64,000 nt of DNA from IMG/VR virus record IMGVR_UViG_3300030019_000008. One strand, 5' to 3'. How positions within the stretch are numbered: the first letter of the stretch is position 1; the number at the start of each line of letters is the position of its first letter. The notes under the pieces were generated by a model. That model made no database searches. It was given only the letters and a program-made list of their open reading frames with translations, and had not been told where the DNA came from. Positions 1 to 64,000 of the stretch are shown here, in pieces. Source of the DNA: a virus. The translations under genes and the position numbers were made by a program.

Positions 1-2
1 CA

Positions 3-176
3 GTGAGCGATGAGAATGCCCAGGACTCGAACTTTGTCTATGTGCACCCTCATAACCTCGAGACGGTAATCGATCTGGACATCTATCAATATACCATTGT
101 GGCAAACGCTATCAGGGTGTATCTGAAGGATCGCGTCATTCTCTCTGATTTCGTCACAGTCTCCAGCGCGGCGTAA
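3..176 (+). CDS. C-terminal end of a virion structural protein (phiKZ gp27-like), partial
   Basis: Hand translation VSDENAQDSNFVYVHPHNLETVIDLDIYQY...VTVSSAA*, TAA at 174-176; lies upstream of the gp26-like/terminase block. Confidence 0.6.
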   Translation: MSDENAQDSNFVYVHPHNLETVIDLDIYQYTIVANAIRVYLKDRVILSDFVTVSSAA

Positions 177-188
177 TTGAAGACAAAC

Positions 189-214
189 GAGTCTGGGTAG
201 CAATACCCAGACTC
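189..214. terminator. Intergenic hairpin (11-bp stem, GCAA loop)
   Basis: gagtctgggta-gcaa-tacccagactc. Confidence 0.55.
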
Positions 215-242
215 ACTTCCGTAATTGAACAGGACATGAGAA

Positions 243-1922
243 ATGGCTGAATTCATTCCAGTGCCAGGAGTTAGTGGAGAGGATGGTATTGTTCCTCTCT
301 ACAATCCCAATGGCCGATGGACCCAGTGGGCTCTGAAAGAGATCTACATGGGTAAACAAGGCAGTAAGCGGTATGTGCCCAAAGTCAATGACTGGGTATT
401 CGATACTGACAACATGATCGCATACAAAGTCAAGTCGATCAATGCCACCACTTTCGTTTCCATTCTGGAACAGCTCAACCTCTCACTCTTCACGGGTGAA
501 GAAGATGAGATCGATCTGATCCTGGGTGTGTCGATGGGGACAGGGCGTGGTACCTATCGTGTATTCTGCGATAAGAGCACCATCCCCTACAACTTGTCTG
601 TGGATCGTCGTTATACGGTTCCGGGCACCGATGCCAAGTTCGTCAAGATCTTCCGGGGCACTGACCTGTCTGAAGTGAATGTGATCAGTGCAGTCTACGA
701 TGCATCGAACACGCTCATCAGCACGACTGTTCCTCTGGAGGTGGTAAAAGAGACAGGCAACATCTCGATCAAGGCTGTGCCTACCTGCTCCACCAAGGCT
801 GATCTGTCGGACAATGAGATCGTCTACGTGGTGGCCTACTCGGATGCTGGTCACGTGGTTCGAATGCAGGAGATGCTGGTCAAGAACACGGCATTCATCT
901 CGACCACGGATCGTTCTGTCAAGTACATCACCGGTATCTCCATGAAGAGCCCCTTCATGAGTACGTCTGATGATGACCTGATCAACTATCCGCTCAATGT
1001 GCCTCTGGTGAGTATGAACCTCATTGGCGTAGTCGCATACAGTGACGGCACCACAGCAGAGATTCCTGTGGACGGTACGAAGTTCGAAGCCTTTGGTTTC
1101 GATACCTTTGTATCGACTCAGGCAGGCGAACAGTTTGAAGTCACGCTCAAGTACAGTCTCTCGTCCGACGAGGTGTGCTATGAGGCTAACCGTGTAACGG
1201 ATGATAAGTTCATCACGCGTGTCTTCAAGGCTCAGGTGGTCAAGTGGAATGGTGCCTATACCTGCAAGCTCTACGGCTTCCCGTATTGGGATGCTACGAC
1301 GAATGCTTACAGGCTCGAGTGGTTCCTCTTCAACATGGAACGCTCGAAGGCTCAGCGTGTCACTCCGTTTGTGCGAGTGGAAGATACCAGCAACCCGTTC
1401 ATCCCCACTGCCTACGGTTCGATGCAAAACCTCGTGGTCTCTTTGAATCTGCGCGATGTCGACAATAGCTACACGGCTTACAAGCACGTGCAGACCGTCG
1501 GTATTGCTCTGTTCAAACCGCCAACCGAGTCTGGCACCAAGTGGACAGTGACGTTCGATCCGAATCAGAAGCCTGTGTTCGGTGAGAACAACGCCATGAC
1601 CTTCAAGTTCATCAATGAGAACCTGAAGAAACTGGATCTGTCCATGGGGATGAGTAGTAAGGATGAGTGGTTGACTCGTCTTTATACATATGCTCGTCCT
1701 CAGATCAACCTGCAAACTGAAGCAGTGGCACCGACTCCGAACTTCTTCGCCGTCATCATTGGTAGCAACAGAATCGAGTACTCCATCGATAACTGGAACT
1801 CCGTCATTGATGCTGGTGTGGATCTCTATAACGGGGCTTCTGTCTTCATCGAGTTCTTCAAACGTACGAGCACGAATGACTTGCACCTGGCTATCGCTGG
1901 CGTGCCGGCTATTCAGAACTGA
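243..1922 (+). CDS. Virion structural protein (phiKZ gp26-like, probably tail/baseplate)
   Basis: 559-aa beta-rich ORF just upstream of terminase, matching recalled phiKZ gene order. Confidence 0.65.
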   Translation: MAEFIPVPGVSGEDGIVPLYNPNGRWTQWALKEIYMGKQGSKRYVPKVNDWVFDTDNMIAYKVKSINATTFVSILEQLNLSLFTGEEDEIDLILGVSMGTGRGTYRVFCDKSTIPYNLSVDRRYTVPGTDAKFVKIFRGTDLSEVNVISAVYDASNTLISTTVPLEVVKETGNISIKAVPTCSTKADLSDNEIVYVVAYSDAGHVVRMQEMLVKNTAFISTTDRSVKYITGISMKSPFMSTSDDDLINYPLNVPLVSMNLIGVVAYSDGTTAEIPVDGTKFEAFGFDTFVSTQAGEQFEVTLKYSLSSDEVCYEANRVTDDKFITRVFKAQVVKWNGAYTCKLYGFPYWDATTNAYRLEWFLFNMERSKAQRVTPFVRVEDTSNPFIPTAYGSMQNLVVSLNLRDVDNSYTAYKHVQTVGIALFKPPTESGTKWTVTFDPNQKPVFGENNAMTFKFINENLKKLDLSMGMSSKDEWLTRLYTYARPQINLQTEAVAPTPNFFAVIIGSNRIEYSIDNWNSVIDAGVDLYNGASVFIEFFKRTSTNDLHLAIAGVPAIQN

Positions 1923-1936
1923 TCTACTTGCGTCAA

Positions 1937-1970
1937 AGCATCCATCCAATCCTTTGATTGGATGGATGCT
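1937..1970. terminator. Intergenic hairpin (15-bp perfect stem)
   Basis: agcatccatccaatc-cttt-gattggatggatgct. Confidence 0.6.
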
Positions 1971-1998
1971 GTATTATCCGCATTAAGGATATAACAAA

Positions 1999-2532
1999 AT
2001 GAAGAACTTTACCACACTGCTCAAAGTTGAGAAATTCAGTCTTGAAGTGATCCTCAGAACACAAAGCAAAACTCTGCCTGAAGGGTTCACTCTCACACAT
2101 GCTACAAGAGACATGGCTAATCACCTTGCTGAGTTCCGGAATAAAGGAGCCAAGGAGTTCAAGTCTGCTTCCTATGTCACAATTGAGAATGAGATTCGCA
2201 ACATCGAAAGCTTCACAGCTGAAGATGCGATCTACATTGTTCTGGAGCATAAAGGCAGCATTGTCGGTGCTGTCTGTGCTCAGATACAGAACGATCCAGT
2301 CACAGGCATGTCTGTTTACATCAGTAAGCTGCTGGTGCTGAAAGAATTCAATGGAAAAGGGTTTGCAACTGCCTTGATGACAGTTGCTGAAAAATGGGGT
2401 GCATCTAAAGGCATCATGGTAGTGATACTGTCCGTGTATGCTGATAACAAGACTGCGCTTCGTCTCTATGAACATTCAGGTTTTAAAGAGCTCGAGAAAG
2501 TCACCTATTACGATATGGTGAAGAGGCTCTGA
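1999..2532 (+). CDS. GNAT-family N-acetyltransferase
   Basis: Acetyl-CoA motif A VLKEFNGKGFATALM; motif B LSVYADNKTALRLYEHSGF; AAGGA RBS. Confidence 0.9.
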   Translation: MKNFTTLLKVEKFSLEVILRTQSKTLPEGFTLTHATRDMANHLAEFRNKGAKEFKSASYVTIENEIRNIESFTAEDAIYIVLEHKGSIVGAVCAQIQNDPVTGMSVYISKLLVLKEFNGKGFATALMTVAEKWGASKGIMVVILSVYADNKTALRLYEHSGFKELEKVTYYDMVKRL

Positions 2533-2548
2533 TCAAGGGAAGATTATC

Positions 2549-4684
2549 ATGGCGATCCTGTTCGGTTCTGACTGGACTAAGCACTCCTTCGCAATTGCTG
2601 ATACACAAACAAAGAACCAGTCCTTTGTCAGGCTGGCATCTGTGTATCGATTGATGGGAATTAAGAATCACGCATTTATCCTAGCGCTTCACAACCCAAA
2701 CCTTCAGGGTGTCGACCCATTCGATCCAGATCTGACTGCTGAACAGATGGCGATGATCGCTCTGGAAGCAAAAGAAAATCCGTGGTACTGCTTGAGAGAA
2801 CTTTTACGCGCTGCTCCTTTGTCGGGAGCAGACGGCGTTCCTGTTGTGGCTAACCGAGGCATCATTGCGCTCTGGTGGAGTTTCTTTGTCCACGCACAGA
2901 TCATTCTTATCCAGCCTCGTCAGACGGGGAAGAGCTTTGGTGCTGATGGATTGATGGCTGTCCTTTTGAACATCATGGGTGTGAAGACTCACATCAACTT
3001 GATGACGAAGGATGACAACCTCAGACGTAAGAACATCCAGCGTATCAAGGACATCATTGCTGAGTTGCCTAGTTATCTCATTACGATGACAAAGGCAGAT
3101 GCGAACAATGGTGAAGAAATCACTGTTGATCAGCTCGGCAACACATTCAGTACTCACGTTCCTCAAGCATCCAAGAAACGCGCACTGAACATGGGTCGTG
3201 GTCTCACATCCCCCATCTTCTTGATCGACGAAGGCCCATTCCAAGTAAACCTGGAAACAGCACTTCCTGCTGCTCTGGCATCTACAGGTGCAGCTATGGA
3301 ACGGGCACGGGAACTCGATGCTCCACATGGCGTGATCTTCACAACCACGGCCGGTAAGCGAGATGACCCTGATGGCAGGTATTTCTACAAGCTGTTGATG
3401 GAATCGGCAGTCTGGACTGAAAAGTTCTTTGACATTGAGAACATCGAAAAGCTCAGAGAAACTATCTGCGCCATGACCAAGCGTGGAGACTACCGAATAG
3501 CTGCTGTATTCAACCACCGCATGCTCGGTAAGAGTGACGACTGGCTGCGCCAGCGCATTCGTGAAGCATTGTCTGAAGGTGAGGATGCTGAGCGCGACTA
3601 CCTTAATAGGTGGACGTCAGGTAATGAATCGCATCCGCTTTCTCAAGAAGTCCTCGATCGCATTAATAAGAGTATTGAGGAAGTAGTCTTCACTCAGTTC
3701 TTCGACAAGTACCCGTACGTTGTGAGATGGTACAAAGAAGAGCATGAAGTCATGCGTAAGCTCAATGAAGGCACAGTGTTGGTAGGCATTGACACCTCCG
3801 ATGCTGGAGGCGGGGATGATATCGGACTGGTCTTTACAGATGCTTCTACAGGCGGTACTTTGGGAGGTGCTACGATCAATGAGACGAACCTCATCAAGGT
3901 GGCTCAGTGGTTTGTGCATCTGTTGGAGACTTACCCACGGCTCTTCATGATCCCTGAGCGTCGCTCAAGTGCCATCACCATCATCGACTATCTGCTGCTC
4001 TTCTTGCCTGAGAAGGGGATTGATCCTTTCAAGAGGATCTATAACCGTCTCGTGCATGAGTCTGAAGAGAGGCATGAGCAGTTCCTCGAGATCAGTCGCC
4101 CCATGAATAGGCGTGATGTTAACGTCTATGTCAGGTACAAGAAGGAGTTTGGTTTCGCCACCAGTAGTTCTGGTATCAATGCACGCAGTGAGCTCTATGG
4201 TAAGTGCCTGCGTATGGCTACTAACCGTTGTGGTGCGTTGGTCAAGGATCGTGTGCTGATTGGTCAGGTCAATACCCTCACCATGAAGAATGGCCGTGTT
4301 GACCACGAGGATGGCGCTCACGACGATATGATCATCGGGTGGCTACTCACCCACTGGTTCATGACATCGGCCCGTGGCATGGCGTATTACGACATTGACT
4401 CTCGTATCTTCTATAGCTCTTTGGTCATCACCCAGGATATGGATTATGGTGAGAGAAACAAAGCTATGGAACAGATTCACATTCGTCGGCGCATTGAAGA
4501 AATATACGACGAACTAATCAATACGAGCGACGAAGTGATTGTCATGAAACTGGAACACGAACTCATGCTTCTTGACAGGCGTATTGTCCTGAGGAATGAC
4601 GATGTCTATTCAATCGACGATATCTTGAGACAGACCAGAGAAGCCCGCAAGAATTCCAAGTTCAGGCGACGTCTGCAAAGATAG
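2549..4684 (+). CDS. terL: Terminase large subunit (phiKZ gp25-like)
   Basis: Walker A QPRQTGKS, Walker B FLIDE, coupling motif FTTTAG, nuclease VGIDTS and GAHDDMIIGWLL. Confidence 0.93.
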   Translation: MAILFGSDWTKHSFAIADTQTKNQSFVRLASVYRLMGIKNHAFILALHNPNLQGVDPFDPDLTAEQMAMIALEAKENPWYCLRELLRAAPLSGADGVPVVANRGIIALWWSFFVHAQIILIQPRQTGKSFGADGLMAVLLNIMGVKTHINLMTKDDNLRRKNIQRIKDIIAELPSYLITMTKADANNGEEITVDQLGNTFSTHVPQASKKRALNMGRGLTSPIFLIDEGPFQVNLETALPAALASTGAAMERARELDAPHGVIFTTTAGKRDDPDGRYFYKLLMESAVWTEKFFDIENIEKLRETICAMTKRGDYRIAAVFNHRMLGKSDDWLRQRIREALSEGEDAERDYLNRWTSGNESHPLSQEVLDRINKSIEEVVFTQFFDKYPYVVRWYKEEHEVMRKLNEGTVLVGIDTSDAGGGDDIGLVFTDASTGGTLGGATINETNLIKVAQWFVHLLETYPRLFMIPERRSSAITIIDYLLLFLPEKGIDPFKRIYNRLVHESEERHEQFLEISRPMNRRDVNVYVRYKKEFGFATSSSGINARSELYGKCLRMATNRCGALVKDRVLIGQVNTLTMKNGRVDHEDGAHDDMIIGWLLTHWFMTSARGMAYYDIDSRIFYSSLVITQDMDYGERNKAMEQIHIRRRIEEIYDELINTSDEVIVMKLEHELMLLDRRIVLRNDDVYSIDDILRQTREARKNSKFRRRLQR

Positions 4685-4701
4685 ATGAAAGGAGTGATGC
4701 A

Positions 4702-5355
4702 ATGGCAGGCTTGAGGGTTAAGATTCACAAACTGCCTCTTGACCAGACGTTCTGTGTATTTGAGCCTCAACAGAATGATTCGATTGTTACCCTGGGTTTT
4801 CGGAATCGATCTGAGAGGAGAACGGAGGTGCGCTATCAAGTAGCACCTGCCAATCTTCGGCACATAATCGATGAAGATTCCGAAACTCTCATGGTCTATG
4901 CATTCGATGAGAGAAAGAAGGAGAACATAAACGTTCCCAAAGGCTTCAAATTGCTCGTTAAAACGATTATCCGAGAGATGGAGGCGTACGCCTACCTCGG
5001 ACAGTTTACAGCGCAGCCAGGGACCTTTAATCTCTTGCAAGACACTGTTCAAGATGTAGTGGTTTCATTTCCTGGTTACAAAGCAAAGAGCTACACAGTT
5101 CGCACTGAAGTAATGGGTGATGGAATAAGTGTGGAGCCCTCGACACAAGCTATTGATGGCGCTGCACCCATTCATTTCACTGTGAGTAGAAAGAAAGGCT
5201 CATCTCCTGCTGGCTCCATCAGATTTTACATTGATGAACTCAAGTTGCGAACGACGATTGATTTCAGTTGTATTCAATATGACGTAATCAATGGCCAGGA
5301 GATCAGTTTGCTCAGTGCTTACACCTATGCTCGAAACATTGCTTCTGGTGAATAA
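4702..5355 (+). CDS. Hypothetical protein
   Basis: 217-aa ORF with AAGGAG RBS directly after terminase. Confidence 0.75.
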   Translation: MAGLRVKIHKLPLDQTFCVFEPQQNDSIVTLGFRNRSERRTEVRYQVAPANLRHIIDEDSETLMVYAFDERKKENINVPKGFKLLVKTIIREMEAYAYLGQFTAQPGTFNLLQDTVQDVVVSFPGYKAKSYTVRTEVMGDGISVEPSTQAIDGAAPIHFTVSRKKGSSPAGSIRFYIDELKLRTTIDFSCIQYDVINGQEISLLSAYTYARNIASGE

Positions 5356-5372
5356 GAGCAAAAAAAAATAGA

Positions 5373-5405
5373 CATACCAGAGAGGGGATTCCCCTCTCTG
5401 GTATG
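5373..5405. terminator. Terminator hairpin between convergent genes
   Basis: cataccagagagggg-att-cccctctctggtatg; A-run at 5360-5368 gives a U-tail on the - strand. Confidence 0.8.
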
Positions 5406-5425
5406 CTACGCATAATTGAACTGGG

Positions 5426-5884
5426 TTACTTCTTGACTACCCAAGCACGCTTCTTAACGTCAAAGGCATGAGTGTTCGTCACGCCCTTATCTACCCATTC
5501 AATACTCATGGCATCCTTGGCGGTGTAGCCTGCCCTGGTATAGGCAATCTCCACGCTAGGACCATGTACCACCTTGCGAGTACCGTTCTTCCAGTAGACG
5601 GTATAGAAGTCATCGTCGTCCACTTCGGTGAGAACAGACTCGGGAGTACTGATGATGTTCCTGTATTCATCTCCCATGAAGAAGAGATGATCCAGGAGAG
5701 CGATCATTTGCTTGCTGGCAAGAAGCACATCAAGATCAGCATCAGATCTTGCTTTATCCGGCAGGGAAAAGAGCCTGCGCTTGATTTCAGCGTAGTCCCT
5801 TTTGAACTTATCAACTTTGTAAGCATTACGTACCACTGCCGCATTGAGAGCGCGGATTGTATCCTCGTTCAAATCGATGATCAT
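5426..5884 (-). CDS. Hypothetical protein
   Basis: ORF track 5426-5896; start moved to MIIDL, which follows GGAG. Confidence 0.7.
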   Translation of the reverse strand: MIIDLNEDTIRALNAAVVRNAYKVDKFKRDYAEIKRRLFSLPDKARSDADLDVLLASKQMIALLDHLFFMGDEYRNIISTPESVLTEVDDDDFYTVYWKNGTRKVVHGPSVEIAYTRAGYTAKDAMSIEWVDKGVTNTHAFDVKKRAWVVKK

Positions 5885-5963
5885 GATGATCTCCACATTC
5901 GTTAGGTCTGGTGTCTCTATCCTCCTTGTTCACGTTGAGACATACTAGTTGACCGAAGGGGTT

Positions 5964-6281
5964 TCACTGCAAAATTCTGAAATGCTCGCTAATCGAGACC
6001 GTCTCCTCTTTGGGTACGGTAATCTCGCTGCGCTTGTCAAAGAACGGATTGTAGACAATCATCTTGTCCGGCTCTCGGGTCAGTGGCGACGCATTAACCC
6101 TGAGCGTGACTTCAGTCTTGTCATTCAATCTTGCCTTGAGGTAGGTTTTGTGCACCTCAATGGATGTGACTGCTGAGTAAAGTTTTTTGGTTGAGAGAAA
6201 TGCCATCAAAGAGCTGGCAAATCTGGCTCTGTCGATACGGCTTTTGATCCACAGTTCTGGAAACCTGAATCGCACACTCAT
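5964..6281 (-). CDS. Hypothetical protein
   Basis: 105-aa ORF, co-oriented with neighbours. Confidence 0.55.
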   Translation of the reverse strand: MSVRFRFPELWIKSRIDRARFASSLMAFLSTKKLYSAVTSIEVHKTYLKARLNDKTEVTLRVNASPLTREPDKMIVYNPFFDKRSEITVPKEETVSISEHFRILQ

Positions 6282-6518
6282 GATGCATTTTCCTATATAC
6301 CGGCATAACCTCCACAGGCATTTCTACCTGTGGAGGAGTGCCAACAAAAGACGACGGTTGAATGTGGAGATCATCAAAGATAATCTCTCGGTTCTTCCAA
6401 TTTTGTCGAGGTCAATTCTTTCAAGCAGTCAGATCCGTATCTGGAGAGGTAGGTGGGGAATCTCTCTTGAATGATTTCTCTCATACTATACAGCAAATTT
6501 TTGACTCGTCTCATAATT

Positions 6519-6535
6519 GTAATATGTGACTGATC
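6519..6535 (-). promoter_or_regulatory. Putative early (vRNAP) promoter motif
   Basis: - strand gatcagtcacatattac; resembles the phiKZ early consensus TATATTAC. Confidence 0.55.
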
Positions 6536-6551
6536 AAAACCACATCACAGC

Positions 6552-7778
6552 TTACCCGTAATGGCTCTTGGTATATGTGCGAGCCACCACATAGAGCATC
6601 AGACCCGTACGCACAGACGCGATAGTGTTCTTGTTCTTGTTACCCGTGGCCATGGTAACAATCGTCTCAGCCTGACTACGAATAGCAAACAACACTTCTT
6701 CTGTGGAACGGGAAGATGTGTAGACGCCCTTGATCTGAGAGAGCAATCCAGGGAGCTTGACAGAGTTGCGAACCAGAGACACATGGTCAGACAGATATGC
6801 AAAACTGTGCGTGAGCGTCTCGTCGACAAATGCAGTCACAAGCTGCGAGTTCTTCTGCTTGGAGTACTCCTCACTCACCCAGATCAAAGTCTCTCTGAAG
6901 AGCTTAGGAGGCATGGTATGAACGATGTTCTCGATCGTTGCTACCAACTCATCCTTGACAAAAGAAGCCTGATCCCCCAGAACAGAGAAGATGTACTGCT
7001 TGTAGTTGGCCAGGCCCTTGACACGATCCTTGAGCACAGAGCTGCCATCGAACTCCACTAAGTCAGACGAAGATGTGATCTTCACGCCGCTTCTGTGAAC
7101 ATCTCGGAATACCGTATAGATGTTCTTGACCATGTCACGGATACGACCCTGGGAATCATTGACCACACCCACGAGTTCCTTGTCATCATTCATCTTGGAA
7201 ATGACGGAGAACTTCTTACCTTCCCGACTGGTGATGTCACAAGCACGGTTGTAGAGCACGTTATACCAAGTGCCATACTGTTTGATGGCGAACTTGTTGG
7301 ACAAGGATACATAGGTAGCCTCAGCCACACTCTCTTCAGCAGGATAGATGAAGTGCCTAACAATACGACTGGTGATGTACCGGTAGTTGAGCACGAGCAT
7401 CACATCAATCATGCCGGCGTCTTTTTGCTTGTCAGAGAGCTTGTGTGAATTCCAGATGGCGTGTGCCAACCAAAAACACGAGAGGTTGAATGCATCGCTG
7501 GAGACGTTGTACTCGGGATTGATACCCGGCACTTCATCAATACGTTCTTTGAGCTCAACCTCATCTGCCTGAAGGATCTCATCGAACCAACGATTGTTGT
7601 CAGTGGGAGTGAAGCGCACGCGCTGTACTCCCAGCACATGCCCGCCGAAGAATGATGCGTGTTCTTCATTCTTACTTACGAAGCCTACCTGATAAGCGTT
7701 CAGGCGCTTCAGAAAGTTCTGATTGATATCCAAATCAGAACAGACGTCATCAAAAACGTCCCTAACTAGTTTATCCAT
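6552..7778 (-). CDS. Conserved jumbo-phage protein of unknown function
   Basis: 408-aa ORF; N-terminus (HASFFGGHVLGVQRVRF...WFDEIL) resembles a protein recalled from phiKZ-like phages. Confidence 0.65.
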   Translation of the reverse strand: MDKLVRDVFDDVCSDLDINQNFLKRLNAYQVGFVSKNEEHASFFGGHVLGVQRVRFTPTDNNRWFDEILQADEVELKERIDEVPGINPEYNVSSDAFNLSCFWLAHAIWNSHKLSDKQKDAGMIDVMLVLNYRYITSRIVRHFIYPAEESVAEATYVSLSNKFAIKQYGTWYNVLYNRACDITSREGKKFSVISKMNDDKELVGVVNDSQGRIRDMVKNIYTVFRDVHRSGVKITSSSDLVEFDGSSVLKDRVKGLANYKQYIFSVLGDQASFVKDELVATIENIVHTMPPKLFRETLIWVSEEYSKQKNSQLVTAFVDETLTHSFAYLSDHVSLVRNSVKLPGLLSQIKGVYTSSRSTEEVLFAIRSQAETIVTMATGNKNKNTIASVRTGLMLYVVARTYTKSHYG

Positions 7779-7817
7779 GGTAGTGTCCAGAAAAAAAAAG
7801 AGTATCTCAAACTATAG

Positions 7818-7852
7818 CACCAGCTCCCTGACCGAAGTCGAGGGAGCTGGTG
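7818..7852 (-). terminator. Hairpin downstream of 7874-8362
   Basis: caccagctccct...agggagctggtg, with an A-run at ~7791-7799. Confidence 0.6.
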
Positions 7853-7873
7853 TTTCTAGCCGGAGACGAGGTA

Positions 7874-8362
7874 TTACTTGCCGAAGCGTTCGCGCGCGGC
7901 GGTCGACAGGGCGGTCTTGACGGCGACGATGTTCGCGGCCTTCGAGCTGGTGCCCGAGATGACGACCTTGCCGGTCAGCACACCGAAGCGTTCGACTTGT
8001 TCATTGCCGTTCGGAACCATGGCGCTGCGGCGATAGCCGAATTCGACGTGGTCACGACCGCCGACCGAGATGGTCGTGTCGACTTGCTTGAGGTCCTTGT
8101 TGGCGACGAAGGCGTTGTTGCCAACAAGGCCGGTGGCGTAGCCGGCAGCGGCGTAGAACTTGGAGAAGGCATCGCGGCGGGCAGCTTCGGACTCTTCGGT
8201 GATGCCGAAGGGTGCGACGAATTCATAGAACGGCTTGGCGTCGAGCTTCAGCTCAGCGGTCGTGGCACCGGCGGGGATTTCGAGCTTGGCCAGAGCAGTC
8301 TGGATTGTTTCGGCGTTCTTGATGATTTCGGCGTCGAGGGGTTTGGTTTCTTTTTCAGCCAT
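7874..8362 (-). CDS. Hypothetical protein with high-GC codon usage (probably highly expressed)
   Basis: 162-aa Ala-rich ORF; AAGGAA RBS; line 7921-7980 is 40/60 G+C. Confidence 0.8.
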   Translation of the reverse strand: MAEKETKPLDAEIIKNAETIQTALAKLEIPAGATTAELKLDAKPFYEFVAPFGITEESEAARRDAFSKFYAAAGYATGLVGNNAFVANKDLKQVDTTISVGGRDHVEFGYRRSAMVPNGNEQVERFGVLTGKVVISGTSSKAANIVAVKTALSTAARERFGK

Positions 8363-8463
8363 GGCTGAGTTTCCTTTCGTTACATGTAGGTATGTGTGTG
8401 AAAATGGGTACTGCTACTCTGCATGGGATACTGGGTAGCAGTTATTTTTTACTGCAAAGCTTG

Positions 8464-8877
8464 TCAATCTTCGTCGGGAGAACTTGTGCAGTGACCGGTT
8501 TGACTGGACACATCGAGACTCTCGCAGAGACTCGTCTGAATCAGGAAACGAGCCATGCGAAAGAGACTCTTGTGATGATCGTGACGAGCGGTCATGAGGA
8601 GACGTTCATCACCGCGCTTGATACGCAAGGCCAGGCTGATCCCAACGTATTCCTTGGGAGAACCCGCCGTGAAGCCACGCAGGACGTACTGGTTGCCGTT
8701 CTTGGACTTCAGGATGTGGACATTATTACCCTGTCGCCAAAGCATGAACTGAGCACGTGTACGGACGACCTCAACGAGTTCGTCAATCATGGGAATCAAG
8801 CACTGGGCATGATCCTCACAATTTTCATACGTGCCTTCCAGGCCCTTGGACGTGGTCCTCAAAAGTTCTTCTTTCAT
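8464..8877 (-). CDS. Hypothetical protein
   Basis: 137-aa ORF with GAGG RBS, downstream of an early-promoter-like motif. Confidence 0.7.
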   Translation of the reverse strand: MKEELLRTTSKGLEGTYENCEDHAQCLIPMIDELVEVVRTRAQFMLWRQGNNVHILKSKNGNQYVLRGFTAGSPKEYVGISLALRIKRGDERLLMTARHDHHKSLFRMARFLIQTSLCESLDVSSQTGHCTSSPDED

Positions 8878-8991
8878 TTTACTACCTCTCTGTCTGGTCC
8901 TAATAACCTAGACTGTTAATGACGCGAAGTTACATGCTCGATTGCATGGCTTCAACAAGAATGAGTTATGCGCTTAACACAACTCAAATAA

Positions 8992-9020
8992 GTAATGTAG
9001 GTTTGAGATTTCTTTGAGCA
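8992..9020 (-). promoter_or_regulatory. Putative early promoter motif
   Basis: - strand tgctcaaagaaatctcaaacctacattac. Confidence 0.65.
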
Positions 9021-9027
9021 CAGCATA

Positions 9028-9063
9028 TATCCTACCTAATGCAGGAATGCATTAGGTAGGATA
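9028..9063. terminator. Hairpin (16-bp perfect stem)
   Basis: tatcctacctaatgca-ggaa-tgcattaggtaggata. Confidence 0.65.
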
Positions 9064-9065
9064 GG

Positions 9066-9242
9066 TTACTTCTTCTTGGATTTCTTTTTGCTGTGCTTGT
9101 GGGACAGTTCTTCATCCCGGCGCTTATCAGCTTCAAGGAACTCACGAGCGGTCTTTTGGTCAATGCCGACTTTGTCAGCAAATTCCTTATTGTGAGCAGC
9201 CGCTTCCATGAGCCGGTGTTGCTTCTCCGACTTTGATGGCAT
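9066..9242 (-). CDS. Small basic phage protein, 58 aa (absent from ORF track)
   Basis: Hand translation MPSKSEKQHRLMEAAAHNKEFADKVGIDQKTAREFLEADKRRDEELSHKHSKKKSKKK*; AGGAG RBS. Confidence 0.8.
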   Translation of the reverse strand: MPSKSEKQHRLMEAAAHNKEFADKVGIDQKTAREFLEADKRRDEELSHKHSKKKSKKK

Positions 9243-9264
9243 TACACTCTCCTGAATCAGTGTC

Positions 9265-9783
9265 TCACTGAACGCCCAAGGCAGTCAGTGACGAGGGTGG
9301 AAAATAGATCCTCTCATACGATCCGTCTTCTCGCACCTTGTAGATCCAACAAAGAACTGCATCCGGAGGAACCAACTTGAAGATGCTCTGGGCTGGGATA
9401 GACCGATCAGACACATCTCCTGCATAATGCACCGCCTTGCTTTCCTCAGGAGTATCGCCCATGAGTGCATAGTAGAGCAAATTGCAGTTTCTCTTGGGGA
9501 GTTCCGGATCAGGTTGAAGCACTCGATGGGATGCGAGATATCGCCGCAAGATAGTGTTTTGAATCTTCTCCACTTCAGCAGCGCATTGCTCTTTGGGCTT
9601 TTCCTCAGCCTTTTTCAAAAGAGCATTCGCAATAGGCATCTGCCGATCAGTTTTGAGAAACTCCTGAAACGACATATCGAAGCGGGCCATAGCCCACCCT
9701 GACTCGATCATGCCCTCGAGCTTGATCAGTACGCCCATCGTGTCAGCGACTGTCGCGATGAATTCATCCAGTGTGTATTCCAT
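9265..9783 (-). CDS. Hypothetical protein
   Basis: ORF track 9265-9825; start moved to MEYTLDEF, which follows GGAG. Confidence 0.7.
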   Translation of the reverse strand: MEYTLDEFIATVADTMGVLIKLEGMIESGWAMARFDMSFQEFLKTDRQMPIANALLKKAEEKPKEQCAAEVEKIQNTILRRYLASHRVLQPDPELPKRNCNLLYYALMGDTPEESKAVHYAGDVSDRSIPAQSIFKLVPPDAVLCWIYKVREDGSYERIYFPPSSLTALGVQ

Positions 9784-9794
9784 CACAGTCTCCA

Positions 9795-10430
9795 TTAGTG
9801 CAGGGACCGGGACGGGGAGTGGCATGCGATGCTGTCATCACAAACGATGCCCCTGGCTTGAGTATTGAATTTCTCACAGAGCAGTTCGACGTGTGTGATA
9901 GAGATCATGGCTTTTTTGAAATCTCTCATGGGCAATAAGATCAAAACATCATTGGTGAGGTTATTCGAGTACGCCATTACCTTCTCGAAGACCTCTTCAA
10001 TACTACCCACGCTTTCAACGAACTGCCAAACAGGAGGTTTCTGGTCTTCCTTGAGATCGATGTAGAGTTCAGGGTTATCTGCAATTGCAGGATGGGTGTA
10101 AACATATGCCAGATCTGTACACCCTTCAGGCATGCACATGTTCAGGCGGTAGCACCCTGTGGTAGAAACATACTCAATCAGATTTCGGATGAAGCTATCT
10201 TGATCGCATTTATCCTCCAGATACGCTGTGAACAAATCGAGATACCAGTTTTCTTTGGTCCATTGCGAGTAGGACTTCTCAACCCCAATCACAAACCCAA
10301 AACAAACGGCCTTGAGAATACCCAGGACAAGCATGTGTTTCCTGGGGTTCTGGATGAGTTTTTGGTAGAACTCATCATAGAGTGCTTTGCTGCTAATCAT
10401 TTCTTTGTCCTTCAAGTGTTTGAGGTTCAA
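9795..10430 (-). CDS. Hypothetical protein
   Basis: 211-aa ORF directly after a promoter-like motif. Confidence 0.7.
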   Translation of the reverse strand: MNLKHLKDKEMISSKALYDEFYQKLIQNPRKHMLVLGILKAVCFGFVIGVEKSYSQWTKENWYLDLFTAYLEDKCDQDSFIRNLIEYVSTTGCYRLNMCMPEGCTDLAYVYTHPAIADNPELYIDLKEDQKPPVWQFVESVGSIEEVFEKVMAYSNNLTNDVLILLPMRDFKKAMISITHVELLCEKFNTQARGIVCDDSIACHSPSRSLH

Positions 10431-10452
10431 TGGGAGATTAACCTCTATACAA

Positions 10453-10468
10453 GTAATGAGTGTTTGAA
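10453..10468 (-). promoter_or_regulatory. Putative early promoter motif
   Basis: - strand ttcaaacactcattac. Confidence 0.65.
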
Positions 10469-10478
10469 CTAATCTGCG

Positions 10479-11126
10479 TCACTCAGCCCAAACGGCAGGA
10501 TATTGAAAACCATCCTGAATGAAGGCACCGGTATCAATCTTTACCTTGAGGGTCGGCATGTCGTTCTTGATCACTCTGGATACGGTCGTCGCAAAGAACA
10601 GAACAGGTTGAAAGAGCTCACTGTCCTGCTCCAACTGGCGCTCCAAGGTATCGATGAAATACCAGTAGCCAGACATCTCAGCAGTAACTGCCTTAGCGAT
10701 AGATTGCCTCAGTATGCCTGCATCGTCAGAATCAGATGCCAGCATATTCTTCCAGTATAGGTAGTGGAGAAACTCCACCATAGCCGCTGTGACGTTTGTT
10801 CCAATGGAATCAAAATGCAGGTCTCCATCATGGAGCATATCCACAGATGGCATCTGAATCACCAGGGTGTGTTTCTCAATCCCATCTTCACGATAGGCTC
10901 TGGCTGATTCAAAGATCTTATCCCAAATGCGCACTGTCTTTGGGTCGGTATTAACAATGTGCATGGAGTGGATGTATGCAGATGCAGCAATGGGTCGATA
11001 GTTGGTTTTCTTCCGGTAGACAGCCCATACCAGAAGTTTCTCAAGCCAAGTAGATACTTTGTTTATGTTGACGAGAATGAAGCCTCCAAGCAACACGCTC
11101 GACAAGGCCAGTAGTGATTTATCCAC
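10479..11126 (-). CDS. Hypothetical membrane-anchored protein
   Basis: N-terminal hydrophobic stretch LLALSSVLLGGFILVNI. Confidence 0.7.
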   Translation of the reverse strand: MDKSLLALSSVLLGGFILVNINKVSTWLEKLLVWAVYRKKTNYRPIAASAYIHSMHIVNTDPKTVRIWDKIFESARAYREDGIEKHTLVIQMPSVDMLHDGDLHFDSIGTNVTAAMVEFLHYLYWKNMLASDSDDAGILRQSIAKAVTAEMSGYWYFIDTLERQLEQDSELFQPVLFFATTVSRVIKNDMPTLKVKIDTGAFIQDGFQYPAVWAE

Positions 11127-11199
11127 GATATCATCCTGGTTAATGGTAGGGTATGGCTATCTGATATACTGTTCCTGTAAAAAGAAAATGCGGAGTAAC

Positions 11200-11232
11200 A
11201 CCAGGGATAGAGGCATAGCCTCTATCCCTGGT
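11200..11232. terminator. Hairpin (15-bp perfect stem)
   Basis: accagggatagaggc-ata-gcctctatccctggt. Confidence 0.6.
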
Positions 11233-11369
11233 CTCCCGTCACTTTCATGTGCTCAGCGATGTTACCGCCTGAGAAGCAGTTGGCTACTCTCCAGACTTGC
11301 ATCCTTATAGGCGATGCCAGACCCCAATGCGCGCAGTTCTCTGCATATGTATATACCTAAATACAAAAA

Positions 11370-11395
11370 AAAGACACCGGGTTAAGGGTGTCTTT
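11370..11395 (-). terminator. Rho-independent terminator
   Basis: aaagacacc...ggtgtcttt with an adjacent A-run (U-tail on - strand) just after the 11400-11618 ORF. Confidence 0.6.
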
Positions 11396-11399
11396 GATT

Positions 11400-11618
11400 T
11401 CAAAAATGGTTCTTCATACCTTCGAGCCAATTTGCAGGCATTCGAAAATCCGTAGGTGTGGCAAGACCAGGCTGTTGATTGATCATTGCAAACCCAATTG
11501 TCACAGGACTACCTACCTGTCCGCCTCCAATGATCTGTTCACCCACTCCTACCTGCTGGAGACCGACATTGGAGTTGGTTACATCAGAATCACTGGTCAA
11601 AGAAGCTACTTTACTCAT
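11400..11618 (-). CDS. Small Gly/Gln/Val-rich hypothetical protein
   Basis: 72-aa ORF with AGGAG RBS and its own terminator. Confidence 0.65.
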   Translation of the reverse strand: MSKVASLTSDSDVTNSNVGLQQVGVGEQIIGGGQVGSPVTIGFAMINQQPGLATPTDFRMPANWLEGMKNHF

Positions 11619-11671
11619 GAAGATCTCCTAGTTTGTACTAGAAGATATCATGGTGCTGGTTGGCCTAAATA

Positions 11672-12304
11672 TCAGGCCTTCTTCTTCTTCTTTGCGAGCG
11701 GATCGTGGGATTCGAGATTTGATGTGCTCTTCGGAAACTGGGGATTGGATTCTCTGGATGGGTGACTGGTTGCTCCGCGACTGCAACTTCCGTTGCGCAG
11801 GTGCCACCCCTCAACAACATTGTCAACCACATCCATCATTGAGTCAAGCTGAATGTAGTCGGTCTCGCCATTGCAGACATGCAAAACCTTGTACTTGTTA
11901 TCGGGAAAACGGATGATGTCCGTATACCCGAGACGAGAAACAACCACTGACTCACCATCAGCCTTGGCGGGCGATGCAGTGCTGGCGATATCCAACAAGA
12001 CATTGAGCCTGGCCAAGTTCAGGAGTTCGTTGATCTTGAGCTCAATCAGGAGGTGAGAGCGGGTCAAAGAATCAAACTCGGCATCATTGCCGACATGGCT
12101 CTTGATGCGCTGGGTCAGCAGATCATTACCGACTTCCAGGATCATCAGATGGTAGCTGTTGGGGCGGCCAGTTTTTTGAAGCACGTAAAACTCGTGCTCG
12201 TCATCGACAGTGACGGTCCGCATTTGGTCGTCGAAAATCTCCACATGCTTTCCGCTGATGTAGAAGTCCACCAATGATTTCGCTTTGTATTCTTTCTTGC
12301 TCAT
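11672..12304 (-). CDS. Hypothetical protein
   Basis: ORF track 11672-12385; start moved to MSKKEY; Lys-rich C-terminus. Confidence 0.7.
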   Translation of the reverse strand: MSKKEYKAKSLVDFYISGKHVEIFDDQMRTVTVDDEHEFYVLQKTGRPNSYHLMILEVGNDLLTQRIKSHVGNDAEFDSLTRSHLLIELKINELLNLARLNVLLDIASTASPAKADGESVVVSRLGYTDIIRFPDNKYKVLHVCNGETDYIQLDSMMDVVDNVVEGWHLRNGSCSRGATSHPSRESNPQFPKSTSNLESHDPLAKKKKKA

Positions 12305-12335
12305 TTCTTTTTCCCTTCTGACCGAAGAATATTGA

Positions 12336-12695
12336 TTACGGCACATACCTCGAAATGACAGATGGGATTTTACGTCCCATATCAATCAGTCCGAGTTCAG
12401 TGATCAAACGATCCTTGAATGCATGGTAACCGCCGGTGAATTTGGTGGCATTTTTCTCACTTACCAAATCACCAATGGTCTCAACAAACGCTTTTGCATC
12501 ATCAACTGTGATACGAAGACCCAGAGTGTGTTCACCGCCATTGTGCGGACACCCGTTACATTCTTCACGAGTGAACAACCGATTGATGGTCCCCCCATAA
12601 TACAGCGACTCCAACAAGTCACCACCAGGGGTGTGCTGCGCCATCGTGAAGTTGAACCAGTACTTATGTTTATACGATGAATCATCGGATGACAT
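12336..12695 (-). CDS. Hypothetical protein
   Basis: ORF track 12336-12749; start moved to MSSDD, which follows AAGGAG. Confidence 0.65.
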   Translation of the reverse strand: MSSDDSSYKHKYWFNFTMAQHTPGGDLLESLYYGGTINRLFTREECNGCPHNGGEHTLGLRITVDDAKAFVETIGDLVSEKNATKFTGGYHAFKDRLITELGLIDMGRKIPSVISRYVP

Positions 12696-12699
12696 CAAG

Positions 12700-13125
12700 T
12701 CACTCCTTAACATAGAAACAGTAATTCCTAACGTCTGCTGAAGCTTCAACTATTTCGGTGAGCTCACGGTCTAGTGCAATGCAGGCCAGCATTTCAAGCT
12801 CACTTATATTGACGTGCCTGCAAATGAAGAGAATGGACTGAGGTGAAAGGAACTGAGACTCAGTGATGTTCAGATCTCTGATATGTGCTTTGCAAAATTG
12901 TGTTACCACATCACTGTAATGCAGGACGAACAGGCACTTACTACCAAGGAGGAGAAGCTGGCCTACCTTATCACCTTTGACATTGAAAATATTGCGATTT
13001 GAGTCAATGTCGAAGATCTTAGTGCGATCACCGCAGACTACTCTAAAAACCTGCCGCGGGTATCTTTCTGTATCATGCTCCAGTTCATAAAACGTTCCAT
13101 GATACAGTGTTTTTACGCATGTCAC
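12700..13125 (-). CDS. Hypothetical protein, paralog family A
   Basis: Shares ELEMLACIALDRELTEIVEASADV-like segment with 13140-13535. Confidence 0.75.
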   Translation of the reverse strand: MTCVKTLYHGTFYELEHDTERYPRQVFRVVCGDRTKIFDIDSNRNIFNVKGDKVGQLLLLGSKCLFVLHYSDVVTQFCKAHIRDLNITESQFLSPQSILFICRHVNISELEMLACIALDRELTEIVEASADVRNYCFYVKE

Positions 13126-13139
13126 GATGCCTCTTCCTG

Positions 13140-13535
13140 CTACAGTTTGGGTATGGAATACTCAACATCAGCAGCCAACCTCACGATATTCAAGACCTGT
13201 TGATCGCGGGCGATGCATGCCAGCATTTCCAACTTTGCCAGACAAACATAGCCGGGGCCAGTGAGATGAAGATCTTCGAGAGAGACTTTGCAGGTCTGAG
13301 TAATGTTCTCATCGTAAACAACCTCGACATAACAAGTCCCAGACCTACTCTGATCAATGATCACTTTGCCAATAGGTTTCCCACTAGGATCAAAAAGACA
13401 ACAGCTCGAATCAATCCGCATTAACACTCGACCACCGCCGGTGGCGAGGTCTTTATAAATGATGCGCGAATCATCATCAGTGTTGTGCACCATGACATAC
13501 ACAACACCATCGTATCTGGCTTCCCCACAGATCAC
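13140..13535 (-). CDS. Hypothetical protein, paralog family A
   Basis: KLEMLACIARDQQVLNIVRLAADV. Confidence 0.75.
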   Translation of the reverse strand: MICGEARYDGVVYVMVHNTDDDSRIIYKDLATGGGRVLMRIDSSCCLFDPSGKPIGKVIIDQSRSGTCYVEVVYDENITQTCKVSLEDLHLTGPGYVCLAKLEMLACIARDQQVLNIVRLAADVEYSIPKL

Positions 13536-13547
13536 CGTTATTCCTTT

Positions 13548-14756
13548 CTATTCATTCAAGAAAGCAACTTGTTTTTCAAAGCCATCAAACCAGATGCTTC
13601 CATCGCAATACTGAGATACGACTTTGTAGAGATCAGTGTTTGAAGTAGTTCCGGTAAAGTCGGTATAGGTGCCATTGGAGGTAACCACCAAATTATCCAC
13701 CGACGTTAGTTTTTCAGCCAGAGGCGTTCCCAGGTCGCAGTTAACCACATACATCGTTTCGGTCTGACCATGCCTCCAACACAATATCTTAGGTTCGCCA
13801 GATTCGGTGACTGCACTCACAGTCGCCCATCCATCACCAATGAATACCGGATTGGTGACAGAGGCCATCCCCCGCACTACCCTGCTTTTCTTGAGGCATA
13901 GCTCTCCTTGGTCATCACGATAAACATGTGAGAACTCTAGGCCTCGGTCCACAACTGGCACCACCACATCTTTCATTTTGCAGGTAGCTATATCAGACAT
14001 CATGAAGTAGTCATCTGCATTCCGGCACATACTGATAACAGATGCCAGGGCGTCTTTCTTCTCACCGTCGATGGCGGTTGAAGTGGATCTTCTGCTGCGC
14101 TGAAACTTTACCGGAGTTTTTGTGGATTTGCTCTTGACTTCGATCTTTGTGATTTTCTGAACTTCCCGGCCTTTACCATCGACATCATCCTCGATAATCC
14201 AGAGCGCTGCTGTTTTCTCTTCTTGGCTAAGGAAGGTGCGTCTCTGGGTAGCTACACTCTCATATTCTTTCAGTTCAATATCCTTTCTCACAATGTCCAT
14301 TGAAAGAATATGAAGTTTGCCTTCATAGCTCACATATCCGAAAGCAATGCCCTCACTCTCCCCATCTTCCCAGGTCCCAATTTTCGTTATAGTTTTGAAT
14401 TCTCCATTGGGTTTCAGGTGTGAGTATTGGAGTATTAGCTCACACTTCACATACACATCTTCAGTTTTGCAAACACTGACAGACCCAAAATTTTTACTTT
14501 CTGGATCTTCATCCACAACTACACCGCTAATTGTTGTTCTGTAGATGGAAAGCAACCCATCACCATACAGTACGGCCAGATAGTCTTTGAACCCGACTAT
14601 TTGAAGAATGCTGTCATTGCAGCCTATGTGTTTGACGGTAACATGGTGGCCTTCATCGTAGTGTGCTGGTATAAGTGCAATACTGGCTTCGGTGCTACCC
14701 ACTCCAGCAACAGCCAGGCAAACATCATTCCTGGCGTGCTTGACACTTACCTGCAT
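13548..14756 (-). CDS. Hypothetical beta-rich protein
   Basis: 402-aa ORF with AGGAG RBS. Confidence 0.75.
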   Translation of the reverse strand: MQVSVKHARNDVCLAVAGVGSTEASIALIPAHYDEGHHVTVKHIGCNDSILQIVGFKDYLAVLYGDGLLSIYRTTISGVVVDEDPESKNFGSVSVCKTEDVYVKCELILQYSHLKPNGEFKTITKIGTWEDGESEGIAFGYVSYEGKLHILSMDIVRKDIELKEYESVATQRRTFLSQEEKTAALWIIEDDVDGKGREVQKITKIEVKSKSTKTPVKFQRSRRSTSTAIDGEKKDALASVISMCRNADDYFMMSDIATCKMKDVVVPVVDRGLEFSHVYRDDQGELCLKKSRVVRGMASVTNPVFIGDGWATVSAVTESGEPKILCWRHGQTETMYVVNCDLGTPLAEKLTSVDNLVVTSNGTYTDFTGTTSNTDLYKVVSQYCDGSIWFDGFEKQVAFLNE

Positions 14757-14765
14757 CTGCGACTC

Positions 14766-15173
14766 CTAGAGATTAATATTGGCGAAGTGAAGGCTGCTGA
14801 TTGGGTAGCATATGAAGAACTCATCAGCAGTAACGCACTCGGCCTGCTTATCGAGCCAAAGCCCCATGACCAGTTCAGCCATGGCTAGTTTCACATAGTC
14901 GGCTTGCCTGCCAACGATGTTGAACTCAAGCACAGACTCGCTGGTTTTCATTGCCTTGTATTTGAAAGTGGTTTCATCGTGTTCTTTTTCATAGAACGAG
15001 ATGTATCCCAGTTTCTCAGCAGTGGCGGCATCGCTCACATACAGAGAACTACTGATGGAAACACCAGAACGACCAGACGGGCAAACCACATCGCGACTGT
15101 CATCATCACAGCCGTGATTGAGAACATAAGTGCCACCCGCTGCATCCATAGTCATCATGCAAAACTTATCCAT
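14766..15173 (-). CDS. Hypothetical protein, divergent member of paralog family A
   Basis: YVLNHGCDDDSR and YVKLAMAELVMGLWLDKQ align to YVMVHNTDDDSR and YVCLAKLEMLACIARDQQ; start after AAGGAG. Confidence 0.7.
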   Translation of the reverse strand: MDKFCMMTMDAAGGTYVLNHGCDDDSRDVVCPSGRSGVSISSSLYVSDAATAEKLGYISFYEKEHDETTFKYKAMKTSESVLEFNIVGRQADYVKLAMAELVMGLWLDKQAECVTADEFFICYPISSLHFANINL

Positions 15174-15582
15174 TACCCTGTACTCCTTTTTCTTCAAGAT
15201 GTTTTTTGGCAAATTCCAAACACTCCATGATGCATGTACGAATCAGTTCTGCGTCATTGGGATAGGTTGTTACCATTCCCCTCTGAGTGAAGGCTAGTGC
15301 CTTATTGAATTCAAACGTTCTGACCATTATGGGGTCGTGATGATCATTGAGAATGGTCTCGATGGCGCTCTTCATCGGAATGTTCAAGAATGCATCAGGA
15401 GCATTCTGTGCAATTGCTCCGATTACAGAGTTATTGACGAACTTGAACTGGGTGTAAAAGTCCTTACTGAAGCGACGAAAATGACCGAACATAGTGACTT
15501 TGAAATAATGCCTGATGCATTGCTCGTGCTCTTCACAGCTTTTGTTTTCAAAGTCGAACTCTTTTTGAACCTCAGCCGGCAT
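15166..15582 (-). CDS. Hypothetical protein, paralog family B
   Basis: KEFDFENK...CIRHYFKVTMFGHFRRFSKDF. Confidence 0.75.
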   Translation of the reverse strand: MPAEVQKEFDFENKSCEEHEQCIRHYFKVTMFGHFRRFSKDFYTQFKFVNNSVIGAIAQNAPDAFLNIPMKSAIETILNDHHDPIMVRTFEFNKALAFTQRGMVTTYPNDAELIRTCIMECLEFAKKHLEEKGVQGNG

Positions 15583-15988
15583 CCTTCACCTCTTGTTCTT
15601 GAAGAAGACCATCTATGTAATCCTGACACTCTTGAGCGCACTGCCTGATGAGGGTTTCATTGTCAGGATTGTTCTGCATCATCAGACGCCCTGTCTCACC
15701 CACCAGATGCATGATTCTCACAGCGTTCATTTGGTAGCTGGAGGGCGTATCTGTCAGATCAGCCATCACCAGCACAATTGCTTCTTCCATGGTGGCATAT
15801 TCTTGCGGAATACCCACTTCTTTTTCCGAGACGCGATACGTGCTGTTGAATCGCAATTTATAGATGAGTTTAAAATCCTTACTTATCCTCACGAAATGAC
15901 GGAAAAGGGTCTCCTTGAAATAGTGTCTGATGTACCGTTCCGAGTACTCAGCATCGCGCTTCTCAAAATCAAACTTTTTCACTATCAC
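15572..15988 (-). CDS. Hypothetical protein, paralog family B
   Basis: KKFDFEKR...YIRHYFKETLFRHFVRISKDF; same length (138 aa) as its neighbour. Confidence 0.75.
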   Translation of the reverse strand: MIVKKFDFEKRDAEYSERYIRHYFKETLFRHFVRISKDFKLIYKLRFNSTYRVSEKEVGIPQEYATMEEAIVLVMADLTDTPSSYQMNAVRIMHLVGETGRLMMQNNPDNETLIRQCAQECQDYIDGLLQEQEVKDAG

Positions 15989-16004
15989 ATCCTCAAGAAT
16001 TCTT

Positions 16005-16040
16005 CTCAGCTAGTAGAAGAAGCTTCTTCTACTAGCTGAG
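16005..16040. repeat. Perfect 36-bp palindrome without spacer
   Basis: ctcagctagtagaagaag|cttcttctactagctgag. Confidence 0.95.
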
Positions 16041-16443
16041 CTGTTGATCTGCGAAACATGGTTTCTGTTTCATTATAGGCTATGCACTGAGCCAGGTACG
16101 CTTTGACCTTAAAGTATCCGGTCTTAAAGAGTGATTTGAACTGGAGCTCGTATAACGACTCACCCAGTCCCAATTGTTCATGCAGGATCTTTACGGAATT
16201 GAATCCAAACCCCACAACCCCGGTATGCCTATCCAGACACAAGTACTCTTCCATAACCCGATGTTCATGGGGGTTGGGGGCATAAGTGACATAATGAGAC
16301 AGAAACGTGACGCATTCAAAAAATGTCTTAATTCGGTGATCCTTGGTAATCTTCCTACACTGTGCTTCAATCTCACTGCTATTTGTGTCATCCCAGAATG
16401 GACCCTTGTCTTTCCATTCTATCCGAAACACTAAGGCATCCAT
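16006..16443 (-). CDS. Hypothetical protein
   Basis: 145-aa ORF with AGGAG RBS. Confidence 0.7.
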   Translation of the reverse strand: MDALVFRIEWKDKGPFWDDTNSSEIEAQCRKITKDHRIKTFFECVTFLSHYVTYAPNPHEHRVMEEYLCLDRHTGVVGFGFNSVKILHEQLGLGESLYELQFKSLFKTGYFKVKAYLAQCIAYNETETMFRRSTAQLVEEASSTS

Positions 16444-16469
16444 TCTTTTCTCCTGTAATGGAAGTAGTG

Positions 16470-16748
16470 TTACGCCGAGTTCTTGAGATGAAGTTCGTAG
16501 TAGTGATTCACCTTTTGTTTCTTGGCTTCAACTACGTCATTGTCGCACCTATCAATCAGACCAAGTTCAATGCACTGCTCGATGGCTGCATAGAGGTGAT
16601 TGATTTCTTCAGTGAGCTCTTCCCGATTCGTGTTACCGGTAGCCGGGTTGATAGACCTCGGCCCGAACTCCATCATCTTGGCAGCTGCTTTACCAATCTC
16701 GTCTGACTCTTCACGAAGTTTGTGAAGGAAGAATTCTTGCTTGTTCAT
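16470..16748 (-). CDS. MazG-like nucleoside triphosphate pyrophosphohydrolase
   Basis: KLREESDEIGKAAAKMMEFG...NREELTEEINHL resembles the EExxE...ELxxE MazG/all-alpha NTP-PPase pattern; start at MNKQ after AGGA. Confidence 0.6.
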   Translation of the reverse strand: MNKQEFFLHKLREESDEIGKAAAKMMEFGPRSINPATGNTNREELTEEINHLYAAIEQCIELGLIDRCDNDVVEAKKQKVNHYYELHLKNSA

Positions 16749-16780
16749 TTGAGTTATTCCTATTTGACGGCAAAAAAGAA

Positions 16781-16806
16781 TCACCAGGGGAACAATCCCC
16801 TGGTGA
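16781..16806 (-). terminator. Rho-independent terminator closing the candidate ncRNA
   Basis: tcaccagggga-acaa-tcccctggtga followed on the - strand by ttcttttttg. Confidence 0.8.
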
Positions 16807-16810
16807 CCCT

Positions 16811-17529
16811 ACCCCACCACACCACTTCAACAGCACTCTCGGATTGAAGTCAGGTCGGCTACCCGACATTCTCACCGGCAATGTTGTCATTCCGACATTC
16901 ACTACTTGTAGTGCAGGCTTTTAGCATCTACCAATGCGCTCTCTCAGAGAGTATTAAGTGCACCTGCTCACTATCCCAGACTCAGGCACTGGGATATTCC
17001 CGTACTCTGGATGTCTAGACACCCAACTGTCCCACTACGACTTTAAAGTAAGCCTGAGAGAACAAGAGTGGGATTCTTAGATCTCTCAATGTGGTGCCGA
17101 ACCATGGCTATTACTATCTCGACCCCCAGTGCAATCCATTTACCAAATGCCACTGACCAGATGTTAGTCAGTACCACGTCGATGCGGTAGTGGGATTGCT
17201 ATAGGCTCTGTTAGCCTGCCTATCGCCTAAGATATATGCAGCGGCGGTGTCTCTACGCTGGCTTTTAACCAACCTGGAAGTGACGCTGCACCATCATGAG
17301 CGAATCTCGAAGTTATTATCGGATCGATCCTCAAAAAGAAGACCTCACCGGCAATAACCTGCTACTGTTTCTGCCAAAGGCTGATCACAGGTGTAATGCT
17401 AACGGTATAGAGACCGCTGGCCCATTGTTCACTCATCACTCCAATGCTCAGACATCGCGCCCCCAACGGCGCAAGTGCAACATTTCTGGTTTCCCGTATT
17501 GCACCGCATCCTAAGCAATGGCAGTGAGA
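16811..17529 (-). ncRNA. Candidate large structured ncRNA (~720 nt; ROOL/GOLLD-like or novel)
   Basis: No credible ORF; 5' and 3' ends pair with G-U wobbles; several long-range 7-9 bp helices and many local hairpins; terminator immediately downstream. Confidence 0.65.
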
Positions 17530-17530
17530 C

Positions 17531-17569
17531 AGCGCCTGTTAGTGAAAGGACAAAAGCCTAACAGGCGCT
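17531..17569. other. 12-bp perfect hairpin abutting the 5' end of the candidate ncRNA
   Basis: agcgcctgttag...ctaacaggcgct. Confidence 0.7.
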
Positions 17570-17622
17570 TATGAGTGTTCTTCCTTCAATGGATAGCTCC
17601 ACCGAATAATTTTTTACTGAGG

Positions 17623-17868
17623 TCAATCGTAATCGATCTCGACACTACATTCTTTCGCGACTTGGGCAAGGGTATTGTCCATGTCCTTAATGCGGTTTCC
17701 TGTCCTGGTAAGATTGCTCTTCACCACCACATCATGCATGCACATCGTTGCATCGATCTCATTGCGTTCTTCGACATAGTTCTTCATCGAGCAAGAGATT
17801 GCTATGACAGTGAGTACACAGAAAGTGAGTGCTGCGATAGTGGTGGCACTGAAACGCTTAGTCGTCAC
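17623..17868 (-). CDS. Small membrane-anchored or secreted protein
   Basis: N-terminal hydrophobic helix TIAALTFCVLTVIAISC; GGAG RBS. Confidence 0.65.
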   Translation of the reverse strand: MTTKRFSATTIAALTFCVLTVIAISCSMKNYVEERNEIDATMCMHDVVVKSNLTRTGNRIKDMDNTLAQVAKECSVEIDYD

Positions 17869-17947
17869 GGTTTTCTCCGGTCATGACGGTTGAACAAAAA
17901 TTCATGGCAACAGCCTTTATAGCCTTGCTTTAAGTAAAGCCAGAGGA

Positions 17948-17973
17948 GTAATGAGTGTTTGAAATGTTTTAGC
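17948..17973 (-). promoter_or_regulatory. Putative early promoter motif
   Basis: - strand gctaaaacatttcaaacactcattac. Confidence 0.7.
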
Positions 17974-17997
17974 CCACAAAATTCACTACCCTGAACG

Positions 17998-18384
17998 TTA
18001 TTTGACGTATGACGAAACACACACCAGCAGCCCCACAGAAATAGCTCCCAGCACCAATACCACATCCATCAGCGTTTTGACGCGATGCTCGAGTTGCTCG
18101 ATCTTCTTATCGGTGGTGGACTTATAGGTAATGAGACTACTACCAGTTGATGCCACTTCATTAGCGATGGCGTGCACCATGCTCGCAGTGTTGAACCTGT
18201 CTGCATCTACAACTTCCTTGACTCCATTCAGATCCCTTCGGAGTTGCTGAAGTGAGATGCCTGCATTAGTGACAACGACATCGACCTCGTGCTTGAGCTT
18301 TGCCAGGTTGTCCGTCATCATCTTCGCATTAACATCGAAGACCTCAGTAGAACCATCAGCAGCATCAATTATTGTTGTGTTCAT
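17998..18384 (-). CDS. Coiled-coil protein with C-terminal membrane anchor
   Basis: C-terminal VVLVLGAISVGLLVCV; GGAG RBS. Confidence 0.7.
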   Translation of the reverse strand: MNTTIIDAADGSTEVFDVNAKMMTDNLAKLKHEVDVVVTNAGISLQQLRRDLNGVKEVVDADRFNTASMVHAIANEVASTGSSLITYKSTTDKKIEQLEHRVKTLMDVVLVLGAISVGLLVCVSSYVK

Positions 18385-18418
18385 AACTTCTAAACTCCAA
18401 AAAAAGAAAATGGATGGG

Positions 18419-18456
18419 ATATAGACTACTGCACATACGAGTGCAGTAGTCTATAT
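18419..18456. terminator. Hairpin (16-bp perfect stem)
   Basis: atatagactactgcac-atacga-gtgcagtagtctatat. Confidence 0.65.
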
Positions 18457-18458
18457 TT

Positions 18459-18809
18459 TTAGATCTCTTTGACTTCCAACTTACAAAACTCCAGAGGCAT
18501 CACAATCTTCATCCGAGTATCCGGAGTGAATTCCACCTGCCAGAGAAGCTCTTCCGTATCCTTGTCGATAGTACGCAAGAACGAGCTATGAAGATTCTCG
18601 TTCGTAACATCGACCTCCATCCGGAAACGATTGAAGTTCAGATGACGCTGAACAAACTTGATCGCACTTTCCAGAGTGGAGATCTCCCGGCTGACCAGGG
18701 CATTACGATACGCCACCAGGTCTTCAGGCCCCATCATGAACGTCAAAGGAGCAGCACTGGTAATGACGTCAGCACTGCCGTCTATTGGATAATTCACATA
18801 GGGGGACAT
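18459..18809 (-). CDS. Hypothetical protein
   Basis: 116-aa ORF with GGAGG RBS. Confidence 0.7.
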   Translation of the reverse strand: MSPYVNYPIDGSADVITSAAPLTFMMGPEDLVAYRNALVSREISTLESAIKFVQRHLNFNRFRMEVDVTNENLHSSFLRTIDKDTEELLWQVEFTPDTRMKIVMPLEFCKLEVKEI

Positions 18810-18811
18810 GA

Positions 18812-19015
18812 TTACCTCCTGGGGAAAGGAACGCTATCGTAAGCCTTTCCATTCCCATTCAAGTAGGCATAGTCTTTGTTGTCACACAGCGGTCGAAACC
18901 GATGAATGGACATCTTGTCGATCATGGCTTGGGACAGATCGCTGACAGCCAGAGTGGTTTGACCAGTCAGGAACTTGGATGGATTGGCGTTGAATTTGTG
19001 TTCAGGCATTTTCAA
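18812..19015 (-). CDS. Small hypothetical protein
   Basis: 67-aa ORF abutting the next gene. Confidence 0.5.
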   Translation of the reverse strand: MKMPEHKFNANPSKFLTGQTTLAVSDLSQAMIDKMSIHRFRPLCDNKDYAYLNGNGKAYDSVPFPRR

Positions 19016-19141
19016 TTTTGTGCTTCGTGAGTTAATCGGGATGTGAGTGGAGGAATCGCATACGATTTATCATGTCCATTTAAAAATGGATCTTAACTAC
19101 TGCCACAGCAAACCAAATGTCTGCTGTGGCTTTGGGACTAC

Positions 19142-20023
19142 TTACTTGGCGCGAGCGTTCTTCTTACACTCAGCAGCAACCTGCAGAGCGAGGCTATTGG
19201 TAATGTCGGAAATAAACCCGAAAATACCCGAGATAGAATCTCTAGACTTCTTATATCTCGGGTGATCGAAGTCGGCGCGTTCATTTTGCAGAACAGACAA
19301 TTGAGCAGCCCACTCTTTTATCCGAGCACTCACATTCTCACTATCCTGCACTGCCTTGGTAAAGAGATTGATGGCATAGACTACTGAAGCCACAAATTCG
19401 GGAGAATTAGGAGCTACGTCACGATAATAGTTTTCATGCTTGTCGGCCAGCTTATACCACTCCCTCAGCAAAACTCCCTTGAATGCTCGGCACTTGTTTA
19501 TACCGCTATGAGAAAGACCGACATGATAAATAGAGTCCCAAACATCTTTCTTAGAATTACCTGTGAAGGGGAGCTTAGCGACCAGAGTGCCACCGCCCTT
19601 ACCGATCTTGGAATGGCGTATTCCAGACGCCACACCAGTATGAACGTAGATCCGAGGGTTAGGGTCAGGATTCCGCAGAAGTTTCTCTCCAGTCGCATAC
19701 TCGATTTTGAGTAAGCTATAGCAGTGGACTTGCTTTCCAAATACATCACAGTATCGCGAACTGCTCATTCCATACCACGAGCCCACGATACGAATGGCTT
19801 TCCGTATCACAGAAGCCTTGATCCCGTTGCCACTTCTCACTTTTTTAAGAACAGCCAAAGCCTCGGGTTCAATATTATTGAGAATCTGGTCAATGTTGGT
19901 ACTTGCAATAATGGAGGCCCACTTGTCTGAGATGTCGACAGTGAAATTCCTTCCAGTCTCAATGACTACATCTGCCATCGGTTTGTAACCAAAACCAGCA
20001 TCTACTACAATACGCTTACTCAT
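19142..20023 (-). CDS. Hypothetical protein
   Basis: 293-aa ORF with AAGGAA RBS, downstream of a promoter-like motif. Confidence 0.75.
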   Translation of the reverse strand: MSKRIVVDAGFGYKPMADVVIETGRNFTVDISDKWASIIASTNIDQILNNIEPEALAVLKKVRSGNGIKASVIRKAIRIVGSWYGMSSSRYCDVFGKQVHCYSLLKIEYATGEKLLRNPDPNPRIYVHTGVASGIRHSKIGKGGGTLVAKLPFTGNSKKDVWDSIYHVGLSHSGINKCRAFKGVLLREWYKLADKHENYYRDVAPNSPEFVASVVYAINLFTKAVQDSENVSARIKEWAAQLSVLQNERADFDHPRYKKSRDSISGIFGFISDITNSLALQVAAECKKNARAK

Positions 20024-20072
20024 TTCTATGTTCCTTTGTTAAAAGGTCCGAGACTAAAACAGTCTCACAAGA

Positions 20073-20092
20073 GTAATAAGTGATTGTAGAAA
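20073..20092 (-). promoter_or_regulatory. Putative early promoter motif (degenerate)
   Basis: - strand tttctacaatcacttattac. Confidence 0.5.
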
Positions 20093-20121
20093 TCTACAGC
20101 AAAAAAAATGCGGCATAGGAC

Positions 20122-20157
20122 GTATCTAGCTAGAGGGAAATCCCTCTAGCTAGATAC
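20122..20157 (-). terminator. Terminator hairpin
   Basis: gtatctagctagaggg-aaat-ccctctagctagatac; A8 at 20101-20108. Confidence 0.75.
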
Positions 20158-20179
20158 TATCGACTATTGTCCGAGTCGC

Positions 20180-20572
20180 TTAGCGGTTCGGCGGCGGAGC
20201 AGATTGGTCGGTCGTGGGAGCGCCGGCCTTCAGCGAAGTGGCGATCGACAGATCTTCACCGGCTTCAACCATGATGTCGTCGGTGTCGGCGGCGGTCTCG
20301 CCATCTTCTTCCTGCGCACCCTGCGCAGGCCAGTCATCCGGCACCTTGTTGAGTTCGCGCGGGTCTTTGCCCGGATAGCCGGTCAGCAGGGGGAGCCAGT
20401 TGCCGGACTGGACCGCGTAATCGCGGGCCTGGGTGAGGGCGGCGAAGTGGGCCTTGACGTTCTCGGCGACGCCGTCGAGCTGGCCGCGGATGCGGGCATT
20501 CAGGGCTTCGGTGATTTCGGCGGGGAACAGGCCAGCGGGAACTTCAGCAACTTCCGGGATTTCGATGATCAT
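20180..20572 (-). CDS. Hypothetical acidic protein with high-GC codon usage
   Basis: 130-aa ORF; GGAG RBS; line 20401-20460 is 42/60 G+C. Confidence 0.8.
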   Translation of the reverse strand: MIIEIPEVAEVPAGLFPAEITEALNARIRGQLDGVAENVKAHFAALTQARDYAVQSGNWLPLLTGYPGKDPRELNKVPDDWPAQGAQEEDGETAADTDDIMVEAGEDLSIATSLKAGAPTTDQSAPPPNR

Positions 20573-20649
20573 GTGTAACTCCAGTTGTTAATTGGTTTTG
20601 TGATGTGGCGTGCTACTCTGCACATAAGTTCTATGCGAATGATATTTTC

Positions 20650-20901
20650 TTACTTGCCCTTAATGAGTTCGGTCAGTTTCACTACTTTTACATTGCGAGC
20701 TACGTACGTTATGCATTCACAGTTAATGCAAGGCTTGGTCATATATCCGCGCACATCGTTACGAGCAAACGAAGGTCTCGCATACCAGTAACTGACAACG
20801 TGACCACATGAGTGCATGACTGAGAGAGTGGACCCAAATACTTCTTCAGATCCAGAGATCTCATACGGGTGGTCTTTATCAACCACTGGGCAACCCCACA
20901 T
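20650..20901 (-). CDS. Small putative Zn-binding protein
   Basis: HSCGH...PCINC motif; true start probably a few codons later. Confidence 0.5.
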   Translation of the reverse strand: MWGCPVVDKDHPYEISGSEEVFGSTLSVMHSCGHVVSYWYARPSFARNDVRGYMTKPCINCECITYVARNVKVVKLTELIKGK

Positions 20902-21100
20902 ACAGACCCTGGCTGTCGATGCAGGCCTTCAGAGAGCGAAGCTGCGGATGGGACATGGTAATCACATTCAGTCCTGTATCCGTAAATTCCACCTCGAGCG
21001 TGGCATAGAAAGCACTGTTGTCTTTTGCCACCACCTGACACCACACTTCCTTATCAGGATCGAGCTGATCCAGCAATTCCTTTATTTGAGCAGGTTTCAT
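20879..21100 (-). CDS. Hypothetical protein
   Basis: 73-aa ORF with AGGA RBS. Confidence 0.65.
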   Translation of the reverse strand: MKPAQIKELLDQLDPDKEVWCQVVAKDNSAFYATLEVEFTDTGLNVITMSHPQLRSLKACIDSQGLYVGLPSG

Positions 21101-21112
21101 TTCTGATTCCTA

Positions 21113-23891
<2,779 letters not shown>

Positions 23892-23907
23892 CTATGTAAA
23901 TTGGTCT

Positions 23908-24558
23908 CTAGACAACTACGACGAAATCCTTCGACTTGTGCCAGAGCACATCTGACACGATCGCCGCGAGTGCTTCATTGTTGGGATAGTCGCCCACGTT
24001 TTCCTTCCAGGTGTCGGCGATGACATTGACGGAATTGGCACGCTTGAAGAATTCTTCGACTGTGATGACGCCACGCCTCCAGTCGGACCCTCGTGTACTG
24101 ACATCGTTGGCAGCTCGTTCACCATCCACGAACGTCAGCGAATTGAGCATCATGACATAACCGCCGCCTTCACAAACTACGACGTCAAACTGCCAGTCAA
24201 CCGGATCTTCAGAGATCACTGCATTCCCAACAGAACAGACGAGTGTATAGCGCACCACGCTTTTGACGGAGCTGAATCTGGGATACCCGAGAACAACTGC
24301 CATCTGATAACAGGCTTTTTGCTGATCGCTATTGCCGATGGTGGTTGAGTCATCTCCCATCAGTTTGAATGATATCCCTCCCGCATTCACGATTCCGGCA
24401 GTAGGACCATCACCAGAGAGGGTGAAGATGAAGTCATCGAGGAGCTTGTTCAGTTCATTGTCAATGATTGCGCTATCCTCGAGAATCTGATAACCGTTCT
24501 TCATCTGCTCACCTTCAGTAGGAACAAACTGAGAAAACACACGAGCAATTTTGTTCAT
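23908..24558 (-). CDS. Hypothetical protein
   Basis: 216-aa ORF between the queC-like gene and ligA. Confidence 0.7.
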   Translation of the reverse strand: MNKIARVFSQFVPTEGEQMKNGYQILEDSAIIDNELNKLLDDFIFTLSGDGPTAGIVNAGGISFKLMGDDSTTIGNSDQQKACYQMAVVLGYPRFSSVKSVVRYTLVCSVGNAVISEDPVDWQFDVVVCEGGGYVMMLNSLTFVDGERAANDVSTRGSDWRRGVITVEEFFKRANSVNVIADTWKENVGDYPNNEALAAIVSDVLWHKSKDFVVVV

Positions 24559-24562
24559 CGTT

Positions 24563-25369
24563 TCACTTTTCTCCGCTTTTCAGTACCAGCTTCTTGGTTC
24601 TCTTTTTGGGTTTGGGATCAACTTCTTTGATTTTTGGATTACCGCACCGTTGCAAAGTCTCGCCGTGCTTGTAGCGTTTATAGATGTCAATCTTCTCGCG
24701 AGTCTCACAAGGCGTACAGCCGCCGCATGGGACGATCTTCCCATCCTTCTCATGAGGAGTCTCACACGTCCAGGTCAGATCCACTAGTTCTTTGGGCATG
24801 CTCTCCAAGATAAGCTCTTTGCTGACTGCACACATATCGAAGTGTAGAGGGGCTATCTCATCCGACATCTTGAGAATCCTGAACAGACTCTTCCATGCAT
24901 CTTGCAAAATGGGGAGGTAGGGAAGAACACAGTCACCGCTCACATATCCGATATGGAACGAATCATTCTTGGCTGGATCGAATGCGTAAAGTCCTGCCAT
25001 CAGATGAAACAGCACCTGAGAAAATGAGATCTTGTTGTAGGCCTCCCCCAGGACGAAGACCGTTTGCCCAAAATTGGTGTTCTTAGCGACAGACATGCCG
25101 GTGGAATGATCCACCACGCTGATGTTACGAATCTTGAATGGCGAAGTCTTGGAGAGGTACTCAATCACTGCTTCACGTGCCGCAGCTTCTGCTTTCATCT
25201 TCAAATCACCCAAATTTTTATCACTGGTATGATAGACGATGTCGACGTTGGTGACATTGAGCAGACACCACAGGTAATACGTGGAGTCCAACCCACCCGA
25301 AAAGAGCAGTAGAGGAACCTTCTCGTCTCTGACCTTATTGTAATCGTATCTCGAAAAATTGGGTATCAC
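24563..25369 (-). CDS. queC: QueC-like PP-loop ATP pyrophosphatase (7-cyano-7-deazaguanine synthase family)
   Basis: PP-loop LLFSGGLDST; Zn motif TWTCETP...PCGGCTPC. Confidence 0.8.
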   Translation of the reverse strand: MIPNFSRYDYNKVRDEKVPLLLFSGGLDSTYYLWCLLNVTNVDIVYHTSDKNLGDLKMKAEAAAREAVIEYLSKTSPFKIRNISVVDHSTGMSVAKNTNFGQTVFVLGEAYNKISFSQVLFHLMAGLYAFDPAKNDSFHIGYVSGDCVLPYLPILQDAWKSLFRILKMSDEIAPLHFDMCAVSKELILESMPKELVDLTWTCETPHEKDGKIVPCGGCTPCETREKIDIYKRYKHGETLQRCGNPKIKEVDPKPKKRTKKLVLKSGEK

Positions 25370-25388
25370 ATTGATTGTCCTATGTAGT

Positions 25389-25424
25389 CATTTACCACCA
25401 TCCTGTTTTGGATGGTGGTAAATG
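25389..25424. terminator. Hairpin (15-bp perfect stem)
   Basis: catttaccaccatcc-tgtttt-ggatggtggtaaatg. Confidence 0.6.
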
Positions 25425-25435
25425 CACGTGTGTTA

Positions 25436-26683
25436 TTAGAAGTTCATCGTCGCAAGCAGACTGTTGCCATTCCTGACGACCTTATTCCAGCCACAGGCGT
25501 AGAGCATAACCGCCACAGCCTGAACAACTACGTTATGCCGGTGGGCGCTTGACGTGCAAAAGCCCGTCCAAGTTACAGCCCTATCAAAGCATTCTGCGAT
25601 GCCCTTTGGCACAAAGGGATTATCTTCGCTAGCTCTGATGCGCGCTATTGCCGATTCGTATATGCTCGAAACACTATCGAAGCACAAGTAAACGCTGGGG
25701 TCGTTTTTGGAGGCAGCGCCCGGATCAGGAATGCAGTCGGCGAAGATCAAATTCGGGACAGATCCGTGATTATCTTTCAAAGTCCTGGAACTTATGATCA
25801 AACGTCCACGTTCCGCTATAAGCGAGTGACTGTACAGATCTTCGGAAACATCGTCCTTGATATAAAACGCTGAACGGTAAAGCATGCCCTCACGGATGTG
25901 CCCAGTCGGGTTCTGCGTTTTCTGTATCAGCCTTAGCATGAGGTTGCCAATAGTGTCGTAATAACCGAGCTTGTAGACTGCATACCTCTCATCACACGTT
26001 TGTTTCCTGGGAGGGCGAGAACCAGGGACGCACCGGCTTTCAAGACTGTCGAATATATTGACCAGCGTCAAAACACTATCTGCAAGACTGCAGATCTTTT
26101 CGGCAATATCGCCAACGGGCGTTCCACCGACCCGTTTGAATGCGATGAAAAACCCACTCGCGTCGATAACCGGATTATCCTGCGAATACTGTTCAACATT
26201 AGACATGTTCATAACAGGAACTTCCATTATGCCGTCCATATTTGTTTCCTTGAAGGCGTGTTTGATGGCCTGCTCCACACCAAAGATGACAGATGTGGGC
26301 TTATTCATACCCCGAAAGTCGATGCTCTGGATATCGCAAGCAACGGAGGCAGCATCAGCAATGATTTTTCCAGCCAGTACTACGGCTGCTTCAAGGATTG
26401 TCTGGTCAGGCTCCTCGGACTTTTCTTTGGTATCTTCCGCTTCAGTGGGCTTCTTCGAGTCGGATTGGGCTTCAGCATCCATTCTCGTCCTGAGGCCGGG
26501 CTTGCGGGTAGAGCGGTTCGCTGATTGCTTCGACTTCGGGACACTCTTCACTTCATCGATAACAACCGTCTTCACGATCTCTTCTTTCTTAGCGACAGGC
26601 TTACGAATGCGCTGAGGGCGATCCTTCCCATCCTTAACAGGCTGGAAGTTTTCATCAGTGATACCAGTGCCGATCTTAAACAT
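25436..26683 (-). CDS. Hypothetical protein, paralog family C (charged N-terminal extension)
   Basis: C-terminal VAVMLYACGWNKVVRNGNSLL similar to 26747-27649. Confidence 0.75.
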   Translation of the reverse strand: MFKIGTGITDENFQPVKDGKDRPQRIRKPVAKKEEIVKTVVIDEVKSVPKSKQSANRSTRKPGLRTRMDAEAQSDSKKPTEAEDTKEKSEEPDQTILEAAVVLAGKIIADAASVACDIQSIDFRGMNKPTSVIFGVEQAIKHAFKETNMDGIMEVPVMNMSNVEQYSQDNPVIDASGFFIAFKRVGGTPVGDIAEKICSLADSVLTLVNIFDSLESRCVPGSRPPRKQTCDERYAVYKLGYYDTIGNLMLRLIQKTQNPTGHIREGMLYRSAFYIKDDVSEDLYSHSLIAERGRLIISSRTLKDNHGSVPNLIFADCIPDPGAASKNDPSVYLCFDSVSSIYESAIARIRASEDNPFVPKGIAECFDRAVTWTGFCTSSAHRHNVVVQAVAVMLYACGWNKVVRNGNSLLATMNF

Positions 26684-26746
26684 TTTCAGTTTCCTTTTCT
26701 GCTATTTGTTTTTGAGGTTAACAACTGTGAGACAACGAAAGATCAA

Positions 26747-27649
26747 TTAGTCGAAATTCTTCTCTTCAGAAATAAGAATCAAACTCTTTCCCACCATGAT
26801 GACTTTATCCCATCCAATGGAGTATGCCATTGCAGCCACTATCTCGGATGTGCGTTTGCATGAAGTCTCATTACGCATCACACTACGACCACCACCGATC
26901 TGTATAGATAACTTCATACCGCAGTCTGCCATGGCAGAAAGAGGAAATGTAGTCAGCTTCTCGATGAATTCATCATAAATGCGATGCACCTCATGCATGC
27001 TCAGACACACTGCCGGCGTATTGACAGATACATCGTAGACGCTGGGAAGCAGTTTCCCATAGAAGGTTTCAGGCACCTGAACCGCCTCACCTTCTGTCAT
27101 CTGCGGATAGATGTAGAGCATGCCTTGAACTGGCACGCAGTGACTGCCAAACACACAGCTGCCCTGAGGTTCTTGCAGGTAGTACACCCCTCCTTCCAAT
27201 GAGAGGGAGGGGATGAAGCAGTCTTGTGTATTCCTGGACAGCTTTATCAGGATGTTCTTCATCAGCAGTTCAGCTGGTCCTGCACCCAGAGCAACATGAT
27301 AGTTGTCCAGATTGATACCAGCGCTCTCACATTGTTCCAACAACTCACACACTTTACCGATTGTTGGAACTTGAGATCCCAATCCACCAATGTTGTACCT
27401 GGCTCTCTGAAAGAACTTCATGAAGTTCAGGTACTTCCCGAAAGGCCAAATCCGATGCACGCCCTTGATCTGGGTTATGGCGAACATCTGATTGATGGTG
27501 TTGTTAGTTGCATTCCTCAGTGCGTTTGCCTCCTCAGTACCTTGAGAAGGGTTGGTATGGATCAGATCAACAGTACGAACATAAGCCAGAGCTTCTTCAA
27601 TGGCTTCATTGAGATCACACATGAGTTGATTGTTGGTATTGTCAGTCAT
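26747..27649 (-). CDS. Hypothetical protein, paralog family C
   Basis: C-terminal VAAMAYSIGWDKVIMVGKSLI. Confidence 0.75.
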   Translation of the reverse strand: MTDNTNNQLMCDLNEAIEEALAYVRTVDLIHTNPSQGTEEANALRNATNNTINQMFAITQIKGVHRIWPFGKYLNFMKFFQRARYNIGGLGSQVPTIGKVCELLEQCESAGINLDNYHVALGAGPAELLMKNILIKLSRNTQDCFIPSLSLEGGVYYLQEPQGSCVFGSHCVPVQGMLYIYPQMTEGEAVQVPETFYGKLLPSVYDVSVNTPAVCLSMHEVHRIYDEFIEKLTTFPLSAMADCGMKLSIQIGGGRSVMRNETSCKRTSEIVAAMAYSIGWDKVIMVGKSLILISEEKNFD

Positions 27650-27697
27650 CTATCTTCTTTCATGAAATAAAACATGTATTGAAACCAAGTCGTAATG

Positions 27698-27725
27698 GTA
27701 ATGTATGTTTGAAATACTTTTGAGT
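27698..27725 (-). promoter_or_regulatory. Putative early promoter motif
   Basis: - strand ctcaaaaagtatttcaaacatacattac. Confidence 0.7.
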
Positions 27726-27729
27726 ATAG

Positions 27730-28195
27730 TAGTATTTTTTTACTTGAGTATAACTATCTTCTGCATCGAATACTACTAGCACTGTTTACTCTTATGTAAG
27801 CTAGGAAAATGTCGTTGCCTAGGCTAACCCCTCTGTCTCGGTATGTCTCTCTCGAAGCATATATCGAACCGTAGGTGAGATAGGTATGAGCTCTCTTCCC
27901 GTGAGGAACGAACTAATCTTCTTTTGACTCTAAGACGGCATAGATAGCTATTTTGGGGGCGAAGCCCCCTGTAGTAGTAGTAGTAGTATTCATAGTATTT
28001 ATTATAAGAATAAAAAAGAGAGAATATACGCAGTAATCAGAAAGTCAGATACCTCCTCTTCCTAATCCAAGGAAGAGAGTAGGAATATCTTGAAACTCAC
28101 CCTGGAACAAAAGAAAAAAGAATGATGAGAAGAAACAGACACTCCCACTACCTCTCCCTAGAAATGGGAGTGAGGTAATGGGGTATATGCCGCTA
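27730..28195. other. ORF-free region with (GTA)6, a GCGAAGC mini-hairpin and further hairpins; candidate origin or structural site
   Basis: gggggc-gaa-gccccc at 27955-27969, (gta)6 at 27971-27988, AT-rich tract following, hairpins at ~28056-28078 and ~28145-28184. Confidence 0.4.
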
Positions 28196-28199
28196 TGGG

Positions 28200-28661
28200 T
28201 TAGCCGAAGATCTGTCTGTGGGTGCCATTGTAGCTTTGCCAGATATCAGGATCAGCAAAGAAGTTGAATACCTCCTTGGGAGCATCAAACTCAGGCTTGA
28301 AGATTTGATTGGAGAGATAGGCTTGGAATAGATCAGCAGTTTGCTTGAAACGTGCAGCCACCCTTTCGAAATCATCGACACTATATTCAATCCTCTCATA
28401 GCCATCATCATCGGCTTTGGTGAGGTAGATGGATGTGATGGAGTACATGCCAATGTACGCTTTACTGATCTGAAGATTGGCGGTCAGACAGTAGTCGGTG
28501 TGACTGATGTTGAATTGAATACCCGCGATAGCCTGACGAAATTCACTGAAGTCATGATTGCAGCCGCGCAATTCGATATTGAAGCCGAGTTCAGAGGGGA
28601 TGCTCAGCGCTTCTTCAAGCGCAGCCTTGAGCTCAGTCGCATTCTTAAAGATTCTTTCCAT
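28200..28661 (-). CDS. Hypothetical protein, divergent paralog family D
   Basis: ITSIYL...IEYSVDDFERVAARF. Confidence 0.7.
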   Translation of the reverse strand: MERIFKNATELKAALEEALSIPSELGFNIELRGCNHDFSEFRQAIAGIQFNISHTDYCLTANLQISKAYIGMYSITSIYLTKADDDGYERIEYSVDDFERVAARFKQTADLFQAYLSNQIFKPEFDAPKEVFNFFADPDIWQSYNGTHRQIFG

Positions 28662-28677
28662 CTTTGATTATTCCTTG

Positions 28678-29223
28678 TTAAACAGCCATGATGGTGACTC
28701 GGGCTTTACTAGCATGAGCCTGATTGACATCATTCAAAAACATAAGAAAGCCACGTCGGAGAGACTGAGTCTTCTCTGCTGTGAAGGGTATGTCCATTAG
28801 GATAAATGAACCCCTGATATTTGAACAGTGGAGAGCATATCTGTTACTGGCTGCGAGGAGTGCTTCGTACGGGTAGGAGATCAGGATGTTCTCATTGAGG
28901 TCATCAGGGATTATGAATTCAATGGACTCCACCGAAAGAGTCTCTTCCCCTCTGATAGACCATGCTCTGGTAGTGTGAAGGGTGAAGGGAAAATTGATTT
29001 TATGGGTGTGGATATCCCCGGTGATTTGAAAGTGCTGAATGCGCCGATCACTGACCATCCGCTTCCAAGCTATGTCGTACGAGTCCTTTGTGAGATCGAA
29101 CTTTACGACATAGTCGGGGTTATTCTGGTAATCGGGATTGGAAAACTCAAAGAAGCGAGTGAACGCATCAGTGAGCCTTTGAGGAGCAAGCTCATCAAAG
29201 AGTACTTCAATATGTTCAGTCAT
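28678..29223 (-). CDS. Hypothetical protein, divergent paralog family D
   Basis: VESIEF...ISYPYEALLAASNRY. Confidence 0.7.
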   Translation of the reverse strand: MTEHIEVLFDELAPQRLTDAFTRFFEFSNPDYQNNPDYVVKFDLTKDSYDIAWKRMVSDRRIQHFQITGDIHTHKINFPFTLHTTRAWSIRGEETLSVESIEFIIPDDLNENILISYPYEALLAASNRYALHCSNIRGSFILMDIPFTAEKTQSLRRGFLMFLNDVNQAHASKARVTIMAV

Positions 29224-29247
29224 GATTGTTTATATCCTCTATTCTTT

Positions 29248-29799
29248 TTAAGGCTGAAGGTTGACGGCGGTATCAGAGCCGTACTGAAGAACTACGTCAT
29301 CGCGCAGCAGATACCGAACGAATTCCTGAGAAGCATTGATGTAACAGTTCATACCGGTGCGAGTATCCAGGATAGCCTGCACAACACTACTGAATTGATT
29401 GGCAAAATTATTGACGGCTTTACAGAACATGTCGATCTTGTATTCGACCTGCATCTTGGCTTTAACGGCACCGTTATTGTAGCTGATATCGGTCGATATG
29501 CTAATCGCCTCAATATCAAATGATGCTTTACCTTCAGAGATGCTTTCACCGTGCTCTTTGAGCACAATCAGGATGGGCACACTCGTAAGGCCGTTGATTG
29601 CCGCCGACATAGTCAGAGTGCGTGAATTAAAGACGCCCAGATGAGTATCCATATGCAGGCCACGAATGCGAGGAATAAAAGTAATCTGTTGATCCACGAG
29701 TGCGGCTTCGAGATGAACAGCCGCATTAAGTTTGCTCAGGACATTCTGAACTGTGGTGAGTTGCGTGAAGTCTTCGGGGGAGTTGAGCTTGGTAGGCAT
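29248..29799 (-). CDS. Hypothetical protein, divergent paralog family D
   Basis: IEAISI...VEYKIDMFCKAVNNF. Confidence 0.7.
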   Translation of the reverse strand: MPTKLNSPEDFTQLTTVQNVLSKLNAAVHLEAALVDQQITFIPRIRGLHMDTHLGVFNSRTLTMSAAINGLTSVPILIVLKEHGESISEGKASFDIEAISISTDISYNNGAVKAKMQVEYKIDMFCKAVNNFANQFSSVVQAILDTRTGMNCYINASQEFVRYLLRDDVVLQYGSDTAVNLQP

Positions 29800-29851
29800 G
29801 AGTCTTTCTCCTGTTCATGTATGTGTGAATGGCTGATATAGCCATACCCCC

Positions 29852-29877
29852 TCACATCCCTTACATAAGGGATGTGA
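29852..29877. terminator. Hairpin
   Basis: tcacatccctt-acat-aagggatgtga. Confidence 0.55.
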
Positions 29878-29920
29878 AAGTGTGCTGTTAGTTCAGATGT
29901 TAGTCTAACACTTCTTTATG

Positions 29921-30421
29921 TTAGCGATAGCGCAGGATAGTGGATCTCCTGACTCCGTATTCGCGAATGGTTTTCTCACAGGTCAAGAACGACATCAGTT
30001 CATCAGTGCCGTTGATCGTGAAATGGATGCCCTGTCTGACTTCATCCATCTTCTGCTTCATGGCATTGACCACATTTTGGAATCCCTTCAGCGCTGCTTC
30101 AAAGCTCTCAGGGGTGTAGCTGAAGACGGTGGATGTTTTGGCAAGATCTGTCGGATCATTGGCCATCATGACCTCGATAGCAAGAACATCGAATCCTTCA
30201 TAATCCTCAGCATTACGGATCAGGTAGATGCCGGCGTTGAGTCCATTGACGAACTCACAATTGATCGTAATTCTGTCACTATCGAGGTCAAGGAGAACCA
30301 TATCTCCAGACCCGACACGCGAGCACAACCCAATGGGTTGCTGGCTGATCCCAGGATCAATCTGTAGCATCTCATTGAATGCGCAAAACACATCACCGAG
30401 GGTATTGTAGCATTGCTTCAT
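29921..30421 (-). CDS. Hypothetical protein, divergent paralog family D
   Basis: VLAIEV...FSYTPESFEAALKGF. Confidence 0.7.
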   Translation of the reverse strand: MKQCYNTLGDVFCAFNEMLQIDPGISQQPIGLCSRVGSGDMVLLDLDSDRITINCEFVNGLNAGIYLIRNAEDYEGFDVLAIEVMMANDPTDLAKTSTVFSYTPESFEAALKGFQNVVNAMKQKMDEVRQGIHFTINGTDELMSFLTCEKTIREYGVRRSTILRYR

Positions 30422-30449
30422 TTGTCGTTCCTTTTTTATGGTGAGGGTA

Positions 30450-30485
30450 TGAATCCACTACTCCTATTGTGGAGTAGTGGATTCA
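30450..30485. terminator. Hairpin (15-bp perfect stem)
   Basis: tgaatccactactcc-tattgt-ggagtagtggattca. Confidence 0.6.
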
Positions 30486-30503
30486 GTGATCTAGAAATTC
30501 AGA

Positions 30504-31070
30504 TCAGAACACACCGGTCATGGTTGCACCATGCACTTCGGCTTTTGCCTGACTGGTGAGGTACGGAATGTAGCTGTTGAAGATGTCCGGCATCTGAACC
30601 TCGGACTCAGATTCAGCAATGTAGAAGTTGACGTTCTCGGCCAGTTCAGAGAAGTGGTAGTTGGCGTTGAGCCATTGCGCATAGGTGTACTTGACATCGA
30701 TGCTGGTCATGGGTTCATCTTCGTCCACGGTGCACAGAGTGATGCTCTCCACCTTCATGAACTTGCGGGTCTTATCCGTGAAGACCAGGTGGATCTTGGC
30801 ATCAGGTCCATCCCAATCAGGACAGAAGGACACATCGATTGAGACAGCCCACGCTGACATCGACTTGATCGGAAGAATGCCGGTATTGAAATCGTTGTCG
30901 CCGGAATCGCAGAAGTGGCACGGAATGCTATTCATCTCGCCGAAGAGAAAGTTGGTAGCCAGGTTCAGCTGCTGACACACCAGTTCGATCGTGAGCTTCT
31001 CGGTTTCGATGAGAACCTCAGCCACAGCCTGGGGGTAGTTGGTCATGTAGACAATCATTTCGTTACTCAT
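30504..31070 (-). CDS. Hypothetical protein, divergent paralog family D
   Basis: VESITL...VKYTYAQWLNANYHF; AAGGAG RBS. Confidence 0.7.
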   Translation of the reverse strand: MSNEMIVYMTNYPQAVAEVLIETEKLTIELVCQQLNLATNFLFGEMNSIPCHFCDSGDNDFNTGILPIKSMSAWAVSIDVSFCPDWDGPDAKIHLVFTDKTRKFMKVESITLCTVDEDEPMTSIDVKYTYAQWLNANYHFSELAENVNFYIAESESEVQMPDIFNSYIPYLTSQAKAEVHGATMTGVF

Positions 31071-31146
31071 GAGTGTTTCTCCTTTTCATGCATATTTAAA
31101 AGCACCATACAGCCTCTACAGTCTATTTAATTGACAATAGAGGCTG

Positions 31147-31165
31147 GTAGTGTGTGTTCAAGATT
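31147..31165 (-). promoter_or_regulatory. Putative early promoter motif (degenerate)
   Basis: - strand aatcttgaacacacactac. Confidence 0.4.
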
Positions 31166-31182
31166 TGAATTCGTTGTAGAGC

Positions 31183-31578
31183 TTATTTGCGCACCATCCT
31201 AGTGATGTCGTCGAGCCATTCTTCATAGCTCAATTCAAAACCCGCAAACCAGGTCTCGTGGTTGTCATGCAGGTAGTGCGCCAGTTGTTCAGGTGTTTCA
31301 CAGGCCGGACTGATCGGGGTGCCTTCAGAGGTGACCTCATACATCATGTAATGAGTCTTCTCATCACCAGTCCATTCAGGCATATAGTAGTCCTGGCGAG
31401 GACGCCTGCCCATGTCCGCGATAGCAGCCTTTTCACCGTGGTTCATTGCGAAGTTATTGAATTCTTTAAGATCCCCAGCAAACTGATTGAAATTCAACAA
31501 CGGCTTATACTTACCATACGCGTTCTTGGGGTGCTCCCAATTAGCAGGAACCATCCGTACTTCACGAGTTGGCATCAC
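31183..31578 (-). CDS. Conserved phage hypothetical protein
   Basis: REVRMVPANWEHPK...MPEW...YMMYEVTSEGTPISP resembles a widespread phage family (recalled). Confidence 0.75.
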   Translation of the reverse strand: MMPTREVRMVPANWEHPKNAYGKYKPLLNFNQFAGDLKEFNNFAMNHGEKAAIADMGRRPRQDYYMPEWTGDEKTHYMMYEVTSEGTPISPACETPEQLAHYLHDNHETWFAGFELSYEEWLDDITRMVRK

Positions 31579-31591
31579 TTATCCTTTCACA

Positions 31592-31828
31592 TCAATTCTT
31601 GTCAATAATAACAAGCATGCTTTGACAGCACATCTTGATTTTCTTGAAGTACTCATTATCACTGGCAATTTCTGCTTCCAAGGCAGATTGTCCAGGAGGA
31701 GGAGCTGGGGTTTCCGAAGGGCGGATGTCGCGTGTGATGCCATTCTTTTTGAAATAGCCTTCAAGCGAGTAGCCAGTTTTCTCAACCGACATCGGTGTTG
31801 TCCGCAGGATTCTTCTTACCAGCAGCAA
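31592..31828 (-). CDS. Small hypothetical protein
   Basis: ORF track; probable start at MSVEK. Confidence 0.5.
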   Translation of the reverse strand: MLLVRRILRTTPMSVEKTGYSLEGYFKKNGITRDIRPSETPAPPPGQSALEAEIASDNEYFKKIKMCCQSMLVIIDKN

Positions 31829-31970
31829 GATCTTTCAAAATCTTCTCCTTAGCAAGATGGCGCTTAGTGATCTGCTCTTTAATAAATGCTGGCGTGATAG
31901 TCTGCTCACCACACTCAGATAAGGGCAGTCCATTAAACGTAAGGCTATTGGAATATTTATCAAAATTCAC
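31782..31970 (-). CDS. Small hypothetical protein
   Basis: 62-aa ORF after GAGG. Confidence 0.55.
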   Translation of the reverse strand: MNFDKYSNSLTFNGLPLSECGEQTITPAFIKEQITKRHLAKEKILKDLAAGKKNPADNTDVG

Positions 31971-31975
31971 TAGAG

Positions 31976-32392
31976 TTACCTCATGAAGTTTAGTGAGATT
32001 TCAGCATTTGTTTGTACTTCAAGGCTGCCGATGAAGAGTTTACACCGGACATCGAGCACAATGCAGGCAATGGTCTCCTTTGCAGATGGGTAGAAGGTGA
32101 GATTGATTCCCCTGACGGTCTTAGCCTTCAAGTTAGAAACCAGGGAGTATTCCGTACTGCTTTCATCCATTGGAATGAACTCAGGCAATGCCCGGACAAT
32201 CTCAGCCAGATAGTTTCTCAGACTCTGAAAGTGGGAGCCGCAGTACGACTCGTTAGGAATCCTCAAGGGATTAAACTCGAACCGCATCCTCTCACGCATC
32301 ATTGCTTTGTATCGCGTGAGGATACTGGGGAACATCTCATCATCCAAAGGGATGTCGAAATCGACTTTGACTTCAAGATCGGTCTTGCGCAT
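31976..32392 (-). CDS. Hypothetical protein
   Basis: 138-aa ORF with GAGGA RBS. Confidence 0.7.
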   Translation of the reverse strand: MRKTDLEVKVDFDIPLDDEMFPSILTRYKAMMRERMRFEFNPLRIPNESYCGSHFQSLRNYLAEIVRALPEFIPMDESSTEYSLVSNLKAKTVRGINLTFYPSAKETIACIVLDVRCKLFIGSLEVQTNAEISLNFMR

Positions 32393-32410
32393 ACTTGTCC
32401 TCTAATACCA

Positions 32411-32436
32411 ACTGGAGAGCATGAAAGCTCTCCAGT
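32411..32436. terminator. Hairpin
   Basis: actggagagc-atgaaa-gctctccagt, flanked by tatgccg. Confidence 0.55.
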
Positions 32437-32448
32437 GTTATGCCGTCA

Positions 32449-33030
32449 TTAACCGAGGACTTGTCCAGCATCCCATTCAATGGTTTGAATGTCGGCGTCC
32501 GTGAGATCGCTCTTGGTCATGAAGGCCTTGCTCACAATGCCGGAATAGATGTTCTCTTCCATCGATTCATCAGCCTTGATTTCAGACTTGATATGAAACA
32601 CCTGCTCCCAATTACCATCCTTGATAGTGGTAATAAGAGCAGTCTTCCACTCAAGTGCTGCCACCACACAGAAACCGGCAGTGCAGCCCATGGTGTTGAT
32701 GGTGATATCGAAGGAGACGACTGCTTTTGTTTCAGCGTGACTGGCAAGGTGGCTGGCCATGGCCATGATCTTCAGGAAGTCTTCGCCCTTGGCAATCCGA
32801 CTGATCACGTTTTCGTACAGGCAGCCGAGCTGACCATCAATGTAATCGAGGACAGGCTTGGTATTGCCGACAAAGTCAGCAATGGATTGCTTGGTGAGGA
32901 ACTCGCTGTGCCACTTGTCAGCAAAAGAGCCGACGGGTAGTGAGAAGGCATCGGTCGGTGCTTTGTAACTGGGATCGATCTTTCGGACTTCATCACTGAA
33001 TCCCGCAGTAACCTGGTAATTGTAGCGCAC
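32449..33030 (-). CDS. Hypothetical protein
   Basis: 193-aa ORF with AAGGA RBS. Confidence 0.7.
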   Translation of the reverse strand: MRYNYQVTAGFSDEVRKIDPSYKAPTDAFSLPVGSFADKWHSEFLTKQSIADFVGNTKPVLDYIDGQLGCLYENVISRIAKGEDFLKIMAMASHLASHAETKAVVSFDITINTMGCTAGFCVVAALEWKTALITTIKDGNWEQVFHIKSEIKADESMEENIYSGIVSKAFMTKSDLTDADIQTIEWDAGQVLG

Positions 33031-33041
33031 AGTTATCCTTT

Positions 33042-33467
33042 CTAGTTGAGAGTGGATCTGAAGCTATCTGCACCATCAATGATGATGCGTTTGCTATACG
33101 TCATGCTTAGCACCAGCAGACGTGTGTTCTTTTCAGACAGGCAGTCTCTGATTGCGCTCGAAGGCTCGCCCTCACCCACTTTCTTGATGAACTTCCACTT
33201 GTGACTGAAACCCCCAGTTTGACCATAGACGTAGAAAACATCCGGGTCAACAATCTCCACATCGAGATCGAGTGTCAGGCAATCATGCAAGTATTCTGCA
33301 AACCGGTCTTTGGCATCACTGACGGCATTGCTGCCATCAAGAGTGCTTTTACCGGTCCTCAGAAGCCAGTCCGAGTAAAGCATCTCGAACTCTTCACCAG
33401 AGAGACTGACATCAAAGCCTTCGGTAGCCTTGATGTCAGTTAGAACATCTTCGAGATTATACCGCAT
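33042..33467 (-). CDS. Hypothetical protein
   Basis: 141-aa ORF coupled to the upstream gene. Confidence 0.7.
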   Translation of the reverse strand: MRYNLEDVLTDIKATEGFDVSLSGEEFEMLYSDWLLRTGKSTLDGSNAVSDAKDRFAEYLHDCLTLDLDVEIVDPDVFYVYGQTGGFSHKWKFIKKVGEGEPSSAIRDCLSEKNTRLLVLSMTYSKRIIIDGADSFRSTLN

Positions 33468-33762
33468 TGAAAATGCCGAAGAAGTTACGGATGGAAGCGG
33501 TCACGTCTTCAGAAGTAGCAAGGTGATATTCTTCCTTGGGTTTGGGTTCGGGCTTGGGATCTTCCTTGTGAGGAAGGGGGTTGACGATCTTGAAGAAGTT
33601 GCTGATCATCTCAGCCGGGGTCTTGGATTGGACTTCTTCAACTTCAGGTGTTTCGACCTGCTCAGCCTGCGTGGTCTGTTCCAGATGTTCGACCGGTGCA
33701 TCACTGGTAGGTTTGGGTGTGGTAGTATTCGCCGGCATCGGCTGAACGATAAGATGTTTCAT
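33457..33762 (-). CDS. Hypothetical Pro/Glu-rich protein
   Basis: 101-aa ORF with AGGAG RBS. Confidence 0.7.
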   Translation of the reverse strand: MKHLIVQPMPANTTTPKPTSDAPVEHLEQTTQAEQVETPEVEEVQSKTPAEMISNFFKIVNPLPHKEDPKPEPKPKEEYHLATSEDVTASIRNFFGIFNAV

Positions 33763-33828
33763 GATGATTCTCCTGTATACTTGATGCAGTTGTGGGTTTC
33801 ATACAGCTTACCTGACACGTACAACAAA

Positions 33829-33861
33829 CGCTACTATTCGCCTATCAGGCGAATAGTAGCG
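33829..33861. terminator. Hairpin (15-bp perfect stem)
   Basis: cgctactattcgcct-atc-aggcgaatagtagcg. Confidence 0.6.
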
Positions 33862-33872
33862 AATGCTTGGTA

Positions 33873-34532
33873 TTAGGCTTTCAGATTACGCTGATACGTC
33901 ATTTCCCAATCAGGACCAAAGTCAATCTCGCCGACATACTCTCCCTCGGTGTTGTAACCGCGAACAACAGAAGAGAGCCTAGCACGGATCTTGATGCAGA
34001 TGCCTGTATTGGAACCAGGAACCTTGGTAACTGGGATCACCACGAGGTTGAAGTCGTACTTGTGTCCTACATACATATCGATGGCATCGTAGACTTCAGC
34101 AGTGTGCACCAACTTAGCCGAATCTACCAGCGTCATCAGTACTTCATTGAAGCCGCCATGAGTGCGTTCGAACTTGACAATACCGAAAGCAGCCTCCCTG
34201 AAAGGCAGCTCAACAAAATCAGTAACTTGTCTCAGAGCAGACTTGAAGGACTGGATGGTGTCGGATGTGTATGCAACACCTGCGATTTTCTGCCAGTCAA
34301 AATGCAGTCCTTGTTCACCGAAGTATCCTGCAGACTTCTCGATGAAGCTTGTGAGGAAACCAGGCAATTGCTCCACGTGTTTACGCAGATGCATGACCAT
34401 CTCATCAGCATCGTCCGTGGGATCAGTAGCCAGAGTGAAACCGATGGCAGGTACATCCATGGTCTCATCCATTGACCTGCACTTGTCAAACTTCTCCAAT
34501 GCTTCTCGGTAAATCGGAAAGGTGTCTTCCAT
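33873..34532 (-). CDS. Hypothetical protein
   Basis: 219-aa ORF with AAGGA RBS. Confidence 0.75.
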   Translation of the reverse strand: MEDTFPIYREALEKFDKCRSMDETMDVPAIGFTLATDPTDDADEMVMHLRKHVEQLPGFLTSFIEKSAGYFGEQGLHFDWQKIAGVAYTSDTIQSFKSALRQVTDFVELPFREAAFGIVKFERTHGGFNEVLMTLVDSAKLVHTAEVYDAIDMYVGHKYDFNLVVIPVTKVPGSNTGICIKIRARLSSVVRGYNTEGEYVGEIDFGPDWEMTYQRNLKA

Positions 34533-34564
34533 TCTAAATCCTTTTGTTTGTTATTGGGAGTAGG

Positions 34565-34924
34565 CTACAGAGCCCAACGTTTACCTACATTACAATTTTT
34601 GTTAAAGCGTCCTGTTTTATGCAAAAGCTTATCTCTAACTGCTCGTGCAATAACAAGCTTCTTGTCTTTATTAGCTTGATACGTATTGGCTGTGCCAATA
34701 TAAACCTCTTTATGCTCACCTCCAACTTTTATTCTGTAAAGATAGATCGTACTACCATCGTCGAGGTTCTTTATGGTGATGTATATATTGCTCTCACCAG
34801 TGGCAGAGTACCGATTCTTGATAGTCGATACGTCTGAGGTAAAAGGGTCGTCAGGAGATTCAGTACTACCAAACATATCTCCTAACAGGTCATCGAAGAT
34901 ATCAAAAATGATTTGTGGAAACAT
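34565..34924 (-). CDS. Hypothetical protein
   Basis: 119-aa AT-rich ORF directly after a promoter-like motif. Confidence 0.55.
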   Translation of the reverse strand: MFPQIIFDIFDDLLGDMFGSTESPDDPFTSDVSTIKNRYSATGESNIYITIKNLDDGSTIYLYRIKVGGEHKEVYIGTANTYQANKDKKLVIARAVRDKLLHKTGRFNKNCNVGKRWAL

Positions 34925-34969
34925 GGTAACACATTGAGCCTTTCTTCATACTTACAACAAGTCTTTTAC

Positions 34970-34998
34970 GTAATGTGTGTCTGAAATGTTTTAGAGCA
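34970..34998 (-). promoter_or_regulatory. Putative early promoter motif
   Basis: - strand tgctctaaaacatttcagacacacattac. Confidence 0.7.
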
Positions 34999-35079
34999 TA
35001 GTTTACTTAGCCATATAAGCTCCCTGTGAAGTTTAAATGTACTGGGTGATAAAGTACACCCAAATGATAACTGACGGCA

Positions 35080-35115
35080 CATACCCTCTGTATTCCAGGG
35101 AATACAGAGGGTATG
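35080..35115. terminator. Hairpin ending the protease operon
   Basis: cataccctctgtattc-cagg-gaatacagagggtatg. Confidence 0.65.
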
Positions 35116-35128
35116 GTTTATGTCGGTG

Positions 35129-35899
35129 TTACCAGTTGAGGTACGCGGGTTTCTGAATCGATGACTTTGCCCAGCCCATGGTATTCATGAGCTCCACGAT
35201 GCTATAGGAGGCCGATTCCTGAGCTACCATAGCCGGTTGCTTCAGAGCAGCCTCGATATCACTGCGAAGAATCATCTTCTCTTCCAGAGAGACGATACCC
35301 ATACTTTCACAGGCAGGCGAGAAGTACTTCTCAGCCAAAGCGATGCCGCAATCATTCACCCAGTCCCAGGTGATGATGTTCTTGAGTTGCCGGTGATTGA
35401 CGCCATTGATCACTTCATCATCGGTGAAAGCACGGATCGAGAAACAGACGTTCTCATTGGGGTTGTCCAGCTGCTTCTTCAGAGCATCACCCTGAGGACC
35501 GGACGGAGCCACCTTACCCATGATAGCGATCACGGTGCGACCACTTTCGTCCTTCATCTCTTCGAGCCAGACTTCCTTGATGTGGTGAGAGACGTTTCTC
35601 TCATTGATCAGAAAGAGCCGATTCGTGAAGTCGCGCATCTTTTCCCCAGGCATGGGCTTGGGGTGACCGCACTCACCACGGAGCTTGGAGCGTTGGACGC
35701 GCTTGATGAAGAGCGAGGAACTATCAAAGAGTTGCTTGACACCGATGGCAGTGTAGTACTCACCGATGGAGTTGAAGACATTCAGACCACCGAGGATCAC
35801 TGTGTAGTAACCCTCCTCGTCAGGTTTGAGTGTCCCTTTCTTGTTTTTGGATGCGAGTGCAGTGCAGGTAAAACGGATGGAGTTGAGATTGGTTGCCAT
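35129..35899 (-). CDS. Prohead (head maturation) protease, phiKZ gp175-like
   Basis: LRGECGHP (His), CFSIRAFT (Ser), ITWDWVN (Asp) motifs of the T4 gp21/phiKZ gp175 class; synteny. Confidence 0.88.
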   Translation of the reverse strand: MATNLNSIRFTCTALASKNKKGTLKPDEEGYYTVILGGLNVFNSIGEYYTAIGVKQLFDSSSLFIKRVQRSKLRGECGHPKPMPGEKMRDFTNRLFLINERNVSHHIKEVWLEEMKDESGRTVIAIMGKVAPSGPQGDALKKQLDNPNENVCFSIRAFTDDEVINGVNHRQLKNIITWDWVNDCGIALAEKYFSPACESMGIVSLEEKMILRSDIEAALKQPAMVAQESASYSIVELMNTMGWAKSSIQKPAYLNW

Positions 35900-35906
35900 G
35901 ACTTCC

Positions 35907-36629
35907 TCAGGTTCTTAGGATGCGTTCAATATTCTCGACACGGGTAGAAGGATTGACAAGAGCGCTGATCAGACCGTCGTTCATATAGCTACCCGCTATC
36001 TTGTTCAGAGTATTGGTTGCCGCATAGATCACTGATTTCAGAGGCACATATGCGGGAGGCTTCGTATACACATCCCTCAAGTCCGCTACCACTGTCCGAT
36101 AGTACTTCGACCTATCTCGTCTGTCACGAGAGATCAAAGAGACAATGAGTTCAGTCACTTCTCGCTGAGCACCCACGTTTGCATTTGCATACTTACGAGC
36201 CGTGTCGAACAACCTAGCCAGATCCAGATAGTTCATGTACCAAGGTACTCGACCTTTCGAAATGACTTCGTTGTAGATCTGATAAACCAAAGTGTCACGA
36301 CGAACTAAGTTGGTATTGACAACCACCTTAGCACCAGGCTCGAAAAAGAATTCGTAATAGTCAGAATCATCAACCGTCACAATCTTGAAGCTCGTGGGTT
36401 CAATCTGAATCATCGAGTTGACGATATTTGTAGCCATCAAGGTATCGTCAATCACGATAGCGAAGATACCGACGATGTATGTCTCCACACCTACGAAAGC
36501 CATGTTGCGTTCACGGAACCGCGCCGGAATGTAGATCTTTGTGGGTTTCGTGGCAAAGAGACTATTGCCCACCTTCTTCAAAGAACTCTTAACGGCTTCC
36601 GGACTACGAACAAAACGAGTGATATCCAT
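35907..36629 (-). CDS. Conserved protein, phiKZ gp176-like
   Basis: 240-aa ORF in the gp175-gp178 syntenic position. Confidence 0.7.
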   Translation of the reverse strand: MDITRFVRSPEAVKSSLKKVGNSLFATKPTKIYIPARFRERNMAFVGVETYIVGIFAIVIDDTLMATNIVNSMIQIEPTSFKIVTVDDSDYYEFFFEPGAKVVVNTNLVRRDTLVYQIYNEVISKGRVPWYMNYLDLARLFDTARKYANANVGAQREVTELIVSLISRDRRDRSKYYRTVVADLRDVYTKPPAYVPLKSVIYAATNTLNKIAGSYMNDGLISALVNPSTRVENIERILRT

Positions 36630-36649
36630 TTTCTTTTTTCCGTGAATAA

Positions 36650-36683
36650 AGACACTCTGGTAGCTAGAGCTACCAGAGTGTCT
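36650..36683. terminator. Hairpin
   Basis: agacactctggtagc-taga-gctaccagagtgtct. Confidence 0.6.
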
Positions 36684-36689
36684 GTGAAG

Positions 36690-38120
36690 TTATGCGAGTC
36701 GCATCTGATCGAAACACCAGTCACTGATGTATTCGATTTCAGCAATGGTCGAGACTTCACGAGGATCGAGTTTCGGGTTCTCTTTCGAGAGCGCGTCGAT
36801 TCGGCTCAGCAGCTTTTCGGCATCGGTCCGATAGTACCTGGACCGTCCCAGAAGACGCAGTGCCACACCATAAGGATCAACCAGCTCTCGCTCATTGATC
36901 CGATCGAGCTCATCCGAGAACTTCTCGAAGATCAGAGCACGAGGGATTTCCAGATCGAGTTGGTCGGCAGCAATCATCCGACCAAACACCGAGTGCATTG
37001 CAGCCTTGGTCTTTGCGAACTTGTACTTGTTGTCCGACACACTGGCCATGGCCACATGCTTGTTCCAGAGACCAGACAGCTCGCCTTTCTTGCTCAGGAA
37101 TTCTTCGAGCGTAAAGACAGGCATCTTGGCCAGCAGTGAGCCGAGTACTGCATCAGCATCACCGCCTTGTTCCAGGAACTGATCGTAGACATCCTTGTTG
37201 ACAACAATCTCACGAGCTGTGCGGTCGATGAAACGAACCACGATCGGCTTGGTGGTGGCATTCGCTTCAATGATTTTGAGTTCATTGAAGAGCATTGCCC
37301 CAGCCAGTTCGTTGAGCGTGCGCATTTCCATGTTGTAGTTGGAAAGCGTCAGAGGCGTACCATCCGGAGGATTGTCGATGAAACCATTGGAGAGCAGGAA
37401 GATCGCCAACAGTTCATCGAGCTTCGACGTCACACTGCCGGAAAAAGATGCTCGCTGACCGATGAAGTTCTGGATGCGATCGGTGTATTCGTTTCCGAAC
37501 ACGCTATAGTAGACCGTATCAAGAAACTTTTCACCTTTGCCAGCCAGCCAGACCGAGATCGAGATATCGAGATCGGAGTTACCGGTCTTCACTCGAGCTG
37601 CCAGAGTCTCAGGCTCCACAGCGCCCATGACGAACGGCAGGCGATAAGCCGGATTGATGGCGACCGACTGGAACTTCTCGAGCAGTGTTTCGAACGTGGG
37701 GTGCAGCAGCGGTTGCGGAGGATTCCAGCTCACGACGGAGAAACTCATGGTCTCATCGCGAGGAATGGTTCTCATCACTTCATCGACCTGAGTGACGAAT
37801 TGTTCCACGGCAGGAGCCACCACATTCTTCGCATACGAGATGTGGTTGGAGACAGCCTTGGCCAGTTCCGGAACGAGTTCATCGACGATCATGTCGTGGG
37901 ACTTGACGATCATCCCGCTGGCGGAACTGTGGACTTGTTCAGTGCCTTCACTGAACGACATGGCGAACTGACCGCCGACATCCTTGCTGACAAACAGACC
38001 GGTCGTGTGATTGACCAGCTGATTCATAGGCGAGGGATCGACTGCCGTCAGAGACAGATTCTTTGCAACCACTGCCTGGGCGAGGGGGAATGCCGCTGTT
38101 ACGGCTTCATTGGTAAGCAC
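36690..38120 (-). CDS. Conserved protein, phiKZ gp177-like
   Basis: 476-aa ORF with AAGGAG RBS in the syntenic position. Confidence 0.7.
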   Translation of the reverse strand: MLTNEAVTAAFPLAQAVVAKNLSLTAVDPSPMNQLVNHTTGLFVSKDVGGQFAMSFSEGTEQVHSSASGMIVKSHDMIVDELVPELAKAVSNHISYAKNVVAPAVEQFVTQVDEVMRTIPRDETMSFSVVSWNPPQPLLHPTFETLLEKFQSVAINPAYRLPFVMGAVEPETLAARVKTGNSDLDISISVWLAGKGEKFLDTVYYSVFGNEYTDRIQNFIGQRASFSGSVTSKLDELLAIFLLSNGFIDNPPDGTPLTLSNYNMEMRTLNELAGAMLFNELKIIEANATTKPIVVRFIDRTAREIVVNKDVYDQFLEQGGDADAVLGSLLAKMPVFTLEEFLSKKGELSGLWNKHVAMASVSDNKYKFAKTKAAMHSVFGRMIAADQLDLEIPRALIFEKFSDELDRINERELVDPYGVALRLLGRSRYYRTDAEKLLSRIDALSKENPKLDPREVSTIAEIEYISDWCFDQMRLA

Positions 38121-38133
38121 TTTGCAGCTCCTT

Positions 38134-38331
38134 TCATGCCTTGAGCGAATTGGCCAGTCGAGCAGTGAAGTTCGAAACAGCCAGATTGTAGATCGATTGA
38201 CGAGTCAGTGCCTCGCCACCCAGAGAGTCAGCCACATCGTTACCCACAGTGGCCAACGTCACCTGCGCAGTCAGCTCGGCAGCATTTGCCACTGTCGAGA
38301 GAGTGTTTTTAAGCTTTTCTTCAGTGTTCAT
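38134..38331 (-). CDS. Small hypothetical protein
   Basis: 65-aa ORF filling the gap between the gp178-like and gp177-like genes. Confidence 0.6.
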   Translation of the reverse strand: MNTEEKLKNTLSTVANAAELTAQVTLATVGNDVADSLGGEALTRQSIYNLAVSNFTARLANSLKA

Positions 38332-38369
38332 ACAGCAATGCGGGCCAGCTATTTACTGGCCCGCCTCCT

Positions 38370-41300
38370 TTACTTGACGTTGTTATAGGCTGCGACTGCC
38401 TTCTTTGCGATTTCTTTCAAAAGGGTAGCAGTAGTTCCGATGATGTACGGGCTTGTCACGATGCGGTTATAGATACTCTTACCGCTGAACAAGGCGTCAA
38501 CCTTCACACCTGTTTCACTGACAATTTCGTTTTCGAACACATCAGAGATCACGGACTTGTTCTGGTTAGCGAAGACTACTTTGTCGCCAATACCAGCAGG
38601 CTGTTCGTGTGTCATGTAGATCCGAATACAAGCAGCATCTGCAGGCAACGGATCTCCTTCTACTCTGAAGCTATCGTCAACGCCCCCATCCAAGGCGGCC
38701 CCATCCACAGACTTGTTACGCTGTGTCAGCATCTTGTCCGAGGCATTCGTAATGGTTCGCAAGGAAGCAGACATATCCTCCTTCTCGCCATTGTAATACA
38801 CCTCGACTCTCTCCACGTGACCGGTGTGTTTAGCGCGAGGCACCTGAGCACTCAGATACTGCAGCGACGTCATTGCTTCATCGGAGAATCCACCATTTCT
38901 GGCACTGACCTCATCCTCAATGACACATAGGATAGAGTCAGACTCGAGCTCATCTCCTACTTTAACCAGCTTGTGAATGCTGTCCTTGAATCCAACAATG
39001 ATGTCTCGTGTGTACGCAACAGTCGTCTTCAACTTCTCAGCCACTCTTGATGAGACGGCAGAGGAGTCTTCAAGAGTACGCACATCTTCAAGTAGCGCTA
39101 CCTTGGAGTAGAAACCAATCTTGAAGACTGCTTGATCCTTGTTAAACGTATCGCGTTCAAAGAAACCCTTGTTGTAGGAGATGATTGCTCCCTCTTTGAA
39201 CTTCTGACCAACTCGCATGTCGGTCGTCAATTCATGAGGGACAGTCAAGCCCTGTGCTTTACCAAATCTACGACCGAGTTCGATACCGACTTTCTTACCG
39301 TCATCATATTCAATTATGATGCCAGTGTCAGATACCGAAACCACCTTACCGGCCTTTTTCGCAGTAGTGGCGAACATAGGACCAGTGCGGTGTGCCATCA
39401 CATACTCATAACCAGTTCTGACCATCGGAGCTCTTGCACCCACACATGCCATGGAGTGAGAGTTCTGGATTGAGATAAACCCTACGCGCTTGGGATCATC
39501 ATTCAAAGCCCCTGGGGCTAACAATGCGCTGGTAGACAATAGAGCCGTAGCTCCGGTCTTACCGATTTCGTATCCTCTTGACAGTCCTCGCTGAGATGAG
39601 AACTGAGGGTCAGCACTGGTGAATACGTTGATACCCACATCACCCGAGTCGACCGTAGCTTCAGAGATCACACCCATGTCATTCTTGTGGTAGGCACGAG
39701 TGTGCTTGGTCATGCTCCTTGAAGTACGACCACCTACTCCACCGAAGGTAACAGCTTCTATTTCCTTCAGGTTCTGAATAGGATTGATCTCAGAGAGCAA
39801 GATCTTGCTAGGGTCTTGAGTGATGTTCATCAAGACAGCCATCGGATTGAGTTCAATAGGCGGCTTGGTATTGTCCAGACGAGAACGCTGCATGCGAACA
39901 GCCTTCACAATCTCCGAATAGACAGCACCAGCGAACCGTTCATACCCTTTCTTACGCATGTATGCAGGATCGATCTCCTCAGGGTGATAATCCGTTTGCA
40001 GCAGCTCAACAGCCCGCATCAAGATCCCACGGAACGTGGTAGGTTCGTTGAGCTCCATGAGCAGCTCACGAGTGATTGGGTCGATGAACAGTTCATTGAT
40101 GAGCTGGATCTCCTTGAGATGGCGATTGCTCAACTTGTAAGCTTCCAGCACGTTAAGATACACGTGAGGTTGGTTGAATTCATAGACGCTGTAGAGCCTG
40201 ATAGCGTCTTTGTACTCCCTGAATCCACCCAGGATCAAACTCGCAATCTTGTCATCACGGTCGAATACCAGAGTCTCATCTTCGAAGGTAATGCCGTATT
40301 CAGAAGGCAGCAGTTTGACTTGCTTACCAGCTTCCACACGACGCACTTCAATCTTCAAAGACGCGATCAGCTTTTCAAGACCGAGCTGATAAGCCAGGAT
40401 GATGCCCACCGGAATATCGCGACCCAACACTTTCATGGTAGCGCAGTCGACAGGAGCCTTGGCAGACTCCACACCCAGCATTTCTTCAAACGACTTGAAA
40501 GGAGACAAGACTCCCTTCTCACCGAGGAGGATGTTGCTGAACTTATCGAGCACGATCACCTTGGGCTGAGCACCTGCTTTCTTGCCAACCTCTACCGCAG
40601 CAACAATGGAACCATCAGCCTCGTACATATCCCGCAAGCTCTTATCGATCATCTGTTCGCGTTTGACGTGGTCAAAGACGAACTGAAAGCCTGCGAGTTG
40701 GAAGCTGATGTACCCCATCGACAAAGTCGTGTAAAGCTTGGGTGCTTCGAAGAGATGGTCGAAAACGTTACCGGCATTGAATTCACTGATAGGCGAATCT
40801 TCCATCAATGCAGTCTCAGCCACACGGTTTCTCAACCAAGCCCCATAATCGTTGACTCGTTTCTCACTGCGACAAACAAACACTTTTCCATAGTAGCTTG
40901 TGAGAGCCACACGGTTAGGACCTACCTTGTGAATAGGCAGATCTCCGATTTGCTTACGCATACGGTACTTCGAACCATTGACTTCAAAGACCCCGTTCTC
41001 ATCCACACTCGGCAAGGTGAAGCAGACCGTCGAAGGCTTTCCATTGACTGGCACAAACTGAACGCTGTAATTATCGTGCTTACCCATGATCGTCTCAACG
41101 TGCTCGACTTCATAGTTGGTCACGGCAATGCCGGCATTCTGGAAGTTCAGGACAGATGCAGCGATGTCCCGACCCATCGTGTTTTCAATGTACTTGCTAT
41201 CGAACTCAAGCAGACTGCTCTTGAGCATGGTCTTATCAGCGACCTGAGGAATGTCCGGCACCTGTTTGGATTCAGGCATTGCCAACTCTTCAGTGCTGAC

Positions 41301-42662
41301 TTGAACATACTTGTCCAGAGTGGTCTTACCGTCAGGAGACTTGAGTGTCTTGTACGTCCTCGACAGAGCGATGTATCGTTTGTACTCGGCAGCAGAGACA
41401 CGTCCTATCTCAGCGAGGCTGTCGCAATAGCTTCTGACCCCTTGCTCCAGATCTTGTTTGAAAGCACGATCATAGAGGTCAATAGCTTCAGCTTCTTGCG
41501 ACTTGGCCAGTTCAATTCGCTGACTGATCTTCTCGAGTTGAGCCAGATCCTTGTCCACTTCAGCCATGGAGGGCAATTGCAACTCATCCACGACTGATTC
41601 AGGATTGTTGACACTACCAGGGCGAGCTTGAGCAGGTAGCGGGCCTTCCTTGGTCGTCTTACCACCAAAGGCTGAAGGCGTAGCACCAATGACCAGCAAC
41701 TTGGAATGGTCGTCGGAGATCTGCTCTTCGTCGTCTCCAGGAGTTTCAGGCACCCCTTCTTCATTGAGGATGTCGGCGCTATTACCACCCCCTGATCTGA
41801 AAGACATCGCCACAGCCATCATCCGCAGATAGTACTTTTGCAGCTGAATAGGCGACGTACCTTTCTCAGAGAGCTCTGCGTCTTTCTCGATCTCTTCCTT
41901 GGTGTGACACCGCCATCCGTTCATGACCCCCAAGTTGACGACAAACCACTTACCCGTATCCACATAAACCAGGTTGACACGGTTCAGTTTATCCTCAGGA
42001 ATCTTCGAGAGCATGGATGCTGAGCGATTCTCACCCAACCACTTCCAGAGTTCGAGCAAGAACCTCGAAGAATCATTCGGGAAGAGCTTAATGAGTTTGG
42101 TGGTCAGAGACAGACTCTCACCCATTTTCAGGATAGAGGCAGAAGGCAACACTGTCGGTATGTCGATAAAGACATACTGATCACGATCGGTAAGCTCAGC
42201 TGCTCTGGCTACATTCTCCCACACCAAGGATTCCAGGTTCTGCCACCGATAGTAATCGGTGTACTGGGTACGCTGGTATCGGTAGATGTTGTCGATCAGG
42301 GCATAGTTGAGCACAGCCAGTGAGAGCTGATCCTTAACAGCCTCCACTTCCTTGAGCAGTTTGAAACGACGATTCGTCATGTGGAACTTACGAATCATTG
42401 CATCCACAGATACACCCAGCCTTCTGGGCTTTCCTTCAAGCGAGTGCAGCTCGACGACGTGCTTCACCCAAATAGGCTTGGTGATGTTGGCAAAAAGAGA
42501 ATCATTGGGACTCGGACCAGTTTGATCCACAGTTCCTTGCCTGAAATGCAACAATGCATTGCGAGGCAATTCCAATTCGGTAATCGGGGCCATGACAGGC
42601 TTGTTCAGCATGCCTGGCACTCGAATACCATACTTCTTGAAGAAGTACGGGTAGTAAAGCAT
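38370..42662 (-). CDS. Virion RNA polymerase beta-like subunit (phiKZ gp178-like)
   Basis: RpoB-like motifs INPIQNL...TFGGVGG, YHKNDMGVISEATVDSGDVG, DDPKR, VRTGYE, LEDS, GIGDKVVFANQNKSVI. Confidence 0.92.
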   Translation of the reverse strand: MLYYPYFFKKYGIRVPGMLNKPVMAPITELELPRNALLHFRQGTVDQTGPSPNDSLFANITKPIWVKHVVELHSLEGKPRRLGVSVDAMIRKFHMTNRRFKLLKEVEAVKDQLSLAVLNYALIDNIYRYQRTQYTDYYRWQNLESLVWENVARAAELTDRDQYVFIDIPTVLPSASILKMGESLSLTTKLIKLFPNDSSRFLLELWKWLGENRSASMLSKIPEDKLNRVNLVYVDTGKWFVVNLGVMNGWRCHTKEEIEKDAELSEKGTSPIQLQKYYLRMMAVAMSFRSGGGNSADILNEEGVPETPGDDEEQISDDHSKLLVIGATPSAFGGKTTKEGPLPAQARPGSVNNPESVVDELQLPSMAEVDKDLAQLEKISQRIELAKSQEAEAIDLYDRAFKQDLEQGVRSYCDSLAEIGRVSAAEYKRYIALSRTYKTLKSPDGKTTLDKYVQVSTEELAMPESKQVPDIPQVADKTMLKSSLLEFDSKYIENTMGRDIAASVLNFQNAGIAVTNYEVEHVETIMGKHDNYSVQFVPVNGKPSTVCFTLPSVDENGVFEVNGSKYRMRKQIGDLPIHKVGPNRVALTSYYGKVFVCRSEKRVNDYGAWLRNRVAETALMEDSPISEFNAGNVFDHLFEAPKLYTTLSMGYISFQLAGFQFVFDHVKREQMIDKSLRDMYEADGSIVAAVEVGKKAGAQPKVIVLDKFSNILLGEKGVLSPFKSFEEMLGVESAKAPVDCATMKVLGRDIPVGIILAYQLGLEKLIASLKIEVRRVEAGKQVKLLPSEYGITFEDETLVFDRDDKIASLILGGFREYKDAIRLYSVYEFNQPHVYLNVLEAYKLSNRHLKEIQLINELFIDPITRELLMELNEPTTFRGILMRAVELLQTDYHPEEIDPAYMRKKGYERFAGAVYSEIVKAVRMQRSRLDNTKPPIELNPMAVLMNITQDPSKILLSEINPIQNLKEIEAVTFGGVGGRTSRSMTKHTRAYHKNDMGVISEATVDSGDVGINVFTSADPQFSSQRGLSRGYEIGKTGATALLSTSALLAPGALNDDPKRVGFISIQNSHSMACVGARAPMVRTGYEYVMAHRTGPMFATTAKKAGKVVSVSDTGIIIEYDDGKKVGIELGRRFGKAQGLTVPHELTTDMRVGQKFKEGAIISYNKGFFERDTFNKDQAVFKIGFYSKVALLEDVRTLEDSSAVSSRVAEKLKTTVAYTRDIIVGFKDSIHKLVKVGDELESDSILCVIEDEVSARNGGFSDEAMTSLQYLSAQVPRAKHTGHVERVEVYYNGEKEDMSASLRTITNASDKMLTQRNKSVDGAALDGGVDDSFRVEGDPLPADAACIRIYMTHEQPAGIGDKVVFANQNKSVISDVFENEIVSETGVKVDALFSGKSIYNRIVTSPYIIGTTATLLKEIAKKAVAAYNNVK

Positions 42663-42664
42663 TT

Positions 42665-44287
42665 TTAACCCCGAGTCATATTACGGAATACGAAGTTGGT
42701 GGTGTCATTGCTCACAGATGCGATAAAGTGACCGTCGGTTCCGATGTACGCTTTGCGCTTATGAAGAAACTCGTGAGCTTCTTCAATAGTGTCGTCAGCA
42801 TAGCCGCCAGAACCAGACAGGGTGTCTCCATCGAAGTCAGCACCCAGGCCAGTGAGCTTACTGGAGTGCGGAATCTGTGTATTCACAAAGGAAGACTTCG
42901 TAGGAAATGCCAGGGCTGTAAATTCTTCACCCATAGGCTCCCACGAATCACTGAGCTCTTGCCTGACCTCAGAGCGGTTTGTCGGCTTGAGATAGACCAA
43001 AGACGGATAGATACTACCAATACCCGTAATCGGATACCGAGTCACATAGAACGGGAACTTGTTCGTCTGCTGATAAATAGAGCAGTAGAAGAGTTCCGTA
43101 TACGTAATAGGCTCAACCAGTGTTTTGTCCAGCTCAGGAGGAACATCGTCGATGTCGTTGATGACCTTGAAAGTTCCATCCTTACCTTTATAGATCAGCG
43201 CCAGGTAATGGCTGTTGATCATCACGGGTCTGTGACGGATGTCTTCATTCTCGTAGATGTTGAAGAGCTGTTCCATGCCGGTGTTACTTGTCCAGGCATC
43301 GAAGACTTCGACACGTACCTTAACTGGCTCAGACTTGAGAGTCTTTGTGTTGACCAGATTGACAGGTTGGTCTTTTGTTACGAAGATCTTGGAGACGTAC
43401 TTATTTCGCACCATGTAAACCGTCTTCGGTAGGAAGGCCCTCAGGGCTTGGTACAGACCAATGACGGTATTGTTAAAGCGCACATTCTCAGGAGCACCCA
43501 GTTCTCGAGCAGTGGTATCCATACTGGAAGCCACGTTACGCGTTGTATTGAAGATACGTCTCGTAGCCCACTTACCCAGGATCAACTTGTGCTTACCGTT
43601 GACCATGTTTTCGAGCATCTCGTAGATCTGATTGAATGTCAATTGCAGAGTCAGACGTGATCTATCGATGATCTCAGGGTTGTTCCGAATAGCGGCTTCT
43701 GTGATGATGGATGAGACATTGATCAGCTTTCTGTAGAGCGGATTGATCTCATGCTCTTCAGTACGACCTCCACGAGTGATCTCCACATCTCGAATACCAG
43801 CTGGGATCACAATGATCTTATCGATCATCGCGTCATCAGCATACTTTTCAAGTAGCGAAATCATCTGGTTGCGGATATCGCTTTTGTTTCTTTGGAATTT
43901 GATCTCACGCCAGTGCTCAACAAAGAAGTTGAATCCAGTCATGCCATTGAGAGCTGTTGCTCTTTCGAAATCGGTAATGGCAGGATTCCAGATTGCAAAC
44001 TCTTTGCCGGTGATAATGTCCGCATAAAAGCCGCGCAGACGCTCAAAGCACTTGTAGATGATCGGGTGAAAGATCTTGACTTTGATGTCGATGTAGGAGA
44101 AGCGCCTGTTACGGACCTTGTCTCCCACACGACCAAAAATGGAAGTAGAAAACAATCCATCTTCATGGAAGTTAGTTCCACTACCACCTTGGTAGATATC
44201 GGAAACACGAATAGGTTTTAGTCCCCTCAAGTCGTCTGGTGTAGGATCAAGCAGCTCGACATTGAACGGAATATTCAGATTTGACAT
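42665..44287 (-). CDS. Virion RNA polymerase beta'-like catalytic subunit (phiKZ gp180-like)
   Basis: EDGLFSTSIFG, VIPAGIRD, TRYP and the catalytic GADFDGD motif. Confidence 0.93.
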   Translation of the reverse strand: MSNLNIPFNVELLDPTPDDLRGLKPIRVSDIYQGGSGTNFHEDGLFSTSIFGRVGDKVRNRRFSYIDIKVKIFHPIIYKCFERLRGFYADIITGKEFAIWNPAITDFERATALNGMTGFNFFVEHWREIKFQRNKSDIRNQMISLLEKYADDAMIDKIIVIPAGIRDVEITRGGRTEEHEINPLYRKLINVSSIITEAAIRNNPEIIDRSRLTLQLTFNQIYEMLENMVNGKHKLILGKWATRRIFNTTRNVASSMDTTARELGAPENVRFNNTVIGLYQALRAFLPKTVYMVRNKYVSKIFVTKDQPVNLVNTKTLKSEPVKVRVEVFDAWTSNTGMEQLFNIYENEDIRHRPVMINSHYLALIYKGKDGTFKVINDIDDVPPELDKTLVEPITYTELFYCSIYQQTNKFPFYVTRYPITGIGSIYPSLVYLKPTNRSEVRQELSDSWEPMGEEFTALAFPTKSSFVNTQIPHSSKLTGLGADFDGDTLSGSGGYADDTIEEAHEFLHKRKAYIGTDGHFIASVSNDTTNFVFRNMTRG

Positions 44288-44298
44288 AGGGGTGCTCC

Positions 44299-47200
44299 AT
44301 GTCCAAAAGTAAATCGAAGGGCGGAGATTTTGATTTTGATGATAAGGATCTTGACTTCGGCAATGATTTTGATTTTGATTTTGATAAGATCAGTGCCGAT
44401 AAAGCTCCTAAGGTAAAAGGTGGTCGTGCCGCTATCCAAGATGTAGGTCGCGGCATGATTGAAGGCATGAAGGATGAAGCGCTGTCAGCGAACTTCTTCA
44501 AACGGGTCGTCAAGAAGGCGCTACCCAAAGAATATGGCAAGGCGATGGATTTCGCAGAAGACTCTGTGGGAACCATAAAGGATACCTTTGCCGATGCTGC
44601 AAAGATTGCCAAACCCGCTATCAATCAGACCAAGCGCACCATCCAAAAGCTGGTGCCGAGTATGCGCGGCAAGATTCCTAAGGGAATGGCTGACAAACTC
44701 GAAGCCTGGTCCAAGCCTGAGTCTACTGGTGTAGGTGCTCAGGGTGATCAGCGAGAGTCTGGTCTACAAATGATGATGGCTAGCCTGTTCCAACAGCAGG
44801 CTGAAGATCAACAGGAGAAGGATGCTCAGACCGGGGCTAAATCCATGTTGCAGGACGCGTTGACAACGACGCGTCACAATGACAACATGAGCCAGCTCGA
44901 TGCTATCCGGATGAACACCCTTCGTCTGGCTACGTATCAGGATAGAGTTACTGCCCGATACCAGCGTCAGATGCTGGAGATCCAGTATCGTCACTACTTC
45001 GTGGCTCAGGACACTCTTGAAGAACTCAAGAAGGTTTCTGTCACAGCTACAACGAACCTGGAAGCCATCACACACAACACGGCACTGCCTGAAATCCAGA
45101 AGATGAAGAAGTCTGAGTCCTTCAAGGAACAGATTCGGAATCGTTTTGTGGGCGGTGCACTCGATAGTGTGTTGGGAAAGCGTGGTGAGTTTGCTTCGAA
45201 CTTCAAGAAGAACCTGGCAGGTACTGTTCAGTCCAAGATGAGGGACTTCACTGATTCCTTCACCACCGCACTTGAAGCTGCTGAATCCATGAACGACATG
45301 ATGGAGTCGTCCAAGGAAATGGGCATGGATATGTCCTATAACCAGATCGGCGGTAGTATTGTCGGTGGCAGTATGGTTCAGAAGCTCGGTAACTGGCTGG
45401 GAGATAAGGCATCCAAGGCAATCGGGAAGAATAAGAAACTCGATACTGCTGTTCGTAAGGGTGCCCAGAATCTCGGTTATGGAATGGAGAATAAAGAGCA
45501 ACTTCTTAAAGACTTTGCTAACTCTGATAAATGGGACAACATCCCGATCATCGGAGGCTTTGTTCGAGGCATCAAGGATCTGGTTCCTTCTCTCAGAAAC
45601 AGCATGTCGGTGACATCTGACAACATGCGAGGACTGAGAGAACCGGTAGCCTTCAACAATGGTGCCAACAAGTCCATCACCGAGATCATCCCTGGTTTTC
45701 TCTCTCGTATCCATCAAGAGCTGAAGATCATTCGTACAGGGGATGCTTCCACTGAAGCTCTGGTATATGACCACAGCGCTAATAAGTTCTCTGAACACAC
45801 GACATTCAAGGCTAAGGTATTCGGTGACCTAATCCGTAAGGATGACCGTGAGCGCACTGATCGTGATTCTGATGCACTGATCGACATGATCGACCCAAAG
45901 AAGAAGCTCAAGAGACATGAGCGTGCTGCTTTGAGTAAGCATCTGATCACGAACAACATCAATGGAGTCACAGCCGATCCTACCCAGTTGGCCAGGACTA
46001 GTCACTATACTGGTGATGCTGCAAAGCACGCCAAGAAGTTCTCACGTCTGTTCAAAGATGCTTTCAAGATCGATGATGAAGGCAAGATGGCGGGCACAGT
46101 TGAGTCCGCTACTCTTCGTAGACAGTTCGCGAGCAAGTACAACGAGCTGGGGTCTGCATTCAGTGGGATCAATGGCAGGATGCAGGACTATGTGAATGCT
46201 GGTAACTATCAGCAGCTGCAAGAACTAGGGATCATCGATGACCAAGGGTATGTGAACAACAAACTCATGGAAGAGTACATGGGTGGCAAGATGCCTAACC
46301 TGGGTCAAAAGCCCAATGGTCCTGTCAAGCCTACCACTACCCAACAGTCTTTGATGAACCAAATCCATACTGATCACACTACCCAGACCAATGCCAAGAA
46401 CATCAACAGGCGTCGTCGTGGTAAGCGCGGTATGTTTGGAGATCCGGACGGTGAGGATATCAGCACACCGAAGGGCTGGAATAAGGATGTCATTAACAAC
46501 CAAGAGCGCATGATTGAAGCGATCAAGGAAGCGAACACATCTGAGACAACTGACAAGATACTCGAAGCAGTAGTGTCTATCGGTTCTATCCTGCCGGAGC
46601 TCTCCTTCACGGGCGGTAATGGAGATCCGAAGCAAGCTGAGAAACTCGGCTTCTTCCAGCGCAGCATTGGCGGGTTGCTCTCCAGTGGTATTAAGGGAGC
46701 ATTCTCTGGTGCGCGTAAGCTCGTCACTGGATCTTTGAAACTCGGGATGAAACTCACCCGCGGTGTGTTTAAAGGTACAGGTTGGGGAGCAGGTAAGGTA
46801 TTGGGTGGTCTTGGTTGGGCAAAGAACTATCTCACCAGCAAGTATGAGGCTGCCGACATTTGGGTTAAGGGCGATCTCAAACCTCGTCTTCTTGCCTGGA
46901 AGTTGGAAGCCGGTGAGTACCTCGATGCCAAAACTGGTGAAGTGATCACGAAGCTCGAGGACATCAAAGGCGATATCAAAGATAAAGCCGGCAACATCGT
47001 GATGACTCTTGAGGACTTCAAGAAAGCTTATGTACCTAAAGCCAAGATGCGCATCACTCGAGCTATCCAAAGCATCGCCAGTCTTGCTAAGGGTGCTCTG
47101 GACATGGGTCTCAATGGAACCAGATCCTTGTACTCTGCCATGTGGAAGTACGGCAAGATGGGACATGCCTTCCTTCAGGATAAACTCAGTCGTGGTGAGG

Positions 47201-50200
47201 ATGTCTATGTGAAGGGGGAGAAGCTGCCTCGCTTGACTGCTATCGTCATGCGTGGTAAAGGCTACTTCTCAGTCAACACAGGTAAAGTCATTCGCCGAGG
47301 ACACGACATCGATGGAGCAGTTCGTAATGCTCAGAATGAAATTGTTCTGACAGAAGCCGACATTGCCCAAGGCATCCACGATGTTGACGGAAAACCTTTC
47401 AAGTCCCGTCTGATGAAAGCCAAGGATTTTGTTGTTGGCAAAGTCAAGAAAGCCTGGGATATCACGACTGGCCTAGTTGGTAGAGGCTGGGAGATGACCA
47501 AGGGTCTTTTCGGTGGTATCAAGAAAGGTATCTTTGGCGCTGACGGTCTTGAGATTGCAGGCGGTAAGAAGATCCGCACTACCCTAGAAGCTATTCTTGA
47601 TCTCTTGAGAGAGCGTCTGCCTAAGCCCAAGCGTATTCGTAAGGGATCTTGGGAAGAGCGTGAGAAAGAGGACGCAGCTCGTTCTGAAGAAAAGAAGTCC
47701 GCTCTTGAGAAGATCAAGGAGGGTGTCTCTGGTAATCCGCTGGCTAAGCTACTAAAGGCTGGTGGTGCTGGAATCCTGGGTGCTCTGGGTGGTCTCTTTG
47801 GTAAGAAGGGTGGTAAGGGTAAGGATGGCGAAGAAGAAGGCAAGGGCGGTAGCAGTTGGCTGGATAGGAGTCTGGATGCTCTGAATGCCTACTCTGATTA
47901 CAAAATGATCAAGGGTATGGGCGGAGCAGGCAAAGCTGCTGAAGCAGGTGCGGCTATTGCTGGAAAGACTCGTCTGGGTAGGTGGCTCGGTGCTGGTCGT
48001 GGTTTGATTGGCAAGGGTGCTGCTCTGGGTGGTCAAGTTCTTGAAGGCTTTTCACCATCTGCCATGAAGGGTCTTCGTGCAGTTGGTGGTAAGGGTGCAG
48101 GACTTCTTGCTGCGGGTAAGGGCAAGATCGGTACTGGGCTCGAAGCAGTCAAGGGCTGGGGTGGTAAAGCAGCTGAAGCAGTTAAGGGTAAGATGCCAGG
48201 CAAAGGTCTTTGGGAAGGTGCCAAAGACATGACCAAGAGTGGCTGGGGCAAGATGGCTGGTTGGTTCGGTAAAGGTGGCGCAGCCGCTGCTGGTGCTGGT
48301 GCCGCTGAAGCCGGAGAAGCTGCTGCTGTTGGGTCTAAGGCTTTGAGGTTTGGCAAAACGCTCAAGGCTGTCACCCCTGGCGCTATTGCCGGCCTGGGTC
48401 TCGACTATGCAGGGGATAAGGTCGGGCATGAGAACCGCACAGGGGCAGGATTGGATATTGCTGGTGATATTGCTACAGGTGCTAGTACAGGTGCTGTAGT
48501 TGCATCGTTTATTCCTGTACCTATTCTCAGTACCATGATCGGTGGTTTGGTGGGCGGGGCAGCAGGTGGTGCCTACGGTCTCTACAAGAATTGGGATACC
48601 ATGAAGTTCAAAGCATCGGACTTCTTCGGTGAGAAAGCTTCCTTGTCTAACTTCTTCTTTGGTCAGCGTCTGCCTGGTAAGATCGGTATGGTGCGCATGG
48701 CTCAGTACGGTGTTCTGCCTACTGAAGAAGACAAGGTCAAGAAGCTCCTGACTCTTGAAAAGATCGTTCGAGACAATGCAAAGATGGTTAATGGGAGGCT
48801 TTCCTATTCCACCAAGGATATCCCAGCCAAGGATATCTTGAAGGCATTTAGCATTGACCCGACAAAGCCTGCTGATGTGCAAAGGTTCCATGAGTGGTTT
48901 GCTGTCAGGTTCAAACCTGTCTTTGCTCAGCATATGGAATCCCTCTACGCAGTCAATCCCAAAGCCAATCTCGACACACTCGACGACGACCTCGATCCTG
49001 ACCAGAAGACCAAGTACCTCAATGCAGTGAAGTCTATTCCTGGCATATTCGGTTGGACTAAGTCTCCCTTTGCTGATGGAGAGAATCTGAGCTCCAATGC
49101 AGCAGAAGTGGATAACGCCATCGCTATTGCTACGAAGAGCATCGGGGATACTGGTAAGAATGGTAAGCCTGCTGTTGTGGCTGCTGTTGCCGCAGGAGCG
49201 GCTGTGAATGCTGCGCAGGGCGGCGGCAAGACCGACGGTCAGAACTTAGTCAACGGTGTTAACAATCTCACTGACGTACCTGGTAACAGTCTTAAAGATG
49301 TTGCTAAGAGCGCTGGTAAGGTTGGTATCAGTGGAGCAGGTGTTGGGTTTGAAAATGGTAAGGTCAGCCTGACATCGCTCGATTCTGTGCGTATGAAGAC
49401 CTACGGCCTCGTAAACCTGGATCTTGCTAAGGTCAGGGCAATCATGAAGCTCGAAGAGGCAGCAGAAGACGGACTGACTTTTACGAGCGACAAGACTGCT
49501 AACTGGTCTGGTGATGTTCCGGCTCTTGTGGCTAAGTGTGGTGGGGCTTTTGGTGTTCCTTCGCTTAACACAGAAGAGGGCACTAACTTCATGACGTGGT
49601 TGACTCACCGGTTTATCCCGGTATTCACCACTCTTGCAAGTGGTATCAAAGTGATCACTGGTAAGAACACACCAGTGAAAACGATGCGGGCTCTGACAGA
49701 TGAGCAAGCACTGAATGTTGCAACTGCTTTGCAAACTGCGAAGGATAGCAATGGAGTCAGTGTTTGGACAATCACGACTTCACCATGGCCGGATTACACG
49801 CTCAACACATCGTCTCAAAGTGTGCAGCGTACTCTGATCATGATGAGAAGTACTGTCAAGCCAACCACTGCAAGCGAGAAGACCACCATGGTCGATCGCC
49901 GTACTGACGAGAACATCCGTCAGGCACAGAAGAATGGTTCACTGGTGAAGGGTCCTTGGACTGTGGCTCAAGGTGCCGCTGATGCTGCAGCTATGGCAAA
50001 CAACACGCCAAGTCGTGGTTTCATGGGAGCTATCGAGCATACAGCTGGGCAACTCTGGCATGATGTCAAGAACGTCTTTGGTTTTGGAGATCGTTCTCAG
50101 GTGGGTGAAGGTGCTGCCACAGCTAACGTCGGGATGACGGGCACTGGTGGTAAGGTTGACGGCATCGCTAGTCCTAAGGGTGCTGCTGGGTATGCGGCAA

Positions 50201-51306
50201 TGAAGCCCATGCTCGATGAAGTTGCGAAGATGGTCGGGGTTGATCCTAACCTGCTGGCTACATTTGCAGCTATTGAGTCTGGCTTTAATCCGAGTGCTCA
50301 TGCAAAGGGTGGTTCCGCATCAGGTCTGTTCCAGTTCATCGACAGCACCTGGAACATGATGATCAAAAAGTATGGTCCTAAGTACGGTATCGCACCTGGG
50401 ACTAATCAATTCGATCCTCGTGCTAATGCGCTCATGGGTGCTGAGTATCTGAAGAACAATGCTCAGATCATCAGCAAAGCCGTGGGTAGAGCTCCGACAC
50501 AAACGGACCTTTATCTGGCTCACTTCATGGGTACAGGCGGTGCTACCAAGCTACTCAAGGCCGATCCCGATACCATAGCCGCAAATCTGTTCCCGAAGGA
50601 AGCAAGTGCTAACCCGAATATCTTCTATCCGGGTAAGCAACCGATTACCATTAAGGGGATGTACAACAATATCACTCAGCTGATGGCTAACCGCACGAAG
50701 CAGTTTGGTATTGGTGGAAAGATGGCGGCTCCTGCCACAATGCCTGTGGCAGCCGGTGCAAAGCCTAAGGACGCAGTTACAGCGGCAAAGGGAGTAGCAA
50801 GTACGGCTCCTGGAGTTCCTGCTCCTACAAAACCCGTCACTCCCGCCGTAGCACCTGTCGCTGCCAAAACATCGGTAACGGCTGCTGTTACCGGTAATGG
50901 TGGCAGTAGTGGTGAAGTGGCCAAGATTACTGTTATTGGCAAACGCAAGTCTGTCGATAGCACGTCGTCTGTGGCATCTGCGATGTCGAGTAATGCGGTG
51001 GCAATGCAAACTGCTGCTCGCACATCATCCTACACCAATAGCGGGCTTGACAATGGTAGCAACAGCGATGTTGTCAAGGTTCTTCAAGCGCAAACGGATA
51101 TCCTCAAAGACATCCGGGATGCACTCTCGAAGAATGGTATTAGGGTGGCATCTGTTGATTCAATGCCTAACTCCTCACAGGGTAGTGTTGCATCATCTGA
51201 CACATCTACACCGACTACTTCGGCTGACATCAGTGGGGACAATCCACAGGCGTCGACGAATCGTTCTCGTAGAGCAATACCCGTTTCAATGAAGAAGACG
51301 GCATAA
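44299..51306 (+). CDS. Large tail-associated protein with lytic transglycosylase domain (phiKZ gp181-like)
   Basis: 2335 aa; SLT motifs FAAIESGFNP...ASGLFQFIDSTW...LYLAHFMG near the C-terminus; Gly/Ala/Lys-rich tape-measure-like middle; synteny. Confidence 0.9.
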   Translation: MSKSKSKGGDFDFDDKDLDFGNDFDFDFDKISADKAPKVKGGRAAIQDVGRGMIEGMKDEALSANFFKRVVKKALPKEYGKAMDFAEDSVGTIKDTFADAAKIAKPAINQTKRTIQKLVPSMRGKIPKGMADKLEAWSKPESTGVGAQGDQRESGLQMMMASLFQQQAEDQQEKDAQTGAKSMLQDALTTTRHNDNMSQLDAIRMNTLRLATYQDRVTARYQRQMLEIQYRHYFVAQDTLEELKKVSVTATTNLEAITHNTALPEIQKMKKSESFKEQIRNRFVGGALDSVLGKRGEFASNFKKNLAGTVQSKMRDFTDSFTTALEAAESMNDMMESSKEMGMDMSYNQIGGSIVGGSMVQKLGNWLGDKASKAIGKNKKLDTAVRKGAQNLGYGMENKEQLLKDFANSDKWDNIPIIGGFVRGIKDLVPSLRNSMSVTSDNMRGLREPVAFNNGANKSITEIIPGFLSRIHQELKIIRTGDASTEALVYDHSANKFSEHTTFKAKVFGDLIRKDDRERTDRDSDALIDMIDPKKKLKRHERAALSKHLITNNINGVTADPTQLARTSHYTGDAAKHAKKFSRLFKDAFKIDDEGKMAGTVESATLRRQFASKYNELGSAFSGINGRMQDYVNAGNYQQLQELGIIDDQGYVNNKLMEEYMGGKMPNLGQKPNGPVKPTTTQQSLMNQIHTDHTTQTNAKNINRRRRGKRGMFGDPDGEDISTPKGWNKDVINNQERMIEAIKEANTSETTDKILEAVVSIGSILPELSFTGGNGDPKQAEKLGFFQRSIGGLLSSGIKGAFSGARKLVTGSLKLGMKLTRGVFKGTGWGAGKVLGGLGWAKNYLTSKYEAADIWVKGDLKPRLLAWKLEAGEYLDAKTGEVITKLEDIKGDIKDKAGNIVMTLEDFKKAYVPKAKMRITRAIQSIASLAKGALDMGLNGTRSLYSAMWKYGKMGHAFLQDKLSRGEDVYVKGEKLPRLTAIVMRGKGYFSVNTGKVIRRGHDIDGAVRNAQNEIVLTEADIAQGIHDVDGKPFKSRLMKAKDFVVGKVKKAWDITTGLVGRGWEMTKGLFGGIKKGIFGADGLEIAGGKKIRTTLEAILDLLRERLPKPKRIRKGSWEEREKEDAARSEEKKSALEKIKEGVSGNPLAKLLKAGGAGILGALGGLFGKKGGKGKDGEEEGKGGSSWLDRSLDALNAYSDYKMIKGMGGAGKAAEAGAAIAGKTRLGRWLGAGRGLIGKGAALGGQVLEGFSPSAMKGLRAVGGKGAGLLAAGKGKIGTGLEAVKGWGGKAAEAVKGKMPGKGLWEGAKDMTKSGWGKMAGWFGKGGAAAAGAGAAEAGEAAAVGSKALRFGKTLKAVTPGAIAGLGLDYAGDKVGHENRTGAGLDIAGDIATGASTGAVVASFIPVPILSTMIGGLVGGAAGGAYGLYKNWDTMKFKASDFFGEKASLSNFFFGQRLPGKIGMVRMAQYGVLPTEEDKVKKLLTLEKIVRDNAKMVNGRLSYSTKDIPAKDILKAFSIDPTKPADVQRFHEWFAVRFKPVFAQHMESLYAVNPKANLDTLDDDLDPDQKTKYLNAVKSIPGIFGWTKSPFADGENLSSNAAEVDNAIAIATKSIGDTGKNGKPAVVAAVAAGAAVNAAQGGGKTDGQNLVNGVNNLTDVPGNSLKDVAKSAGKVGISGAGVGFENGKVSLTSLDSVRMKTYGLVNLDLAKVRAIMKLEEAAEDGLTFTSDKTANWSGDVPALVAKCGGAFGVPSLNTEEGTNFMTWLTHRFIPVFTTLASGIKVITGKNTPVKTMRALTDEQALNVATALQTAKDSNGVSVWTITTSPWPDYTLNTSSQSVQRTLIMMRSTVKPTTASEKTTMVDRRTDENIRQAQKNGSLVKGPWTVAQGAADAAAMANNTPSRGFMGAIEHTAGQLWHDVKNVFGFGDRSQVGEGAATANVGMTGTGGKVDGIASPKGAAGYAAMKPMLDEVAKMVGVDPNLLATFAAIESGFNPSAHAKGGSASGLFQFIDSTWNMMIKKYGPKYGIAPGTNQFDPRANALMGAEYLKNNAQIISKAVGRAPTQTDLYLAHFMGTGGATKLLKADPDTIAANLFPKEASANPNIFYPGKQPITIKGMYNNITQLMANRTKQFGIGGKMAAPATMPVAAGAKPKDAVTAAKGVASTAPGVPAPTKPVTPAVAPVAAKTSVTAAVTGNGGSSGEVAKITVIGKRKSVDSTSSVASAMSSNAVAMQTAARTSSYTNSGLDNGSNSDVVKVLQAQTDILKDIRDALSKNGIRVASVDSMPNSSQGSVASSDTSTPTTSADISGDNPQASTNRSRRAIPVSMKKTA

Positions 51307-51317
51307 CCTACTGTAAA

Positions 51318-51352
51318 CCATACTCCTTCGGATAATATCTGAGGGAGTATGG
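51318..51352 (+). terminator. Hairpin after the gp181-like gene
   Basis: ccatactccttcggata...tatctgagggagtatgg; two G-U pairs that form only on the + strand transcript. Confidence 0.6.
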
Positions 51353-51411
51353 AGCAGTTTTCTATGATTCTCCACACATCTAAAGACTTTAACTAACAAG
51401 GGACTATCGAA

Positions 51412-53322
51412 ATGGCCGGTCCTCTACTTGCCGACAGAGAGTGGATTCAGAAAGCATTTTTCCTGAATAAGAATGCTTACGACAATGCTACCACAAAAGC
51501 ACGTCGCACCTTCTCTACTGTCCTCTTCAAATTTACCGATACCACCCCTGGTGGTAACTTTGCAATCAACCCCCTCCCCCAGTTCACAAGAACGGCTGAC
51601 ATCCCTGTTAAGGGTCGCTATACTTCTTCAACTGGCATGGGAAGATGCTACAGTGAAGCGATTGATGACAATCAGCAGCTGGTCAACATGCGCTATGGTG
51701 TTCCTCAGTTCAATTCACTGACGACCTTCTTTACTGGATTCTATAAAGCCAGTGCAGGTAGGCTGGCTCGTACAGGTCGTGGTTTCAGCGTCATGGGTCT
51801 ATTGGGTAAAGTAGCGGGTTATGTGGTTAACCTGATTACTCTGCCTCTGACCATCATCATGACCACGTTCTACATCATTCGGTTTCTGGCTGGTAAACCG
51901 AGTAGTAAGTACTACTACTTGAAACCCACCATGCCACTGTACTGGAACGCCGTGACCACCATGGTTAACATCATGGCGGTGAACCGAGGTATCTTGCCTC
52001 GTGTGTTTGGTGACAATACAGTTCAACAGGCAATGGGGCGCTCCGACTTGAACTTCTCACCCGACCAATACAAACTCTACAAGAAAATGCTCAAGGGCGA
52101 TGTTTTCTTGGAGTCTGGCGGTATCGACGTCTATGCCATTGCAAACAGGGCTCAGAGACTCGCTAGGCGTCAGCAAAAGGCCATGCAGGCAGCAGCTGAG
52201 TCTTCCGACACTATCACGCTCGATAAGCTGGTGGATTCTGTTAGCAAGCAAGGATTGGATGGTGCTGGTCCACACAAAAACCTGCCTGACTATGTGAGCG
52301 CATGGTGGTCAAGTGGTCCGGGTGAAATGCCTACTTCTCCGGATGGTACTGCCAGCAAGACTACCTCGGATGAGCAAGTTCCCAAACAAGGAGATGAGTC
52401 AGTTTGGGAAAGACTGGCTAGCTTCTATACTGCCGAACTCGATGACGGTTCGGCTTTTGCAACGTTCCGAGTCGATGCGTCAGGTCCTGCCAGTGAGAGT
52501 TTCAGCAATACCCACACACCATCCGAGATTGCTCAGTCAATCAACGGTATGTCTGCATCATCCAGAAGCACAAATTTCTCACTGGCTGGCGGCAATATTG
52601 CATCAGCTATTACTTCTGCAATTGGCGGGATCAAAGACTTCACAGCTGAACTGGCTGATAGTGTCGGCTTGCAAGGATTGGTGGTACTGGGCGGTGGTGC
52701 TTTTGCTGATATTCCCGAACACTGGGATCAGTCGTCTGCATCATTCAACAGAACGAGTTATTCCTTCAAGCTTATCTGTCCGTACAACAATCCACTGTGT
52801 CAGCTGATCTATATCGACTTGCCGATGGCTATGCTCTTGGCTGCGGCATTGCCGATGTCAACTGGTCCTCAGTCGTACACGAGTCCATTCCTGCTTGAAC
52901 TCTACGACAAGGGACACTGCCAGACACGACTGGGAATGATTGATAGTCTGTCATTCACTCGCGGTACGGCTAACCTACCATTCAGCTCAGAATGGAAAGC
53001 AATGGCTGTGGATGTCAGCTTTACTATTGCCGATCTTTCCAGCGTGATTGCGATGCCTATCACTGAAGGCTTTACCATGAACCTGGTTGATACCACTTTT
53101 AGTGACGACAATACCTTCACGGACTATATGGCTGTTCTGGCAGGCATGGGTCTAGCAGATCAGATCTATGCTCTGCGTAAATTGAAACTCAACCTGACTC
53201 GCCAGATGGCTCAATGGAACACATTCTTTAGCGTGTCTCACTTTGCTAACTGGATGGGTGACAACTCTTTCATTCCTCCTTCGAAGTTGATGTCCGCTTG
53301 GTATCGCGGCACAGGCAGATAA
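51412..53322 (+). CDS. Virion structural protein (phiKZ gp182-like, tail/baseplate)
   Basis: 636 aa; FTDTTPGGNFAINPLPQFTRTAD...GMGRCYSEAIDDN; follows the gp181-like gene. Confidence 0.8.
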   Translation: MAGPLLADREWIQKAFFLNKNAYDNATTKARRTFSTVLFKFTDTTPGGNFAINPLPQFTRTADIPVKGRYTSSTGMGRCYSEAIDDNQQLVNMRYGVPQFNSLTTFFTGFYKASAGRLARTGRGFSVMGLLGKVAGYVVNLITLPLTIIMTTFYIIRFLAGKPSSKYYYLKPTMPLYWNAVTTMVNIMAVNRGILPRVFGDNTVQQAMGRSDLNFSPDQYKLYKKMLKGDVFLESGGIDVYAIANRAQRLARRQQKAMQAAAESSDTITLDKLVDSVSKQGLDGAGPHKNLPDYVSAWWSSGPGEMPTSPDGTASKTTSDEQVPKQGDESVWERLASFYTAELDDGSAFATFRVDASGPASESFSNTHTPSEIAQSINGMSASSRSTNFSLAGGNIASAITSAIGGIKDFTAELADSVGLQGLVVLGGGAFADIPEHWDQSSASFNRTSYSFKLICPYNNPLCQLIYIDLPMAMLLAAALPMSTGPQSYTSPFLLELYDKGHCQTRLGMIDSLSFTRGTANLPFSSEWKAMAVDVSFTIADLSSVIAMPITEGFTMNLVDTTFSDDNTFTDYMAVLAGMGLADQIYALRKLKLNLTRQMAQWNTFFSVSHFANWMGDNSFIPPSKLMSAWYRGTGR

Positions 53323-53329
53323 CTGCATA

Positions 53330-53368
53330 CTCTCTATCCTACTCCTTTCACGGGAGTAGGATAGAGAG
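53330..53368. terminator. Hairpin between convergent genes (16-bp stem)
   Basis: ctctctatcctactcc-tttcacg-ggagtaggatagagag. Confidence 0.7.
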
Positions 53369-53376
53369 AGCAGCAA

Positions 53377-53784
53377 TCACATCACTTTGTCAAGTGATTG
53401 ATAAACAGAAACCAGCCAGTCATTGATGTTGCCATATGGGGAGAAGAAGCGATTCATAACTTCATGCGTCACAGTCATGTCAGGAAAAGACATGATCATG
53501 TCCAGCTCTTTTGAGCACTTGTAGGTTAACTGCCCACCAAACTCATCAGGAGCCTTGACAATGTAGACGGGTCCCAAGACCGTTCCGATGATCAGGATCT
53601 TGTAAGAACAGGTGCCAAACCGACTCTCGGCATAGTACTCGTACTTACAAACACGACTGGCTGCAATCTCAGGATGTTCATCGCTCATCAATCCATCGAG
53701 CTGGTCAGGGTGATAAATACGGCCCGTATAGACATCCGTGCAAGCATCAAAATAGTGTTCAAACAAAGCCCTGGCTGACATCAT
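53377..53784 (-). CDS. Hypothetical protein
   Basis: ORF track 53377-53859; start moved to MMSARAL, which follows AAGGAAGGA. Confidence 0.65.
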   Translation of the reverse strand: MMSARALFEHYFDACTDVYTGRIYHPDQLDGLMSDEHPEIAASRVCKYEYYAESRFGTCSYKILIIGTVLGPVYIVKAPDEFGGQLTYKCSKELDMIMSFPDMTVTHEVMNRFFSPYGNINDWLVSVYQSLDKVM

Positions 53785-53791
53785 TCCTTCC

Positions 53792-54880
53792 TTAAAAGAA
53801 GGTCGTGATCTGACTCGACACACTGCTCGACAGATTAAGACCATTTTTACTGGATGCATCCGAAATACTCGATGTTACATCATCGGTTGTCAATTGCGTT
53901 GCAAGCAAGTAATCGACAGACTTATCATCTTTCGATCCTGTTGCACCTGCCGCTATCACAGACTTAAAACCAGATGTGGGGTCCGAGCTACTCGTGAGCA
54001 GAGATGAAATATCCGTGCACACTTCAGGAGTAGTACTCAGAGGGTTACGTGTTGCCACATTCCACGTAGGATCGACCGCTGTGAACGTGGAGAATGAACT
54101 CGTATAGGACGACACCTTATCAGAGATAGAGGCAGCATCCGTGGTCTGGAAACTGGTGGCGTACGTACTCACTAGTGAAGGACTGGCACACTCAGCAGCA
54201 CCCTTGGTACTCAAACCCACCATGGACTTGAGATCAATGCTGTTAGCGTACTTAGCAGCTGAGTTAGCAGCCATCTTCGTGATAGAGTCGATGACGCCCT
54301 TCTCACTGGATGCATTGAGCACTGTTCCAGACAAACCCTGAACACCGAGCTTGCTAGCAGTGTTGAGCAAAGCTGCCCCTGCCGTAATTGCTGCGCTGGT
54401 GTCCGTGATCTTCAATGTATTGACGCCAGTGATATTTTTCGCCATTGACTGCAATGACGTTACACTCGTCAGATTACCTACATTGATATTGGATACCACA
54501 CCACCGATGTTAGTGCTGAGCTTGTCTGACATGCCCAGTGCAGCACACGCTGATGCTACAGATGTGCTCGCTGACTTGGTAAGACCAGTGAGCAAGTTCG
54601 AAGTGGTGGAATTGCTTGCCAGCCTTTGCAATACTTGAGAGACTGATTTTGTTGACGCTGCCGTCTTAGCCAGTGCAATTACATCAGTCAGATTGGAACC
54701 AGTGATCTTGGTGTTGCTGCTCTTAATGGTGTCCAAGACATCCGCGGATGGCTTGGTGGTAACTGACTCAACGGATGAAACAACAGCATTATTACCGCTG
54801 GCGTTATAAACGTCAACAGTGGCAGTGCTGTCATCTGCACCTGTTGAGAATACGGTAGTTGCAAGGCGAGGGATTGCCAT
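53792..54880 (-). CDS. Ser/Thr/Ala-rich putative virion structural protein
   Basis: Start at MAIPRLATTVF...VDVY after GAGG; composition typical of virion proteins. Confidence 0.65.
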   Translation of the reverse strand: MAIPRLATTVFSTGADDSTATVDVYNASGNNAVVSSVESVTTKPSADVLDTIKSSNTKITGSNLTDVIALAKTAASTKSVSQVLQRLASNSTTSNLLTGLTKSASTSVASACAALGMSDKLSTNIGGVVSNINVGNLTSVTSLQSMAKNITGVNTLKITDTSAAITAGAALLNTASKLGVQGLSGTVLNASSEKGVIDSITKMAANSAAKYANSIDLKSMVGLSTKGAAECASPSLVSTYATSFQTTDAASISDKVSSYTSSFSTFTAVDPTWNVATRNPLSTTPEVCTDISSLLTSSSDPTSGFKSVIAAGATGSKDDKSVDYLLATQLTTDDVTSSISDASSKNGLNLSSSVSSQITTFF

Positions 54881-54953
54881 TATGAACCTCTCTGGGATCA
54901 ATGATTTAGTCAAATGATTGACCCAAAGGGCAAAAAAAGAAATAAGCTCATAC

Positions 54954-54991
54954 CCATACCACCTAGAGACACATGTCTCTAGGTGGTATGG
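54954..54991 (-). terminator. Terminator hairpin
   Basis: ccataccacctagagac-acat-gtctctaggtggtatgg; A-run at ~54932-54938. Confidence 0.7.
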
Positions 54992-55000
54992 AATGGGTAC

Positions 55001-55570
55001 TTACTTCTTCGGATCAAACTCTTTCTTGCGATCACCTTGCAGGTATTCGCGGATGTGAGTCAGGCCTTCGATCAACCAATTGCAGTGAGTGCTGTGAACC
55101 AGAATCCTGTTGGGGCCATGCAGGTAGTACGACTTGAAAGGCAGAGACGACGATACCAGCAGGTATTCGAGATTGGGGTTTTGGGTGATTTTGTAGTAGC
55201 TGGCCAGAATGATTTCACGACGGAAGTTTGCAATCTTGACTTGCTTGGTCTTTTGCTTACCATACTGGTGAGCTGACAGACCGGAGATGCTGCGAAGTTG
55301 GTCATGCTGTTGGCGATTCTCCGCACATACCCAACGCCAGAATCCTTCAAGCGTCCGGAAAGGTCCGTAGATAGGGTGTGTGAAAGGAGTTTCAGCCAGA
55401 GTGCCAAGCAACTGTCCGAGTTCCGTACGGGAAGCATCATCGATGTTGATGTGGGTCACTCCGTCATTTTCAACTTCGCTCAAACTGAAGTTTGCCATGT
55501 CTTCGACGAGCGAGATCTCTTCGACAGGTGCTGATGGATTTCTTGGTTTTGCAAGTTGTTTTCCGGACAT
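55001..55570 (-). CDS. NADAR-like protein (paralog of 59021-59494)
   Basis: DGVTHINI...TELGQLL...PFTHPIYGPFRTLEGFW...KITQNPNL...SSLPFKSYY. Confidence 0.55.
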   Translation of the reverse strand: MSGKQLAKPRNPSAPVEEISLVEDMANFSLSEVENDGVTHINIDDASRTELGQLLGTLAETPFTHPIYGPFRTLEGFWRWVCAENRQQHDQLRSISGLSAHQYGKQKTKQVKIANFRREIILASYYKITQNPNLEYLLVSSSLPFKSYYLHGPNRILVHSTHCNWLIEGLTHIREYLQGDRKKEFDPKK

Positions 55571-55579
55571 AATTTTCTC

Positions 55580-55987
55580 TTATTGTTCATCATCAGGCAT
55601 GTCTTCGAGGATCACAGGAATACTCAGATGTTCCCACTCCGGGCAATCCCTACGCTTCCACCTGACGCTAAATTCCACATCAGTGATCTGGAGAATTCGG
55701 AACCCTTTACAGAGTACCTTCCAGGTCATCTTTCTACGTCCAAACTCCTTATTGAGATTCCCTTTATTGGAACCTCTGTCCTTACGGTTATCCGGAATAC
55801 CGTGACTGGGGTTTACCAAATACTGGTAAACCAAAGAAGTCCAGATGCTAGTTTTCGGAACAATCCGTCCAATCATCATTCGGAATAACCGACTGAGTAT
55901 TCCTCCAATACCCAAACAGTTCCCGACTAGATTGTCGCCATCTGAGATGATCTTCTCTATTGGATCAATCTCGTCATTTATACTCAT
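55580..55987 (-). CDS. Hypothetical protein
   Basis: ORF track 55580-56035; start moved to MSINDE, which follows AGGAG. Confidence 0.7.
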   Translation of the reverse strand: MSINDEIDPIEKIISDGDNLVGNCLGIGGILSRLFRMMIGRIVPKTSIWTSLVYQYLVNPSHGIPDNRKDRGSNKGNLNKEFGRRKMTWKVLCKGFRILQITDVEFSVRWKRRDCPEWEHLSIPVILEDMPDDEQ

Positions 55988-55995
55988 GCTTACTC

Positions 55996-56526
55996 CTATA
56001 CGAGGAAATAGGCAATCCTTGTCAACGTCTGGCAAAGATGGTCTACCAAACGCAAGCCTTGTCTGTGATAATAGCTCTCAAGTGCTTTATCACTGAGTTT
56101 TTGGTATTCTTCAATGAATTGAAAAATAGCTTTTTGTAGGGCTGTCCACTGAACTGTAACATCCAGGTAAGCACCTTTATGTGACACAAAGAACTTTATC
56201 AGGTCGGTATGCTGTGTCTCGCGATACCGATCAGTATTTACAGCATCTCCTTTCCTCATCAAGTGCCTGAAGTCATTCAGATGATTGATCACAGAATCTA
56301 TGGATGATGCGACTGCTTCAAATTCGTATTGAGATTTGAGAAAGTCCTCCTTTTCAATTATGTATTGTGGATCTATCGCACGACAGATTTCCAGAGCAGA
56401 ATCCATCAGGATTTCGAAATCTCTCTGGGATGTGAGCGATATATCATGTGAGCTGACGCGTCTCAGTATCGAGCGCAAGTTTGCGCGATAAAGAAACCGT
56501 CTAACAGCATAGAAAAATCCTTTCAC
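55996..56526 (-). CDS. Hypothetical protein
   Basis: 176-aa ORF with GGAGG RBS after a promoter-like motif. Confidence 0.7.
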   Translation of the reverse strand: MKGFFYAVRRFLYRANLRSILRRVSSHDISLTSQRDFEILMDSALEICRAIDPQYIIEKEDFLKSQYEFEAVASSIDSVINHLNDFRHLMRKGDAVNTDRYRETQHTDLIKFFVSHKGAYLDVTVQWTALQKAIFQFIEEYQKLSDKALESYYHRQGLRLVDHLCQTLTRIAYFLV

Positions 56527-56545
56527 TCTTTACCTCCACTGTAAA

Positions 56546-56574
56546 GTAATGAGTGTTTGAAAAAACTTAGAGCA
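56546..56574 (-). promoter_or_regulatory. Putative early promoter motif
   Basis: - strand tgctctaagttttttcaaacactcattac. Confidence 0.7.
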
Positions 56575-56579
56575 TACAA

Positions 56580-57119
56580 TTGGAGTCAATCATGACAGTC
56601 GAAGTTTTCCCGGCAGATGAGCCTCAAGAGCTCCCAACTGCTGAAGTTCTGGATGCAGAAGTCAAACCTGAAGAATCTCAGAATGTTCAGGATGAGGATC
56701 AAGAAGTTCTGAAATATACCCAAGGCCTGCGTCGTCAATTTGTCAATAGTCTCATCAATAAAGACGGTAAGGTCAGTGATGACAAGGTTGACAGATCATT
56801 CTTTCTGCAAGCCCTGGGTGATATGGATAGAGCGGCTCTGGGCAACATGCGTATCAAGGCCGACAAGAAAGCCGGGGATGCTGGCGTTCAAGCTGCTGCC
56901 ATGATTGCCAAGCTTCTTAAAGACCCGGTTCTCGCAGCAGCTCGCAGAGCCATTGCTCCTATAGAGCGAGAAATTCCGGTTCTTCCGGAGGAATTTCCTG
57001 ATCCTGATGTGGTTCCTGGGGAAGCTCAGTTTCACGCGGATGTTCTTGATTCTCAGGACTTCTTTCCGACGGAGAAGGAGGCTTCGGAGACTCGTCCTGC
57101 GATTGCGGATGAGGATTAG
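56580..57119 (+). CDS. Conserved jumbo-phage hypothetical protein
   Basis: 179-aa ORF (probable start MTVEV after GGAG); lone + strand gene near the gp149-like gene. Confidence 0.7.
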   Translation: MESIMTVEVFPADEPQELPTAEVLDAEVKPEESQNVQDEDQEVLKYTQGLRRQFVNSLINKDGKVSDDKVDRSFFLQALGDMDRAALGNMRIKADKKAGDAGVQAAAMIAKLLKDPVLAAARRAIAPIEREIPVLPEEFPDPDVVPGEAQFHADVLDSQDFFPTEKEASETRPAIADED

Positions 57120-57882
57120 TCATCTCCCCATTCAGAGCAGCTCTCACCTTCTGCGCAGCTCCATCGTCCAACCAGGTCAGATCTTCAGGCCTGATGATGG
57201 AGTAGAACTTGGTATCGACCACGTTGAGCTGAATCAAAAGCATCAGTTGCTGTTGCAGTGCTTCGAATGGATTGAAGGATTTCTTGGATTCTTCTTTCCA
57301 TTCCTCTACAGAGAGCTTTTTCTCGAAGAAGATCGAAGGCACTATCAAAATGGTGTTGCGACAGGGCTTGGTGATCAAGTCAGGAATGACATTGTTGAGC
57401 CACTCACCGTACTCGTACTTGACCACTGCGACGTACTCAATCAGCTTGTCGTGATCGAACTCCTCAGGAGAATGACTCACAAACTGAATATCGACCTCGT
57501 CGCCGAGCCAGTAGTTCATGGCTCCAGCATAAGCGATCTGAACCTCCTCATCGAACTCGACAGGGTAGGTATTGATCGTAAGCTTTGCTCGCACTCCCAT
57601 CCCGTTGATACTCTCATTGGCTATCTCAGCAATGAAAGACTTCAGGATAAACACCATCGAAGTCATTCTCGATTGACCGACAGTCTCAATACCACGCCTT
57701 TTATAGAGGTCGTGGTATTGAGACTCGTCTATGCCGTCGAACACATCCGTGATACGTTCGTGGTATCCATTCTTGAGGATACGAACAGCGGCTTCTTCGG
57801 AAATGCTGGCGATGGTGGCAATGCGAAAGTCAAGTAGTGCATCGATGTCAACATAGATGCTCAGAGCTTTTGGTTCTTTCAT
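56959..57882 (-). CDS. Conserved jumbo-phage protein with a HAD-like N-terminal DxD motif
   Basis: IYVDIDALLDFR; GAGGA RBS; adjacent to the gp149-like gene. Confidence 0.65.
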   Translation of the reverse strand: MKEPKALSIYVDIDALLDFRIATIASISEEAAVRILKNGYHERITDVFDGIDESQYHDLYKRRGIETVGQSRMTSMVFILKSFIAEIANESINGMGVRAKLTINTYPVEFDEEVQIAYAGAMNYWLGDEVDIQFVSHSPEEFDHDKLIEYVAVVKYEYGEWLNNVIPDLITKPCRNTILIVPSIFFEKKLSVEEWKEESKKSFNPFEALQQQLMLLIQLNVVDTKFYSIIRPEDLTWLDDGAAQKVRAALNGEMTNPHPQSQDESPKPPSPSERSPENQEHPRETELPQEPHQDQEIPPEEPEFLAL

Positions 57883-57898
57883 TGCCTAATCCTCGCTA

Positions 57899-58573
57899 TT
57901 ACAGGGTACTCTTCAGATGCATACCCGTGAGCACAGTTTTCAAAGTAACCGTGCTTGTGGTTTCAGTACCCAATTGATCAAGTGCATCCAGACGAACACC
58001 ACCAGTATTGCTGATGGAGTTGTTCATGGCGTTGAATCCTTCCAGATCCCCACCCCGATACTTCATGAACTCCACCAGTGCTTTGGAAAGACCCAAAGCT
58101 TGCATCACCTGGACTTCAGGGTACGAGATCTTCGCTCCCTTGGAATTGCCCGTAGGCTGACCAGAGAGATTGTCGATGGATTTGTTGTCCGAAGGGATTG
58201 AGATCTTCTTGACAAGAAGCTGAGCCTGGCGTCTGATCGGCAGATCCAGAATCATGTATTTCTCAGGTGTCTTGTACCGCACACCTGATGCAGGGTTGAC
58301 AATCCACAGATGTTCGAAGAAGTCATGCCCCATCTCTTTTGCAAGAGCGAGGTTGCGTTCCACTGAAAGAGCTTTCTCTCCCATGTTGGGCATCTGGTAG
58401 GATAAACCTTCTCCATCATTGGCTTCCAACTCACGAATCCAGACTTCAAACTCCTTGTCAGACATGCTAGCAAACATTTGCTTATACATGTCGACATTGA
58501 ATTTGTCACCTGGAACGATCTTGGCTATCCATGTCAACACTACGGCCTCTGCAGCTTTTCGATTCCCTGGCAT
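57899..58573 (-). CDS. Virion RNA polymerase beta C-terminal-like subunit (phiKZ gp149-like)
   Basis: LLVKKIS...DNLSGQPTGNSKGAKISYPEVQVM...EFMKYRGGD parallels the RpoB C-terminus (QQPLGGKAQ.GGQRFGEME...E.LT.KSDD); start MPGNRK after GGAG. Confidence 0.82.
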   Translation of the reverse strand: MPGNRKAAEAVVLTWIAKIVPGDKFNVDMYKQMFASMSDKEFEVWIRELEANDGEGLSYQMPNMGEKALSVERNLALAKEMGHDFFEHLWIVNPASGVRYKTPEKYMILDLPIRRQAQLLVKKISIPSDNKSIDNLSGQPTGNSKGAKISYPEVQVMQALGLSKALVEFMKYRGGDLEGFNAMNNSISNTGGVRLDALDQLGTETTSTVTLKTVLTGMHLKSTL

Positions 58574-58635
58574 TTGTATCTCCCGTGTAATTGCCAGATA
58601 CAAAAATCCGGCTAACCATTCATAGAATGATCGCT

Positions 58636-59028
58636 TCACGCCTCAGGACGTCTGTGGTGCAGGCGCTTTAATCCGTGGTCAACCGCCAAGGAACAAGGAT
58701 TGCGTTCCAAGATAGCTACCAGACCGATGAGTTCTTTTCGAACGAAGTCACCAAAGTAACCATCGTCTCGATCCTTGGCAGATGCTTCAGCTCGATCCCT
58801 GAAGAGGATATCGTGCACTATGTACAGTGCCAAATACCTTTTATGCGATCCGTACTCTGCTAGATTCATCACACCATTGTAAACGAGCTGGATATCTAGA
58901 GGCATGCTCTTGAAACATCTTGACAGAGCAGATAGCTTGGCATCGATATCGACACACTCAGCAAAACCATCCCTGCACAGATCGTAAAAACGCACCTGAG
59001 TATCAAGCACCTCTTTCATTTTAGACAT
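58636..59028 (-). CDS. Hypothetical protein
   Basis: ORF track 58636-59142; start moved to MSKMKE, overlapping the upstream stop. Confidence 0.6.
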   Translation of the reverse strand: MSKMKEVLDTQVRFYDLCRDGFAECVDIDAKLSALSRCFKSMPLDIQLVYNGVMNLAEYGSHKRYLALYIVHDILFRDRAEASAKDRDDGYFGDFVRKELIGLVAILERNPCSLAVDHGLKRLHHRRPEA

Positions 59029-59494
59029 AGTCAATGCTTCCGTATTTTTCTTTAAGTTCTTCTCTGATCTGCACATACATCGGAGAGAGCCAATCAATGC
59101 CTTTCGGATGAAAGGGTTTCGGTGTGGGACCTTGTCTGTCAACGTAGTAGTGCTCGAAAGGCAGATGGGATTTGATGGTCAGTTTCAGAAGACGAGGGTT
59201 TTGTTCAATCTTCATCTTAGCTGCATCGTGGATCAGACGCAGAAAGTCTGAACGTTCCACTCGAGCGAAGGTGCGGCCAACGCGCTTCGCTGTGAGTCCC
59301 ACAAGGTCTTTGAGTTCCTCATGCTTACAACCACTGCGAACGTAATACCAAAATGCTTCCAGGCTCGCAAAATGACCATAGTGAGGATGATTGAAGCCAT
59401 AGTGAGAGAAGTGGGATAATGCTCGACCCAATTCAGTCTTACCATGGCTATAGATGTTGATATGTGATACCCCATCATCCGAAACGTGTGACAT
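59021..59494 (-). CDS. NADAR-like protein
   Basis: DGVSHINIYS...TELGRALSHF...HPHYGHFASLEAFWYY...AKRVGR...KIEQNPRL...SHLPFEHYY. Confidence 0.6.
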   Translation of the reverse strand: MSHVSDDGVSHINIYSHGKTELGRALSHFSHYGFNHPHYGHFASLEAFWYYVRSGCKHEELKDLVGLTAKRVGRTFARVERSDFLRLIHDAAKMKIEQNPRLLKLTIKSHLPFEHYYVDRQGPTPKPFHPKGIDWLSPMYVQIREELKEKYGSIDYV

Positions 59495-59496
59495 GA

Positions 59497-59736
59497 CTAA
59501 ATCCTTTTAGGCCTTGTCCAGGCACGGGCGGTTCTATAAAAGACCCATCTGGATGCAGAACAAGTCGGGCCATAGAGTGGTCTGTTCAGGTCTCCGAAGT
59601 ACCTGCGCATCTGTCTGGGAGACATGTGGAAGAGCCTTACTACACCGAGCTCAGACATCCTATCGCAGTGACCTTGTCCTCGGATGGTGTGATGATGTCC
59701 CTTTTTATTCCTGAATTCTTTTGTTCTGGGCTTCAC
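59497..59736 (-). CDS. Small basic hypothetical protein
   Basis: 79-aa ORF filling the operon gap, overlapping the upstream stop (GTGA). Confidence 0.5.
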   Translation of the reverse strand: MKPRTKEFRNKKGHHHTIRGQGHCDRMSELGVVRLFHMSPRQMRRYFGDLNRPLYGPTCSASRWVFYRTARAWTRPKRI

Positions 59737-60560
59737 TTTTTCATCCTTTCACGCTCGTTGAGCACCTTGACAGACTTGCCATGGTCTTCCAGATACTGAA
59801 CAACAATACCGAGCAGTATGTGACGATGACAAAAGTCAGCAGTAGGACAGTAACACCCAAGAGTAAACTTAGGCAAAGACAAAAGGTGATCCCAGTACTT
59901 AGCAAACTGGATCTTCTTTTCATCGACGACCTTTCGATAGGCTGCCTCATATTCACCCTCAGTGAGTTCTCCTCGCTTCCATGCACCCACCAACTCATAA
60001 GGTGGAGAGAAGGCTTCTATGCCGCTTTTAGCAGTGGTATCGACTACCTTGAAGCCTTCTTTCTTCCAATCTCTCCAACTAGCGAGCTGCATGGTTCCGA
60101 CAACATGATCGAAGTGCTCGGGCTGGTTAGTGTGAACGACACTGAATGTCTTACCCAGCTTTTGCATGCAGTCGATCATGTGCTTGGTGCCACGGGAGAT
60201 ATCGTCCCAGAATGCGATCAGGTGCGTGGCTGTGTCTGCCATCTGTTCATTTCGAATGAACCCAGCACCCTTACCATACGTATCCCAATCAGCAGGATGC
60301 GGCAGGTATCTGAGCTCAGGTCGTTCTTGACAATACTGCACCACCATGGCGTCGGCACCGCGCTTTGCCATACCTGAGTAGAAGAGAATGCGCTGGCCTT
60401 CGAATTGCTTGATGAACTCTTCGAGCACCTGCACAAACTCTTCATAATTGTCGTATGTTCTTGACCCGGCCACAATTAAGCGAACCGGGAAGATCTCATA
60501 CAAATCTTCGACGATGTCGGTGTTCAGCTGATCTTGATCTGGGTATTTTTCAGCAACCAC
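59733..60560 (-). CDS. SLOG (YspA/DUF2493-like) domain fused to a DUF488-like domain
   Basis: N-terminal LIVAGSR...SGMAKRGAD...PADWDTYGKGAGFIRNEQM...LIAFWD..SRGTKHMI; C-terminal FSPPYEL...TLGCYCPTADFCHRHIL. Confidence 0.75.
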   Translation of the reverse strand: MVAEKYPDQDQLNTDIVEDLYEIFPVRLIVAGSRTYDNYEEFVQVLEEFIKQFEGQRILFYSGMAKRGADAMVVQYCQERPELRYLPHPADWDTYGKGAGFIRNEQMADTATHLIAFWDDISRGTKHMIDCMQKLGKTFSVVHTNQPEHFDHVVGTMQLASWRDWKKEGFKVVDTTAKSGIEAFSPPYELVGAWKRGELTEGEYEAAYRKVVDEKKIQFAKYWDHLLSLPKFTLGCYCPTADFCHRHILLGIVVQYLEDHGKSVKVLNERERMKK

Positions 60561-60850
60561 GGCACAACCCCTTGTTCAAAGTGACGAAGCCAGTCGATGA
60601 GACGACCATCATCAATCAGGTGCGTGCGCGCATCCGAGCTATCCACGGATGACTCGCACATGTACATCCGGAATGTCCGGTTGATATAGAAGCGCTGTTC
60701 GGGGTGCGAGAGCGATTCATCGATCGCTTGGGGAACGAAGTTCTCGGCGTACTCTTCCCAGTCGGCAGGTTCAACATGACCAGCTTCCTTGAGAATGTTG
60801 GTGAGCTGCGTGTGCAGGGGGACATCGGGGTTGTAGGTGGTCAGCGGCAT
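60524..60850 (-). CDS. Hypothetical protein
   Basis: 108-aa ORF in an operon. Confidence 0.65.
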   Translation of the reverse strand: MPLTTYNPDVPLHTQLTNILKEAGHVEPADWEEYAENFVPQAIDESLSHPEQRFYINRTFRMYMCESSVDSSDARTHLIDDGRLIDWLRHFEQGVVPWLLKNTQIKIS

Positions 60851-61230
60851 TTCTTTTGGTTCCCTTCTTTATCAAAATCATAAATGGTGCAGTTTTTCAT
60901 GACATTGATGTCATGTTCAGGATGTTGCTTGAGCCAGTCGGTCCGTATTCTTCGCTGGATAGCTCTTTCATGAATTGCTTCATAAAAGTCTTTACCAGTG
61001 TCCGTAATGGTGAAAGGTACAGCACCATCCTTGATAGGGATGCTCCTCTGCACGAGTTTCTGGATCAGAACACGAGAAACAAGCTCTTCATCGGGGACAT
61101 ACTTGTGCGTCACCAGGCCAGGATGCATCAGTGAAATGATGAACACCTGGTTCTCTTGAGGAACGTAATACGTCGATCCATCAAAGAGCGTGACAATGCA
61201 GTCTCGAACAATAGGTATTGAATCGAGCAT
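60841..61230 (-). CDS. Hypothetical protein
   Basis: 129-aa ORF with GGAG RBS. Confidence 0.7.
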   Translation of the reverse strand: MLDSIPIVRDCIVTLFDGSTYYVPQENQVFIISLMHPGLVTHKYVPDEELVSRVLIQKLVQRSIPIKDGAVPFTITDTGKDFYEAIHERAIQRRIRTDWLKQHPEHDINVMKNCTIYDFDKEGNQKKCR

Positions 61231-61246
61231 GTGGATTCTCCATTAT

Positions 61247-61275
61247 ACCCATACAGGGGACTCCCCTGTATGGGT
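61247..61275. terminator. Hairpin after uvsX
   Basis: acccatacagggg-act-cccctgtatgggt. Confidence 0.6.
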
Positions 61276-61277
61276 GC

Positions 61278-62816
61278 TTATGCCTCAGCCATCTCTTCCT
61301 CAGCAACAGGAGTAGCATCAGCGACGATGGCTCTCACCTTGTCGAGATCCTTGCTGAACGCAGGCAGCTTGACGGCATATTCCTTCTTGATGGTCTTCTT
61401 GTCATCTTCCAACCAGTACGGATGGTAGAGACCAGCACGCATCTTGAGCAGATCCATCGTGGACAGGAAAAGACTATCCTCGAACAGGCCAAGCGGACAC
61501 CACCAGCCACGAGTATGGGTGAGGATCATGTTCCAGTCGTAACCAGCTTTCTTGATGTCCTCGTAGAGTTCTTCTGCTGTACAGATGAAGTTCTGCTTCC
61601 CGTACCTCGAGTCATATTGCTGATACGGCCAGAAGTACCTCATCTGGCACAGTTCACTTGTGATGTTCAGACCTCGTGCGAGAAGAGGGTCTTCATCAAT
61701 TAGATCGCGAATAGTGGTACGGGTGATCTGTCGATCAGGATAGATGGCCAGAGCATATCGCTGATCATTCCCGACCAGACCGAAACGATCGCAGGACTTG
61801 ATGTTGTGGAACTCCGTCAATTCCGGCAAAACGCCTTCAGATTGGGATATCAGGATCTCCATCGCCTGACCTGTACGCCCCGTCTTACTTCGCAGATTGC
61901 GAATCAGAACGCTACACAGATCATTGTCACCTTCATTCTCGATGCCACGGTGCGGATACTCCGGTGCCTTTTTCTTGGAGAGCAAAGGTGCTGCGTTGTA
62001 CATGTGGTAGAGATCGGTTGTGAGGAAGGTGAACTTATCCGTCACTCCCTTCATCTTGTCACCGTTCTTCAGGTACTGAAGCTTCTTCTCAGCAGGAGCC
62101 CTTGCATCCATTGCAATGACCTTGCCAAGCTGCGCTGTGATGAACATGTAGCAGGACGCACCATGAGCCAATGCAGGCAGTTCCATGATGAATTCAGACT
62201 TGGACTTGCCTTGACGCATGAAGAGCGTATTGCGACCACTGTCACCCAGGTCATTCTCATCCATCTGAGTGCTCACATCCTCAGTCTGGAATTCAGTCAG
62301 AGAATCCACACTCTGCATGGAGGGCTGGATGTATTCGAATGGAGCATTCTTGCGACGATCAAAGAACGGAGTCTTGATCATCAGTTTCTTGGCATCCTTG
62401 CGCTGAGCCCTGCAATAGTTCTTGAACTCATCGAACCATTCATTGGCGTAGTACTGACGCTTGTCATTGATAAGCAGGATGGGGTTATCGACATCATCGA
62501 TGTCGGTCGTGCCGAACTCAGGAATGCGGTGTGCCATATCGAGCACGCGTTCGAGATCAAGGTTGATCTCAGTGTCGTAATTACCGACATAAGGCGCTTT
62601 GACACGCGCAGCAGCTTTGAGCTTCATAAACCACATCACTGTGGATTTGAAGTTGTTACCAATGCCGGTGAAGCCATTGAACATCCCCACACCGCCATTG
62701 AGAACAGATTCTCCATGGATGCCGGTGAGATACTTGCCGTTAGGAATGTCTAGGCAGGAGCCCACATTGATATAGATCTTCACCTCAGGTGCTGGTTGAA
62801 GAGCAGGTCTGTTCAT
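61278..62816 (-). CDS. uvsX: UvsX/RecA-like recombinase (phiKZ gp152-like)
   Basis: Walker A-like GIGNNFKS, YDTE, Walker B-like VDSLTEF, FITAQ, RSKTG; synteny with the gp149-like gene. Confidence 0.85.
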   Translation of the reverse strand: MNRPALQPAPEVKIYINVGSCLDIPNGKYLTGIHGESVLNGGVGMFNGFTGIGNNFKSTVMWFMKLKAAARVKAPYVGNYDTEINLDLERVLDMAHRIPEFGTTDIDDVDNPILLINDKRQYYANEWFDEFKNYCRAQRKDAKKLMIKTPFFDRRKNAPFEYIQPSMQSVDSLTEFQTEDVSTQMDENDLGDSGRNTLFMRQGKSKSEFIMELPALAHGASCYMFITAQLGKVIAMDARAPAEKKLQYLKNGDKMKGVTDKFTFLTTDLYHMYNAAPLLSKKKAPEYPHRGIENEGDNDLCSVLIRNLRSKTGRTGQAMEILISQSEGVLPELTEFHNIKSCDRFGLVGNDQRYALAIYPDRQITRTTIRDLIDEDPLLARGLNITSELCQMRYFWPYQQYDSRYGKQNFICTAEELYEDIKKAGYDWNMILTHTRGWWCPLGLFEDSLFLSTMDLLKMRAGLYHPYWLEDDKKTIKKEYAVKLPAFSKDLDKVRAIVADATPVAEEEMAEA

Positions 62817-62928
62817 GATTACCTCGATGGTGTAATGTATCTATGCATAGAATCCACCTGAATAGTAAAAATTGACCATTGAAATAGTCTGGTTAATAAT
62901 ACCCACTTTCCACATGTAAGAGGATTCT

Positions 62929-63798
62929 ATGGTTATCGATGAACTGGAGGCTCCGACCTCCACCACGGCTTCCCTTGAACGAGTTAACAAGCTAGTCGCC
63001 ATGGAATCTTTTTCCATCGGTAACATGGCCGACTTGGTTCATCGGACATTCCCCAAACTCATTTCTGAAGCACAACGCATCATCGGCTCGGTCTTCTCCG
63101 GCTCAGCCAGCTTCACCGATGGTCACAGCAATGTCAAGCTCTCTGGCAAGCAAGAGAAGTTCCTGGCTCTGACTCGCTCGCATAACTATCTCGATCTGAA
63201 GATCATGAAGGTTTATGCGCCGATCGGAGTCAAGCCGAACTACCTGGCATATCTGGAAGTCTTCCTGCACGAAGCTCAGTTCTGTGAGGACCTGCTCGAG
63301 TATCTGCAAGAGTACACAGTGCTGCTCTCCAGGATCGTGACCGATGAGAACTTCGTGTCCTCTGGTGCATACGTGACCGAAAAGCCTCGGATGATTGAGG
63401 TCCAGCTCGACGAGATCTCCAAGGTTCGTGCTCAGGTTGAAGATCTTGGTCAGAAGTCTCCCACTGTCGAATACAAAGATGTGGTGAGCAACAACAGCGA
63501 ATGGGCTGGTGTTTTCGATCGCCTCAACAAGGTCACTCCTCGTTACAGAGGTATGGCAAACAGCAAGGTCAAAGCCAAACTTGATGAGGCTTCCAAGCTG
63601 CTCACCATCCTACTCAAGAAGCAATCGAGTAAGAAGCTCGACAACATCAGTCCTGAAGTCTACAACGGCCTGACCCATTACACCTTCGTAATGGCCAAAG
63701 CCCTCGAGCGCTACTCGCTGGTGCAGTTCTCTTTTGAAGTGTTCACCAACTGTCTGGATAAGACAGTCGATCGCGTGACTGACATCCTCAACCGGTAA
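62929..63798 (+). CDS. Probable virion head protein (phiKZ gp153-like position)
   Basis: 289 aa, divergent from uvsX; N-terminal S/A-x-E sites (ASLE, AME) typical of prohead protease substrates. Confidence 0.65.
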   Translation: MVIDELEAPTSTTASLERVNKLVAMESFSIGNMADLVHRTFPKLISEAQRIIGSVFSGSASFTDGHSNVKLSGKQEKFLALTRSHNYLDLKIMKVYAPIGVKPNYLAYLEVFLHEAQFCEDLLEYLQEYTVLLSRIVTDENFVSSGAYVTEKPRMIEVQLDEISKVRAQVEDLGQKSPTVEYKDVVSNNSEWAGVFDRLNKVTPRYRGMANSKVKAKLDEASKLLTILLKKQSSKKLDNISPEVYNGLTHYTFVMAKALERYSLVQFSFEVFTNCLDKTVDRVTDILNR

Positions 63799-63805
63799 TC
63801 CGGCA

Positions 63806-63847
63806 TATATCAGCGTAGAGAGCCTTATGGGCCTCTACGCTGATATA
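63806..63847. terminator. Hairpin between convergent genes (15-bp stem)
   Basis: tatatcagcgtagag...ctctacgctgatata. Confidence 0.65.
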
Positions 63848-63856
63848 CATTCGGAG

Positions 63857-64000
63857 TTATGCTCCATGCGCACTACTGTACTGCACGAACTCGATGGTTT
63901 CACTGACATCATTGACCATGTCATTGTTGTCAGCATACTTGAGCCAGTCCGGTAACACATCCACGATACGCTGAGCAAAAGTCCTGCGTCGCTCAGGTTC
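63857..64000 (-). CDS. C-terminal end of a hypothetical protein, partial
   Basis: Hand translation ...EPERRRTFAQRIVDVLPDWLKYADNNDMVNDVSETIEFVQYSSAHGA*. Confidence 0.55.
   Translation of the reverse strand, partial: EPERRRTFAQRIVDVLPDWLKYADNNDMVNDVSETIEFVQYSSAHGA

Follow-up and report, generated by a model that had tools for sequence, protein, structure and literature searches.

ROOL and GOLLD RNAs stem mostly from Firmicutes, Actinobacteria and marine samples. They are encoded by phages and prophages, often near tRNA islands, and they form multimeric RNA-only cages (PMC12286853). The putative RNA described here resembles them in being phage-encoded, non-coding and multi-domain and in falling within the size range 0.6-0.8 kb. 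It differs in giving no covariance-model match, in not being located near tRNA genes and in occurring in phiKZ-like phages, the nearest cultured relatives of which infect Burkholderia and Ralstonia.

For the phages phiKZ and 201phi2-1, small RNAs derived from 5' UTRs, from 3' UTRs and from intergenic regions have been reported (PMC8244752, PMC11512511). They belong to the same phage group as the locus considered here and, like the putative RNA, they are non-coding, are linked to mRNA units and have intrinsic terminators as their boundaries, but the 201phi2-1 candidates were selected as being <250 nt, whereas the present RNA would extend over ~800 nt with conserved multi-hairpin domains. No large structured RNA has been described for phiKZ, 201phi2-1 or other Chimalliviridae in the literature searched. 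Among bacterial sRNAs derived from 3' UTRs, CpxQ and SroC are released by RNase E, for which the usual cleavage context is an A/U-rich single strand preceding a stable hairpin. The present locus is similar in that the RNA would begin directly after a stop codon, would use the terminator of the mRNA and carries an A/U-rich stretch before a stable hairpin; it differs in being about ten times larger, and no seed-target pairing was identified for it.

The window analysed, to which all coordinates refer unless stated otherwise, is a stretch of 64,000 nucleotides from the IMG/VR record IMGVR_UViG_3300030019_000008. With a probability of roughly 0.6, its region ~17617-16771 on the minus strand encodes a structured non-coding RNA, roughly 0.8 kb in size, of a previously undescribed family that is so far known from two lineages of uncultured phiKZ-like jumbo phages. 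The features of the locus are listed below in the 5' to 3' direction of the minus strand.

17948-17963, minus strand: promoter-like motif TTCAAACACTCATTAC, a recurrent motif, upstream of the 81-aa gene
17623-17868, minus strand: gene for an 81-aa protein with an N-terminal hydrophobic segment (homolog P0005)
17578-17617, minus strand: leader block GTAAAAAA..TAT..TATCCATTGAAG..AGAA, directly 3' of the stop codon of the 81-aa gene
17531-17569, minus strand: P1, a 12-bp hairpin (arms 17569-17558 and 17542-17531) with a 15-nt pyrimidine-rich loop (17557-17543)
17431-17530, minus strand: variable region, ~45 nt longer than in the relative, which holds the 5' closing arm proposed in the earlier note
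17311-17430, minus strand: core domain of 120 nt with three hairpins
17055-17148, minus strand: central conserved block AUUUGGUAAAUG..CACUGG..AGAUAGU together with hairpin 17087-17077/17065-17058
16817-16917, minus strand: 3' domain, with an outer helix formed between 16917-16908 and the G/U-rich tail 16825-16817
16762-16810, minus strand: intrinsic terminator (stem 16810-16777 followed by a U-run) and conserved junction TTCTTTTTTGCCGTCAAAT (16780-16762)
16470-16748, minus strand: MazG-like pyrophosphohydrolase gene (phrog_4856, E 2e-14), downstream context outside the module

Source phage and gene-free region

Sequence similarity places the source, which is uncultured, among the phiKZ-like jumbo phages. 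Its RNAP beta' piece (42665-44287) shares 49% identity with the homologue of Burkholderia phage FLC9 and 43-46% with those of the Ralstonia phages RP12, RP31 and RSF1, and a total of 313 phiKZ-type phage records match RNAP beta'. Near-identical contigs (99.7-100%) of the source phage occur in several peat-type JGI metagenomes and in ENA/Logan assemblies, the longest extending over 214 kb; the samples include JGI 3300029923, 3300030339, 3300028743 and 3300029987, ENA ERZ272xxxxx and SRR8554885. Since the contigs bearing the 402-aa and MazG-like genes are 99.7-100% identical, they provide no useful variation for comparison.

All genes flanking the RNA region lie on the minus strand. Between the 81-aa gene and the MazG-like gene there is a gene-free stretch, 16785-17622, which is the largest gap in the 64-kb window, with 874 bases separating the stop codon of the former from the start of the latter; the earlier note was correct in singling it out as the largest gap without a credible gene. 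Each of the six reading frames is interrupted by 11-24 stops, and when the ten small ORFs present were compared with PHROG, no E value fell below 0.16. On none of the near-identical metagenome contigs did an independent gene caller place a gene in the gap, and no ORF within it was found to be common to the two lineages. The stretch is non-coding. The limits first proposed, 16811-17529 (~720 nt), located the region properly and its extent too narrowly: the unit reaches from ~17617 or 17569 to 16771, since the 5' hairpin and the terminator belong to it.

When folded as a single sequence, the minus strand of the region is more stable than shuffled controls, at z -4.1 to -4.7, while the plus strand yields z -0.17. 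The stability that the earlier note had claimed is thus present but is weaker evidence than was supposed, because coding controls on the same strand yield values of z -0.9 to -3.6 and a composition regression over 124 window positions on both strands (248 folds) did not reveal the region as an outlier; folding energy alone is therefore only suggestive. Such results would suit a decayed gene, a missed small-protein locus or a non-functional spacer that folds by accident, as would the observation that the minimum free energy fold is mostly not conserved. An origin of this kind is nevertheless extremely improbable in view of the density of stops and the lack of an ORF conserved between the lineages, of the retention of length and position at a level of divergence that has almost saturated third codon positions, and of a significant consensus structure in which many pairs have changed on both sides (see below).

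Several features of the neighbourhood were recorded in passing. The MazG-like protein (92 aa) covers only positions 84-163 of the 195-position phrog_4856 profile and constitutes a short single-domain form. Neither it nor the 402-aa protein has relatives other than itself among 5.8 billion proteins, the search for the MazG-like protein being based on shared words of five residues. Downstream of the MazG-like gene, the 145-aa gene 16006-16443 encodes 150 aa in two ENA contigs (L005/L008) because of a 6-nt indel and a few substitutions. Moreover, a 266-bp segment (14862-15127) is missing from the otherwise identical JGI contig Ga0311360_10013013 (L001/L006), with the loss of a 135-aa gene, and is a presence/absence polymorphism inside one phage population. 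Strong terminators consisting of a hairpin and a T-run were also seen directly before the ribosome-binding site of the next gene at 18385-18458, 54914-55000 and 20024-20179; some of these are followed by a gene with no recognisable promoter, which suggests either leaky terminators or an undetected short class of promoter.

The second lineage and the conserved module

The 81-aa protein matches no Pfam or PHROG family, and an exhaustive HMMER search among 1.84 billion representatives produced a sole relative, P0005 (E 4e-10), with an identity of 46% by search and 39% ungapped. P0005 is carried by L019 (145.6 kb) and L020, and its 90% cluster led to L071-L073; these five public SRA (Logan) assemblies constitute the second lineage, which occurs in the samples ERR15804830, SRR22681133, SRR23702487 and SRR2043641. 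They are syntenic with the window over a QueC-like gene, an NAD-dependent ligase, small genes, the 81-aa gene, a gap of ~0.8 kb and an intrinsic terminator, and only the 81-aa gene accompanies the RNA in each lineage. With nhmmer, window 17979-16749 aligns with L019 9905-11033 (E 1e-32). Identity between the lineages amounts to 50-53% in the gap region, as against 40% at third codon positions of the neighbouring gene, and the values of 50/63/40% at the three codon positions of the 81-aa gene represent a coding signature. Alignment of the two lineages shows that the RNA region has been kept at the same length and position though the flanking protein is only 39-46% identical.

The genes located beyond the terminator differ. 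The window carries a 5.3-kb block extending from the MazG-like to the 402-aa gene, L019, L020 and L073 carry a 44-aa ORF, and L071 carries genes for 138, 111 and 215 aa. As these downstream genes vary both between and within lineages, the conserved module comprises promoter, 81-aa gene, RNA and terminator, and the exclusion of the downstream genes from it argues against a leader or attenuator acting on them. The differing gene content, which spans window 16762-11400, L019 11013-11377 and L071 4020-5040, begins directly after the junction TTCTTTTTTGCCSTCAAAT, and the lineages become homologous again at the hairpin region that corresponds to window 11127-11399. Judged by this comparison, window 16762-11400 is a hot-spot of cassette exchange.

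The promoter-like motif that had been noticed near 17948 is a real recurrent element. Allowing <=3 mismatches, TTCAAACACTCATTAC has 8 matches where 0.64 are expected, every one of which is on the minus strand; six lie in intergenic spacers that precede minus-strand genes, and a diverged copy occurs at the equivalent place in L019. Exact copies are located at 10453-10468, 17948-17963 and 56546-56561, copies with 2-3 mismatches at 27698-27713, 34970-34985 and 20073-20088, and those lying in minus-strand spacers precede small hypothetical genes. The copy at 17963-17948 is the likely start of the transcription unit containing the RNA. Another motif, AGTAANAAAAT, shows no enrichment (4 matches, 3.2 expected), and the 9-mer AACACTCAT just upstream of P1 was considered as a second promoter and dropped because it is not conserved in the relative. 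No promoter belonging to the RNA itself was found between the stop codon of the 81-aa gene and P1, the recurrent motif occurring only upstream of the ORF.

This arrangement bears on whether the RNA would act independently of the message. It could instead be a cis-acting, structured and long 3' UTR of the 81-aa mRNA, which stabilises or regulates the message and insulates the variable downstream genes, with no independent trans RNA being formed. The lack of a conserved promoter between stop codon and P1, the invariable location behind the 81-aa gene with a common promoter and terminator, and the retention of the junction sequence next to downstream cassettes that vary all favour such a role, which we regard as possible but unlikely. 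About 0.8 kb of RNA, in which two multi-hairpin domains are separately conserved and a 15-nt loop is kept as well, greatly exceeds what stabilisation or termination needs, and it is three times longer than the ORF that it would serve. Moreover, the RNA is less variable than the ORF among close strains: the five strains of the second lineage differ at 10 sites over 766 nt of RNA, compared with 9 sites over the 246 nt of the adjacent 81-aa gene (Fisher p 0.028), and genes farther upstream show 87-96% identity. A functional RNA whose action extends past its own message appears rather probable.

Searches for additional homologs were negative within the databases covered. Distant-mode blastn against 50,697 phage records gave no match to the RNA region, nhmmer gave none in FLC9 1-45 kb, and window 8-35 kb shows no synteny with FLC9. 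In IMG/VR no relative was found via the flanking proteins, and RNAP beta' yielded only relatives at <=50% identity. Four conserved-block patterns produced zero or chance matches in IMG/VR, JGI metagenomes and GTDB genomes, with nhmmer negative on all, and no paralog of the RNA region occurs within the 64-kb window. When a covariance model of the core, R1, was run on the complete FLC9 genome and on 15 chimallivirus records from IMG/VR, it gave only one match (E 0.015), which falls within the coding sequence of gp43 and was taken as chance.

Phage FLC9 (L002, LC667451.1) has a 770-nt unannotated, gene-free stretch of its own at 7020-7789 (minus strand), which lies on the gene strand between gp10 and gp11, folds at z -7.06 and has a hairpin and a U-run at its 3' end. 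It showed no Rfam match, no similar sequence in any other phage record and no detectable homology to the RNA studied here; as part of the closest cultured relative it may provide a tractable analogue.

Conserved secondary structure

Evidence for structure came primarily from consensus folding of the two lineages. For the sequence-only MAFFT alignment, RNAalifold yielded -107.5 kcal/mol, compared with -62.7 +/- 6.1 for column shuffles (z -7.4), while the reverse complement gave z -1.0 and two 860-column pieces of the ligase gene, used as controls, z -2.7 and -0.7. A structure-aware alignment gave a similar result (z -7.7), with none of 259 shuffles reaching so low an energy, and the interior without P1 and the terminator retained z -6.1 in the forward and -0.4 in the reverse direction. 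The structure conservation index is 0.29. Single-sequence minimum free energy folds were rejected as a structural model because they do not transfer between the lineages: only 36-38% of the informative pairs are kept, the same as in slid controls. Covariation is assessed throughout by pairwise comparison, only two independent lineages being available.

Individual segments were examined against a null in which every shuffle was realigned. The core (17430-17311) reached z -7.3 and the 3' domain (~16917-16817) z -5.9 (0/40 shuffles), the central block as a segment gave a signal that is only marginal (z -2.0, 2/40 shuffles), and the remaining segments, about half of the RNA, showed no significant conserved local structure. 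Several of the kept pairs alternate between G-C or A-U and G-U, and this switching fits an RNA of the minus strand and not DNA. Comparison of the lineages thus shows a strand-specific secondary structure, kept through compensating changes, that comprises P1, the 120-nt core, the ~100-nt 3' domain and the terminator. In contrast to the codon pattern of the 81-aa gene, the RNA shows islands of near-identity, separated by indels, which include the leader GTAAAAAA..TATCCATTGAAG, the P1 loop, TGCCGRTGAGRTCTTCT..GAGGRTCGATYCGATA, ATTTGGYAARTG..CACTGG..AGATAGT and the junction TTCTTTTTTGCCSTCAAAT.

The strand specificity also bears on a possible role at the DNA level, as a replication origin, a packaging site or the boundary of a recombination hot-spot. 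The region is gene-free, rich in hairpins and situated at the edge of the cassette-swapping region, as might be expected for such an element. We consider the role very improbable, as the signal differs strongly between the strands (z -7.4 against -1.0 overall and -8.5 against -1.5 for the core in the MAFFT alignment) and G-U pairs would become A-C mismatches on the other strand. Furthermore, neither iterons nor tandem repeats appeared in a self-comparison, an A+T-rich tract for unwinding is absent from the G+C profile, and a promoter and an intrinsic terminator of the same strand flank the region.

At the 5' side of the proposed RNA, ~31 of the 40 positions of the leader block are identical between lineages that otherwise share ~50% identity, and TATCCATTGAAG is unique in the window. 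The block may form the 5' part of the RNA or serve for processing or binding; alternatively, it may be a promoter. The 12-bp hairpin P1, which the earlier note had recognised, forms all 12 pairs in both lineages, nine having changed on both sides and been kept, three being unchanged and none broken. It is not a canonical terminator since no U-run follows it. The loop is of equal length in the two lineages, with 10 of the 15 positions identical, and it ends in the invariant ...UCCUUUCA. It has no conserved intramolecular partner, the best duplex sites lying at non-homologous positions, and an external partner is therefore more likely. As a lead only, UCCUUUC resembles the 3' tail of 16S rRNA and could complement the GAAAGGA-type ribosome-binding sites seen in the phage.

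The variable region that follows (17431-17530) has no conserved consensus structure (z +1.3 and -0.25) and contains large indels in both alignments. Closure of the RNA by pairing of its 5' and 3' ends, as first proposed, exists in the source sequence but is not kept in the relative, and the minimum free energy fold leaves the ends unclosed. Much the same applies to the long-range helices suggested at the same time: LR1, LR2 and LR3 form 8/8, 9/9 and 7/7 pairs in the source sequence but only 0-5 at the aligned positions of the relative, and LR4 is poor even in the source sequence, with 3/11 pairs.

None of the 29 pairs of the core is lost in either lineage. Eight have changed on both sides and four on one, whereas controls slid along the alignment were 21-54% paired with 0-1 double changes; the pair count leans toward structure, the structure having been derived from the same two sequences. 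Besides TTGCCGGTGAG at 17354-17344, the third hairpin of the core contains an apical stem of 7 bp and a UGA/GAU internal loop. In the central block, several pairs of the hairpin 17087-17077/17065-17058 have changed on both sides, and UUGGUA has an ambiguous partner, either local (17123-17119) or distal (16880-16875).

Two elements lie inside the outer helix of the 3' domain, namely a small hairpin at 16897-16885 and, at 16881-16871, another TTGCCGGTGAG module with an apical hairpin (16867-16849). The 25 consensus pairs of this domain include 15 that are the same in the two lineages, six changed on one side and four on both. The 11-mer TTGCCGGTGAG has two copies in the 64 kb, where 0.12 would be expected, and both lie within the RNA; moreover, the core model R1 weakly matches the 3' domain (13.3 bits, E 0.08-0.16). 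This weak match suggests an internally repeated module consisting of a stem, a CCG/CGG helix, an internal loop and an apical hairpin.

The terminator that had been noted after the RNA was borne out by the analysis; its stem of 15 pairs is followed by TTTTTTG and it is the strongest such site in window 12-22 kb. The terminator of the relative differs in the sequence of its stem, while its architecture and the junction are unchanged. Overall, the proposal of a large structured non-coding RNA on the minus strand of a phiKZ-like jumbo phage is supported, both by the RNAP beta' identity to FLC9 and by the conserved structure.

Known RNA families and proposed mechanism

Over the whole 64 kb, Rfam 15 yielded no match at gathering score to ROOL (RF03087), GOLLD (RF01998), OLE, raiA or HEARO. 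A scan with relaxed filters and E <= 10, covering window 16600-17750 and L019 9900-11377, produced for both lineages only sub-threshold models of miRNA hairpins, which are spurious, and of the bacterial sRNAs AbsR25 and IsrM over the terminator. From the lack of Rfam 15 matches, the RNA is not ROOL or GOLLD; the resemblance to ROOL that the earlier note had proposed found no support in either lineage, while its suggestion of a new RNA class is in line with the family being apparently new. Models of self-cleaving ribozymes (hammerhead, twister, pistol and hatchet) gave no match at E <= 10 on either strand of either lineage, and ARAGORN detected no tRNA in the 64-kb window. Group I and group II introns were considered and rejected: there is no model match, the flanks are two unrelated complete genes, and the downstream gene differs in the relatives.

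Even with no sequence membership of either family, the RNA could function in the manner of ROOL or GOLLD, by self-assembling into a multimeric RNA-only particle. Its size of ~0.8 kb, phage origin, multi-domain fold and internally repeated module are all compatible with this. It is nevertheless improbable, since neither lineage matches ROOL, GOLLD, OLE or raiA at E <= 10, no tRNA accompanies the locus in the window and no conserved self-complementary loop was identified.

For a functional RNA acting beyond its own message, the following mechanism can be envisaged. Transcription would start at the TTCAAACACTCATTAC-type promoter (17963-17948), run through the gene for the 81-aa membrane protein and the RNA, and end at the intrinsic terminator. 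The RNA might then be released by a cut in the conserved leader, which is A/U-rich and follows the stop codon, with P1 and the terminator hairpin capping and protecting its ends and possibly allowing stable accumulation. It would probably serve as a binding platform for a protein or another RNA, the likeliest contact surfaces being the pyrimidine loop of P1, which is invariant, and the two UUGCCGRUGAG modules.

A bolder proposal, which we would put forward only as doubtful, is that the RNA founds a class of its own, made up of large "ornate" RNAs specific to nucleus-forming jumbo phages, and is produced early together with the small membrane protein and acts in trans on the host. It might do so either via the loop resembling the 16S tail (UCCUUUCA), by capturing Shine-Dalgarno-type sequences or a host RNA-binding protein, or by forming a higher-order particle like those of ROOL and GOLLD.

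The value of the finding is limited for now, with the phage uncultured and two lineages only. Large structured RNAs such as ROOL, GOLLD and OLE are rare and their functions constitute a long-standing open question. The RNA described here marks a conserved boundary beside a hot-spot of gene-cassette exchange. A conserved 0.8-kb RNA that is tied to a small membrane protein, in a region of the host-takeover type, would be a new player in nucleus-forming phages, in which RNA must work across compartments.
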